Assembly: GCA_903889265.1 (NCBI GenBank)
Contig: CAISWS010000059.1
Location: forward strand, 1 to 45,181
DNA from: an uncultured Bacteroidota bacterium
GTDB lineage: Bacteria; Bacteroidota; Bacteroidia; Chitinophagales; LD1
DNA length: 45,181 nucleotides
Direction of reading: 5' to 3'
Of the stretch, positions 1 to 45,181 are shown in pieces. A model generated the notes under the pieces. The model worked only from the letters and a program-made list of their open reading frames with translations. It made no database searches and was not told where the DNA came from. The position numbers and the translations under genes were made by a program. Within the stretch, counting starts at the first letter, position 1, and the number at the start of each line of letters is the position of its first letter.

Positions 1-7
1 ACCACCA

Positions 8-66
8 AGGAAATGGTGTCTTCCTACTTAACCGTCCCGAAGTTTCGGGGCTAATGGCGCCTACAA
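8..66 (+). ncRNA. Fluoride riboswitch (crcB motif)
   Basis: GGAAATGGTGTCTTCC...AACCG-(CCCGAAGTTTCGGG hairpin)-GCTAATGGCGCCTAC matches the fluoride riboswitch layout (P1 GGAA/TTCC, pseudoknot GGTGTC/GGCGCC). It lies directly upstream of crcB. Confidence 0.92.
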
Positions 67-117
67 ACACAAATTTTTAAACTGCGGTGAGTGCTATCGC
101 TTAAAGTGCTTTGTAGG

Positions 118-492
118 ATGAAAATGAATATCATATTTATAGCAATAGGGGGATTACTTGGCAGCGTTGCGCGTTATCTTTCGGTTGTTTACGTTACCAA
201 ACTAATACCCAGCCAGTTTCCGTTTGGTACTTTTGCGGTAAATATTTTAGGCTGCCTTATCATAGGTGTTATATACGGGCTTTCTTTACGTTACCTGTGG
301 TTAACCCCGGAGTGGCGGCTTTTTTTAGCTACCGGTTTTTGTGGCGGTTTTACCACATTTTCGGCATTTGCTTTGGAAAACATGCAGCTTATTGAGCAGG
401 CTAATTACGGAACGTTTGCATTATACAGTATTAGCAGTTTTACATTAGGATTGGCTGCAGTCTTCTTCGGAATGTTTCTTACCCGGCTATAA
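118..492 (+). CDS. crcB: Fluoride efflux channel CrcB/Fluc
   Basis: GG-x-G-x3-RY, FPFGTFAVNILGC and TGFCGGFTTFSAF motifs, 4 TM. Start is more likely ATG 118 or 124 than GTG 91. Confidence 0.95.
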   Translation: MKMNIIFIAIGGLLGSVARYLSVVYVTKLIPSQFPFGTFAVNILGCLIIGVIYGLSLRYLWLTPEWRLFLATGFCGGFTTFSAFALENMQLIEQANYGTFALYSISSFTLGLAAVFFGMFLTRL

Positions 493-524
493 TATTGCCC
501 CGTTTTATTTCGGTGTTTCCCCTC

Positions 525-728
525 TTAATGAACATAGATGGTCCAAATTCCACCGCTTTGGGTGCAACTGGTATCTAGTTGCGTAAGTACGGATTTGGGT
601 GTGTTTTTTTCACAGTATATATAGGTAGAAACACCAGCATATGCGCAGGTATAACACTTTTTGCACGAACTTATAGCCATAGTAACAAATGCAGCGGCTA
701 ATAAGCAGAATAAAAATTTTCTCATCAA
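525..728 (-). CDS. Small cysteine-rich lipoprotein, function unknown
   Basis: Signal peptide with lipobox ISSC, then CxxCxC and two further Cys. Co-oriented with the upstream barrel gene. Confidence 0.7.
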   Translation of the reverse strand: MMRKFLFCLLAAAFVTMAISSCKKCYTCAYAGVSTYIYCEKNTPKSVLTQLDTSCTQSGGIWTIYVH

Positions 729-751
729 AATTTTATATTTCAGGTTTTAGC

Positions 752-1528
752 TTACAATCCAAAAAGGAATGAAAGATTTAAACCGGCATTCCATAAATAT
801 TCTGTAACAGGTGTATTTATACTTTTCATGCCCTGTATTTCGGCCTGGGGCATAACGCGCAAAACAAAAGTACGTGAAAAATGGCAATCAATACCAATGC
901 CCAGGTAAGGTGAAAGGTTAAAGGTGTTAAAGTTGTTTGGGGCTAAAACGCTGGTGCCATTAACCGTTCTGCCATCGGGATATGCGTATTGATAAACCGC
1001 CGTTTGCTTTAGCAGAAAATCGAAGTTAGTACCCAGGGCAATTACTCCTCTAACTTTTTTATGCCCCATTGAAAAACGCAGGCCCAATGGAATAGTCAGG
1101 TACTGATAAGTTTCCTTATCGGTGGTTTGAAATGAATCGGCCGGGTTAATGATGTTACCGGTAAATACATTAGGTGAATAATTTGTATTGGAATAATACC
1201 GGTACCGGATAAGCGAATAGCCAACGCCACTTTCAATGGCCAGCCAGTCGGTAAGATTAATACCTATTTTAAAAGCAGCGTTGATGCCGAATTCAGGCAC
1301 AGAGTGTTGGTTGCCATAGCTAACCGCTCCGTTAACATCTGCCTGACTTATACCAGAGGGAACAAAATTACCATGCAGGTACCTGTAACTTACATCCGGC
1401 GTTATTGACAAGCCGATATAAACGCGTTTAAATGTTTTTTTATCCTTGTTTGCAGAGTTGTTATCCGTACAAAATGCTGCGAGGGTAACAAGCGATAGCG
1501 TAAGAAGTAAAGCAAATCTGTTTTTCAT
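752..1528 (-). CDS. Outer-membrane beta-barrel protein (PorT/OMP_b-brl-like)
   Basis: Signal peptide, amphipathic beta strands, YLTIPL motif, C-terminal aromatic strand GLNLSFLFGL. Confidence 0.75.
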   Translation of the reverse strand: MKNRFALLLTLSLVTLAAFCTDNNSANKDKKTFKRVYIGLSITPDVSYRYLHGNFVPSGISQADVNGAVSYGNQHSVPEFGINAAFKIGINLTDWLAIESGVGYSLIRYRYYSNTNYSPNVFTGNIINPADSFQTTDKETYQYLTIPLGLRFSMGHKKVRGVIALGTNFDFLLKQTAVYQYAYPDGRTVNGTSVLAPNNFNTFNLSPYLGIGIDCHFSRTFVLRVMPQAEIQGMKSINTPVTEYLWNAGLNLSFLFGL

Positions 1529-1588
1529 AGACGAGTCCTTTTATAAATTACAAATGCAAGATAAGCAGCAATTACCGTGCTAAAAAAC

Positions 1589-1622
1589 AAAAGGGCGCAT
1601 ATGTTTAACACATGCACCCTTT
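1589..1622 (-). terminator. Intrinsic terminator after alpha-2-macroglobulin
   Basis: Minus-strand hairpin AAAGGGUGCAUGUG-loop-CAUAUGCGCCCUUUU just past the stop codon. Confidence 0.7.
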
Positions 1623-1633
1623 AATCTGAGCAT

Positions 1634-4600
1634 TTATTTCTGCACTATCTTAACCAAACCACCGCCGTTATAGCTGTGGTACTCGCTGTTATACATGGCG
1701 TCTGCCATAACCGGCCCCATTACATAGGTGCCGGGCGAAACCGCACGCACCGCATAATAATATGTTTGTGGTTGAAGGCCGGCGTTTACAAACAGGTTAA
1801 TGCGGTCATCGCGAACGTCCAGTTGAGTGGGGCTGCTTTCGTTCTTTATCCAGTCCATACCAGGTATTTCTTTTGTCCGCGGATTTTCAATTTCAAAACC
1901 TGCTGGTAGCATATCGGTAATTACTATGTTATCAATATACCGGCTGTAACTGTTTTCTAGCGTTATCGCTACAATCACCAAATCGTTTTGGGCAAAGGTG
2001 GTGCCGGTTATTTGTCTGCCATAGCGGTCGTAAAAGCGCTTGCGCACACGTAGGTAGCTGTCTTCTTCTTTGAATGAGCCATCGGCGCTGATACCTTCGG
2101 CCTGCCAGAAATAATAGAGCCTGCCAATGCCGGAAGTCTTTATTTCTACGTTGGTGCCACCTAATTGTTTAGAGGTCAGTTTTAAGGTATTGCCATCGTT
2201 TTGGGCTACCTCTTTACCATTAACCAGCACGGATGCTTTAATGCTTGTTTTATTAGCCTGACGTGCTATTTTGCCCAAAGCAAGGAATGCAAAGGCCCTT
2301 TCCTGTGTGCTTAACCAGTAACTTGATTTAATTTCCTGGCTCAGGTGTTTGGCCATAACTCCAATCTGAGCATTTTGAGGGTCGGCTTCTATGATGGCGT
2401 TCAACGCCACACCTTCATCTCTTATCTCGCTGTAAAAAGAGCCACCGGTTTCGCGGCAGGATATTTCACCGCTAAAAGAGGTAGGTAGCATCTCTCTGAA
2501 TTTGGCCTGGTCGCCGGCAATAGCAAAGGCTGCGCTTAATAAATATTTACTATCCAAAGAAAGCATCTCTGTATTCTCTTTATAGTAATTCATGGTAGAT
2601 ACCTGGGGCTTGCCTGCTATGGCCAGCACATAAAGCGAGTAGGCAACTTCCTTAGGGGCTATCTGTCTTTTAAGGGTACCGTTATAATAATAAGTGATGG
2701 TCTCTTTGTTCTTCAGCTTATTAATCAGGTAGCTGTAGATATTATCCAGCAGGCTCTGGTCAACATCAAAACCGGCTTTTTTTGCCTCCTGTAAAAAGTT
2801 AGCCGCGTAAGCGGTAGCCCACCAGTTTTCGCTGCCTTCGTTATCCCAGAGGGTAATTGCGCCGCTATACAGTTGGCGCATTTTTATTTTACGGATGGCT
2901 TCCTGCACATTAAAATTGGCGCTAATTTTCATCGTCTTGTTCATATTCATCAACTCCGACAGGTCGCTGAAATACAATTGCGGGAATGCTGAACTAACAG
3001 TTTGCTCCGTACAGCCAAACGGATATTGCACCAGGTACCACATCTGGTCAGCTATTTCAACCGCAGGGTTTTTGCTGATGATTAGCTGGTAATCGGCACT
3101 GGAAGGAATGAACTTGTTTAAGTTGAAATCAATTTTCTGCGAAGCGCCGGCAAGAATAGGACCTGAGCCGGTTTGCTTTTGCAACGAAGCCGGTGGACGA
3201 ATGGTAATATCGGTTTCATCTTTAAACTTTTCACCCAACGCATTTACCTCCACAGTAACTTTCGCTACATCGATTTTAGGGTCAGCTACTATTTTAAACT
3301 GAACACGCTGCTCGCTTTTTGCATTTACAGAAACTGTTTGGCTGCTGTTTCCCACTACCTTTAGTGGCCCGCTCAACCTGATATTTGCCGTGGCACTTGT
3401 TGCATTCTTTGTAGTGTTTGAAATAGTTACCGGCATAATAACCGTATCCTTCGGCGACAGGAACCTTGGCAGGGCTGTGCTTAAAACAATAGGGTCAGCA
3501 ACAATCATTTCTGCATCCTTACTACCGAAACTTTGATTGCGGTAAGCTACTGCCATTAACCTTAACTGCCCGCTAAATTGTGGTATGTCAAACTCAAAAC
3601 TGGCTTCGCCGCTTCCATTGGCATCCATAATACCGCTCCAATAACTTATCAGTTTAACGCGCTTGTTTTGCATAGGGTTAGTGCGCCTGTTCATGGCCGC
3701 ATCGCCACCGGTGGATGAAAGCATACCTTTAATCTCAGGGAACAATAGCGGGTATAGGTCGAAAGAGTTTAAGCCCAGTGCACGGTTAGCATAAAAGAAG
3801 TTGTATGGGTCCGGTGTTTTGTAATTGGTTATTTGCAAAATGCCTTCATCTACTACTGCCAGTGTAACCTTGCTGTTAGGCTCGGCCTGTATCCTTACTT
3901 TCTGATGTGTCCGTGAGCGCACTTCTTTCTCGGCAAATATCTGCACATCCATATTGCGGCCTTTCTCGGTTACCGAAATGGATTTGTAACCATGGGCTAC
4001 CGTTAAAGGCATATCACTTTCCTGGTTGGGTTTTATTAATGTGGCCGAGACATAGGCGTTAGGCAAATACTCAGCACTTAAATTCAGGTTAACTGAAGCT
4101 GCTCTGTTTTCAACGTTTACGTATTGGTATTGAATTACTTTATTATTTTCAACTGTAACCAGCAGTTTGCCATTGAAAGGCGTTTTGAAAAGCACCTTGG
4201 CAGTTTCGCCGGCCATGTAAGTTTTCTTATCCAGCGAAATATCCACGTTGCCTTCGTTGTTTACTTCAAAGTTTCCACCACCGTAATTACCCCACCAGCC
4301 ATAGCTGTAAAACTCATTTCGCACGTACGAGTTTACGCCGGGTTTACCTACCCGTATTTCGTACTCGCCGGGTGTTTTAGGAGTAAAGGTGAATACGGTA
4401 TTTTCTCCGGTTACATTTACTTCCTGGTCAATAATGGTTTTGTCTTCGCGTTGAGATTCATACCGGAAATAAGAATCATTCCGGCTTAGCACGGTTCGGT
4501 AATCGTGTTTAATAACCTGCACGTGGGTACGCACGTTGTTTAAGGCCCTTTCATCTTTGTTCAATGCAATTAACGGGAACTTAATGGGCTGGTTAAGCGC

Positions 4601-7054
4601 ATAGTAATAGTATCCATCGTTTCGTATTCCATAGAAAACATCCTGGGTGTAAATGTCGGTGCTTGCGCGCCGGTTAACTGGTCGCCCGGTTTCATCAAAC
4701 ACGGTAGTAAAGAAATCGGTTTGAATAATGCCACGGTCTTTGTAGTCTGCTGGAGCAGTGTAGCTTTCTTTAGCGTTTCCTTTGTCGTCGGTTTTTCCTT
4801 CGCGCTCAATTTTATCGTAACTGGTTGAGCGATCAGCGAGGAAGAAATTGTAATCGTAATATTTTTGAGGAGAGAAATACCTTTCCTTCAGTTGAATTTC
4901 AACCTGGTAATTTCTGTCGCTTGCGGGTGGGCCGAAGAAGTTAACAGCATTAATATTAAGGGTTGCAGTTTCGCCCGGCTTCAGAAATTTCTTATCCAAA
5001 TCGGATGCAACTTTAATCCTGTCGGGCATAAACTCTTCTATCTGTACGTTTTTTGTAGCCAGCAAAATATCGTTGCTGGTATATACTTCCATAGCATAGC
5101 TACCGGTGATAGCAGAAGACGAAAGCTCAATTTGTGTTTCCAACGAGCCTGCATCATTCAAAGTCTTTTTCAGGGTTTTCAACTCCTTACCATTAGGTAA
5201 AAGGAACTTTAGCTTCAAAGGAATTTCACCCGGGCTTTTCCATCCCCAATCGCGCGCAATTACGCTGAAGTTGATTTTCTCGCCGGGGCGATAAATATCG
5301 CGTTCAGAATAAATGAAAGCGTCAAGGCCGGTTGCGTTAGGTTGCTTGCCGCCCACTTCAAACCGGGAGGTTTCAACATGGGTATTATTGAATGGCAGGT
5401 AGTTAAAGTCGTTGCCATTGCGGGCCGTAATCATGGCGCTGGTAAAACCCTCGTATTCCTTTTTAGCCAATGGAATTTCGGCTACACCGCTTGCATCGGT
5501 AGTAGCAGTGCCTATGGTTTGGTTATTGCGGCCAAATAAGCTGATGGTAACGCCACTTAAAGCTTCTGCGGTTTGGATGGAGTTGGCAAAAACCATAATC
5601 TTATCGGTTCCCTGCTTGGCTATTAATCCAATATCTGAAAGGGAGATAAACCTTGAATCGCGCAGGTAGTATTCTTCACTACTGCGGATAGAAAGGTGGT
5701 AAATTCCTTTGAAATCTTTCAGCTTGTCTTCCAGGTTAAATTTAAACAGGCGGTTATTGCCGTAGCGCGGAAGAGTTTTGGTTTCAATCTCCTTCTCATA
5801 TATCACATCGCCTGCAACGCCATCGCCATTATAAAACGAGTTGGAGTTGCCTTCGCCTTCTTCATAATACCGGCCGCCATAATATTCTCCTGAATTATCG
5901 TTGGGTTCGTATCCATTGTGCTGTGCGGCTAACAGGTTATTCTCATATATTTTAGAGATGATGATTTTTACCTTTTTAACAGAGGTAATAGCCACCTCGA
6001 TATTTTTTGAACCCTTGGATGTAAGGTAGATTCCCTTTTTATTGACTATGCTAATGCTTGGTTGCAGTTTTCCGAAGCCGAGGGTGTTGGTGTAGTCTTC
6101 TTTTAAAGTGCCGCCAATCCTGCCTTTAAGGCCCTTGGTTAACGTAAGCGTGTAGGTTTTGGCCAGGTCGAAATCTTCGGAGTTGATAATAAATCCCTCG
6201 TTGGTAACCTCGGTTTTAAAATGGACCTTAGGTTCAATGCTGATAAACGAATTCAGTTCATCTGCTACAGGTTGCTGGCTGGTATAAACTTTAACGGTAC
6301 CCTGGGTGCCATCGTGGTCGGCTTCAACATTTTGAATGGTGAGGGTGAAAGGCGAAGTGATTACCAGGTTGGCCTCCAGGTCTTTTTCGGTAGGGTTATT
6401 GCCTCCTTCAGGTAGCAGGCCTTTGGCTATTTTTACATGGCAGGCAAGGTCTTTGTCGTCCATCTTCATGCCTGTTAGCGATACCGAAATCTTATTATCT
6501 GTAACTGTGGTTTGAAGATTGAAATCCTTTTTTACCCCGTCTATTTCAACTGTAAGCAGGTCTTTTAGTTTGTTGGGGTTTATCCGGTAATTAAAATACA
6601 TATCAATTTGCGGAAAGGCGGTACTGGCGCTGCCATCACTTACATTCCACATCGCATTAGCGCTTTGCAGTTGCAGGTAGGGGGTGTGAAACGACATTGT
6701 TTCGCATTTGCCAAGCGATAACTTTTTATCGTATTGCAATATCAGCTTTGTAACGTCTGCTTTAAAGGTGGTAGCAGGCGGTAATTCATTCTCGGGAGAG
6801 AATATCAGTTCATTAGCATTTTCCCAGCGGAAGCGGCCCGGAATGCCAGGTGAAAAATCCACAAAGGCGGTTGTGTCCCAGCGGTTTAAAACTGAATCGG
6901 GCGCCAGGTTTTTATCGAAGGTGAAACGGAGGTTTCCGAGGGAAGGAACCTCATCTCTGGCGCTGGTATCTAATAAATTTACTTTGTTCTTGTTACTGCA
7001 GGCTGATAGAAAAAGCATAAAACACACAGCTAGACAGATTTTTGCGGTACGCAT
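1634..7054 (-). CDS. yfhM: Bacterial alpha-2-macroglobulin (YfhM-type lipoprotein)
   Basis: 1806 aa, lipobox LSAC, ERDIYRPGE MG domain motif, thioester motif PFGCTEQ, C-terminal DMLPAGFEIEN and YAVRAVSPGTY. Confidence 0.95.
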   Translation of the reverse strand: MRTAKICLAVCFMLFLSACSNKNKVNLLDTSARDEVPSLGNLRFTFDKNLAPDSVLNRWDTTAFVDFSPGIPGRFRWENANELIFSPENELPPATTFKADVTKLILQYDKKLSLGKCETMSFHTPYLQLQSANAMWNVSDGSASTAFPQIDMYFNYRINPNKLKDLLTVEIDGVKKDFNLQTTVTDNKISVSLTGMKMDDKDLACHVKIAKGLLPEGGNNPTEKDLEANLVITSPFTLTIQNVEADHDGTQGTVKVYTSQQPVADELNSFISIEPKVHFKTEVTNEGFIINSEDFDLAKTYTLTLTKGLKGRIGGTLKEDYTNTLGFGKLQPSISIVNKKGIYLTSKGSKNIEVAITSVKKVKIIISKIYENNLLAAQHNGYEPNDNSGEYYGGRYYEEGEGNSNSFYNGDGVAGDVIYEKEIETKTLPRYGNNRLFKFNLEDKLKDFKGIYHLSIRSSEEYYLRDSRFISLSDIGLIAKQGTDKIMVFANSIQTAEALSGVTISLFGRNNQTIGTATTDASGVAEIPLAKKEYEGFTSAMITARNGNDFNYLPFNNTHVETSRFEVGGKQPNATGLDAFIYSERDIYRPGEKINFSVIARDWGWKSPGEIPLKLKFLLPNGKELKTLKKTLNDAGSLETQIELSSSAITGSYAMEVYTSNDILLATKNVQIEEFMPDRIKVASDLDKKFLKPGETATLNINAVNFFGPPASDRNYQVEIQLKERYFSPQKYYDYNFFLADRSTSYDKIEREGKTDDKGNAKESYTAPADYKDRGIIQTDFFTTVFDETGRPVNRRASTDIYTQDVFYGIRNDGYYYYALNQPIKFPLIALNKDERALNNVRTHVQVIKHDYRTVLSRNDSYFRYESQREDKTIIDQEVNVTGENTVFTFTPKTPGEYEIRVGKPGVNSYVRNEFYSYGWWGNYGGGNFEVNNEGNVDISLDKKTYMAGETAKVLFKTPFNGKLLVTVENNKVIQYQYVNVENRAASVNLNLSAEYLPNAYVSATLIKPNQESDMPLTVAHGYKSISVTEKGRNMDVQIFAEKEVRSRTHQKVRIQAEPNSKVTLAVVDEGILQITNYKTPDPYNFFYANRALGLNSFDLYPLLFPEIKGMLSSTGGDAAMNRRTNPMQNKRVKLISYWSGIMDANGSGEASFEFDIPQFSGQLRLMAVAYRNQSFGSKDAEMIVADPIVLSTALPRFLSPKDTVIMPVTISNTTKNATSATANIRLSGPLKVVGNSSQTVSVNAKSEQRVQFKIVADPKIDVAKVTVEVNALGEKFKDETDITIRPPASLQKQTGSGPILAGASQKIDFNLNKFIPSSADYQLIISKNPAVEIADQMWYLVQYPFGCTEQTVSSAFPQLYFSDLSELMNMNKTMKISANFNVQEAIRKIKMRQLYSGAITLWDNEGSENWWATAYAANFLQEAKKAGFDVDQSLLDNIYSYLINKLKNKETITYYYNGTLKRQIAPKEVAYSLYVLAIAGKPQVSTMNYYKENTEMLSLDSKYLLSAAFAIAGDQAKFREMLPTSFSGEISCRETGGSFYSEIRDEGVALNAIIEADPQNAQIGVMAKHLSQEIKSSYWLSTQERAFAFLALGKIARQANKTSIKASVLVNGKEVAQNDGNTLKLTSKQLGGTNVEIKTSGIGRLYYFWQAEGISADGSFKEEDSYLRVRKRFYDRYGRQITGTTFAQNDLVIVAITLENSYSRYIDNIVITDMLPAGFEIENPRTKEIPGMDWIKNESSPTQLDVRDDRINLFVNAGLQPQTYYYAVRAVSPGTYVMGPVMADAMYNSEYHSYNGGGLVKIVQK

Positions 7055-7376
7055 GTTTGAGGTGGGTTGTGTAGGATTTTGATTATCCGTTATGCGCGGT
7101 TGAATGTGAAAAACCGTACAATCAAATAATCTCAGACTAATATACGCTTACCTTATCTGTTTTATTATGTGTTTTGAAAGAAATATTTTGTAACAGCCCT
7201 TTGTGTGGAAAAGATGGCCTTAGGGGTTGCCAAAATCAAACCGTTTTATTTGCGCGATTGTGGTTTACTTATTTATTTTCGCCTGCCTTTGGTAAAAGAC
7301 TCCGGGCACTGATTCTTCAGGCGGGTTGTAGGAACCATTATTGACAAATACTTTATTACGTATTAAATTATATCGG

Positions 7377-7919
7377 ATGTTAAAGCCCCCGATGTTTTAT
7401 TTATTGTTTGTATCAACCTGTATGGCAAGCCTGCTTAGCGCGTTACCATCGTACGCGGGTAATGAAATCTATTTTGCAAAGCTTGCGGAGGATGTAACAG
7501 TGGACAGCGTTGCAGTGCATAAGGCCGACCACGAAATGCTTGTATTCAGCCAGGGGGTGTTGCTGAAAAAGTATGTTGTGCAGTTAGGCCCTAACCCTGT
7601 TGGCCCCAAGCAATGCTTTGGCGACGGAAAAACCCCTGAAGGCCATTACACCATTAAATACCTGAACCCCAAAAGCCTGTTTCATAAAAGCCTGGGTATA
7701 TCGTACCCCAATACCGATGATATTGAACGGGCCATTAAGCTGGGCCGTTCGCCGGGTGGCGATATTATGATACATGGGCTGCCCAACGGCGAGGAGCATG
7801 TAAGCCGTAAACGATACAGAAACGATTGGACGAGGGGTTGTATAGCGGTGAGGAATGAGGAGATAGATGAGTTGTTTGAGCATGTGAAGGCGGGGATACC
7901 GATTGTGATTACGCCATAG
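7377..7919 (+). CDS. L,D-transpeptidase family protein (YkuD)
   Basis: GDGKTPEG, ISYPN, and IMIHG...WTRGCIA carrying the catalytic His/Cys. N-terminal signal peptide; start ATG 7377 or 7392. Confidence 0.9.
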   Translation: MLKPPMFYLLFVSTCMASLLSALPSYAGNEIYFAKLAEDVTVDSVAVHKADHEMLVFSQGVLLKKYVVQLGPNPVGPKQCFGDGKTPEGHYTIKYLNPKSLFHKSLGISYPNTDDIERAIKLGRSPGGDIMIHGLPNGEEHVSRKRYRNDWTRGCIAVRNEEIDELFEHVKAGIPIVITP

Positions 7920-7965
7920 GTTCCATTCCATGGTGATTTACTTAGTGGCGCTCTTCTATAGGATG

Positions 7966-8050
7966 CCCACATGCGACCCCGGATGGGGTCGAAGCTTTAT
8001 AGTAATATATGGACTATATATATACGACCCCATCCGGGGTCGCACTTGGG
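7966..8050. repeat. REP-like palindrome doublet (inverted pair)
   Basis: Perfect 20-bp inverted repeat TGCGACCCCGGATGGGGTCG (7972-7991) / CGACCCCATCCGGGGTCGCA (8025-8044). Each arm is itself a hairpin, CGACCCC-N4-GGGGTCG. Confidence 0.8.
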
Positions 8051-8183
8051 ACGTAGGTAGAGGAACCTTACTTTTTATAAAGTCAATTACATTGGGCCCT
8101 CTTCCTCCGAATTGTAAAAGTTAATGCAACCCGCCAACTAAAATGCACGTTGTTTTCTAAACCTACAGCATTACCTTTACCCA

Positions 8184-8702
8184 ATGAGTTTTGACCAGAT
8201 ATTCTCTTTCAGCAACAAACCATTGCTTTATGCTTTTCGTATTGTATTGGGTTGTAGCATAGTGTGGTTTACCTTATCACAAATACGGGATAGCAAGGAG
8301 ATATGGGCGTTTATTTCGGTAATAGTGGTATCCGACCCTGATTTTGACAGTGTGCGCAGTGCAACTATTTCGAGGGTGGTGAATACGGTTACGGGCTGTA
8401 TTCTCGGGTTGATATTTCTGTATATTATAGGTGTAAATTTTGGCTCGCTTATCACAGCCATTGGGGTGGCAGTTTTAATCAGCACTTCTTTTAAAAACTA
8501 CCCCACCAGCTGGAAACTGGCACCTATTACCGTGGCTATAGTAATGATACCTGCCATCACCGAAAAAGCACCCTGGAAAGAAGCGATGCAAATTGCCTTA
8601 GCCAGAACAGGCGAGGTTTTGTATGGGTGTTTGATTGCTTTTTTGCTGGCCTGGGTATTGCAAAGGTTGGAAAGGTGGTGGGAGAGGAGAGCAGTGACTT
8701 AG
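8184..8702 (+). CDS. FUSC / aromatic acid exporter family membrane protein
   Basis: Hydrophobic, with WAFISVIVVS, RVVNTVTG and ALARTGEVLYG patterns typical of FUSC_2. Confidence 0.75.
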   Translation: MSFDQIFSFSNKPLLYAFRIVLGCSIVWFTLSQIRDSKEIWAFISVIVVSDPDFDSVRSATISRVVNTVTGCILGLIFLYIIGVNFGSLITAIGVAVLISTSFKNYPTSWKLAPITVAIVMIPAITEKAPWKEAMQIALARTGEVLYGCLIAFLLAWVLQRLERWWERRAVT

Positions 8703-8768
8703 ACTATGCTTCGCTTAAACAGGCAGCAGCGAAGATTCCAAAAGCAAAATGGTAACTTTTGTAAGGGC

Positions 8769-9341
8769 TGTTGACTCCGGTAAGCCGGTTAACGGCTGTA
8801 AACCGCCCTTCAACAGATAATGAAACTGTATTTTTTGGATAAGGTGGTGACTCCGGAACGAGTGTTAACATTGTATTATTGCACTTTTGAGAGTGGGTAT
8901 TAGGTTGACATGGATGCTACATGTTTATTACAACAAAACCCTGCCTTGCTTTTTTAAAATATCCTCCCTACTACATAATAATATATATAGCACTATATAT
9001 CAGTTTGAGATATCTTGATAAGCAACGGCGGGGTTTACAGATGGTAACTCAATTACCGGGGTTAACCTCCATAACATCAGTTTACACTATTTGCGGCATG
9101 CAGGGGGATATTTATGTTTGAGAAGATAAGAATATGCATGTTAAACGGTCTATGCGGAGTCACCATTTTTTCCAAAGATTACAATTCGATTCGATTAACG
9201 GGAAAGGCTTGGGGAACCCGGTTGGATTTGAGCATTAAATCCGGTTACAAAGTTAAGAAACCGGCAGCAGTTTTCAAAGAAAAACAGATGATATTTTTGC
9301 GTTATTGATTAGGTATTTGAACGGCGCGATGGGAGTCACTA
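8769..9341. repeat. Array of five 25-bp dispersed repeats (TRKTRACTC-N10-GTTHAM) and an AT-rich core
   Basis: Copies at 8769-8793 (+), 8845-8869 (+), 9042-9066 (+), 9140-9165 (-) and 9317-9341 (-). AT-rich palindrome at 8983-9000. Confidence 0.65.
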
Positions 9342-9394
9342 AAAAGCAATTGGCCGGGCATTTTGGGAGGGGAAATACTGTGGGGGGGAAAAGA

Positions 9395-9447
9395 AAAACC
9401 TTCCAGCCCTGGTTAAGCTTTAAGCTTTTACAGGCCTGAAAGGTTTT
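9395..9447 (-). terminator. Terminator hairpin after M16 peptidase
   Basis: AAAACCTTCCAG...CTGAAAGGTTTT inverted repeat with A/T tracts on both sides. Confidence 0.6.
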
Positions 9448-9463
9448 CGGGAGTTTTAATTAT

Positions 9464-12211
9464 CTATTTTTTCTTCCCCTCAAAATCCCCCGCCTGCACG
9501 TAAGTTATCTTTTCAGGTTTAAGCCATTTGCGGATGGTGCTGTTTACTTCAGCCAGCGAAACGCTGCTTATTTTATCGTCAACCTGACCGCTGAAGGCCA
9601 TGGTTCTACCTATAAACAGGTTGCCAGCTAAACGGAAGGCAAGGCCAGCATCGTTGGCGCGGCCTACTTTACGTTCCTGCAGGTAACCGGCGCGGGCATC
9701 TTTTATTTCGTCTTCGGTAAAGCCTTTGTCCAGTAGTCTTGCTATCTCTTCTTTATAGGCTGCAACCAGTTTATCGCCGTTAACAGGATTATAAATGGCG
9801 TAAGAGCCAAAGTTGCCCACTTTATCCTGGTTATCGGCTGATATCCAGGAGCCTACTCCATAGCTAATTCCTTCTTTTTGGCGGATACGTTCAGCCAGCC
9901 GCGAGTTCAGGAAACCTCCTCCCAGCATAAAGTTGCCCAATAACAAAGCAGGGTAATCAGGGTCATCATCGCGCATTTGAATATTATAACCGGCCATTAA
10001 ATTGGCGTTGGCCTTATCAGGAGTATTTATTTTTTCGTCCTTCGCTGCTACGTCAAAATACTGGCTTTCGGCGCGCTCATATTTTACCGGCGAATCCCAG
10101 TTTTGCAGCATATTGGTTAGCTGTTTGGCAACGGCCTCCTCATCAAACTCGCCAACTACGGCAACAGTTGCGTGGGTGCTGTTATAAAAATCCTTGTAAA
10201 ACTTTTTAACCTCATCAAGCTTAACAGCTTTTACGGCTTGCGCCTGGTCAGCAAAATTAAACGAGTGCCTGAAATCATCCGGTGGGTATGGGTTCAGTAT
10301 CTGGTCGAAACGGTTGTTGGCCAATGAGCCGGGTTCAGATTTTTGCTGGTCAATCTGGTCCAGGCTTTCCTGAATTATTTTATCAAACTCGTTAGCAGGG
10401 AAGGTTGAGCGGCGCAGCAGGTCTTCAACAATTTTCAGTGTTTCCAACAGGTTGTTATGCGTGGTTTGAATGCGCACTGCCAGCTCCTGGCCATAGGAAT
10501 ATATTTGTACATCTGCTTTCAACTTATCAAAAGCATCAATGATTTGCTGAGAGTTACGTGTTGCTGTTCCTTTGGTTAACAGGTTACCGGTAATTTCGGC
10601 CACCTTCATTTTTCCGGCTAACGTTTGTTTAGATCCCAAGCGCAGTGTCATATTTACGTTCACGGCACCCCCACGGGTGGTTTTGTTCAGCAGGGCATAT
10701 TTTGCGCCACCAGGTATGGTGCCGGTTTTGGTGCGCTTGTCAATATTTGCAGGGCTTACATCAAACGTTTCGGCATCCTGTAATTTTGCTTTGACTTTAT
10801 AATCTTTAAGCACGGCACCCAAATCAGGCCTGGCAGGTATTGTTGCCCTGTCTGATTTTTCTTCCGGAATAAAAACGCCGGTGGTGCGGTTACTGGGTTT
10901 TAAATACGTTTTAATCACCCGGTTAACATCATCGGCTGTTACTTTTTCAAGCAAATCGCGGTATAAAAACCAAAGCCTCCAATCGCCCTGTGCAATGTAT
11001 TCGCTCAGTGTTAAGCCCACATATTCGCAATTGTTATAAGCCTGGTCGAAATCTTTCAGGCGCTTGTTGCGTGCGCGGTCTACCTCTGCATCAGTAACGG
11101 GGTTATATTTCAAACTATCCAATAAATTCGTGAAAGTATGTTTGGCATCGTCCAATGACTTTTCTTTTAATATATCTGCAGAAAAGCCTATCATACCCGG
11201 GTCGTGTAAAGCTTCGGCATAACCACCCACATTGCTTGCTTTTTTACTTTCAACCAAAGCCTTGTAGAGCCGGCCTGATGGTTCATTGGTCAGCACATCA
11301 GCCAGAATATCCAGTGCCGGATAATCCGGGTGTGCCCCGTTGCAAATGTGGTAACCGCAGGCAACCACCTGCACATCGCCGGTTCTTCTTAACTCGCAGT
11401 AACGTTCGCCATCTTGTGTAGGTTCAACGGTATAAGGTTCCTGTAGTTTTCTTTGGGGTGCAGGTATTTTTCCGAAGTATTCATTTACCAGGGCCAGTGT
11501 TTTTACCTCGTCAATTTTGCCGGTAACCAGTAATACAGCATTGTCCGGTTGGTAATATTTATGGTAGAATGCCTGCAGGTTTTCAATAGGCACCATTTCA
11601 ATATCTTCTTTAGAACCTATAACCGCTTTACCATAATTGTGCCACAGGTAAGCGGTGCTTTTTATCCGCTCGTTTAATATAGTGGAAGGATAATTCTCAT
11701 TCATTTCAAACTCATTGCGCACCACGCTGAATTCCGACTCCAGGTCTTTTTTAGCAACAAAGGAATTTATCATCCGGTCACTTTCCAGGTCGAGCGCCCA
11801 TTTCAGGTTGTCGTCGGTAGCCGAGAAGGTTTCAAAATAATTAGTACGGTCGTACCAGGTGCTGCCGTTGGGGCTGGCTCCGTGTGCGGTTAACTCCTGC
11901 GGTACATTCGGGTGCTTGGTTGAACCTTTAAACAGCATGTGTTCCAGTAAGTGTGCCATACCGGTTTCGCCATAACCCTCCAGGCGCGAACCTACGGTAT
12001 AAGTAATGTTTACTGTAATGGTTGGCTTTGATTGGTCAGGGAAAAGCAGCACATGCAGGCCATTGGCTAATTTGTATTCAGTAATGCCTTCAACGCTTGT
12101 TACCTTAACGGGGTCAGTTAAAGGGGATTTAGACTGTTGAGCCCGTAACGACAAGGCAGCGAAAATAAAAAGGATAAAAATTTTTGCGCAGAGTTGAGTA
12201 TGCTTTTGCAT
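9464..12211 (-). CDS. M16 family (insulinase/PqqL-like) zinc protease, secreted
   Basis: HLLEHM inverzincin motif, NGST...RTNY, two-half architecture with RLAERIRQKEGISYG, signal peptide. Confidence 0.93.
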   Translation of the reverse strand: MQKHTQLCAKIFILFIFAALSLRAQQSKSPLTDPVKVTSVEGITEYKLANGLHVLLFPDQSKPTITVNITYTVGSRLEGYGETGMAHLLEHMLFKGSTKHPNVPQELTAHGASPNGSTWYDRTNYFETFSATDDNLKWALDLESDRMINSFVAKKDLESEFSVVRNEFEMNENYPSTILNERIKSTAYLWHNYGKAVIGSKEDIEMVPIENLQAFYHKYYQPDNAVLLVTGKIDEVKTLALVNEYFGKIPAPQRKLQEPYTVEPTQDGERYCELRRTGDVQVVACGYHICNGAHPDYPALDILADVLTNEPSGRLYKALVESKKASNVGGYAEALHDPGMIGFSADILKEKSLDDAKHTFTNLLDSLKYNPVTDAEVDRARNKRLKDFDQAYNNCEYVGLTLSEYIAQGDWRLWFLYRDLLEKVTADDVNRVIKTYLKPSNRTTGVFIPEEKSDRATIPARPDLGAVLKDYKVKAKLQDAETFDVSPANIDKRTKTGTIPGGAKYALLNKTTRGGAVNVNMTLRLGSKQTLAGKMKVAEITGNLLTKGTATRNSQQIIDAFDKLKADVQIYSYGQELAVRIQTTHNNLLETLKIVEDLLRRSTFPANEFDKIIQESLDQIDQQKSEPGSLANNRFDQILNPYPPDDFRHSFNFADQAQAVKAVKLDEVKKFYKDFYNSTHATVAVVGEFDEEAVAKQLTNMLQNWDSPVKYERAESQYFDVAAKDEKINTPDKANANLMAGYNIQMRDDDPDYPALLLGNFMLGGGFLNSRLAERIRQKEGISYGVGSWISADNQDKVGNFGSYAIYNPVNGDKLVAAYKEEIARLLDKGFTEDEIKDARAGYLQERKVGRANDAGLAFRLAGNLFIGRTMAFSGQVDDKISSVSLAEVNSTIRKWLKPEKITYVQAGDFEGKKK

Positions 12212-12343
12212 AGAGCAGGGTTTATGATTAAAAACGAATGCGGTTTAGAAAAAGAAGCCGATTACAGAAAAGGTGCGAACTTAAATATATGGCAATAAAC
12301 GCAAGTTATGATAAAATATTTGAAATGTGTGTTTAAACACATT

Positions 12344-12910
12344 TTAAGGATTTGGAGTATTGGGGTCGATACCCATAAACAGGGAGGCTACAATTATTAA
12401 CCAGAAACCTGCACCAAGTAGTAACAGCAAAATCTGGCGGTCGTTTAGCTTGTCATCCACATAACCGTTTTTACTTCCGGTAAAATAGAAGTTAAGTTCG
12501 CGCACCGGAAAAAGGAACGGAATAAACCCCAGGATACTGAACCAATAGTATGGGGCCGGAAGTCTTGCAATTATATTTACGCCAATAACACTGGCCCAAA
12601 CGGCTATGGAGTTATAACTAACATCCGGTTCGTATTCCAGGCAGTATCTTTTTATCTTTTCAAATAACTCAATGCCGAAGAAAAGGAAAAGCACTGCGCG
12701 GGGGCCGGGCCAAATGTCTTCTCCTTCAACTTCTTTAAAGTATTTCCAAACCTTATACTGCCACCAGATGGCGTAAATACCTATCGTAGCTAACCACAAG
12801 AGGGTAAAATGATAAGGATTAATAACAATAGGTTCTGGTTGGTATGAGCCTGGTACAGGTGGGTTGTTTTCTTCTTCGGGGTTTTCAAATTCAGGCATAT
12901 CAGGCTCCAT
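12344..12910 (-). CDS. Hypothetical membrane protein (DUF4234-like)
   Basis: Acidic/Pro-rich N-terminus, TIGIYAIWWQYKVW motif, several TM helices. Confidence 0.6.
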   Translation of the reverse strand: MEPDMPEFENPEEENNPPVPGSYQPEPIVINPYHFTLLWLATIGIYAIWWQYKVWKYFKEVEGEDIWPGPRAVLFLFFGIELFEKIKRYCLEYEPDVSYNSIAVWASVIGVNIIARLPAPYYWFSILGFIPFLFPVRELNFYFTGSKNGYVDDKLNDRQILLLLLGAGFWLIIVASLFMGIDPNTPNP

Positions 12911-13009
12911 GGGGCGAAAATATAGAAATGTTGGACATTGGTAAGTTGGTAAGTGATAACTATTTACTTTTAACCCTCTTTAATTAAAATTACCAAAGGA
13001 AAACAGAAA

Positions 13010-13609
13010 ATGGACTTTAATATTCGCCTTGCTGAAGAGGCAGACTATGCCGGTATGCTGTTGGTTTATAAACCTAATGTGCTCAATACGGCTATAACCT
13101 TTGAATATGAAGTGCCGTCACAGGAGGAGTATTCAAAACGGATAGCGAACATTGTTACACATTATCCCTGCTTCGTTTGTGAGCAGAAAGGGGTGATTGC
13201 CGGTTTTGCTTATGCCGGGCTTTTTAGGGTTAAAGACGCCTATCAATGGTCTGCGGAGACCACCATTTATGTATCGGAAAATTTTCAGAGGAAAGGAATT
13301 GCGAGGGTTTTGTATGATGCACTATTAGCTACGCTTGAACTTCAGGGTTTCGTAAATGTATATGCGGCCGTTACTTTGCCCAACCCACCCAGTGAGAAGC
13401 TACACACCTTTATGGGCTTTGCCGAAATAGGCCTTTTTGAAAAAGTAGGCTTTAAGCATGGCAAATGGCACGACCTGAAATGGTATGAAATGTATTTGGT
13501 GGAGCATCCTAAAAATCCGATACCACCAGCTTCTATCAATGACGTAAAAGAAATAAAGGGATTTTGGGAAATTATTGACAGGGCCAATAAAGCGTTAAAT
13601 CGCGGATAG
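13010..13609 (+). CDS. GNAT N-acetyltransferase (YncA/phosphinothricin acetyltransferase-like)
   Basis: TAITFEYEVP, AYQWSAETTIYV, RKGIARVLY, PNPPSEKLH, GFKHGKWHD. Confidence 0.9.
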   Translation: MDFNIRLAEEADYAGMLLVYKPNVLNTAITFEYEVPSQEEYSKRIANIVTHYPCFVCEQKGVIAGFAYAGLFRVKDAYQWSAETTIYVSENFQRKGIARVLYDALLATLELQGFVNVYAAVTLPNPPSEKLHTFMGFAEIGLFEKVGFKHGKWHDLKWYEMYLVEHPKNPIPPASINDVKEIKGFWEIIDRANKALNRG

Positions 13610-13653
13610 TAAAGAAGTAAGTTTGTATTTGTCTAAATGCTTAATACTAAATA

Positions 13654-14610
13654 CTATTTATTCACCACATTCACATCTAAGGGATATTGGGGCTGCTCAA
13701 CAGCATAATATTCAAATATGGCCTTATGTTTGGTTACAGTAACTTTAATAGCCCCGAAGTGAACGTTATCGCAAAGCCAGTCGTATTTATCTTTCTCTAA
13801 GGGATGCTCGTTGCAGGGATAGTGCTCATTACTGCCACTGCTTCCACAGATTAAATACAAGGGAGCGTTTGAACCCTTAACGGTGGCTTTGGCATAAAAA
13901 TGCTCATGCCCGGTTAATACGGCATCCACACCCCATTCTTTAAACGGCCAGCGCATATCTTTTGAACTTCCGTGCTCGCCTGACGAATAAGGCGGGTGGT
14001 GGAAGTAAACAATCTTAAAGGTTTTGGTGTCTTTCTGCAAAGCATCTTTCAGCCATGATGAAACTTTCGAATCGCAACAGGTCATTTTAGCATCGGTTCC
14101 GGTATTCAGGCTGTAAAAATGAACAGGGCCCCAGGTAAAATCGTAATTGGTTTCATCACCGGGCAGGGTAAAATAATCGAGGTAAGGTTTAAGCGGTGGA
14201 ATAGAATAGTTATCGTGATTACCGGGTGCGGGAAAAAAACGGTTTTGTTTTTGTTGTTCAGCTTTACCGTGGCATTGCCAATCGGGTTTGGCATCGGGGT
14301 TATAAATATAATCGCCGTAATATTTTCCGATGTTGGTTTTGATGGTTGCGGCGCTGCCGGTGGAATAATTGTTATCACCCACCGTAATGATAAAATCAGG
14401 GCTCCACGATTTTACCATTTTGGCTACGGAATCTTCCTGTTTGGTATCGCGGCCATAATCGCCAATTACGGCAAAGGTTATAGAGTCGGCCTGCACATTT
14501 ACTGGTGCACCTGCAGACTTAGCATCGCCAGCGGCTGGTATTTTGGTTGCCGCTACGGCAACAACCAACATTGCGCAAATAATGAGGGACGAAAGTATAT
14601 ATCTAAGCAT
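13654..14610 (-). CDS. Secreted calcineurin-like metallophosphoesterase (acid phosphatase-like)
   Basis: GDYG, GDNNY, GNHD, HHPPY and GHEH metal-binding motifs; signal peptide. Confidence 0.9.
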   Translation of the reverse strand: MLRYILSSLIICAMLVVAVAATKIPAAGDAKSAGAPVNVQADSITFAVIGDYGRDTKQEDSVAKMVKSWSPDFIITVGDNNYSTGSAATIKTNIGKYYGDYIYNPDAKPDWQCHGKAEQQKQNRFFPAPGNHDNYSIPPLKPYLDYFTLPGDETNYDFTWGPVHFYSLNTGTDAKMTCCDSKVSSWLKDALQKDTKTFKIVYFHHPPYSSGEHGSSKDMRWPFKEWGVDAVLTGHEHFYAKATVKGSNAPLYLICGSSGSNEHYPCNEHPLEKDKYDWLCDNVHFGAIKVTVTKHKAIFEYYAVEQPQYPLDVNVVNK

Positions 14611-14736
14611 AGCGAATATTATGCGGCGAATGTAGTAAGGATGTTATTAATCCAGGGTTAATTTGCGATTGGTTCACCTTAATTACATTGCTTTTAGATA
14701 AAATGATTTGTAGTTTCGCCATAAACCTAAACACAT

Positions 14737-15168
14737 ATGAGGCACGATCTGCTGGTATCAAAATCTGTTGACATCCATGCTTCGCCATCAAAAGTCTGGC
14801 ACGCGTTAACAACCCCCGCTATTATCAGCGAATATCTGTATGGTACCGAAACTATTACCGACTGGAAGGTGGGAAGTGAAATTATATTTCAGGGGGAATA
14901 CCAGGGGCATAAGTATAAGGACAAAGGCCGGGTAGTTGAAAATGAACCGGAACGGTTTTTAAGTTACCGGTATTGGAGTGGTTTTTCCGGCCAGGAGGAT
15001 AAACCTGAAAATTACTCGCTGGTGATGTATACTTTAACGCCCAAAGTCAATAACCAAACTACGATTACCTGGACCCAAAAAGGTTTTGCCAATGAAGAAG
15101 GTCGGCAACATTCAGAAAGTGGCATGGATGCTTTTTTGGAAAGTATTAAGAAAATAGTTGAACGCTAA
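14737..15168 (+). CDS. SRPBCC/AHSA1 domain protein
   Basis: IHASPSKVWHALT, TDWKVGS and a C-terminal helix ending KKIVE. Confidence 0.85.
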   Translation: MRHDLLVSKSVDIHASPSKVWHALTTPAIISEYLYGTETITDWKVGSEIIFQGEYQGHKYKDKGRVVENEPERFLSYRYWSGFSGQEDKPENYSLVMYTLTPKVNNQTTITWTQKGFANEEGRQHSESGMDAFLESIKKIVER

Positions 15169-15189
15169 AGCCTGCTGAATAACGAAAAG

Positions 15190-17322
15190 ATGATTAAAAA
15201 ATGTTGCACCGGTTTATTACTCTTCCTGCTGTTTTGTGGCAATGCCCAATCTCAAAGAGAATCCTTTCCTAAAATTGACCCTCAGCAAATTACCATTGCC
15301 CGCGATAGCTTTGGTATACCCCATATTTTTGGAAAAACCGATGCCGAAGTCGCTTATGGTCTTGCCTGGGCCAATGCCGAAGATGCGTTTGAATTCGGGC
15401 AGGACCTGGTATATGCAGGCAAAGCTTACATGGGCCGTGCCGATGGAATTGAAGGGGCCAAAGGCGATTTTTTTATTCACGCCATAGCTGCAAAACAATT
15501 GGTGGAAGAACACTATGATAAAGACCTGAGTCCTGAATTTAAAAAGTACATTGACGGTTTTGGCCAGGGACTAAATGCCTATGCAGCAGCCCACCCAAAA
15601 GAGGTTAAACAAAAAGGCGCCTTTCCGGTAACGACTAAAGACCTGATTACTGCATACGTTGTAACTATGTCGCTATTAACCGGTGCGCCCGATGCGGTTG
15701 GAGCCGCGGTAGGCGGAGACTACGATACCGTTAAAAATGTTTTTCCAATAAATAAGCGCAAACCTGAGGGCTCCAACGCTTTTGCATTAAACAATACCCG
15801 AACAGTGGATGGTGAAACGTATTTGTGCATTAATCCACATATGCAAATGGAAGGGGCGCTTTCGTTTTACGAAGCGCAACTGCACAGTGACGAAGGTTTG
15901 GATATTGAAGGCCCCATGTTTCAGGGCACTAGTTCTTTAGCCATGGGTGTTAACGAAAACCTGGGATGGAGTATGACCTGGAATTTTTTCGACCGCATGG
16001 ATGTTTACAAGCTTGAAATGGTGCCCGGCAAAAAGCTGACTTACAGGTTCGACGGTCAGGAATACAAACTTGAAAAACGCCCTGTATGGTTAAAGGTAGG
16101 TTTGGGCAAGCATCATAAACTGGTATTACCGGTAAAGAAGATGACTTATTGGAGCAAATACGGCTGCACCTTAAAAAGCGATAAGTCGTATAATTTTTAT
16201 TCGTTACGGTTTCCTGCCAACACCACCATCCGCCCGGCCGAGCAACTGTACCGGATGAACAAAGCCCGCAATTACGATGAGTTCCGCGAGGCACTTCGTA
16301 TACATGCCATTACTTTATTTAATGTGATTTATGCCGATAAAGACAACAACATATTTTATTTAGAGCATGGTATGTTGCCGCAACGGCTTGATACTTCCTT
16401 TAACTGGAATGGCCTTTTACCCGGTAACACTTCAAAAAATTTGTGGACGGCACTGGTGCCCATTGACAGTATGCCGCATACCATTAACCCCGCATGTGGT
16501 TATGTATTCAACACCAATAATACTCCCTTCCATGCCACGGCTAAAGATTGCCAGCCGGCTTATACCTATCTGCCCAAACACATGGTTGATGCGCTGCCCG
16601 GCAATAATAACCGCGCAACCCGGTTTGAAGAAATGCTGGGCGAGAAACAGAAGTTTAGCTTAACCGATATAGAAAAACTGAAGTTTGATGTAACCCTATC
16701 GCGCAAGGGAGGCTTTGGGGAATCTATGGAAGGCATATTTCATCTGGACGAAACCAAATACCCGGATATTAAAGAGGCTATTCAGATTTTAAAAACCTGG
16801 AACCGGACTTCGGAAATCCATGAATACGCACCAACCCTGTTGGGCCTGGTAATAAAAAAGATATTCGATAAAAACGGTTGCGATGATAACTGCTTTGTAA
16901 GTGGTTTTAAGGTAGACGAAAGCGAATGGGTAAGCACGCTTCGCGCCGCCTGCGATTCGCTAAAATCTCATTTTGGAACGGTTAAGGTTGAGTGGGGAAC
17001 AGTGCAAAGAAACATCAGGGGAAACAAAAATCTGCCACTTCGCGGATTTCCGGATGTAATGAGCCCTTCTTACCCAAAACAAATACCAGGCACATTTACC
17101 TTTGCCCCTGAGTTTGGCGACACCTACACCATGTTTGCTTCCTTTAATAAAAAGGGGGTAACAAGTTTGGCCGCATTGCAACCACTTGGCAATTCGCTGC
17201 GTCCGGACAGCAAACACTATAACGACCAAATGGAACTTTTCAGCAAACAACAATTACGCCCTTTAAGTTTGAAAAAGGAAGATGTAATGAAAAAGGCTGA
17301 GTCTGTTTACCATCCGCTATAA
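15190..17322 (+). CDS. Penicillin acylase family (S45) Ntn-hydrolase
   Basis: RDSFGIPHI, beta-subunit start SNAFA, INPH, FNVIYAD, NNTP motifs; signal peptide. Confidence 0.9.
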   Translation: MIKKCCTGLLLFLLFCGNAQSQRESFPKIDPQQITIARDSFGIPHIFGKTDAEVAYGLAWANAEDAFEFGQDLVYAGKAYMGRADGIEGAKGDFFIHAIAAKQLVEEHYDKDLSPEFKKYIDGFGQGLNAYAAAHPKEVKQKGAFPVTTKDLITAYVVTMSLLTGAPDAVGAAVGGDYDTVKNVFPINKRKPEGSNAFALNNTRTVDGETYLCINPHMQMEGALSFYEAQLHSDEGLDIEGPMFQGTSSLAMGVNENLGWSMTWNFFDRMDVYKLEMVPGKKLTYRFDGQEYKLEKRPVWLKVGLGKHHKLVLPVKKMTYWSKYGCTLKSDKSYNFYSLRFPANTTIRPAEQLYRMNKARNYDEFREALRIHAITLFNVIYADKDNNIFYLEHGMLPQRLDTSFNWNGLLPGNTSKNLWTALVPIDSMPHTINPACGYVFNTNNTPFHATAKDCQPAYTYLPKHMVDALPGNNNRATRFEEMLGEKQKFSLTDIEKLKFDVTLSRKGGFGESMEGIFHLDETKYPDIKEAIQILKTWNRTSEIHEYAPTLLGLVIKKIFDKNGCDDNCFVSGFKVDESEWVSTLRAACDSLKSHFGTVKVEWGTVQRNIRGNKNLPLRGFPDVMSPSYPKQIPGTFTFAPEFGDTYTMFASFNKKGVTSLAALQPLGNSLRPDSKHYNDQMELFSKQQLRPLSLKKEDVMKKAESVYHPL

Positions 17323-17328
17323 AGCCAT

Positions 17329-17832
17329 CTATTGGCTTGACTGCATGCGATATTTAATGGTAGACCGGGCAACACCAAAGTTTTCGGGCACAATAACATG
17401 GGGTGCAACTGCTTTTATGGCTACCCCAATTAAAGCCAGATGATGGATGGCATGTTCAAGCGCATAAGCCAGTTCGCGTTTATAGCTGGTTTTATATTCT
17501 TCCGGGTCTGGTTGTTCACTGGAGTAAGAGGCAGAAATCACCAGGTTTTTTTCAGGCCTGTTTAAACCGGAAATAATTTCAGCCATACAGGCAAGCGCAG
17601 CTTCCTTATATTGCTCAATCTCCTGGTCGCGTTTGCGGTCATCATAATTGATTATACCTGCTTCATAACCTGTATTCAGGTAAACATAAATTTCGAGCAG
17701 GTGCCTGCAATGCTGTCCTATTCCCGACCCGTTTAGGATATCAGGTTGGGCTGTGTATTCCTCATTCTTCAATTGAACTAACACCTGATTTAGCTCCTCA
17801 AATGTTTCTGTTATTGCCTTTTCTAAATGCAT
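17329..17832 (-). CDS. DinB/YfiT family metal-binding protein
   Basis: GIGQHCRH, YDDRKRD and RELAYALEHAIHH (His triad). Confidence 0.85.
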   Translation of the reverse strand: MHLEKAITETFEELNQVLVQLKNEEYTAQPDILNGSGIGQHCRHLLEIYVYLNTGYEAGIINYDDRKRDQEIEQYKEAALACMAEIISGLNRPEKNLVISASYSSEQPDPEEYKTSYKRELAYALEHAIHHLALIGVAIKAVAPHVIVPENFGVARSTIKYRMQSSQ

Positions 17833-17858
17833 ATTGCTTTTTGTAAGGGACTGTAAAT

Positions 17859-18257
17859 TTAGTTTGCAAAGTAGTTTTTCACCACCGGTATTTCCTTTCT
17901 TCTTAAAACCAGGATAAGTGCAGAGGAAATAAACACGGTTAAGGCTAAAATGAAAAGTTCGCCGTGGTCACCCATCACCTCAATACCCAATAGGGTAAGA
18001 TGGGAAAATACGGCGCCAACCATTACCCCGGCAGCTATTAAAGCGCCTGCCCATGCAAAGCGCGGGGTTAAAAGCAGTATGCCAGCAGTAAGTTCTACAA
18101 TGCCCGAACCAATGCGGCCATATGGTTCGGCACCCAGTTTTGAAAAAATATAAACTGATTCAGGCTGGGCGCTGAATTTAAAATAAAGCGTTTGCAGTAA
18201 AATTACCGAGGCCACAATTTGCAGGGCCCACACCAGGTACGTTTGCAGTTTTGACAT
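17859..18257 (-). CDS. DoxX family membrane protein
   Basis: LLQTLYFKF, EPYGRIGSGIVE, GAVFSH; 4 TM. Confidence 0.85.
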   Translation of the reverse strand: MSKLQTYLVWALQIVASVILLQTLYFKFSAQPESVYIFSKLGAEPYGRIGSGIVELTAGILLLTPRFAWAGALIAAGVMVGAVFSHLTLLGIEVMGDHGELFILALTVFISSALILVLRRKEIPVVKNYFAN

Positions 18258-18287
18258 AAATTTGGGTTTTGGTTAAAAGTAAGTAAT

Positions 18288-18809
18288 TTATTTATTGGTT
18301 ATTTTCTTCCAGTTGGTGTCGGCCAGCGGCAAATATCCTTTTTCGTTTTTGTTCCAGCTGTTTAAGGTGTTATTAAAAAACTTATTGTAAAACAGCAAAA
18401 GCTTACCATTAACAATTTTATATGTCTGGGGGTCTATTTCAACCTTTTCGCCTGATGTTGCCATGGCATAAGCACACCAGCCGCCGTATTGTGGTTGGTA
18501 CTTTGCAGGCTCTTTAATAAATAATTGCCGGTTGGCATCAGTTGCAAAATAATAGGTAGCGCCATTTTGTGTAAATGAAATCGTATTCTTTCCCTGGGTG
18601 GCTTTGCCCAAGGTAAAATAGGCAACTGGGTCATAACCCGAAATGGCTATTCCTTTTTCAAGGTTCAGCGGCTCGCCCGTTGCAGTTGCCATTTGGGCCT
18701 TCATGCTACTACTGAACGCAGTGAGCAGTAAAATGATAGTTGCAACCTTGTAAGGAAGTAACATGTAGTTACGTCTACCTGAATGTTGAGCGTTTGTGCT
18801 TGTTTTCAT
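18288..18809 (-). CDS. YHS domain-containing (seleno)protein family, Cys form
   Basis: AISGYDPVAYF, YYFA, PQYGGWCAYAM, IDP...KLLLFY; signal peptide. Alternative start at 18764. Confidence 0.88.
   Translation of the reverse strand: MKTSTNAQHSGRRNYMLLPYKVATIILLLTAFSSSMKAQMATATGEPLNLEKGIAISGYDPVAYFTLGKATQGKNTISFTQNGATYYFATDANRQLFIKEPAKYQPQYGGWCAYAMATSGEKVEIDPQTYKIVNGKLLLFYNKFFNNTLNSWNKNEKGYLPLADTNWKKITNK
18749..18775 (+). promoter_or_regulatory. Putative ECF sigma promoter facing DUF1223
   Basis: TGTAAGGAAG-N13-CGTC, the same motif as at 18850-18875 and 44235-44260. Confidence 0.55.
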
Positions 18810-18849
18810 AAGTATTTATAAAGTGTTTGTTATACGGTTCAATAGGTAA

Positions 18850-18875
18850 GACGAAGGACTGTTTATTTCCTTACA
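18850..18875 (-). promoter_or_regulatory. Putative ECF sigma promoter for YHS-DoxX-DinB operon
   Basis: Minus strand TGTAAGGAAA-N12-CGTC, about 40 nt upstream of the ATG; identical elements and spacing upstream of msrB. Confidence 0.7.
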
Positions 18876-18888
18876 AAATAATATTTCA

Positions 18889-19629
18889 ATGTATAAAATA
18901 GCGCTTGTTATAATGATTTTACTGGGTTTAACCAGTATACGGAAGCCGAATGAGGGCTTTAAACCAGTTGCAGTTATTGAACTGTTTACATCTGAGGGGT
19001 GCAGCAGTTGCCCGCCGGCGGATAAGCTACTGGCTAAAACTTTAACCTCCTGGCAAGCCGGGCAGGCTAATGTTTTTGCCCTTGCGTTTCATGTAGATTA
19101 CTGGAACAGGCTGGGTTGGAGAGACTCCTTTAGCACCAGTCAGTTCTCAGCGCGGCAAGGCTTGTACGTTTCTGAAATGCACTTAAATGGAGCTTACACG
19201 CCGCAAATGATAGTAAACGGTACTACCGAATTTGTAGGCTCCGATAAAAGTGCGTTGGACAATGCTGTTTTGAAAGCGCTGAATACGAAACAGCAGGCGG
19301 AGTTTATAAACTTAACGGCCTCCTCAAATGGTAACAGCCTGGTTGTAAATTACGGGCTTAACGGTAGTTTTAATGGTTGCCAGGTGCATTTTGCATTGGT
19401 AACACTACATGCAGTTACCTCGGTAAAAAGTGGCGAAAACGGTGGGCATGTGTTAGAGCATACCAATGTTGTAAGGGAATTGCTTTCATATCCCGCTGCA
19501 TCTTCGGGTAAGGCTGTTTTTAATAATTGCAGGGCTTATGATTTGCGCAATACAGGGGTTGTTGCCTTTGTGCAGCAGCAAAACGGATTGCACATTATAG
19601 CAGGTGCTATGGCCCGGCCTGGTAATTGA
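18889..19629 (+). CDS. DUF1223 family thioredoxin-like secreted protein
   Basis: ELFTSEGCSSCPPAD, FHVDYWNRLGWRD, YTPQMIVNG, GENGG, HTNVVR. Confidence 0.92.
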   Translation: MYKIALVIMILLGLTSIRKPNEGFKPVAVIELFTSEGCSSCPPADKLLAKTLTSWQAGQANVFALAFHVDYWNRLGWRDSFSTSQFSARQGLYVSEMHLNGAYTPQMIVNGTTEFVGSDKSALDNAVLKALNTKQQAEFINLTASSNGNSLVVNYGLNGSFNGCQVHFALVTLHAVTSVKSGENGGHVLEHTNVVRELLSYPAASSGKAVFNNCRAYDLRNTGVVAFVQQQNGLHIIAGAMARPGN

Positions 19630-19637
19630 GCGGATTT

Positions 19638-20699
19638 TTAGCCGGCGGTATTTGCTTTAGCGTTATATTCCTTTTGTAATTTATAGGCAGCTAAAAATTC
19701 CTTAAAACTCATATAAGGAACACCGGAGCGGTTATTTGCGCGGCTGATTTGATACATCACCTTAAAATGATAGAAAAACACCCGGTATGCTTTCCAGATA
19801 GGGTTGCCGGGGTGGTAAACATGCGCGGGCTCAGCACCTGCGCCGTTTAGTTCCATAATTTGTATGCTATGACCTTGCTTTAGTAATTCAATGCTTTGGC
19901 AACGCAAATCGTACCGGCCAAAATAAAAGCCGGGTATCTGTTTGCTTATGTTGTCAAATACTTCTGTCAGTTGGGTATCAATAATATCGCACCGGTCTAA
20001 AAACATGGCTCCGCGCGAGTGATTACCGAAAGGAACCAATTCAACTACCTCATTCTGTGCAGGAATGGAGTTTAGCTTATTGGCTAGCGAAACTTTTAGA
20101 ACCGGCCATTGCAGTAATGCCCTGGGGTAACCTTTTATCAATTCTTCTAAAGTCGCATTACCATCACCGGTAACCCGTAGCATTTCTTTCAACACCACTG
20201 AACTGATGGTACCTTTGTTATGATCAGGAAAGCGGAAATAAAAAACACTTAATTCGACAGGCGAGGATACATACGTTTGAATCAGAAAGTCTACCGGTGT
20301 AGTTTTGATATAGGTCAAAAGCTCGTCCTCACTTTGCAGTTTACTTACCTTCCATCCCCGCTCTCCCCGGTCTGGCTTGGCTATAATGGGGTACCCAATA
20401 CCTTTTTGCTGCATTGCCTTGTTTACTAAATGGATGTCAGTGCCTTCCTGCACCAATATGGTTGCAGGGAAAAGGTGAGCAGGTATCAACTCAAATATTT
20501 TCCATTTTGATTCGCCAAACATGCCACCGGTTTCTATTCCGGGGTTAGAAGCGGAGAAGTAGAAAAATGAACGTGCTTTAAACGCCAGCCACAGGTAATA
20601 ACACACCACCGGAAACTGCACAATATAAAAGGGCCAGTATTCCCAATTGAATAACCGGATTAAAAATGGCGAGCGGTTCAAAAGATTTTTAAATGTCAT
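19638..20699 (-). CDS. ATP-grasp ligase of unknown specificity (often annotated D-Ala-D-Ala ligase-like)
   Basis: YPIIAKPDRGERG, LIQTYV, VTGDGNATLEELI, GRYDLR, IMELNG. ATG start at 20699. Confidence 0.8.
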   Translation of the reverse strand: MTFKNLLNRSPFLIRLFNWEYWPFYIVQFPVVCYYLWLAFKARSFFYFSASNPGIETGGMFGESKWKIFELIPAHLFPATILVQEGTDIHLVNKAMQQKGIGYPIIAKPDRGERGWKVSKLQSEDELLTYIKTTPVDFLIQTYVSSPVELSVFYFRFPDHNKGTISSVVLKEMLRVTGDGNATLEELIKGYPRALLQWPVLKVSLANKLNSIPAQNEVVELVPFGNHSRGAMFLDRCDIIDTQLTEVFDNISKQIPGFYFGRYDLRCQSIELLKQGHSIQIMELNGAGAEPAHVYHPGNPIWKAYRVFFYHFKVMYQISRANNRSGVPYMSFKEFLAAYKLQKEYNAKANTAG

Positions 20700-20865
20700 G
20701 GACTGCAATATCACCCGGCAATCATAATTTCTCAAAATAATCAACAGAAGTTTACGCCCGTAACGTATATCCGGCAACCGAAATCTGATCAGCTGTGTAA
20801 CGCTTATCAATGTTGCTGCATATCCGGTGATCCGGAAAATCCCTAAAAAAACTATACAAACCGGC

Positions 20866-22368
20866 TTATCTGCGTTTTATCCTTACGTACGCCGAAGTTA
20901 CCGCATCGCTTCTTTCCCTACCCATACTGTTTGGGTTGTAAGATTCATGGGCCATGCCACCTCTTACACCAAGGCTTACTGCAGATTGAGGAATGTCTTT
21001 CTTTGCCATTGGTGTTTTAGGGAAACCCTGTATTTCGAACTTACTGTTTTGAATAAGGCTTCGTGATGCTTTATAAAGTTTTTCAGTGCTTTTGCGGAGA
21101 TTCTCAACTGACACCTGCCACCCGTTTGTGCCATAAAATTTTACAGCCACGTTAATAATACTGCTGGTGTCGGAACCTACAATGACGTAAGCACCCAACA
21201 ACGGACATGCAACAAACATATCTTCGAAATGGCGTTTGTATAGTCCTCTTGTAATCATATCATTGGCCGCTTTTATTTCCTTTAACTCCATTATAAGAAG
21301 GGCTATCAGTTCAATAATTTTTCTTGCAGCATCGGCAGCACCAACAACTGATGCTGCTGTACGGGTTGGGTCGAACTGTGCACCAAATTTAGCGGTGCAC
21401 ATACCTAAATTAATATCTTTTTGTACAGCAATCCTTGTATAAAGCGTGCTAACGGCATCCAGGGCAGCGGATGGGGCACCGGGTGCAACATAACCCATGT
21501 TTGAAATATTTTCCAGGTCTGATTTCAGCATATGCACCTGGACCACATCAACAATTGCTTTAACTAATTTAACACCGACTAAAATATGCCCTATAATGGG
21601 CACTACCTCACCGACAGCATGGCCAACATGGCCTGCAATTTCCTGTCCTAATATAGGCGCAAGCTCTTTAGTAATTGCGGCTGAGTGCTGGGCCGGGGTT
21701 TCAAGTGCCTGACCACCGGCTATTTTCATAACATCTTTTACATCAGTATATGCCTTTCCGACCTGGTAACCGGCCTGCACGCCCGTGGTAATTTTTTGCT
21801 TGGCCGTCCCTAAACTATCAGGAGCATTAGGATTATTTCCATATTGGCCGGGCTTAAAAGCTTTACCCCCGTTAACCGGTGCCTTAACCGTAACCGCCAC
21901 AGAATTAATACTGTTTTTGAATTTTTGTATTACACCTACATTTTTACAAGTAAACTGCAGTGGCACCCCGGTTTTGGATTTAAACAGGCTTTCCAGCATG
22001 TTGGCCTGGGCAGCCATCACAATATTTTGCGCTTCCTGCATAGAGCTGTCTACTACAAAATTATTGGTAAGCATGGTTGTGCGCAGGTCATCAAACGCAC
22101 CGGTTTTATTGCGCGGATTGTTTTTTGAAAGTGTTATACCCATAACACCTACAGGTTTGTTTTTAGGGTCTTCAGCCCATTTCAATTTTACATACCATTC
22201 AAATTTTTCCATGCATTGCCTCTTGGCAATTTCATGGTTATTACCTTTCCAGTTGGCAAAGTAATATTTAACCTTTTTATCAAGTTCCTGAAGGTGGTTG
22301 GAACGCGGATGGCGCCAGTCGTAATTGCTTCTGCTTATCCAGTCTTCGTAAGTTGCTATTTGTGGCAT
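20866..22368 (-). CDS. Hypothetical 500-aa protein
   Basis: Long ATG-initiated ORF with no signal peptide and a Gly/Ala/Val-rich hydrophobic helical middle. No family recognised. Confidence 0.8.
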   Translation of the reverse strand: MPQIATYEDWISRSNYDWRHPRSNHLQELDKKVKYYFANWKGNNHEIAKRQCMEKFEWYVKLKWAEDPKNKPVGVMGITLSKNNPRNKTGAFDDLRTTMLTNNFVVDSSMQEAQNIVMAAQANMLESLFKSKTGVPLQFTCKNVGVIQKFKNSINSVAVTVKAPVNGGKAFKPGQYGNNPNAPDSLGTAKQKITTGVQAGYQVGKAYTDVKDVMKIAGGQALETPAQHSAAITKELAPILGQEIAGHVGHAVGEVVPIIGHILVGVKLVKAIVDVVQVHMLKSDLENISNMGYVAPGAPSAALDAVSTLYTRIAVQKDINLGMCTAKFGAQFDPTRTAASVVGAADAARKIIELIALLIMELKEIKAANDMITRGLYKRHFEDMFVACPLLGAYVIVGSDTSSIINVAVKFYGTNGWQVSVENLRKSTEKLYKASRSLIQNSKFEIQGFPKTPMAKKDIPQSAVSLGVRGGMAHESYNPNSMGRERSDAVTSAYVRIKRR

Positions 22369-22542
22369 GTTAAATTTATTTATACGGGAAAATAAGTAAC
22401 ACTCTCAATAATTTAAAGGTATGACTTTGTTTTTGATTGCAAATTAAATTTGCACGGCAATAATGAACCTTGGGAAAAGGTGATTAACATTATTGGAACA
22501 AGTTTACGATTTTTATTGTTGTGGAGTTTAAAATATTATAGT

Positions 22543-23493
22543 ATGCAAAAGAGAAAACTGGGAAATTCAGGAATTGAGGTTAGCGCATTAGCCCTGGGCG
22601 GTAATGTATTTGGCTGGACTATTGACGAGGCTACTTCTTTTAAAATACTGGATGGATTTATAGATTCTGGTTTTAACCTGGTGGATACTGCTGACGTTTA
22701 CTCCCGCTGGAAAAGGGGCAATGAAGGAGGGGAGTCGGAAACTATTATAGGTAACTGGATGAAAAAGACCGGAAACAGGAATAAAGTAGTAGTCGCAACT
22801 AAGGTGGGTATGGAAATGGCAGATGGAAAGGGGCTGGCAAAGGCCCGTATTTTTAAAAGTATTGAAGATTCGCTGCGGCGTTTACAAACTGATTATATTG
22901 ACCTTTTCCAAAGCCACAAGGATGACCCGGATACCCCACAGGAAGAAACTTTGGAAGCTTATAATCAACTGGTGAAGCAGGGTAAGGTAAGGGCGATTGG
23001 CGCCAGTAATTACAGTGCCGCACGTTTGGGTGAGGCTTTGGCAATAAGTACGGAAAAGGGATACCCCGCTTACGTAAGTGTGCAGCCGCAATACAATTTG
23101 TATGACAGGGAGGTATATGAATCGGAGCTTGAACCTTTCTGTATTAAAAATGGATTAGGGGTTATTACATATTACAGCCTGGCAAGTGGTTTTTTAACTG
23201 GTAAATACCGAAGTTCAGAGGACTACAGGAAGAGCGTACGGGGTGTGGGTATGAAACGCTTTATGAATGAACGCGGTTTAAATATACTGGCGGCTTTGGA
23301 TGAGGTTTCGAAGGAACTAAATGCAACACAGGCACAGGTTGCACTGGCATGGTTAATTGCGCGCAAAGGCGTTACAGCCCCCATTGTAAGCGCCACCAAT
23401 ATTGACCAGTTGCAGGATATTTTAAAAGCGGTTGATGTGAAACTGGATGTATCGGCAATCGCTACATTGGATGCAGCGGGCGAATGGAGGTAG
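22543..23493 (+). CDS. Aldo/keto reductase
   Basis: GGNVFG, DTADVY, SETIIG, VATK, SLRRLQTDYIDL, IGASN. ATG at 22543; TAAATTTG promoter box at 22445. Confidence 0.93.
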   Translation: MQKRKLGNSGIEVSALALGGNVFGWTIDEATSFKILDGFIDSGFNLVDTADVYSRWKRGNEGGESETIIGNWMKKTGNRNKVVVATKVGMEMADGKGLAKARIFKSIEDSLRRLQTDYIDLFQSHKDDPDTPQEETLEAYNQLVKQGKVRAIGASNYSAARLGEALAISTEKGYPAYVSVQPQYNLYDREVYESELEPFCIKNGLGVITYYSLASGFLTGKYRSSEDYRKSVRGVGMKRFMNERGLNILAALDEVSKELNATQAQVALAWLIARKGVTAPIVSATNIDQLQDILKAVDVKLDVSAIATLDAAGEWR

Positions 23494-23572
23494 GGTGCGG
23501 AATTGGATGCCAAAATAAATCACAAATAATTCATACTAATCACTCACATTTGCGTTATAGAGTATAATACCC

Positions 23573-25897
23573 GTGCGCAGCCGTTTCCTTCAGTTTTTTA
23601 AGTGGTTTGTAATAGTTTCAGCAACTTCATTTTTGTTGTTTCTGTTGCTTAACCGTTTGTTCCCATTGCCTGATGAAATTCAGTATTCCACCATTATGCT
23701 GGATAGCAAAGGCGAAGTAATACACGCCTTTTTAACCAGCGACCAGAAGTGGCGCATGAAAACCGAGTTAAATGAAATATCGCCGGTTTTAAAGAAAACA
23801 CTGCTTTATAAGGAGGATAAATACTTTTACCATCATCCCGGTGTTAATCCCCTGGCTATGGCACGGGCAGCAGTTATGAATTTCCTGCATCTTAAACGCA
23901 CCTCCGGGGCATCTACAATTACCATGCAGGTGGCCAGGATGCTGGAGCCTAAAAGAAGGACTTACTTCAATAAGTTGCTTGAAATCTTCCGCGCCTTTCA
24001 GTTGGAAAGGAAATACAGCAAGGACGAAATACTACAATTGTATTTTAACCTGGTGCCCTACGGAAGCAATGTGGAGGGGGTGAAAAGTGCATCTATCCTT
24101 TATTTTAAAAAGAACCCCGACCACCTATCGCTGGCAGAGGTTACGGCTTTGTCAATTATTCCCAACCGGCCTTCTTCGCTTAAATTGGGGGTGCATAATG
24201 GGCTGATAATAAAAGAACGCAACAAGTGGTTAAAACGCTTTGGCACCGACCGGCTTTTTAAAGCAAAAGAAATTAACGATGCGCTGAATGAACCGCTGGA
24301 TGCGCAAAGGGTGAATGCGCCCAACCTTGTGCCTCACCTGGCCTATAAGCTGAAGAAGACAACCCACCGCGATATTATACGCACTTATCTGCAAATGAAC
24401 ACGCAAATGAAACTGGAGAACCTGGTGGGGGAATATACGCGCAGTTTAAATTCTTACAATATCCATAATGCCTCGGCGGTAGTTATTGACAATAAAACAC
24501 ACGATGTGATAGTATACATCGGTTCTGCTGATTTTGCCAATCGTACCGATGGTGGACAGGTAAATGGTGCAGATGCAGTGAGGCAACCTGGCAGCTCGCT
24601 AAAACCTTTAATGTATGGATTGTGCATTGATAATGGCGTGCTTACCCCCAAGACTGTTATAACCGACGTGCCCATCAATATTAACGGCTTTCAACCCGAA
24701 AACTTCGACCAGAAATTTAATGGGTTTGTTACCATGGAGTACGCGCTGGAAAACTCGCTGAACATACCGGCCGTAAAATCGCTGCACGAGTTGGGGACCG
24801 ATAAAATGATTGCCAAACTTGAAGACTGCGATTTCAGGCAGATAAAGAAGGACGAGAAAAAGCTTGGGCTGTCGCTTATTCTGGGTGGTTGTGGCGTTAC
24901 ACTGGAAGAAATGACGGGTCTCTATAGCGCCCTTGCCAATGGCGGTATATATGTAAAGCCTAACTATTTTAAAGGAGATAAGCTGAAAGGCGATTCTGTG
25001 CTGCGCGGTAAGAGGATACTTTCCCCATCGGCTGATTTTATGATTACCGAGATACTTTCTAAAATTACCCGGCCCGATTTACCGGTTAATTGGGAAAGCA
25101 GTATGCACCTGCCCCGTATTGCCTGGAAAACCGGCACCAGCTATGGCAAGCGCGATGCATGGAGCATTGGTTATAATATGAAATACACGGTGGGTGTTTG
25201 GGTAGGTAATTTCTCGGGATTAGGTGTTCCTGAATTGAGTGGGGCAAACGTGGCCACTCCGTTGCTGTTCAAAATATTTAATACGATAGATTACAATTCA
25301 ACCAACGAATGGTACTCCATGCCTAAAGAATGCGGCCTGCGGCTGGTTTGTTCTGAAACTGGGAAAGTGCCCAACGATTTTTGTACCAATACGGTGATGG
25401 ATTACTTTATACCGCTGGTTTCAAACTCGCAAAAGTGCATGAACATGAAGGAGGTTGCAGTATCGGCAGATGAGAAGATTTCTTATTGCAAAAACTGTGT
25501 GCCCGATAACGGCTATAAAAAGAAATGGTACAAGGTAGTGCCGCCTGATATGCAGTCGTACTATGATGATAACCGGATAGCTTATGAGAAAATACCTCCC
25601 CATAACCCGCTATGCGATAGGATATCGGGCGAGGGTGGGCCTGCCATTAAGCTTCCTAAAAACGGAACAGAGTATTACATCGATAAAAAGGCACCCGAAC
25701 CGCTACAACTGAGTTGCGAGGTAGGAAGCGATGTGAAAACGGTTTACTGGTATATTAACAACAAATTTTACAAGCGTTCCGATGCCCATGCCAAAGAGTT
25801 CTTTGCGCCCGATGATACTCACATTAAAATATCATGCACCGACGATAAAGGGCGCAATAACGATATCTGGATAAAGGTAAAATACGTAAATCTTTAA
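23573..25897 (+). CDS. pbpC: Penicillin-binding protein 1C
   Basis: Transglycosylase EDKYFYHHPGVN and GASTITMQ; transpeptidase SSLK, SLN, KTGT; C-terminal BiPBP_C-like domain. Confidence 0.93.
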   Translation: MRSRFLQFFKWFVIVSATSFLLFLLLNRLFPLPDEIQYSTIMLDSKGEVIHAFLTSDQKWRMKTELNEISPVLKKTLLYKEDKYFYHHPGVNPLAMARAAVMNFLHLKRTSGASTITMQVARMLEPKRRTYFNKLLEIFRAFQLERKYSKDEILQLYFNLVPYGSNVEGVKSASILYFKKNPDHLSLAEVTALSIIPNRPSSLKLGVHNGLIIKERNKWLKRFGTDRLFKAKEINDALNEPLDAQRVNAPNLVPHLAYKLKKTTHRDIIRTYLQMNTQMKLENLVGEYTRSLNSYNIHNASAVVIDNKTHDVIVYIGSADFANRTDGGQVNGADAVRQPGSSLKPLMYGLCIDNGVLTPKTVITDVPININGFQPENFDQKFNGFVTMEYALENSLNIPAVKSLHELGTDKMIAKLEDCDFRQIKKDEKKLGLSLILGGCGVTLEEMTGLYSALANGGIYVKPNYFKGDKLKGDSVLRGKRILSPSADFMITEILSKITRPDLPVNWESSMHLPRIAWKTGTSYGKRDAWSIGYNMKYTVGVWVGNFSGLGVPELSGANVATPLLFKIFNTIDYNSTNEWYSMPKECGLRLVCSETGKVPNDFCTNTVMDYFIPLVSNSQKCMNMKEVAVSADEKISYCKNCVPDNGYKKKWYKVVPPDMQSYYDDNRIAYEKIPPHNPLCDRISGEGGPAIKLPKNGTEYYIDKKAPEPLQLSCEVGSDVKTVYWYINNKFYKRSDAHAKEFFAPDDTHIKISCTDDKGRNNDIWIKVKYVNL

Positions 25898-25948
25898 ACC
25901 ATCTGTTGTGAATGCTGTTATTTTTGGCGTTGAAACCATACCTGAAGA

Positions 25949-27301
25949 ATGAGATACGCTACTATATGCCCTGTCAATAATGAAACCCTGAAGGAATTTG
26001 AATTTGATTCGTTTCCCGATCTGGAGATTTCTGTAAAGGCCTTTAATACCTGGAGAAGATTAGCGGTAAGTGAACGTGTGGCTTACTTGCAGCGCGTAGC
26101 CGATGTAATTAAGGCCGGTAAAGAGCAGTATGCCAAACTGATAACTACTGAAATGGGCAAACCTATCAGCGAGGCGGAGTATGAAATAAATAAAGTACTC
26201 AGCGGGTTTGATTATTACCTTAAAAATGCCGCACGTTTTTTACAGGACGAACTGGTACAAACCAATGCCTCAAAAAGCTATATCCGCTTCGAGCCGCTGG
26301 GTATCATTTTTTCAGTCATGCCCTGGAATTTTCCTTTTTGGCAGGTGTTCAGGTTTGCTATACCTACTTTAATATCCGGTAATGTTTCTATACTTAAACA
26401 TTCGCCCAATGTGCCGCAATGTGCAAGGGCCATTGAAGCCATTTTTGAGCAGGCCGGTGTACCAAATGGCGTTTTTAAAAATTACTTTTTAACCAACGAA
26501 GACGCCGGTAAGCTGATTGCTGACCCGCGTATAGCAGGTATTAGCTTTACCGGCAGTGATACCACCGGCAGCATTCTTGCCTCACAAGCTGGTAAGCACA
26601 TTAAGAAGAGTGTATTGGAGTTGGGAGGAAATGATGCATTTATTGTGTTGGCAGATGCAAATATAGATTTTGCCATTTCCGGTGCAATCAAATCCCGTAG
26701 TATCAACACCGGCCAAAGTTGTAATGCGGCCAAACGTTTTATTGTTGCTGAAGAAATTGCCAGCGTTTTTACCGAAAAGCTAATGTCTGCGGTAAAAAAA
26801 CTGAAGGTGGGTGATCCGCTTGATGATAATAACCAGTTGGGCCCGTTGGCGAGGAAGGACCTGAAGGAAAAAGTTCAAAGGCAAATAACTGACTCGATTA
26901 TGGCAGGTGCTGTTGCTCATTATGGAGCGGATATACCCGAGGGAGAAGGAAATTTTGTTTCGCCCGCGGTACTTACTGGCGTTAAACCGGGCATGCCGGC
27001 ATTTGATGAGGAGATATTCGGGCCGGTGTGGAGTGTAATTGTTGTAAGGGATGCAGATGAGGCTATTGCTACCGCAAATAATTCGGTGTACGGATTAGGC
27101 GCCTCTATCTGGACCGCAGATAAAGTTGCGGCCGAGCGTTTTGTTTCAGAACTGGAAACCGGCAACGTATTTATTAACGATATTGTAAAATCAGATGCCC
27201 GCGTACCCTTTGGCGGAACTAAACGTAGCGGGTATGGCCGTGAACTTTCAGAACACGGCCTAATGGAGTTTGTAAATATTAAGACAGTGTATATTAATTG
27301 A
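25949..27301 (+). CDS. NAD(P)-dependent succinate-semialdehyde dehydrogenase (Sad/GabD1-like)
   Basis: MPWNFP, FTGS, ELGG, catalytic GQSC, EEIFGP, PFGGTKRSGYGRE. Confidence 0.9.
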   Translation: MRYATICPVNNETLKEFEFDSFPDLEISVKAFNTWRRLAVSERVAYLQRVADVIKAGKEQYAKLITTEMGKPISEAEYEINKVLSGFDYYLKNAARFLQDELVQTNASKSYIRFEPLGIIFSVMPWNFPFWQVFRFAIPTLISGNVSILKHSPNVPQCARAIEAIFEQAGVPNGVFKNYFLTNEDAGKLIADPRIAGISFTGSDTTGSILASQAGKHIKKSVLELGGNDAFIVLADANIDFAISGAIKSRSINTGQSCNAAKRFIVAEEIASVFTEKLMSAVKKLKVGDPLDDNNQLGPLARKDLKEKVQRQITDSIMAGAVAHYGADIPEGEGNFVSPAVLTGVKPGMPAFDEEIFGPVWSVIVVRDADEAIATANNSVYGLGASIWTADKVAAERFVSELETGNVFINDIVKSDARVPFGGTKRSGYGRELSEHGLMEFVNIKTVYIN

Positions 27302-27391
27302 TTTGTAGGAATTTGGATTTGCGATGTTCGACTTAATACTTTTCGGGTTATCTCAACAGTCTGGTCGCATATCGAAAAATTGCAATGTCGT

Positions 27392-28045
27392 TTAATCCTT
27401 TAAAGCTTTCAACAGCGCCTTATTTACCTCATAACTCATCGTCATATTCATAACATGCGAGCCGTTTTCGATGGCAATGGGGTTCTTTATCTTTTGTATG
27501 GGAAAAAGCATGTCTTTGGTGCCGTGTATGTGTATTATATCGCTTCTGTAATCTTTGGGTGGGTGCCAGTTAACAATGGCATTTACGGCCCACTCAATAA
27601 ATTCCGGCGAACAGTCTGCGGCCATCTCCCTTATCATTTTAGCCGCAAAAGAATCTCCCCGGTTGCCAAGCCGCTTCACCATTACGTTGTACGAACGTTT
27701 AATCCGGGCTCCGGTTGTAAGCTTATGCAGTTTTAATAAGCGCATACTGCGTATAAACAAGGGCATTTCCTCCCTGTTTTTAATGGAGGAAATGATTACT
27801 ATTTTTTCAGGGTTCAATATCCTGGATAATTCCATTGAAATAATTCCGCCTAAGGATGTTCCCACCAATGCAAATGGCTTGGTGGTGTCAATTTCCTTAG
27901 CTACCCGGCCTGCATATTCTGTAAGTGTTTCACTTTTTATGGGTTCAAGGTGTTCCAGAACTTTGGCATCAGGTAAGGCTTTTAGTTGGTGGGCATACAT
28001 TCTTTTGTCGGCACCTAAACCCGGGATCAGGTATATGTTCATCAT
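27392..28045 (-). CDS. Alpha/beta hydrolase
   Basis: IPGLGAD, nucleophile elbow GTSLGG, HIHGTKD, GSH. Confidence 0.88.
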   Translation of the reverse strand: MMNIYLIPGLGADKRMYAHQLKALPDAKVLEHLEPIKSETLTEYAGRVAKEIDTTKPFALVGTSLGGIISMELSRILNPEKIVIISSIKNREEMPLFIRSMRLLKLHKLTTGARIKRSYNVMVKRLGNRGDSFAAKMIREMAADCSPEFIEWAVNAIVNWHPPKDYRSDIIHIHGTKDMLFPIQKIKNPIAIENGSHVMNMTMSYEVNKALLKALKD

Positions 28046-28194
28046 AAGTATTCTTTTTGCCGCGCTGGTTTCAGTTTTAAGAATATACCAAAAGTAAGGG
28101 CTTTAGGTGTTATGTTGGAAAAATTTACCTTTAAGCGCGGTTTTCCCTCAAACAAGGATTATTTTATAACGGTTAGTAATATAAAACATTCAAA

Positions 28195-29250
28195 GTGAAA
28201 GAAGGGTTTCTGATATATGGTTGTTACGGATATACCGGTAAGCTTATTTGTGAAATGGCCGTTAAGGCTGGTATGAAGCCGGTTTTGTCGGGCAGGGACG
28301 GGCAAAAGGTGGCTGAACTTGCACGCACGCTCAATCTTGAATACATCGCCTTTGGTTTGGATAATGAGCAGGCCGTGGCGGATAAAATAAAAGATTTTAA
28401 AGTGGTGCTTCATTGCGCAGGGCCGTTTATATACACATCAACCATTATGGCTAATGCTTGTATAAAAGCGAAAACCCACTACCTGGATATAACCGGAGAA
28501 TACCAGGTTTTTGAAAGAATTTTTAAGATGAATGATGCCGCTGTGCAGGCGGGGGTTATGTTAATGCCCGGTGTAGGATTTGATGTGGTGCCTACCGATT
28601 GCCTGGCCCTTTACCTGAGTGAAAAACTAGGTAACGTTGTATCGCTTGATTTGGCATTATACATGCTTGGTGGTAAATTATCGCACGGCACTGCCATAAC
28701 AATTGCTGAAAATCTGGGAGATGCCTGCGTTATCAGGCGCGATGGAAAACTGGTAAAAGTCCCTAACGCCAAACTTATTCGTTCTTTTCGCATCAGGGAA
28801 GAGGATAAACGGGGAGTAGCTATATCATGGGGCGATGTTTCAACTGCATTCCGAACCACCGGTATTCCGAACATTACGGTGTACAATATTCTGCCGCAAA
28901 AACTGATTGACGGCATGAAACTCAGCAACTATCTGGGTTTTATTATGCGTACCAGGTTTGTGAAGAATTTTATGATTAATAAAATTAAAAAACGCCCCGC
29001 CGGACCGGATGAGGCGCAGCGCAAAGCCTCTACGAGTATTGTTTGGGGCGAAGTAAAGAATAAAGCGGGCGGTGCACAAAAGGCGATGCTATATTTGCCC
29101 GAAGGTTATACCCTCACCGCATTAACCTCATTAAAAATTGTAGAACTGGTACTTGCCAAAGAGCCTCCTTATGGTTCAAAAACACCGGCGCAGGTGTTTG
29201 GTAAAGACTTCATTTTGCAGTTTGAGGGAGTAAGGCGTAAAGATTTATAG
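28195..29250 (+). CDS. Saccharopine dehydrogenase-like NADP oxidoreductase
   Basis: Rossmann YGCYGYTG, HCAGPF, HYLDITGE, GFDVVPTD. Confidence 0.88.
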   Translation: MKEGFLIYGCYGYTGKLICEMAVKAGMKPVLSGRDGQKVAELARTLNLEYIAFGLDNEQAVADKIKDFKVVLHCAGPFIYTSTIMANACIKAKTHYLDITGEYQVFERIFKMNDAAVQAGVMLMPGVGFDVVPTDCLALYLSEKLGNVVSLDLALYMLGGKLSHGTAITIAENLGDACVIRRDGKLVKVPNAKLIRSFRIREEDKRGVAISWGDVSTAFRTTGIPNITVYNILPQKLIDGMKLSNYLGFIMRTRFVKNFMINKIKKRPAGPDEAQRKASTSIVWGEVKNKAGGAQKAMLYLPEGYTLTALTSLKIVELVLAKEPPYGSKTPAQVFGKDFILQFEGVRRKDL

Positions 29251-29475
29251 CCGTATATCAGATTTATTACCTCCTCTTTGTCAGGAAAATAGAGCTTTTC
29301 AGGCCTTTAATTGTTATTACAAGGCGTATGTTGTTTTCTACAAAACATTTAATCCAAAATTACGTATATCTTTAATAGAGTGCTTGTTATGTAGTAAGAA
29401 GCCGTTCCTGAATAAAAAAACGCGGCTTAAATACTGAGAAAGACGTATTTTTCATGCTTTTCTATCTAGTTTTCA

Positions 29476-31986
29476 ATGGCAGAAGTACCTTTTAGCGACC
29501 AACATATATCCATCAAGGGCAGTTCGGGTGCGGAAATAAAAGTCCGCTTTCGGGATGTTGTTGAATTGATTAACGAGGGTATTTATTGCGTTAACAGTGA
29601 AGGAACTTTGGTTTTTGCCAATGAGAGGTTCTGTAAAGCCATGGGATACCAGGTTTCGGAAATAATTGGGCGAAGTTTTTTGGATTTGGTACTTGGCGAG
29701 GAGAATGTAAGAATATCGAAGGCTAAGCTTGAACTAAGGAAAAGAGGAATATCGGACAGCTATGATATCCTGATGAAGAAAAAAAACGGCGAAGGAGTTT
29801 GGCTGCGCTTGAATGGCAAACCGGTAATAGACCCCAGCGGGGAGTTTATGGGAGTTATTGTGCTTACTACCGAAATTGCCCGACAAAGACGGCTGGAAGA
29901 GGAATTGATATATGCCAAGGAAGACCTGGAATCGAAAGTAATTGCGCGTACCCGTCAGCTTTCGGAGGCGAATCAAATGCTGAACGAGGAAATCAAGGAG
30001 AGGAAAATGGCCGATGTTTCCTTAAAGAACAGCGAGAAAAGGTTTAGGGATATATTCAACAATTCGCCGGATGCCATTTATATCGAAAACGCGGAGGGTC
30101 TGATATTAGATGTAAATGAGGCAACAATAAAATTGCACGAAGCTACCAGCCGCGAACAATTAATAGGCAAAACTATTTTTGATTTTTCGCCCAAGAATAT
30201 ACATGGTCAGATAAGAAAAATGCAGCCCAGCCTGGTTGAGGGAATAACAAGCAAATTTGAAAGCCAGTGTTTAACGCTTACCGGTAAAATAGTGCCCATA
30301 GAGGTTAGCACTGCGCATATTGATTTTAAAGGGCAGCGCTCCATGCTGATTCACGTGCGCGATATTTCTGACAGGGTGAAGCATGAGGAGTTATTACAAA
30401 AACTGAATAACGAGCTGGAGGGAAAAGTAAAAGAACGGACTAAGGAATTGGAGCAGGTAAATTTGCGCATGCAGGCTGAAATTGCCGAGAAGGAAAAGAT
30501 ACAGGATGAACTGCAAAGGCAAAAGGATTTTTTAAGACTGATTATTGACTCTACGCCTAACATGATATTTGTAAAGGACCAGGAGGGAAAATATTTACTG
30601 GCCAACGAATCGGTAGCTGATTTTTACAATATGAAGCCTTCTGAGATGGAAGGGCATTACGATACTGAAGACCAGTTTACCCGCAAGGAGCTGGACGAAT
30701 TTAAAGAACAGGACCAGCAGGCACTCAACGCTAAAAAAGAGATTCAGTTTCCCGAACAGATGATTATAAACCGCGAAACCGGTGAACAACTTTGGATACA
30801 AATGGTAAAAAAAGCAATTACGTCTATTACCGGTAATGCTACTAATATCCTGGGCGTGGCTACGGATATAACTGCGGTTAAACTTGCCAAAGAGGAAATC
30901 AGAAAATCGGAACAGCTGTACCGTGAAATTGCCCGGAACCTGCCCAAGGCGGCTATGTTTATATTTGATAAAAATTTAAAATATATTTTAGCTGAAGGGC
31001 CGCTGGTTGGCATTGTAAGTAAACCCAAAATCGAGATTGAGGGGAAGACGGTTTACGACTCGATAAGAGAAAGTGACCGGGAACGGGTTAAGCTGATTTA
31101 CACTAAAATACTGGATGGTGAAAGCAGCGAAACCGAGCAGGTTTTCTTTGAACGCTCGCTAAAGGTTTATCATCTGCCAATTCGTGATGATTTGGGGGAG
31201 ATTATTTATGGCATGGTGATGGTTTTTGACATTTCGGATTTAAAAGGAGTACAGCGGGAACTTGAACACCGCGCCACGCAGCTTGAAAGATCAAACGAAG
31301 AGCTGGAGCGCTTTGCTTACGTAGCATCGCATGATTTGCAGGGGCCGTTGCGTACTATAGCCAGCTACCTGCAATTGCTTGAAATGCGTTACAAAACCAA
31401 ACTGGATAAAGAAGCGCTGGAGTTTATTGAGTTTTCGGTTAACGGCGCCAAGCGCATGCAACAGCTTATTTTAGACCTGCTGAACTACTCAAAAATTTCA
31501 TCTATTCCCAAGCCATTTGTAAGAACGAATTTGAATGAATTGGTGCACATGGTTTTGAACGGCCTTAGCAGTACCATTAAAACTAATAAGGCCGAAGTTA
31601 CTGTTGACAAATTACCCGAACTGATGGCTGATCCTAACCAGCTTTTTCAACTCTTTCAAAATTTAATTGACAACTCTTTAAAGTTTGTAAAGAATGCTCA
31701 ACCGGTGGTTAAAATCAGCGCAGTTGAACATGAGGATGAATGGGAGATAAGCATTAGCGATAACGGAATAGGCATTAAGGAAGAATACAAGGAGAAAATA
31801 TTTCAGATTTTTCAACGTCTTCATTCAACCGCCGAATATCCGGGCACTGGTGTAGGTTTGGCTATTTGTAAAAAAGTAGTTCAATTACACGGCGGTCGAA
31901 TCTGGTTCTCGTCCACACCTGAAAAAGGGACTACTTTCTATTTTACTATCAGCAAACATGCTGGTGAGCAGCAGAGGGTTTTGTAA
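29476..31986 (+). CDS. Cytoplasmic multi-PAS sensor histidine kinase
   Basis: Four PAS-like repeats, HisKA ASHDLQGPLR, N box QNLIDN, DNGIG, GTGVGL. Confidence 0.92.
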   Translation: MAEVPFSDQHISIKGSSGAEIKVRFRDVVELINEGIYCVNSEGTLVFANERFCKAMGYQVSEIIGRSFLDLVLGEENVRISKAKLELRKRGISDSYDILMKKKNGEGVWLRLNGKPVIDPSGEFMGVIVLTTEIARQRRLEEELIYAKEDLESKVIARTRQLSEANQMLNEEIKERKMADVSLKNSEKRFRDIFNNSPDAIYIENAEGLILDVNEATIKLHEATSREQLIGKTIFDFSPKNIHGQIRKMQPSLVEGITSKFESQCLTLTGKIVPIEVSTAHIDFKGQRSMLIHVRDISDRVKHEELLQKLNNELEGKVKERTKELEQVNLRMQAEIAEKEKIQDELQRQKDFLRLIIDSTPNMIFVKDQEGKYLLANESVADFYNMKPSEMEGHYDTEDQFTRKELDEFKEQDQQALNAKKEIQFPEQMIINRETGEQLWIQMVKKAITSITGNATNILGVATDITAVKLAKEEIRKSEQLYREIARNLPKAAMFIFDKNLKYILAEGPLVGIVSKPKIEIEGKTVYDSIRESDRERVKLIYTKILDGESSETEQVFFERSLKVYHLPIRDDLGEIIYGMVMVFDISDLKGVQRELEHRATQLERSNEELERFAYVASHDLQGPLRTIASYLQLLEMRYKTKLDKEALEFIEFSVNGAKRMQQLILDLLNYSKISSIPKPFVRTNLNELVHMVLNGLSSTIKTNKAEVTVDKLPELMADPNQLFQLFQNLIDNSLKFVKNAQPVVKISAVEHEDEWEISISDNGIGIKEEYKEKIFQIFQRLHSTAEYPGTGVGLAICKKVVQLHGGRIWFSSTPEKGTTFYFTISKHAGEQQRVL

Positions 31987-32002
31987 TTGACATATAAAAA
32001 CG

Positions 32003-32045
32003 CGATTGTGGCTATGCGAATTTGACTTTCGCATAGCCACAATCG
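32003..32045. terminator. Perfect 18-bp hairpin between convergent genes
   Basis: CGATTGTGGCTATGCGAA-TTTGACT-TTCGCATAGCCACAATCG. Confidence 0.6.
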
Positions 32046-32051
32046 TATACC

Positions 32052-34247
32052 CTAATCGGCTATTCCCAAATCTATACGCCGTAAAATAATATCCGCCGAA
32101 AGTATTTTTACGCGCACTTTATCTCCCAGGTTAAATTGCTTTTTTGAACGTGAGCCAACCAGGCGAACCATCTTTTCTTCGTAAACAAAATCTTCAGGCC
32201 CCAGGTATTCAACACTTACCATGCCTTCGCATTTGTTGTCTACCATCTCAACAAAAATGCCGCGTGGAATAACTCCGGTTATTACGCCGTCAAACTCGCC
32301 GCCAATTTTATCCTGTAAAAATTCAATCTGCTTGTATTTCACAGCTTCGCGCTCGGCATCCATGGCTTTGCGCTCCATAATGGAACTGTTTTTGCAACGG
32401 GCTTCCAGCTCTTCTTTATCTATGCGCTTATCAGTGTCGCCTAAAATTTCGCTTAACAGGCGATGTACTAAAACATCCGGATATCTTCTGATGGGCGAAG
32501 TAAAGTGCGTATAGTATTCCATTGCCAAACCATAGTGGCCGATATTATCCGTGGTATATTCTGCCTTAGCCATGCTGCGGATGGCCATTGTTTCCAAAAC
32601 ATTTTGCTCGGGCCTTCCCTCAACCTTTTTTAACAGGGTATTAAAGACCTCGGCCGCCTGACGTGGATTTTCAAATTTAATATTGTAACCAAAGCGTGCT
32701 GCCACATTACTGAACAGGTCTAACTTAACTGGATCTGGTTTATCATGCACCCGATATACAAAGGGCAGGTTTTTTTTACCTAGCCTTAATTTAGCTCCGT
32801 ATTTTGCCACGGTTTCGTTGGCCAGCAGCATAAAGTCTTCCACCAGTAAGTGAGCGTCTTTACGTATTTTAAGGACCACACCCAGTGGTTTGCCGGTTTC
32901 ATCCAGCTTAAATTTTACTTCAGCTTTTTCAAAAGCGATGGCGCCTTTTTTCATCCTCTTGGCGCGTATATCTTTCGATATTTTATTCAGCAATTGCAAT
33001 TCTTCAACATAATCGCCTTGCCCGGTTTCTAAAACCTTCTGGGCATCTTCATAAGTAAAACGACGGTTGCTATGTATAATCGTTTTTGCAATGGTGTAAT
33101 GCTTAATGTTGAACTTCTCATCCAGTTCAAACAGCGTAGAAAAAGTAAGCTTATCTTCATTGGGCCTTAGCGAACACAACAGATTTGAAAGCTTCTCTGG
33201 CAGCATGGGACAAACCCTGTCGGGCAAATAAACTGAGGTAGCCCGCTTTTCGGCCTCCATATCCAGTTGCGAACCTTCGCGCACGTAATGGGATACATCG
33301 GCAATGTGCACCCCAATTTCCAGGTTGCCGTTTTCAAGTTTTCGTATAGAGATGGCGTCGTCAAAATCTTTGGCATCCTCAGGGTCAATTGTAAAGGTCA
33401 GTACATCACGCATGTCAACCCGGTTGGCAATTTCTTCCTGAGGTATATTATCTGTGTACTGATCTAACTCTGCATAAACATCCTGCGGAAAATCAATACT
33501 GAAGCCGTTGCCTATCAGTATCATCTTCATATCCATATCTGACGAATGCTCAGCGGTCATTACTTCTACCACCTCGCCAATAGGGTTTTTGCCGCCGGTT
33601 TTCCAATCTATAATCCGGGCAATTACCCGGTCGTTGTGCTTCGCCCCGTTTAATGCCGTTAGCGGCACAAATACATCGGTATTCAGCTTGCGCTCATCGG
33701 CAATAAAAAATGCAAACTTGTCAAGCACATCAATCCTTCCAGGAAAACTATCCTGTGCACGTTTAATGATGCTTATAATCTCTCCCTCGGGCCTGCGGGT
33801 ATGTGAGGTTATGCGAATCTTAACCTCATCTCCCTGCATGGCATTATGCACGTGGCTTTTGGGTATGTAAACATCTTTGGTAAGCCCTTTTACCGTTACA
33901 AAGGCGGCGCCATTTTGGGTAATGTCGGCCCTTCCGTATTGGAATTTTACATTTCTGATATCAGCGCTTGGCCTTTCATGTTTTTTAGGGTCGTTGTTCT
34001 CCAGCAGTTTTACAATGCCTTTTTGCTCAATGCGTATTTTGCCGCGTTTTTCCAGTTCGGTTAATCCCAGGATAATATCTTCCTGGCTTAATTTATCTTC
34101 AAGCATAGGGAATATACTTCTTAAAGTGGCATCTTTTCCTAATGCTCTTATAGCAGTTAATACATGTTGTTTGCTTTCGTTTGTTTCCGAATGTTTTTCG
34201 GCTTTATTGGGTTTTTCTTTTTTGTCTCTTTTCTTCTTATTACTCAT
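32052..34247 (-). CDS. rnr: Ribonuclease R
   Basis: TIDPEDAKDFDDA catalytic motif, HIADVS, HFTSPIRRYPD, C-terminal S1 domain. Confidence 0.96.
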   Translation of the reverse strand: MSNKKKRDKKEKPNKAEKHSETNESKQHVLTAIRALGKDATLRSIFPMLEDKLSQEDIILGLTELEKRGKIRIEQKGIVKLLENNDPKKHERPSADIRNVKFQYGRADITQNGAAFVTVKGLTKDVYIPKSHVHNAMQGDEVKIRITSHTRRPEGEIISIIKRAQDSFPGRIDVLDKFAFFIADERKLNTDVFVPLTALNGAKHNDRVIARIIDWKTGGKNPIGEVVEVMTAEHSSDMDMKMILIGNGFSIDFPQDVYAELDQYTDNIPQEEIANRVDMRDVLTFTIDPEDAKDFDDAISIRKLENGNLEIGVHIADVSHYVREGSQLDMEAEKRATSVYLPDRVCPMLPEKLSNLLCSLRPNEDKLTFSTLFELDEKFNIKHYTIAKTIIHSNRRFTYEDAQKVLETGQGDYVEELQLLNKISKDIRAKRMKKGAIAFEKAEVKFKLDETGKPLGVVLKIRKDAHLLVEDFMLLANETVAKYGAKLRLGKKNLPFVYRVHDKPDPVKLDLFSNVAARFGYNIKFENPRQAAEVFNTLLKKVEGRPEQNVLETMAIRSMAKAEYTTDNIGHYGLAMEYYTHFTSPIRRYPDVLVHRLLSEILGDTDKRIDKEELEARCKNSSIMERKAMDAEREAVKYKQIEFLQDKIGGEFDGVITGVIPRGIFVEMVDNKCEGMVSVEYLGPEDFVYEEKMVRLVGSRSKKQFNLGDKVRVKILSADIILRRIDLGIAD

Positions 34248-34326
34248 AAATTCATTTTAATAATACAGCTTTTAATACCCGTGTACAACACTTTTTTCTT
34301 TGAAACTGTGTCGATACAAAATGCTA

Positions 34327-34424
34327 TTTACCACTAAGAGCACAAAGGAAAATGCCAAAACAAAGGCCACAAAGAATCCATTTTTGGTGTCATTTGTATT
34401 AATCTTTGTGTGCTTAGTGTTAAA
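34327..34424. repeat. MITE-like element with imperfect terminal inverted repeats and internal CACAAAG repeats
   Basis: TTTACCACTAAGAGCACAAAG versus CTTTGTGTGCTTAGTGTTAAA (18 of 21 positions complementary); internal ACAAAG copies. Confidence 0.6.
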
Positions 34425-34487
34425 CTGAATTTGTATTTTATTTTAAATAATGCCTGAATACAAGGGCATTGCTGTTTTCTTTTTAAT

Positions 34488-34514
34488 AAAAAAGGCCACC
34501 TTTTGGCGGCCCTT
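34488..34514 (-). terminator. Terminator after beta-helix gene
   Basis: Minus strand GGCCGCC-AAAA-GGUGGCC followed by a U tract. Confidence 0.65.
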
Positions 34515-34520
34515 ACTTTT

Positions 34521-35741
34521 TTATTGATTTAATTTTACCTCTTGCAACGGTGCCAGGGTGCAATCATATTTGGTGGCATCGCTGCTGCGGTTTTTTCCTT
34601 TATTGGCCATATCCAGGTTGCTGAAGGTTATATTGCCGTTATTGTGTATGCATATCCTTTGGTCTTCTTTTATGGTTTTGTCGTTGTTTAAATAGGCAGG
34701 GTTTATTTCGCCGTCAAAAACCACATCGGGTATTTTATCGCCAAAAATGGCAATAAACAACTGGCCGAAGGTTACGGTATTATCGGGGCTACCGGTGCCG
34801 TGTGTAATTTTATTATCGTGTACGGTAATACCACCACAGTAAGGATCGTAAATGCTGTCTTTAAAAGGTTTTTGTAACGACAGGTAACTTACTATGGCAA
34901 TTTGAATAGTGTTTTGGCCTGAAATTTCGTTGTTAGCGATATCGCAAAAGTTAGTAGCCATGGCTATGATACCTGTGCCTGCCGGTATTTCGGCTACAGT
35001 AGTTCCTTTTACGCCAAAGTTGCGGCCGTTGTTGTTTACAATTCTGTTGTTGGCAACCTTGCAACGCATACCGTTCTTTTTAGGCAGCTCGGGAAGGTCG
35101 AATACCAAAATGCCGCCGGTATTGTTTTCTGAAAGATTATCTGTTACCTCAGCATCGGTTGAGTTTTCAATTTCTATACCGGCAACATTATCATGCACAT
35201 GGTTTCTTCTTACAATAATGTTTTTACTCTGGCCTACGTAAACCCCTGCATCTGATGAACCGAATACGTCGCAATCTTCAATCAGTACATTGGTACAACC
35301 TACGGGGTAAGTGCCGTAAGAGCCATTCTTAGGATCGTGCAGAGAGTTCCAGCCTACTTTTAACCTGCGGAAAGTAACGTTGGTGGCATCCTGCACTTTA
35401 ATGCAATCGCCTTTAGGGTCCAGTATGGCAAAGTCTTCCATTACTATGCCGTCGGCGGTAATACGCAATCCCTCTGCGCCGTCTTTCTGGCCTTTAAACG
35501 ACAGGATGGTTTTATCCTTGCCTTTGCCGCGGATAGTAATGTTTTTTACCCCATCCAGCACCAGCGAGCGGTTGAGGGTATAAGTGCCCTCAGGTAGTTC
35601 TATAACATCCCCTTCCTTGGCATTAATAAATTGCTCCTGTAATTGTTTTTCGAAAGTAGCATCAACACTTGCAGTCTGTTTGGTTTTACAGGCCGACAAA
35701 ATTAAAGCCGTGATTAATACAAGAGGAAGGAGCTGTTTCAT
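34521..35741 (-). CDS. Parallel beta-helix repeat lipoprotein (TIGR03805-like)
   Basis: Lipobox LSAC, GAEGL, YGTYPV, SDAGVYVGQS, NVAGIEIENS, NNTGGILVFDLP. ATG at 35741; TATATTTG boxes at 35775-35782 and 35929-35936. Confidence 0.85.
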   Translation of the reverse strand: MKQLLPLVLITALILSACKTKQTASVDATFEKQLQEQFINAKEGDVIELPEGTYTLNRSLVLDGVKNITIRGKGKDKTILSFKGQKDGAEGLRITADGIVMEDFAILDPKGDCIKVQDATNVTFRRLKVGWNSLHDPKNGSYGTYPVGCTNVLIEDCDVFGSSDAGVYVGQSKNIIVRRNHVHDNVAGIEIENSTDAEVTDNLSENNTGGILVFDLPELPKKNGMRCKVANNRIVNNNGRNFGVKGTTVAEIPAGTGIIAMATNFCDIANNEISGQNTIQIAIVSYLSLQKPFKDSIYDPYCGGITVHDNKITHGTGSPDNTVTFGQLFIAIFGDKIPDVVFDGEINPAYLNNDKTIKEDQRICIHNNGNITFSNLDMANKGKNRSSDATKYDCTLAPLQEVKLNQ

Positions 35742-36039
35742 TGGGGATAGGTTTATGGTTTTGCTAATTGCTGACAAATATAAATTTGAATATTGAATGA
35801 AGAAACGGAAAATAATGAATGAAATTGCAATTAGGGAGAGTTGATTTTTATGGTTTTGGCGTTGATTATGTGCCGGAAAGAGAGGGTTGGGGCGCATCTG
35901 CGATGCGAGTATTTTTTGATTAACGGTGCAAATATAGGGGAATATTTGATATGGATCGACTTTACCTCATTTTCTGTTTTAAATGAGGTGTAGAAGGTAT
36001 GCTAAATCAGTTGCAGGCTATTATTCAGAGATATAATCT

Positions 36040-37122
36040 TCATTCTTCCTCCGCCACCGCTGCATTAGGATTGGTCCAATACTTCCTCCATTTCTCCAGA
36101 ACCGCCTGAAACTCGGGAGGGAGCGGAGATTCGAAAAACATGTTTTTGCCGGTTACCGGGTGCACAAAGCCTAAGGTGGCTGCGTGCAGGGCCTGGCGGG
36201 GCATTATTTTAAAACTATTTTCAATAAACTGTTTGTATTTGGCGTACACGGTGCCCTTTAATATTTTATCGCCGCCGTAACGGGTGTCGTTAAACAGGGT
36301 GTGGCCTATGTGTTTCATGTGCACCCGTATCTGGTGGGTGCGGCCGGTTTCAAGTTTGCACTCAACCAGGGTTACGTAATTGAGGCGTTCGAGCACCTTG
36401 TAGTGGGTAACAGCGTGCTTGCCTTTGTCACCATCAGGGTAAACTTCCATTTGCATGCGCTCGCGGGTATCGCGGCCTATGTTGCCGGTAATGGTGCCCT
36501 CATTTTCTATCGGGTCGCCCCAGACAAGGGCCATGTATTTACGTTGAATGGTACGGTCGAAAAACTGTTTGGCCAGGTGCGAGAGGGCAAAATCTGTTTT
36601 ACCCAAAATAATAAGGCCACTGGTGCCTTTATCAAGCCGGTGCACAAGCCCGGGGCGAAACTCTTCCTTCCCCTTGGGCAACTCGTTAAAGTGCCATAAC
36701 ACGGCGTTAATCAACGTTCCACGTGGATTCCCCAACCCCGGATGCACCACAATTTCCGGCGACTTATTGATTACAATAACATCGTCATCTTCGTACACAA
36801 TATCAATAGGAATGTTCTCCGGCACCAGATCGTAATTCTCAGCATGTTTGGGCATAATGAGGAGAATCTCATCATCGGGCCTTATTTTATAGCTGCTTTT
36901 TACCGGTTTGCCGTTTACCTGTATGCTACCGGCATCGGCAGCATTTTGGATTTTGGTACGGCTAACGTTATTGCCTATATGAACATGCAAAAACTTATCA
37001 ATCCTGATAGGGGTTTGGCCTTTGTCAACTTTAAGGTTAACCAGTTCAACCAGGTCATCACTCTGCTCTCCGGCAGTTCCGGTTACATCATCTTCATCTA
37101 ATATATCATTCTTCACGGGCAT
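36040..37122 (-). CDS. rluD: 23S rRNA pseudouridine synthase RluD (RluA family)
   Basis: S4 domain RIDKFL, catalytic HRLDKGTSGL, LETGRTHQIRVH, RQALHA. Confidence 0.93.
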   Translation of the reverse strand: MPVKNDILDEDDVTGTAGEQSDDLVELVNLKVDKGQTPIRIDKFLHVHIGNNVSRTKIQNAADAGSIQVNGKPVKSSYKIRPDDEILLIMPKHAENYDLVPENIPIDIVYEDDDVIVINKSPEIVVHPGLGNPRGTLINAVLWHFNELPKGKEEFRPGLVHRLDKGTSGLIILGKTDFALSHLAKQFFDRTIQRKYMALVWGDPIENEGTITGNIGRDTRERMQMEVYPDGDKGKHAVTHYKVLERLNYVTLVECKLETGRTHQIRVHMKHIGHTLFNDTRYGGDKILKGTVYAKYKQFIENSFKIMPRQALHAATLGFVHPVTGKNMFFESPLPPEFQAVLEKWRKYWTNPNAAVAEEE

Positions 37123-37210
37123 AATTACTTATTGAGGGGTTCGAAACAAGGCTTTATTTAATCAGTAACCAATTCTATTATTCGCTTTTTAGAAAAATAC
37201 TTAACAGCCA

Positions 37211-37260
37211 ACTCATCCCGTCCTGTCGGACACCCTTCTCTTTGAAAAAAAGAGAAGGGA
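37211..37260. repeat. Double-hairpin extragenic element / terminator-like
   Basis: GTCC-TGTC-GGAC followed by CCCTTCTCTTT-GAAAA-AAAGAGAAGGG. Confidence 0.5.
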
Positions 37261-37301
37261 ACAGCCACCAAAAACTTAGTAATGGCAGTTATCATGGAAG
37301 T

Positions 37302-38294
37302 CTATTCACTTATACTGCTCAGGTGCTCTTTTAAGGCTATCAGCACGTCAATATCAAACGGGTCGTAACCCTGCATAATGCACAGGTGGTACGAAAGCCA
37401 GTCGCCAAAGTGTATAAGGTAAAAATGCTTTTCGTACGTATCGTGCCCTTTGGCGTGTATTTCGTGAAAAGGCTGCGCAATTTTGTGTAACACGTTTTCG
37501 GTAAAGTTAACCCTTAAAGTATTGCGCGGATGTTCATCATTTGTTCTTAAAACCAGCACAGCCAGGTGTTCGTTGTTTTTGCTCCAGCCTACCAGTTCGT
37601 TATGGTTTAGTTCAGGCAGTACATTCAGCCAGCAATGGCCTTTGGCGTTTTCGTTAATCTGCTGTTTAAGGCGCAGGGCCACGCTTTGGTATTTATCTTC
37701 GGCGTAAACAATAATGGGCTTTTTAAGGATTTGGGCGGCCAGGTATTCGGTTTCCTCCTGTATCTTTTTTTGTTCTGTTTCCATAAAAGAAGCGCTGCGG
37801 ATAAGGCTGGCTTTAAATTCGGCATTGATAAGCCCGTAATGCTGTAGAATAAAAAACAGCTGGGTTACTGAGTAGCCCAGGCAGGTTCTGGGCGGAAAGC
37901 CTGAGGGTATTTCAATCGAATCCCAGTTGTGTTTAAGGGCCATTTCGCCTAGTTTACCGCCGCTGGTAACACAAGTTGCCGGTATTTTAAGTTTAACAGC
38001 TGCACGCGCACAAGCAATGGTTTCTTCGGTATTGCCTGAGTAGGAGGAAAGGATAAGCAGGGTAGAAGCGTTAACAAACGCTGGCAGGCTGTAACCTTTA
38101 ACTACTGTTACGGGTAATTTAAGCTCGCTGCGCAAAAGTTCAGAAAACACCTCGCCGCCAATGCCCGAGCCTCCCATACCGCATATAACCACATTGCTTA
38201 TGGGTGTTTCAAATTTGCCCTTCAATACGGCCTTTTCGCCAATTTCAACGGCCTGTAGTACTTGTTGTGGAAAGTCTTTAATAAGGTTGAACAT
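37302..38294 (-). CDS. Bifunctional phosphoglucose/phosphomannose isomerase (SIS domain)
   Basis: GMGGSGIGG, SSYSGNTEET, PPR, QINENAK, PELNHNE motifs. Confidence 0.92.
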   Translation of the reverse strand: MFNLIKDFPQQVLQAVEIGEKAVLKGKFETPISNVVICGMGGSGIGGEVFSELLRSELKLPVTVVKGYSLPAFVNASTLLILSSYSGNTEETIACARAAVKLKIPATCVTSGGKLGEMALKHNWDSIEIPSGFPPRTCLGYSVTQLFFILQHYGLINAEFKASLIRSASFMETEQKKIQEETEYLAAQILKKPIIVYAEDKYQSVALRLKQQINENAKGHCWLNVLPELNHNELVGWSKNNEHLAVLVLRTNDEHPRNTLRVNFTENVLHKIAQPFHEIHAKGHDTYEKHFYLIHFGDWLSYHLCIMQGYDPFDIDVLIALKEHLSSISE

Positions 38295-38362
38295 AAGGTT
38301 GTGTTAGGGTTTATAGACAAATAAAGCGAAATCTTCTGAGTTAAACCGGGAGGGTATTTATG

Positions 38363-38453
38363 CAGGTGCCGAAAAAAAGGGCAATGGCTTTCACCACTGC
38401 CCGCGCTTTCTGTAAACCCTCTTGCGGTGGCTTACAGAACGGTTTGGCACCTG
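38363..38453 (-). ncRNA. Candidate structured small RNA / leader with terminator
   Basis: TATATTTG promoter box at 38457-38464 (minus), then a GCAA-capped hairpin and a GAAA-capped hairpin plus U7. G-U pairs occur only in the minus-strand reading. Confidence 0.6.
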
Positions 38454-38630
38454 GTGCAAATATAAGGCAGATTGGCGAGTTATTTATTTTAAGGGCAATT
38501 TGAGTGGTTGAACGGGCTCATTTACAGGCTTAATTCAGAGGAAATTACGCGGGTATGGCGATATTTTTTTAGCAAAACCCCCAATTATCCGCAATTATGT
38601 TTATCTTTGGCGAAATTTAATAAATATTTT

Positions 38631-38822
38631 ATGCAAAAAGGAAAAGTAAAGTTTTTTAATGAAGCAAAGGGTTTCGGATTTATCAAAGACAATGACTCTG
38701 ATAAAGAATACTTTGTACACGTATCAGGTCTTGTTAACCAAATTAAAGAAGGTGAAGAAGTAACCTTTGAACTTCAGGAAGGTAAAAAAGGATTGAATGC
38801 AGTAAACGTAAAACTAGCATAG
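38631..38822 (+). CDS. cspA: Cold-shock protein
   Basis: GKVKFFNEAKGFGFI (RNP1) and FVHVS (RNP2). TATCTTTG promoter box at 38602-38609. Confidence 0.93.
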   Translation: MQKGKVKFFNEAKGFGFIKDNDSDKEYFVHVSGLVNQIKEGEEVTFELQEGKKGLNAVNVKLA

Positions 38823-38849
38823 TTATAATTCTATACCGTTCGAAATCTT

Positions 38850-38881
38850 GAGCTTCACATTTTTGTGAGGCTCTTTTTTTT
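38850..38881 (+). terminator. Intrinsic terminator after csp
   Basis: GAGCTTCACA-loop-TGTGAGGCTC followed by T8. Confidence 0.85.
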
Positions 38882-38932
38882 GCCCTAAATCGTGTTTTAC
38901 AATTAGCTTTATCAGCACATAAATGAATCAAA

Positions 38933-39394
38933 ATGGAATCCAATAAGCCTAAAACCATAGCCGAACTCCGGAAACTTTTAAAGCCGGTTAAAAGCTTTTA
39001 CCCTCAGGCGAAAAAGCCCTTAACTGCTATGGACAGACTGGCAGTATGGATAACCGAGCATGTAGGCAGCATGGGTTTTTTTATGATCATTTTTGGATGG
39101 ACTGCCATTTGGCTGTTATGGAATACGTTAGGGCCCAAAGAGCTTCGTTTTGACCCTTATCCGGCTTTTGTGTTATGGCTTTTCCTGTCTAATTTGATTC
39201 AAATATTGCTGATGCCCCTGATTATGGTAGGACAAAACCAGCAAACTTTACACGCCGATGAGAGGGCCGAGGCCGACTTTAACGTGAATATAAAAGCGGA
39301 GCTGGAGATTGAAAATATTTTGCTGCACCTTGAAAATCAAAATGCCCTGATATTGCAGATATTGGAACATTTGGAAAAAAGCAAAAAGGAATAA
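38933..39394 (+). CDS. DUF1003 family membrane protein
   Basis: DRLA...VGSMGF, FDPYPA, PLIMVGQNQQ, VNIKAELEI. Confidence 0.88.
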   Translation: MESNKPKTIAELRKLLKPVKSFYPQAKKPLTAMDRLAVWITEHVGSMGFFMIIFGWTAIWLLWNTLGPKELRFDPYPAFVLWLFLSNLIQILLMPLIMVGQNQQTLHADERAEADFNVNIKAELEIENILLHLENQNALILQILEHLEKSKKE

Positions 39395-39446
39395 GCCAGT
39401 GTCAATTGCCGGCTAAAAGCGAAAGTAAAATAGAAGTTCTATTTTC

Positions 39447-40022
39447 ATGCCCATGTTAAATTTCAACTCAATAATTACGGTTACATTTACTCTGTTTGCT
39501 GTAATAGATATAGTAGGTGGCCTGCCCGCTATTATTGGTGTACGGCAACACCAGGCAAATTTTAATCCGGCAATAGCGTCGTTATCGGCTGGTGTGCTGA
39601 TGATTTTTTTTCTTTTTATGGGCGAAACGTTTTTGCACCTGGTGGGTATTGATGTAAGGTCGTTTGCCCTGGCGGGTTCCATCGTTATTTTTATACTGGC
39701 TATTGAAATGATATTGGGTGTTAATCTTTTTAAATCGAACCCGGACGAAAGCCATTCGGGCAATTTTGTGCCACTGGCGTTTCCGTTAATTGCAGGTTCG
39801 GGAACACTGACTACCATTATTTCGCTGCGCTCAGTTTATGGGGTTTGGGATATACTGGCGGGCATTTTGATAAACATTGTCATCGTTTTTGTGGTGCTTA
39901 GCTCAATGGGATGGATAGAAAGGCGTTTGGGGAAAACTGGCCTGGCGGCCATTAAGAAATTTTTTGGAGTGGTATTACTGGCAATCGCCATTAAGATATT
40001 CAGTAACTATATTAAGATATAG
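39447..40022 (+). CDS. MarC family membrane protein
   Basis: LFAVIDIVG, SFALAG, VPLAFPLIAGSG, GVVLLAIAI. Confidence 0.9.
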   Translation: MPMLNFNSIITVTFTLFAVIDIVGGLPAIIGVRQHQANFNPAIASLSAGVLMIFFLFMGETFLHLVGIDVRSFALAGSIVIFILAIEMILGVNLFKSNPDESHSGNFVPLAFPLIAGSGTLTTIISLRSVYGVWDILAGILINIVIVFVVLSSMGWIERRLGKTGLAAIKKFFGVVLLAIAIKIFSNYIKI

Positions 40023-40047
40023 GAACAGGGATATTTTGGGCTGCCAG

Positions 40048-40848
40048 CTAGTATTTTCCTTCATATAAACCATCTATAAACTTCTTCTCATTGTCGGTTA
40101 CCAGTTTCAATATTTCCTTTTTCATGTCGTCATCGTAATTTATAAACAGGTCGTAACCTTTCCGCATTATATCCAGCCCCAGTTCAATGGCTTCAATTTC
40201 ATTTTTGCTGTACATGTCGCCTTTCGATTTCATTTTTGTAATTACATCTTCCATAATGCTGATGGTTTTTCCCAGCAGGTTGGTATCTGTAAACGACTCA
40301 AATAATTGCTCCAGTTCGCTGATAAATTTATACAAGTCATCTTTTGGAATGGCGATCAGGCAGTCGTAGAATTGTTTATCGCTTACCGGTATGGCAAGTC
40401 CTTTTTCAACGGCTGCGGCGGTAAGGGTATTTTCAAAATGTTGGGCAGATGTATATGCTTCAAGCGAGTGAAGGCCTGCCCTGATGGCTGACGGGAATTG
40501 AAATCCAAATTTAAAAATGGCGCTGGTAATATTGCCCAGCAGGTTCCATACTTTGGCCGGATGCATTACATAGTTTTCCAGTTCGGAAAACGCTGCATCC
40601 AGTTTTTGCCGCTGAGCTGGTTCAGGGTAAAGGTTTGTAAGGAAATAGTGCCTGAGGGTTTCAACAATTTCAGGTGTGATATTATCTGGCAGGACCAGTG
40701 TTTTCTTTACGTTTTTATATTCGTACCGGGTGGCAACCACCGTTCTGTATTTGTTAATCAGGTGATATTTCATTTCTGAACCCATATTCTTTGCTGGTTT
40801 TTTCTTCTTTTCACCTGCCGGTTTTTTCTTTACTGCCATTTTGCGCAT
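40048..40848 (-). CDS. Hypothetical all-helical cytoplasmic protein
   Basis: Long ORF with a Lys-rich N-terminus; start may be 40848, 40839 or later. No family recognised. Confidence 0.7.
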   Translation of the reverse strand: MRKMAVKKKPAGEKKKKPAKNMGSEMKYHLINKYRTVVATRYEYKNVKKTLVLPDNITPEIVETLRHYFLTNLYPEPAQRQKLDAAFSELENYVMHPAKVWNLLGNITSAIFKFGFQFPSAIRAGLHSLEAYTSAQHFENTLTAAAVEKGLAIPVSDKQFYDCLIAIPKDDLYKFISELEQLFESFTDTNLLGKTISIMEDVITKMKSKGDMYSKNEIEAIELGLDIMRKGYDLFINYDDDMKKEILKLVTDNEKKFIDGLYEGKY

Positions 40849-41098
40849 TTATAGTCAGGCTGAAAATATCACTTTTTTTGAAGCGAACAGATGATTTCAA
40901 TCACGCTCGAATAAATAAGGAGCCCGCTACGCGATGGCTGCCAGGATCTTACATTGTTGAAGCACAGTTTATTCTTCATTCAGTATTTATCTATATTTGA
41001 GCGGTTACTATCAGCTACCCGGGAAGGCGAAATTTAATATTGGAGTTCAAATACTTATCGTAAAGCGGTTATTTTATTTAAAACGGTTTTTAAGAAGC

Positions 41099-43615
41099 AT
41101 GAGTACCCCCTTCAAACTGTACCTGTTAGTATCTGTGTTGTCGGTTTTCATTGTCGCAATAGGTGCCTATGGTATTAGTGCGCTTAGTACCATGAACCAT
41201 AATAATCAGACACTTTACGCCGACAGGATTTTTCCTTTACAACAACTAACTACAATCCGGTATTCATATGCCGATGGTATTCTGTCTTCGGTTCAGCGGG
41301 TGCAGAATCATCAGATGTCTAACATCGAGGCAGAGAAACAAGTATTGCAGGCTGAACAAAATATTTCATCCAATTGGCAGGCTTATTTGCAAACCTACCT
41401 TACCCCTGAAGAAACTGAATTGGCGAAACAGAATTCAGTATTAATGGATGAGGCCAAAAAGGCAATTAACAGACTGGCGAATATATTAAAGAGGGAGGGT
41501 GCCGTGGAATTGGATAACAATTTGAGTAAAGAACTTTATTCAGCTATAAATCCGGTTTTGGCTAAAACAAACGAACTGGTTGGATTGCAGGTTAGGGTAA
41601 GTGGTGATTTACATAAAAACAGCACAGAAGTTTATAACTCCACCACAACAAAATTTTACATCCTGGTTGCCGCCGCACTTCTTTTCGCTTTTGGCTTATC
41701 AGTTTTTATAGTTGGCGATGCCAGGCGCATGTTTAAAAACCTGGAGGCCAACAAAGAGAAATACCATTCATTAGTTGAGCATGCAGGAGATGCAATTTTT
41801 ATGGTCTCGGATGATACATCTATTTTGGATGTAAATCAAAGGGCTTCAGAGTTGCTGGGCTATACCCGTGCCGAACTACTAGGCATGAAGGCTGTGGATG
41901 TTTACCCGCCGGATGAACTGAGCATTCCGATCTTCAATTATGGCCTGCTGGAGAAGAATAAAACTCTTTTGAATGAATCAAGGCTGCAAAGAAAAGACGG
42001 AACTAAAGTAGATGTGGAAATAAGCCGGAGATTGCTGGTGAACCAACGAGGTTATTTGGCCATAGTGCGCGATATTACAGAGCGTAAACGGATAGAAGAA
42101 ACTTTACGGGATAGCGAAATAAAATACCGCAGTATTTTTGAAAACATACCGGATGTATCTTTTCAAACCAGCCTTGACGGGATGATTATTGAAACCAGCC
42201 CCTCATCATTAACCCAGATGGGATTTAACCGCGAAGAACTGATAGGCAAGCCGGTGCTAAGTCTTTATCATAATCCCGCTGACCGGGAACGGCCCTTTCA
42301 GATTTTGACTGAAACCGGGGAGGTTAAGGATTATGAGGTAAGGCTTAATTCAAGATTGAGCGATCCGGCTTATTTTTCGCTTAGTGCACGGTTGATATTG
42401 AAACCCGATGGCACTCCGGGTCATATTGATGGAATGGTAAGGAACATTACAGAGCGCAAACGGATAGACGCTGAGCTTGCCGAGCGAAAGGAGCAAATGG
42501 CTTTGTTTATTGAACACAGTCCTGCTGCACTGGCCATGTTTGATACGGAGATGAGATATATTGCTGTAAGCCGGAGATATATGAAGGATTATAAGCTTGG
42601 AGAACAACAAGTGGTTGGAAGGTGGCATTACGATCTATTTCCGGAAACACCGCAGCACCGCAGAGATATGCATCAACGCTGCCTGCAAGGGTATATTGAT
42701 AAGGTTGACGAAAATTCGTCTGTCAGGCCGGATGGAAGCCTGGAGTGGTACCGGTGGGAAATCCGTCCATGGCATAAAGCCAGTGGCGAAATAGGGGGCA
42801 TTATAATGTTTACTGAGGTTATTACAGAGCGGAAAAGGGCCGAAGAGCAAATACGTTTACTGAATGAAACGCTGGAACAGAAGGTCTTGGACCGTACGAA
42901 ACAGCTTCAGGAAGCCAATAAAGCGCTTGAAGGATTTTCATATTCCGTATCGCACGATTTGCGGGCGCCTGTACGAGCGGTATTGGGCTTTACAAAGATT
43001 ATTCAGCATGAGTATCTGTCCGGGTTTAATGATAATGTGAAGGAACTGTTTTCATATATCGTAGCCAGCGGCAATAGAATGAATGCTATTATAGATGACC
43101 TTCTTTCTTTGGCCCGTTACGAAAAGGCTAAACTAAATCCTTCGCCTCTGGAAATGGAGAAGCTGGTTAAAAGGGTTTGGGATGAGATTCTTCTGCGTCA
43201 CCCGCACCAGGCATCTCTTCGCTTAGGAAGTTTGCCGCAGGTGTTAGCAGACCCTTCATTGATGGAACAGGTTGTGGTTAACCTGATTTCAAACGCCGTA
43301 AAATATTCATCAAAAAAAGAAGAGCCTGTAGTTTATGTAAACTTTGAAAGGAAAGAAGGAACTATAACATATTCTATAAAAGATAACGGTGCCGGGTTTG
43401 ATATGAAAAATTACGGACAGCTTTTTGGTGCGTTTCAAAGGTTACATGGCAGCAGCGAGTTTGAAGGCACAGGTGTAGGGCTTTTATTGGTAAAGCGAAT
43501 TATTGAGAAACACGGTGGTGTTGTTTGGGCTGAGGGGAAGGTGATGGAAGGGGCAACGTTTTATTTCTCGTTACCAGATGAAATTGATATCGCTGAAATC
43601 AGTGACTCACAATAA
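41099..43615 (+). CDS. Membrane sensor histidine kinase (4HB_MCP periplasmic domain, 3 PAS, HisKA/HATPase)
   Basis: TM-LYADRIFPL-four-helix bundle-TM, PAS repeats ending RDITERK/RNITERK/EVITERK, SHDLRAPVR, NLISNA, DNGAG, GTGVGL. ATG at 41099. Confidence 0.92.
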   Translation: MSTPFKLYLLVSVLSVFIVAIGAYGISALSTMNHNNQTLYADRIFPLQQLTTIRYSYADGILSSVQRVQNHQMSNIEAEKQVLQAEQNISSNWQAYLQTYLTPEETELAKQNSVLMDEAKKAINRLANILKREGAVELDNNLSKELYSAINPVLAKTNELVGLQVRVSGDLHKNSTEVYNSTTTKFYILVAAALLFAFGLSVFIVGDARRMFKNLEANKEKYHSLVEHAGDAIFMVSDDTSILDVNQRASELLGYTRAELLGMKAVDVYPPDELSIPIFNYGLLEKNKTLLNESRLQRKDGTKVDVEISRRLLVNQRGYLAIVRDITERKRIEETLRDSEIKYRSIFENIPDVSFQTSLDGMIIETSPSSLTQMGFNREELIGKPVLSLYHNPADRERPFQILTETGEVKDYEVRLNSRLSDPAYFSLSARLILKPDGTPGHIDGMVRNITERKRIDAELAERKEQMALFIEHSPAALAMFDTEMRYIAVSRRYMKDYKLGEQQVVGRWHYDLFPETPQHRRDMHQRCLQGYIDKVDENSSVRPDGSLEWYRWEIRPWHKASGEIGGIIMFTEVITERKRAEEQIRLLNETLEQKVLDRTKQLQEANKALEGFSYSVSHDLRAPVRAVLGFTKIIQHEYLSGFNDNVKELFSYIVASGNRMNAIIDDLLSLARYEKAKLNPSPLEMEKLVKRVWDEILLRHPHQASLRLGSLPQVLADPSLMEQVVVNLISNAVKYSSKKEEPVVYVNFERKEGTITYSIKDNGAGFDMKNYGQLFGAFQRLHGSSEFEGTGVGLLLVKRIIEKHGGVVWAEGKVMEGATFYFSLPDEIDIAEISDSQ

Positions 43616-43654
43616 AAAAGCCGCCTTAGGAGCTACTCTGCAGGCGGCTTTTTT
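43614..43654. terminator. Bidirectional terminator
   Basis: AAAAAAGCCGCCT...AGGCGGCTTTTTT between convergent HK and msrB. Confidence 0.85.
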
Positions 43655-43682
43655 CAGATTTCTACGCTTTTGATGAACAAAC

Positions 43683-44213
43683 TTACAGGCTATCCTTTTT
43701 AAAATTAAGCGAAACAGAATTTACACAATACCTTTCGCCCGTAGCTGTCGGTCCATCATCAAACAAATGGCCCAGGTGCGAACCACACTTTGCACAAACT
43801 ATTTCGGTTCTTACCATACCATGGCTGGTATCAATATGCGTTTTTATTTTACCTCCGGCAATTTCCTTATCAAAACTTGGCCATCCGCAGCTCGATTCAA
43901 ACTTCATATCCGAAGTAAATAATTCGTTACCGCAGGCAGCACAAACGTAAACACCCTTTTCTTTATTCAGGTAATACTTACCGGTAAAAGGGGCTTCCGT
44001 TCCTTTTTCGCGCAATACGCGGTATTGCTCAGGGCTTAACAGGTTTTTCCATTCTTCATTTGATTTTACAATCGGGGTGGTGTCTTTTTTATCGGTGCTC
44101 ATAGTATTGCTTTTAGGGTTTTGTGTTTCGGTTGCTAAAGGTAAAGGGGTTTTATTACTACATGATGAAAATGCAAGCAGGGAAAATAAGAAAGCGAATG
44201 CGGTGGTTTTCAT
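43683..44213 (-). CDS. msrB: Peptide-methionine (R)-S-oxide reductase, exported lipoprotein
   Basis: GTEAPF, zinc CAAC and CAKC, CGWPSF, HLGHLFDDGP, RYCVNS; lipobox FSSC. Confidence 0.96.
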   Translation of the reverse strand: MKTTAFAFLFSLLAFSSCSNKTPLPLATETQNPKSNTMSTDKKDTTPIVKSNEEWKNLLSPEQYRVLREKGTEAPFTGKYYLNKEKGVYVCAACGNELFTSDMKFESSCGWPSFDKEIAGGKIKTHIDTSHGMVRTEIVCAKCGSHLGHLFDDGPTATGERYCVNSVSLNFKKDSL

Positions 44214-44234
44214 AAAGCTGATTTTATACTGTTT

Positions 44235-44260
44235 GACGGGCCGTTATTGTTTTCCTTACA
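44235..44260 (-). promoter_or_regulatory. Putative ECF sigma promoter for msrB
   Basis: Minus strand TGTAAGGAAA-N12-CGTC, 21 nt upstream of the ATG. Confidence 0.7.
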
Positions 44261-44300
44261 TACTTAATACCATTAACAGATTTTTATTTACATTGTTTTT

Positions 44301-44876
44301 ATGTTACAGAAAATTGCCGGGTTCTTTTGGCGTATTGCTGGTTTTAAAGCCTTTATAGGGGCACTTATTATTTACCTGGTTTTCGCGGCATATGTTATGC
44401 CCAAAGGGCCGCAGATGATTCAGCAAATAAGCGGAAAAAAAGTGGAAATACTCGACCTTCAGTTTACCTATACACCCGAACGGGCAAGGGCTATCTTAGG
44501 GGAATATGGTGTTTTGGCAAGGTGGGAAGCCGCTTCGTTCGAATTGTGGGCCGATACCTTATATCCCCTGGCTTATACCTTTTTGTTTTTGATTATTATG
44601 GGCTGGCTCTTTAAATCATTATCGGTTTACGGCGTAAGAATCCGATATATTCATTTGCTGCCTTTTTTGGTGTTGATTGCTGATTACTGCGAAAACGCCT
44701 GCATTATAACGATGTTAAAGAGCTATCCTGATTTTTCAGATAATCTGGCTCTCGCATCCTCATTTTTTACATCTTTAAAATGGAGCTTGCTGGCGCTAAT
44801 TACTTTTATTATCGGCGCGGGCATCTGGCTACTTACATTTTACAAGATGACGAGGGGAAAAGTCGCTGCCAAATAA
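44301..44876 (+). CDS. Hypothetical membrane protein
   Basis: LDLQFTY, DTLYPLAY, ADYCEN and FTSLKW motifs in a 4-TM protein. Confidence 0.75.
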   Translation: MLQKIAGFFWRIAGFKAFIGALIIYLVFAAYVMPKGPQMIQQISGKKVEILDLQFTYTPERARAILGEYGVLARWEAASFELWADTLYPLAYTFLFLIIMGWLFKSLSVYGVRIRYIHLLPFLVLIADYCENACIITMLKSYPDFSDNLALASSFFTSLKWSLLALITFIIGAGIWLLTFYKMTRGKVAAK

Positions 44877-44963
44877 CCCTAAGTTAAATTGATATCAAGT
44901 GCCTTCATTTGCTAAGAACCTAAATTTAAATTAGGTTTGGCGCAATTAGCAGTTCATTCAGAT

Positions 44964-45181
44964 ATGCGGAAACCTTTACTTGCTTTATTTTTTGTGGCCT
45001 TCAGTGTGTTTGCCTTTTCTCAGGGTACATCTATCAATTTAAACACTGATAGTTACATCTTTATGAGTAAGCTGGATATCAAATATGCGAAGGTAATACC
45101 GATTGAGTTTACAGCAGATAAACCTTATTCAAGGGCTGATGTGGCCCGGGTTGCCGAGTCGCTTTTGCTCTCTAATATCCG
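44964..45181 (+). CDS. Partial gene for a secreted/outer-membrane protein (runs off the window)
   Basis: Not in the ORF track. ATG 44964 gives MRKPLLALFFVAFSVFAFSQGTSINLNTDSY..., a signal peptide, open to the window end. TAGGTTTG promoter box at 44932-44939. Confidence 0.75.
   Translation, partial: MRKPLLALFFVAFSVFAFSQGTSINLNTDSYIFMSKLDIKYAKVIPIEFTADKPYSRADVARVAESLLLSNI

Follow-up and report, generated by a model that had tools for sequence, protein, structure and literature searches.

The question raised by this locus is whether a short bipartite element, found three times in front of genes of redox-type function, is a promoter that joins these genes into one regulon, and which sigma factor would read it. 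The window, meaning the whole stretch of DNA analysed (45,181 nt), is contig C59 of the assembly of an uncultured Bacteroidota bacterium (G000; 5,111,066 bases in 527 contigs, completeness 99.5%). All three matches to TGTAAGGAAR-N12/13-CGTC reported in a preliminary description of this DNA are present with the bases as claimed, at positions 18749-18775 on the forward strand and 18850-18875 and 44235-44260 on the reverse strand. The three strict matches in the window compare with a mean of 0.00 in 100 dinucleotide-preserving shuffles, none of which held three or more, and no further strict match occurs anywhere in the assembly. The 9-mer TGTAAGGAA is found 47 times over the two strands of the assembly, close to the approximately 54 expected by a hand estimate from base composition, and is therefore at chance level when taken alone; the unusual feature is the pairing of the 9-mer with CGTC at a fixed spacing.

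The reverse-strand copies lie 40 nt upstream of the ATG of the YHS open reading frame at 18809 (copy at 18875-18850) and 21 nt upstream of the msrB ATG at 44213 (copy at 44260-44235), while 113 nt separate the end of the forward-strand copy from the DUF1223 ATG at 18889 (Table 1). The two copies that face each other between the YHS and DUF1223 genes can be aligned over approximately 34 nt, a stretch that takes in some of the spacer and the bases following CGTC; the alignment score is 34, as compared to 15.3 on average (sd 3.2, maximum 31) among 2000 shuffles. Because the alignment extends past the motif and its score exceeds that of all 2000 shuffles, the facing copies look, from their sequence, like an inverted duplicate. 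An origin of the facing copies as the terminal repeats of a MITE, a small mobile element, was rejected: the 166-bp region spanning the facing copies has no second copy anywhere in the assembly, and the sites before msrB and msrA are at conserved promoter positions.

Table 1. Positions of the predicted promoter elements and associated genes in the window.
Feature	Position	Strand	Basis
Predicted promoter of the YHS-DoxX-DinB operon	18846..18875	-	-35 TGTAAGGAAA at 18875-18866, 12-nt spacer, -10 CGTC at 18853-18850; strict match, PWM 17.6; transcription would start near 18839-18843
YHS-domain (seleno)protein-family secreted protein gene	18288..18809	-	NCBIfam NF041384, 131.1 bits vs cut-off 70
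DoxX-like membrane protein, operon gene 2	17859..18257	-	Pfam DoxX_2, E 1.2e-05, slightly below cut-off
DinB-family protein, operon gene 3	17329..17832	-	Pfam DinB, 29.7 bits vs cut-off 23
Predicted msrB promoter	44231..44260	-	TGTAAGGAAA, 12-nt spacer, CGTCAAAC; strict match, PWM 21.0 (one of the 17 PWM training sites); transcription would start near 44225-44228
msrB, lipoprotein-like methionine-R-sulfoxide reductase	43683..44213	-	Pfam SelR, E 7e-53
Inverted near-duplicate of the YHS element, facing DUF1223	18749..18779	+	strict match; spacer one base longer
DUF1223 protein, CxxC motif and signal peptide	18889..19629	+	Pfam DUF1223, E 1.5e-53

The proposal that the element is an ECF-type promoter is supported by its architecture, which is bipartite with fixed -35 and -10 blocks and a spacer conserved in length and not in sequence. 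The consensus consists of a -35 block TGTAAGG(A/T)(A/T), a gap of 15 nt from GTAAGG to the -10 block CG(T/A)C, and A-rich bases thereafter. Among genomes of the same genus the motif stands upstream of msrB in 17 of 25; the same upstream windows read on the reverse strand gave 0 of 25, and the remainder of the msrB loci held five matches in 147,298 nt, a background of 0.012 per 360 nt. Upstream of msrA a score of at least 13 was found in 16 of 23 genomes, and the motif status of msrA and msrB agrees in all 23. The motif is thus conserved before orthologues of both genes, as the preliminary description had anticipated.

A scan of the assembly with a position weight matrix placed its three highest scores before msrA (22.7, on contig C169), the msrB of the window (21.0) and a second msrB (21.0, on contig C431), each 14-50 nt upstream of the gene; these scores are partly circular, the matrix having been built from 17 msrB sites that were chosen for the motif by a regular expression allowing the shorter spacing only. 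Pfam searches confirmed the PMSR and SelR domains of the msrA and msrB products behind these scores. Over the genome as a whole the motif does not exceed its chance frequency, apart from the highest scores. Scores of at least 19 number five in the assembly as compared to 0, 1 and 1 in three shuffles, scores of at least 15 number 22 as compared to 24, 28 and 36, and the exact pattern occurs 29 times over 41 genomes as compared to 50 for a reversed control; the looser pattern GT[AC]AGG-N15-CG[AT]C has 12 matches in the assembly, nine of them outside long open reading frames. With so little enrichment across the genome, the case rests on placement, and here the matches agree with what had been predicted from the window: they lie before msrA and msrB, a gene of the DUF547 family, genes for thioredoxin-like proteins, and a pair of ECF and anti-sigma genes. 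The consensus of the housekeeping promoter box is TAnnTTTG. An exact copy of this box was found within 200 nt upstream in none of six predicted targets, an absence of little weight, since only 194 of 2000 random windows contain one.

As an alternative, the two conserved blocks, being a fixed distance apart, might be the half-sites of an operator bound by a one-component redox sensor. The blocks are neither palindromic nor repeated, their orientation to the gene is constant (no match in the 25 reverse-strand windows), and the -10 block lies approximately 14-50 nt before the start codon of the targets in the assembly. Furthermore, the sequence equals the experimentally supported sigmaE promoter of Neisseria, as described in the available parts of PMC2893595, and the motif is found together with, and linked to, a sigma/anti-sigma gene pair. 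An operator is accordingly a very improbable explanation, and the argument continues with the motif as a predicted promoter of an ECF sigma.

With regard to the YHS-DoxX-DinB operon, translation of the first gene probably starts at the ATG at 18764, since homology to the orthologues in genome G027 and locus L198 begins at residue 19-20; the product from this ATG begins MLLPYKV, a signal-peptide-like N-terminus. The Pfam YHS match to the longer reading frame (18288-18809) is weak. The same element precedes YHS orthologues in L198 (22.7), L200 (22.2), L172 (15.6), L179 (16.8) and L222 (16.4), and in other genomes of Bacteroidota and Verrucomicrobiota YHS-DoxX-DinB lies directly downstream of a sigma/anti-sigma pair of the kind considered below, behind the same motif. 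In G027, for example, one strand carries in order the genes for sigma, anti-sigma, DM13, a 320-aa protein, YHS, DoxX and DinB. Among 80 loci around related sigma genes, homologues of YHS were found in nine, of DoxX in six, of DinB in seven and of MsrB in five, and the DoxX homologues adjoining the sigma genes are 45-61% identical to the one in the window. Matches with a score of at least 14 number 76 in the 0.83 Mb of these loci, as compared to 35 in the 5.11-Mb genome. Four permafrost metatranscriptome runs contain 6-14% of the sampled words, and contigs from them match the window with 100% identity at 18083-18312, 18493-18822, 18537-18758 and 18645-18810, library DNA being a possible source. 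That these contigs stop at 18822 is a weak hint only on the start of the YHS transcript, as they show neither a 5′ end nor a strand; that none of them covers DUF1223 carries no weight.

The claim that all three copies in the window belong to one regulon is supported for msrB and YHS-DoxX-DinB, which the motif links to each other and to msrA and the second msrB; the link to DUF1223 is unproven. The forward-strand copy is oriented toward DUF1223, as had been claimed, but its position is not free intergenic DNA, lying within the long YHS reading frame (18288-18809, reverse strand) and overlapping the alternative ATG at 18764. That it is a working second promoter which brings DUF1223 into the regulon is a doubtful, if possible, reading. 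The copy matches 14 of 14 defined positions, the neisserial consensus permits a spacer of 12-13 nt (PMC2893595, as far as the available parts state), no TAnnTTTG box occurs in the 200 nt upstream of DUF1223, and a secreted CxxC protein would fit a redox regulon. However, the shorter spacing is found in 17 of 17 msrB sites, for which the regular expression permitted that spacing only, and in 16 of 16 msrA sites. In the forward-strand copy CGTC is not followed by A-rich bases, and the copy reaches a score of 16.3 only with the longer spacer, a level at which the background includes 23 matches of at least 15 in the genome; being in the YHS start region, it would also give rise to face-to-face overlapping transcripts.

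Comparisons with other genomes bear on the same point. In G002 a gene for a CxxC-containing, Omp28-like protein has the motif, and in G018 such a gene lies behind the sigma/anti-sigma pair, which would favour a regulon member of this kind, but no kinship between this protein and DUF1223 could be demonstrated (E 0.084, with similarity confined to the CxxC stretch), and DUF1223 occurs in 0 of the 80 related sigma loci. DUF1223 was not found in 24 genomes of the same genus. The motif is absent from the DUF1223 homologues of G029 and G039, which are uninformative given that these genomes are also without the sigma factor. The forward-strand copy therefore finds no comparative support among the same-genus genomes and sigma loci compared, and DUF1223 is best described as a possible regulon member.

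The sigma factor was predicted to be encoded outside the window, and none of the 20 Sigma70_r2 matches in the assembly is on C59. The motif probably serves as target promoter for an ECF sigma of the type known from Neisseria as sigmaE/MseR (ECF293), with both regulators encoded on contig C492. The candidate is an ECF sigma of 195 aa with Pfam Sigma70_r2 at residues 13-78 and Sigma70_r4_2 at residues 133-184, approximately 55 aa lying between them, and with three cysteines in sigma4 (C137, C163 and C187) that are invariant in 18 of 18 orthologues. It scores 178.9 with NCBIfam TIGR02943 (cut-off 162.2), and its homologue in Nitrosomonas has 37% identity and the same ZAS gene at +1. The candidate anti-sigma, a predicted soluble zinc-binding (ZAS) protein, is encoded by an 88-aa reading frame that overlaps the sigma stop codon by 4 nt. 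In an alignment of 14 anti-sigma sequences no column is invariant other than the putative zinc ligands C11, H37, C41 and C44, and four further orthologues have Hx4CxxC. No hydrophobic helix was seen in the anti-sigma by eye; a Pfam search of the 88 aa found nothing, and the NCBIfam profile NF052368 (antisigmaE) gave 45.7 bits, below its cut-off of 50.

A model of the complex of the two proteins reached 0.74, with the best of three controls at 0.00. Of 157 solved complexes 116 attain this mark, as do 2 of 215 mismatched pairs. At least 93% of contacts are shared between the runs, with partner pLDDT of at least 83. Since sigma/anti-sigma complexes have already been solved, what the model shows is likeness to these. 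The phyletic pattern also associates the sigma factor with the motif: of 25 genomes, 15 have both the msrB motif and the sigma, two the motif only, two the sigma only and six neither (Fisher p = 0.0036, a value overstated by the kinship of the genomes). The genomes with the motif and without the sigma, at E 1e-25, are G003 (79% complete) and G014 (100% complete); in the two with a sigma and no msrB motif the sigma is divergent (45-50% identity). No motif was found upstream of the C492 sigma gene, where the best score is -0.8, and there is thus no signal of autoregulation for this gene in G000. The ECF/anti-sigma pair on C169, 1.7 kb from msrA, was considered and rejected, with a best upstream score of 2.7 and no ZAS motif.

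Autoregulation is common among ECF sigma factors, and a search for the motif in front of the 20 sigma genes of the assembly points to two others as its possible reader. These are an orphan ECF on C330 and an ECF on C240, the only ones with an upstream score above 14 (16.3 and 14.5). The C330 gene has TGTCAGGAAA-N12-CGTCTAAG 231 nt upstream, which fits the neisserial GTMAG form (PMC2893595, available parts), and a weaker match lies immediately ahead of a possible TTG start of the C240 ECF/anti-sigma/CpxP-like operon. Conservation of the two sites is limited to the closest relative, G023, and no other locus scores above 8 among the 23 C330-type and 16 C240-type loci scanned. The phyletic patterns of the two sigmas (both, motif only, sigma only and neither: 14/3/6/2 for C330 and 11/6/3/5 for C240) do not follow the msrB motif, and neither sigma has a ZAS partner or linked msr or YHS genes. 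We regard it as unlikely that one of these two, and not the C492 sigma, reads the motif.

By sequence, the C492 pair has the traits given for ECF293 in published descriptions: a sigma with no domains besides sigma2 and sigma4, an extended linker between these, three cysteines in sigma4, and a soluble HxxxCxxC anti-sigma encoded downstream (supplement of PMC7826278, in the portion available). The same portion places Neisseria Ecf/RpoE in ECF293 and not in ECF16. The preliminary description had favoured an ECF16-type sigma, and this assignment fails, as PF06532 (the NrsF/DUF1109 anti-sigma) has no match in G000 by a search that does find the protein of Caulobacter. Nor does the pair resemble ECF12 (SigR/RsrA): the promoter differs from the SigR consensus, and the anti-sigma profile, compared to PDB sequences, matched neither RsrA nor ChrR at E values up to 10 and yielded no other meaningful match. 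The available text of the ECF classification gives no conserved promoter motif for ECF293 (PMC7826278), which may be explained by a search that covered only the region upstream of the ECF operon. According to the same text, Bacteroidota genomes have approximately 22 ECFs each, few of which are named as studied.

How the system would work can be outlined by analogy. In the resting state the anti-sigma would clamp the sigma2 and sigma4 domains. Oxidation of a zinc-thiolate site on the anti-sigma would then free the sigma, as in RsrA, although in the MseR system itself oxidants did not change expression. RNA polymerase with the freed sigma would start transcription a few bases past the -10 block of its predicted targets, namely the msrB and YHS-DoxX-DinB of the window, msrA (C169), the second msrB (C431) and, probably, a gene for a 71-aa secreted Cys/His-rich protein (C267). 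A copy of the motif within the sigma region-4.2 codons may in turn direct transcription of the anti-sigma gene and so shut the response off.

Such a copy is indeed present in the region-4.2 codons of the sigma gene, where it is conserved at synonymous positions, and it lies a short distance before the anti-sigma gene. In G000 this internal copy is weak (GTAAAG, score 15.5). A broader proposal, for which we judge the balance to fall slightly short of even, is that ECF293-type sigma genes of at least five phyla hold their own target promoter in the region-4.2 codons (C-K/Q-E ... P/S/T-S/T-N), kept at synonymous sites 40-130 nt before the anti-sigma gene. The sigma would thus transcribe its inhibitor, and often YHS-DoxX-DinB or msr, and not itself, a negative feedback; YHS-DoxX-DinB would be a conserved, undescribed envelope redox-defence module. 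If the embedded promoter is real, regulatory information is superimposed on the coding sequence of the same domain by which the promoter is read.

Among known systems, the SigR regulon of Streptomyces coelicolor includes msr and thioredoxin genes and its promoter is GGAAT-N18-GTT, and SigF of Caulobacter controls msr genes. SigR-RsrA (ECF12) is a thiol-oxidation switch, to which the C492 pair is likened, and differs from that pair in ECF group and, by this consensus, in promoter. Its anti-sigma is likewise a soluble ZAS, with which the ligands C11, H37, C41 and C44 are shared (PMC2893595, available parts). Caulobacter SigF-NrsF (ECF16) is similar as an ECF of oxidative or metal stress, but the anti-sigma of this system (DUF1109/NrsF) is a membrane protein with six helices, of which none was found in G000. 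The conserved gene context of ECF16 includes DoxX and DUF692 (supplement of PMC7826278, in the portion available). That portion lists Cytophaga hutchinsonii CHU_3097 (ECF293s18) as the sole studied Bacteroidota member of ECF293; it too has a soluble anti-sigma at +1, but its reported role is in cellulose utilisation, and the entry gives no msr link or promoter motif.

The closest counterpart is the sigmaE-MseR system of N. meningitidis and N. gonorrhoeae, and the comparison qualifies the suggestion that the motif is new: no description for Bacteroidota was found in a literature search, but the motif matches the neisserial sigmaE consensus, given in the available parts of PMC2893595 as a -35 GTMAGBWTT, a 12-13 nt spacer and a -10 CGTCTAAH. 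Several differences are apparent from the parts of PMC2893595 and PMC3240639 available. The host here is a member of the Bacteroidota, msrA and msrB are separate with a site each, and DoxX belongs to the YHS-DoxX-DinB cassette outside the sigma operon. In Neisseria the operon controls itself through a promoter ahead of NMB2140, whereas no motif lies upstream of the sigma here; the motif within the sigma codons ahead of the anti-sigma has no neisserial equivalent mentioned in those parts. The likenesses, on the same sources, are as follows. The promoter, here of the form TGTAAGG(A/T)(A/T)A, 12 nt, CG(T/A)C-nAA, agrees with the neisserial consensus, the regulon is small with methionine sulfoxide reductase (msrA/msrB in Neisseria) as the core target, and it includes a DoxX-like gene, which in Neisseria is the first of an operon. 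The neisserial sigma has the long linker and three sigma4 cysteines of ECF293, as does the C492 sigma, and MseR, its small cytoplasmic ZAS anti-sigma, shares with the 88-aa protein one N-terminal Cys and HxxxCxxC at equal spacing. The motif described here closely matches, and would add to, this known sigmaE/MseR-type system. It provides a concrete, testable regulon for one Bacteroidota ECF sigma and ties the YHS selenoprotein-like, DoxX and DinB families to a methionine-oxidation stress response, narrowing their possible functions, and conservation of the neisserial promoter itself seems to extend from the Betaproteobacteria to the Bacteroidota and Verrucomicrobiota.

The bipartite motif TGTAAGGAAR-N12/13-CGTC, a candidate -35/-10 promoter for an ECF sigma factor, is present in the window in the three copies listed by the preliminary description. 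Three or more matches were reached in none of 100 shuffles of the window, and the 5.11-Mb assembly, in which the window is contig C59, contains no further strict match. The minus-strand copies lie 40 nt ahead of the start codon of the YHS-domain gene, the first of the YHS-DoxX-DinB operon, and 21 nt ahead of that of msrB. The plus-strand copy, 113 nt from the DUF1223 gene that it faces, is placed over the YHS start region and shares bases with an alternative start codon, ATG 18764, that opens a signal-peptide sequence. It looks like an inverted duplicate of the facing YHS copy because their alignment extends past the motif (score 34; the highest of 2000 shuffles reached 31); a mobile-element origin was ruled out, since no other copy of the region exists in the genome. 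The YHS reading frame is probably too long if started at 18809, and its true start is probably ATG 18764; homology to orthologues covers the product only from residue 19-20 onward, and starting at ATG 18764 yields a clean signal peptide.

Conservation was followed at msrB loci fetched from 24 same-genus genomes, giving 25 upstream windows with the genome under study. The form GTAAGG (at most one change)-15 nt-CG[TA][CT] occurs in 17 of the 25, in one orientation and near the start codon, and in 0/25 on the opposite strand of these windows; the remainder of the msrB loci holds 5 matches in 147,298 nt. Spacer sequences are unrelated between genomes. The element also precedes msrA in 16 of 23 same-genus genomes, and the motif status of msrA and msrB is concordant in all 23. 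A pattern search of 41 genomes returned 29 matches versus 50 for a reversed control, 15 of the 29 sitting before msr genes. A conserved AAAAATCTGTTAA-like block, which lies some 20 nt ahead of the -35 element at msrB and in the same place in relatives (loci L052, L054, L058, L059, L062, L069 and L072), may be part of the promoter for the divergent membrane protein gene or an UP-like element.

When the whole genome was scanned with a weight matrix trained on the 17 msrB sites, the top three matches fell 14-50 nt ahead of msrA, msrB and a second msrB, gene families backed by Pfam; the YHS site scores 17.6. Matches of at least 19 number 5, versus 0-1 in shuffles, and at 15 or more there is no excess (22 versus 24-36). 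Counts thus rise above shuffles only at the top, which implies a small regulon and leaves placement to carry the argument. Placement is backed further by the msrA concordance and by the 12 exact occurrences of GT[AC]AGG-N15-CG[AT]C, 9 of them outside long ORFs; 6 have a same-strand downstream gene, at about 55 nt or less in 5 cases.

Coordinates and matrix scores of promoter sites and neighboring features
Feature	Contig	Position	Strand	Remark
Motif copy facing DUF1223	window	18749-18775	+	TGTAAGGAAR-N12/13-CGTC
Motif copy facing YHS gene	window	18850-18875	-	TGTAAGGAAR-N12/13-CGTC
Motif copy at msrB	window	44235-44260	-	TGTAAGGAAR-N12/13-CGTC; score 21.0; one of the training sites
AAAAATCTGTTAA-like block	window	44261-44300
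Divergent membrane protein gene	window	44301-44876		191 aa; no Pfam match
msrA site	C169			score 22.7, best in genome
Second msrB site	C431			score 21.0
ECF sigma, membrane anti-sigma	C169	968-1985	-	1.7 kb from msrA
Site upstream of orphan ECF sigma	C330	3144-3173	-	locus L008
Strict TGTAAGG-N15-CGTC	C267	587-616	-	about 30 nt ahead of ORF
ORF, secreted protein	C267	343-558	-	71 aa; Cys- and His-rich

The cognate sigma factor had been placed outside the window, and indeed none of the genome's 20 sigma genes lies within it. A motif-like upstream site is found at two of the 20, on contigs C330 (16.3) and C240 (14.5); these candidates are unlikely, as only the closest relative (G023) retains their sites and their phyletic patterns do not track the msrB motif. 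The C330 site, TGTCAGGAAA-N12-CGTCTAAG, lies 231 nt upstream of a 176-aa orphan ECF sigma that adjoins maf and has no neighboring anti-sigma gene; it agrees with the neisserial GTMAG form and could mark an ECF cascade or small RNA. The C169 pair, at which no motif was found, has divergent DUF6249 and phosphatase/sulfatase-like genes behind it.

Two of the 29 pattern matches (genomes G027 and G018) fall within an ECF sigma gene, at its 3′-end, directly ahead of a gene for a small HxxxCxxC protein. The orthologue in the genome under study, on contig C492, encodes a sigma of 195 aa and, behind it, an 88-aa protein whose sole invariant residues are C11, H37, C41 and C44. Among the 25 genomes, 15 have both the msrB motif and a C492-type sigma, 6 neither, 2 the motif only and 2 the sigma only (Fisher p = 0.0036, overstated since the genomes are kin). 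ECF16-type factors had been pointed to; that is the wrong group, because the genome has no NrsF-type anti-sigma. The C492 sigma carries ECF293 traits. A model of the sigma/anti-sigma complex scored 0.74 versus 0.00 for the best of three controls (116 of 157 solved complexes and 2 of 215 mismatched pairs reach the score mark), with contact agreement of at least 93% between runs and partner pLDDT of at least 83. The model supports binding of the sigma by the 88-aa protein as a likeness only, because similar complexes are already solved. Anti-sigma orthologues in G010, G012, G013 and G024 (L152-L154, L156) have Hx4CxxC in place of HxxxCxxC, with the first Cys one residue farther from the His.

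Parsing succeeded for 71 of 98 loci and gave 70 distinct sigma genes, in which the motif within the gene coincides with region 4.2 codons C-K/Q-E...P/S/T-S/T-N. The Cys codon is TGT in 57/70 at the site versus 94/197 elsewhere in the same genes (p 6e-7), Lys is AAG in 26/39 versus 344/1162 (p 3e-6), Gln at the second position is CAG in 14/14, and the third base of the eighth codon is G in 49/70 versus 570/2630 comparable four-fold codons (p 3e-17); these Fisher values are overstated, the genes being related. The direction of this bias fits DNA-level selection for GT(A/C)AGG and CG(T/A)C. In the genome under study the embedded site reads GTAAAG (score 15.5). Such a site would act as an internal promoter transcribing the anti-sigma gene, thereby providing negative feedback.

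YHS and DUF1223 were not found in the 24 same-genus genomes. In G027, from another family, one strand carries sigma, anti-sigma, DM13, a 320-aa protein, YHS, DoxX and DinB. Across 80 loci around related sigma genes in public genomes (Bacteroidota, Verrucomicrobiota, Planctomycetota, Ignavibacteriae, Nitrosomonas and others), tblastn homologues number 9 for YHS, 6 for DoxX, 7 for DinB, 5 for MsrB and 0 for DUF1223. Matrix matches of at least 14 number 76 in these 0.83 Mb versus 35 in the whole 5.11-Mb genome: 33 are internal sites followed by a small ZAS gene, 33 have another ORF within 150 nt downstream and 10 have no ORF after the site. Pfam families behind the sites include YHS (3, plus 2 by similarity, at 53% identity to the window protein), SelR/PMSR (2), DoxX (2), DinB_2 (1), a DsbD-thioredoxin fusion (1), pyridine-nucleotide disulphide oxidoreductases (2), DUF547 (1) and the sigma gene itself (2), besides further families. 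The window's YHS promoter is therefore a conserved feature of the system, whereas the DUF1223 link lacks support of this kind. The proposed reading, an ECF-type promoter linking genes into one regulon, is right in substance for msrB and the YHS operon; membership of DUF1223 is unproven. Four metatranscriptome runs contain contigs over parts of DoxX/YHS at 100% identity that show neither ends nor strand, the longest reaching 18822, 13 nt past ATG 18809 but not as far as the inferred start near 18840.

Other sites precede possible targets. The C267 secreted protein matches no Pfam or NCBIfam family. In L129 (G014) and L142 (G004) the motif stands 5-14 nt ahead of a gene for a lipoprotein of about 167 aa, a Pfam Cytochrome_P460 match in G014 and by eye a homologue in G004, which is likely another regulon member in relatives. 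In L122 (G024) and L138 (G013) an exact motif stands 58-79 nt ahead of a long ORF that by eye looks like an aldehyde or pyrroline-5-carboxylate dehydrogenase, and in L137 (G004) one precedes a thiolase-like ORF.

The literature searched, thin in subscription papers, yielded no Bacteroidota description of the motif or of a YHS/DoxX-sigma link, and the portions of text compared contain neither YHS-DoxX-DinB as a conserved target nor a promoter embedded in sigma coding sequence. The motif found here is the published promoter consensus of Neisseria sigmaE, given by Hopman et al. as -35 GTMAGBWTT and -10 CGTCTAAH with a 12-13 nt spacer and a start 6 nt past the -10 (PMC2893595). The neisserial regulon comprises msrA/msrB and the operon NMB2140-2145, with a DoxX-like gene first and MseR last; MseR is a small cytoplasmic ZAS anti-sigma whose Cys4, His30, Cys34 and Cys37 match RsrA Cys11, His37, Cys41 and Cys44 (PMC2893595). 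The ECF reclassification supplement places the neisserial factors in ECF293, a group with 29.65% Bacteroidetes members and characterized by an extended linker between sigma2 and sigma4, by three cysteines in sigma4 and by an anti-sigma at +1 that is soluble and has a zinc finger (PMC7826278). The system under study represents, within Bacteroidota, the already known sigmaE/MseR (ECF293) type.
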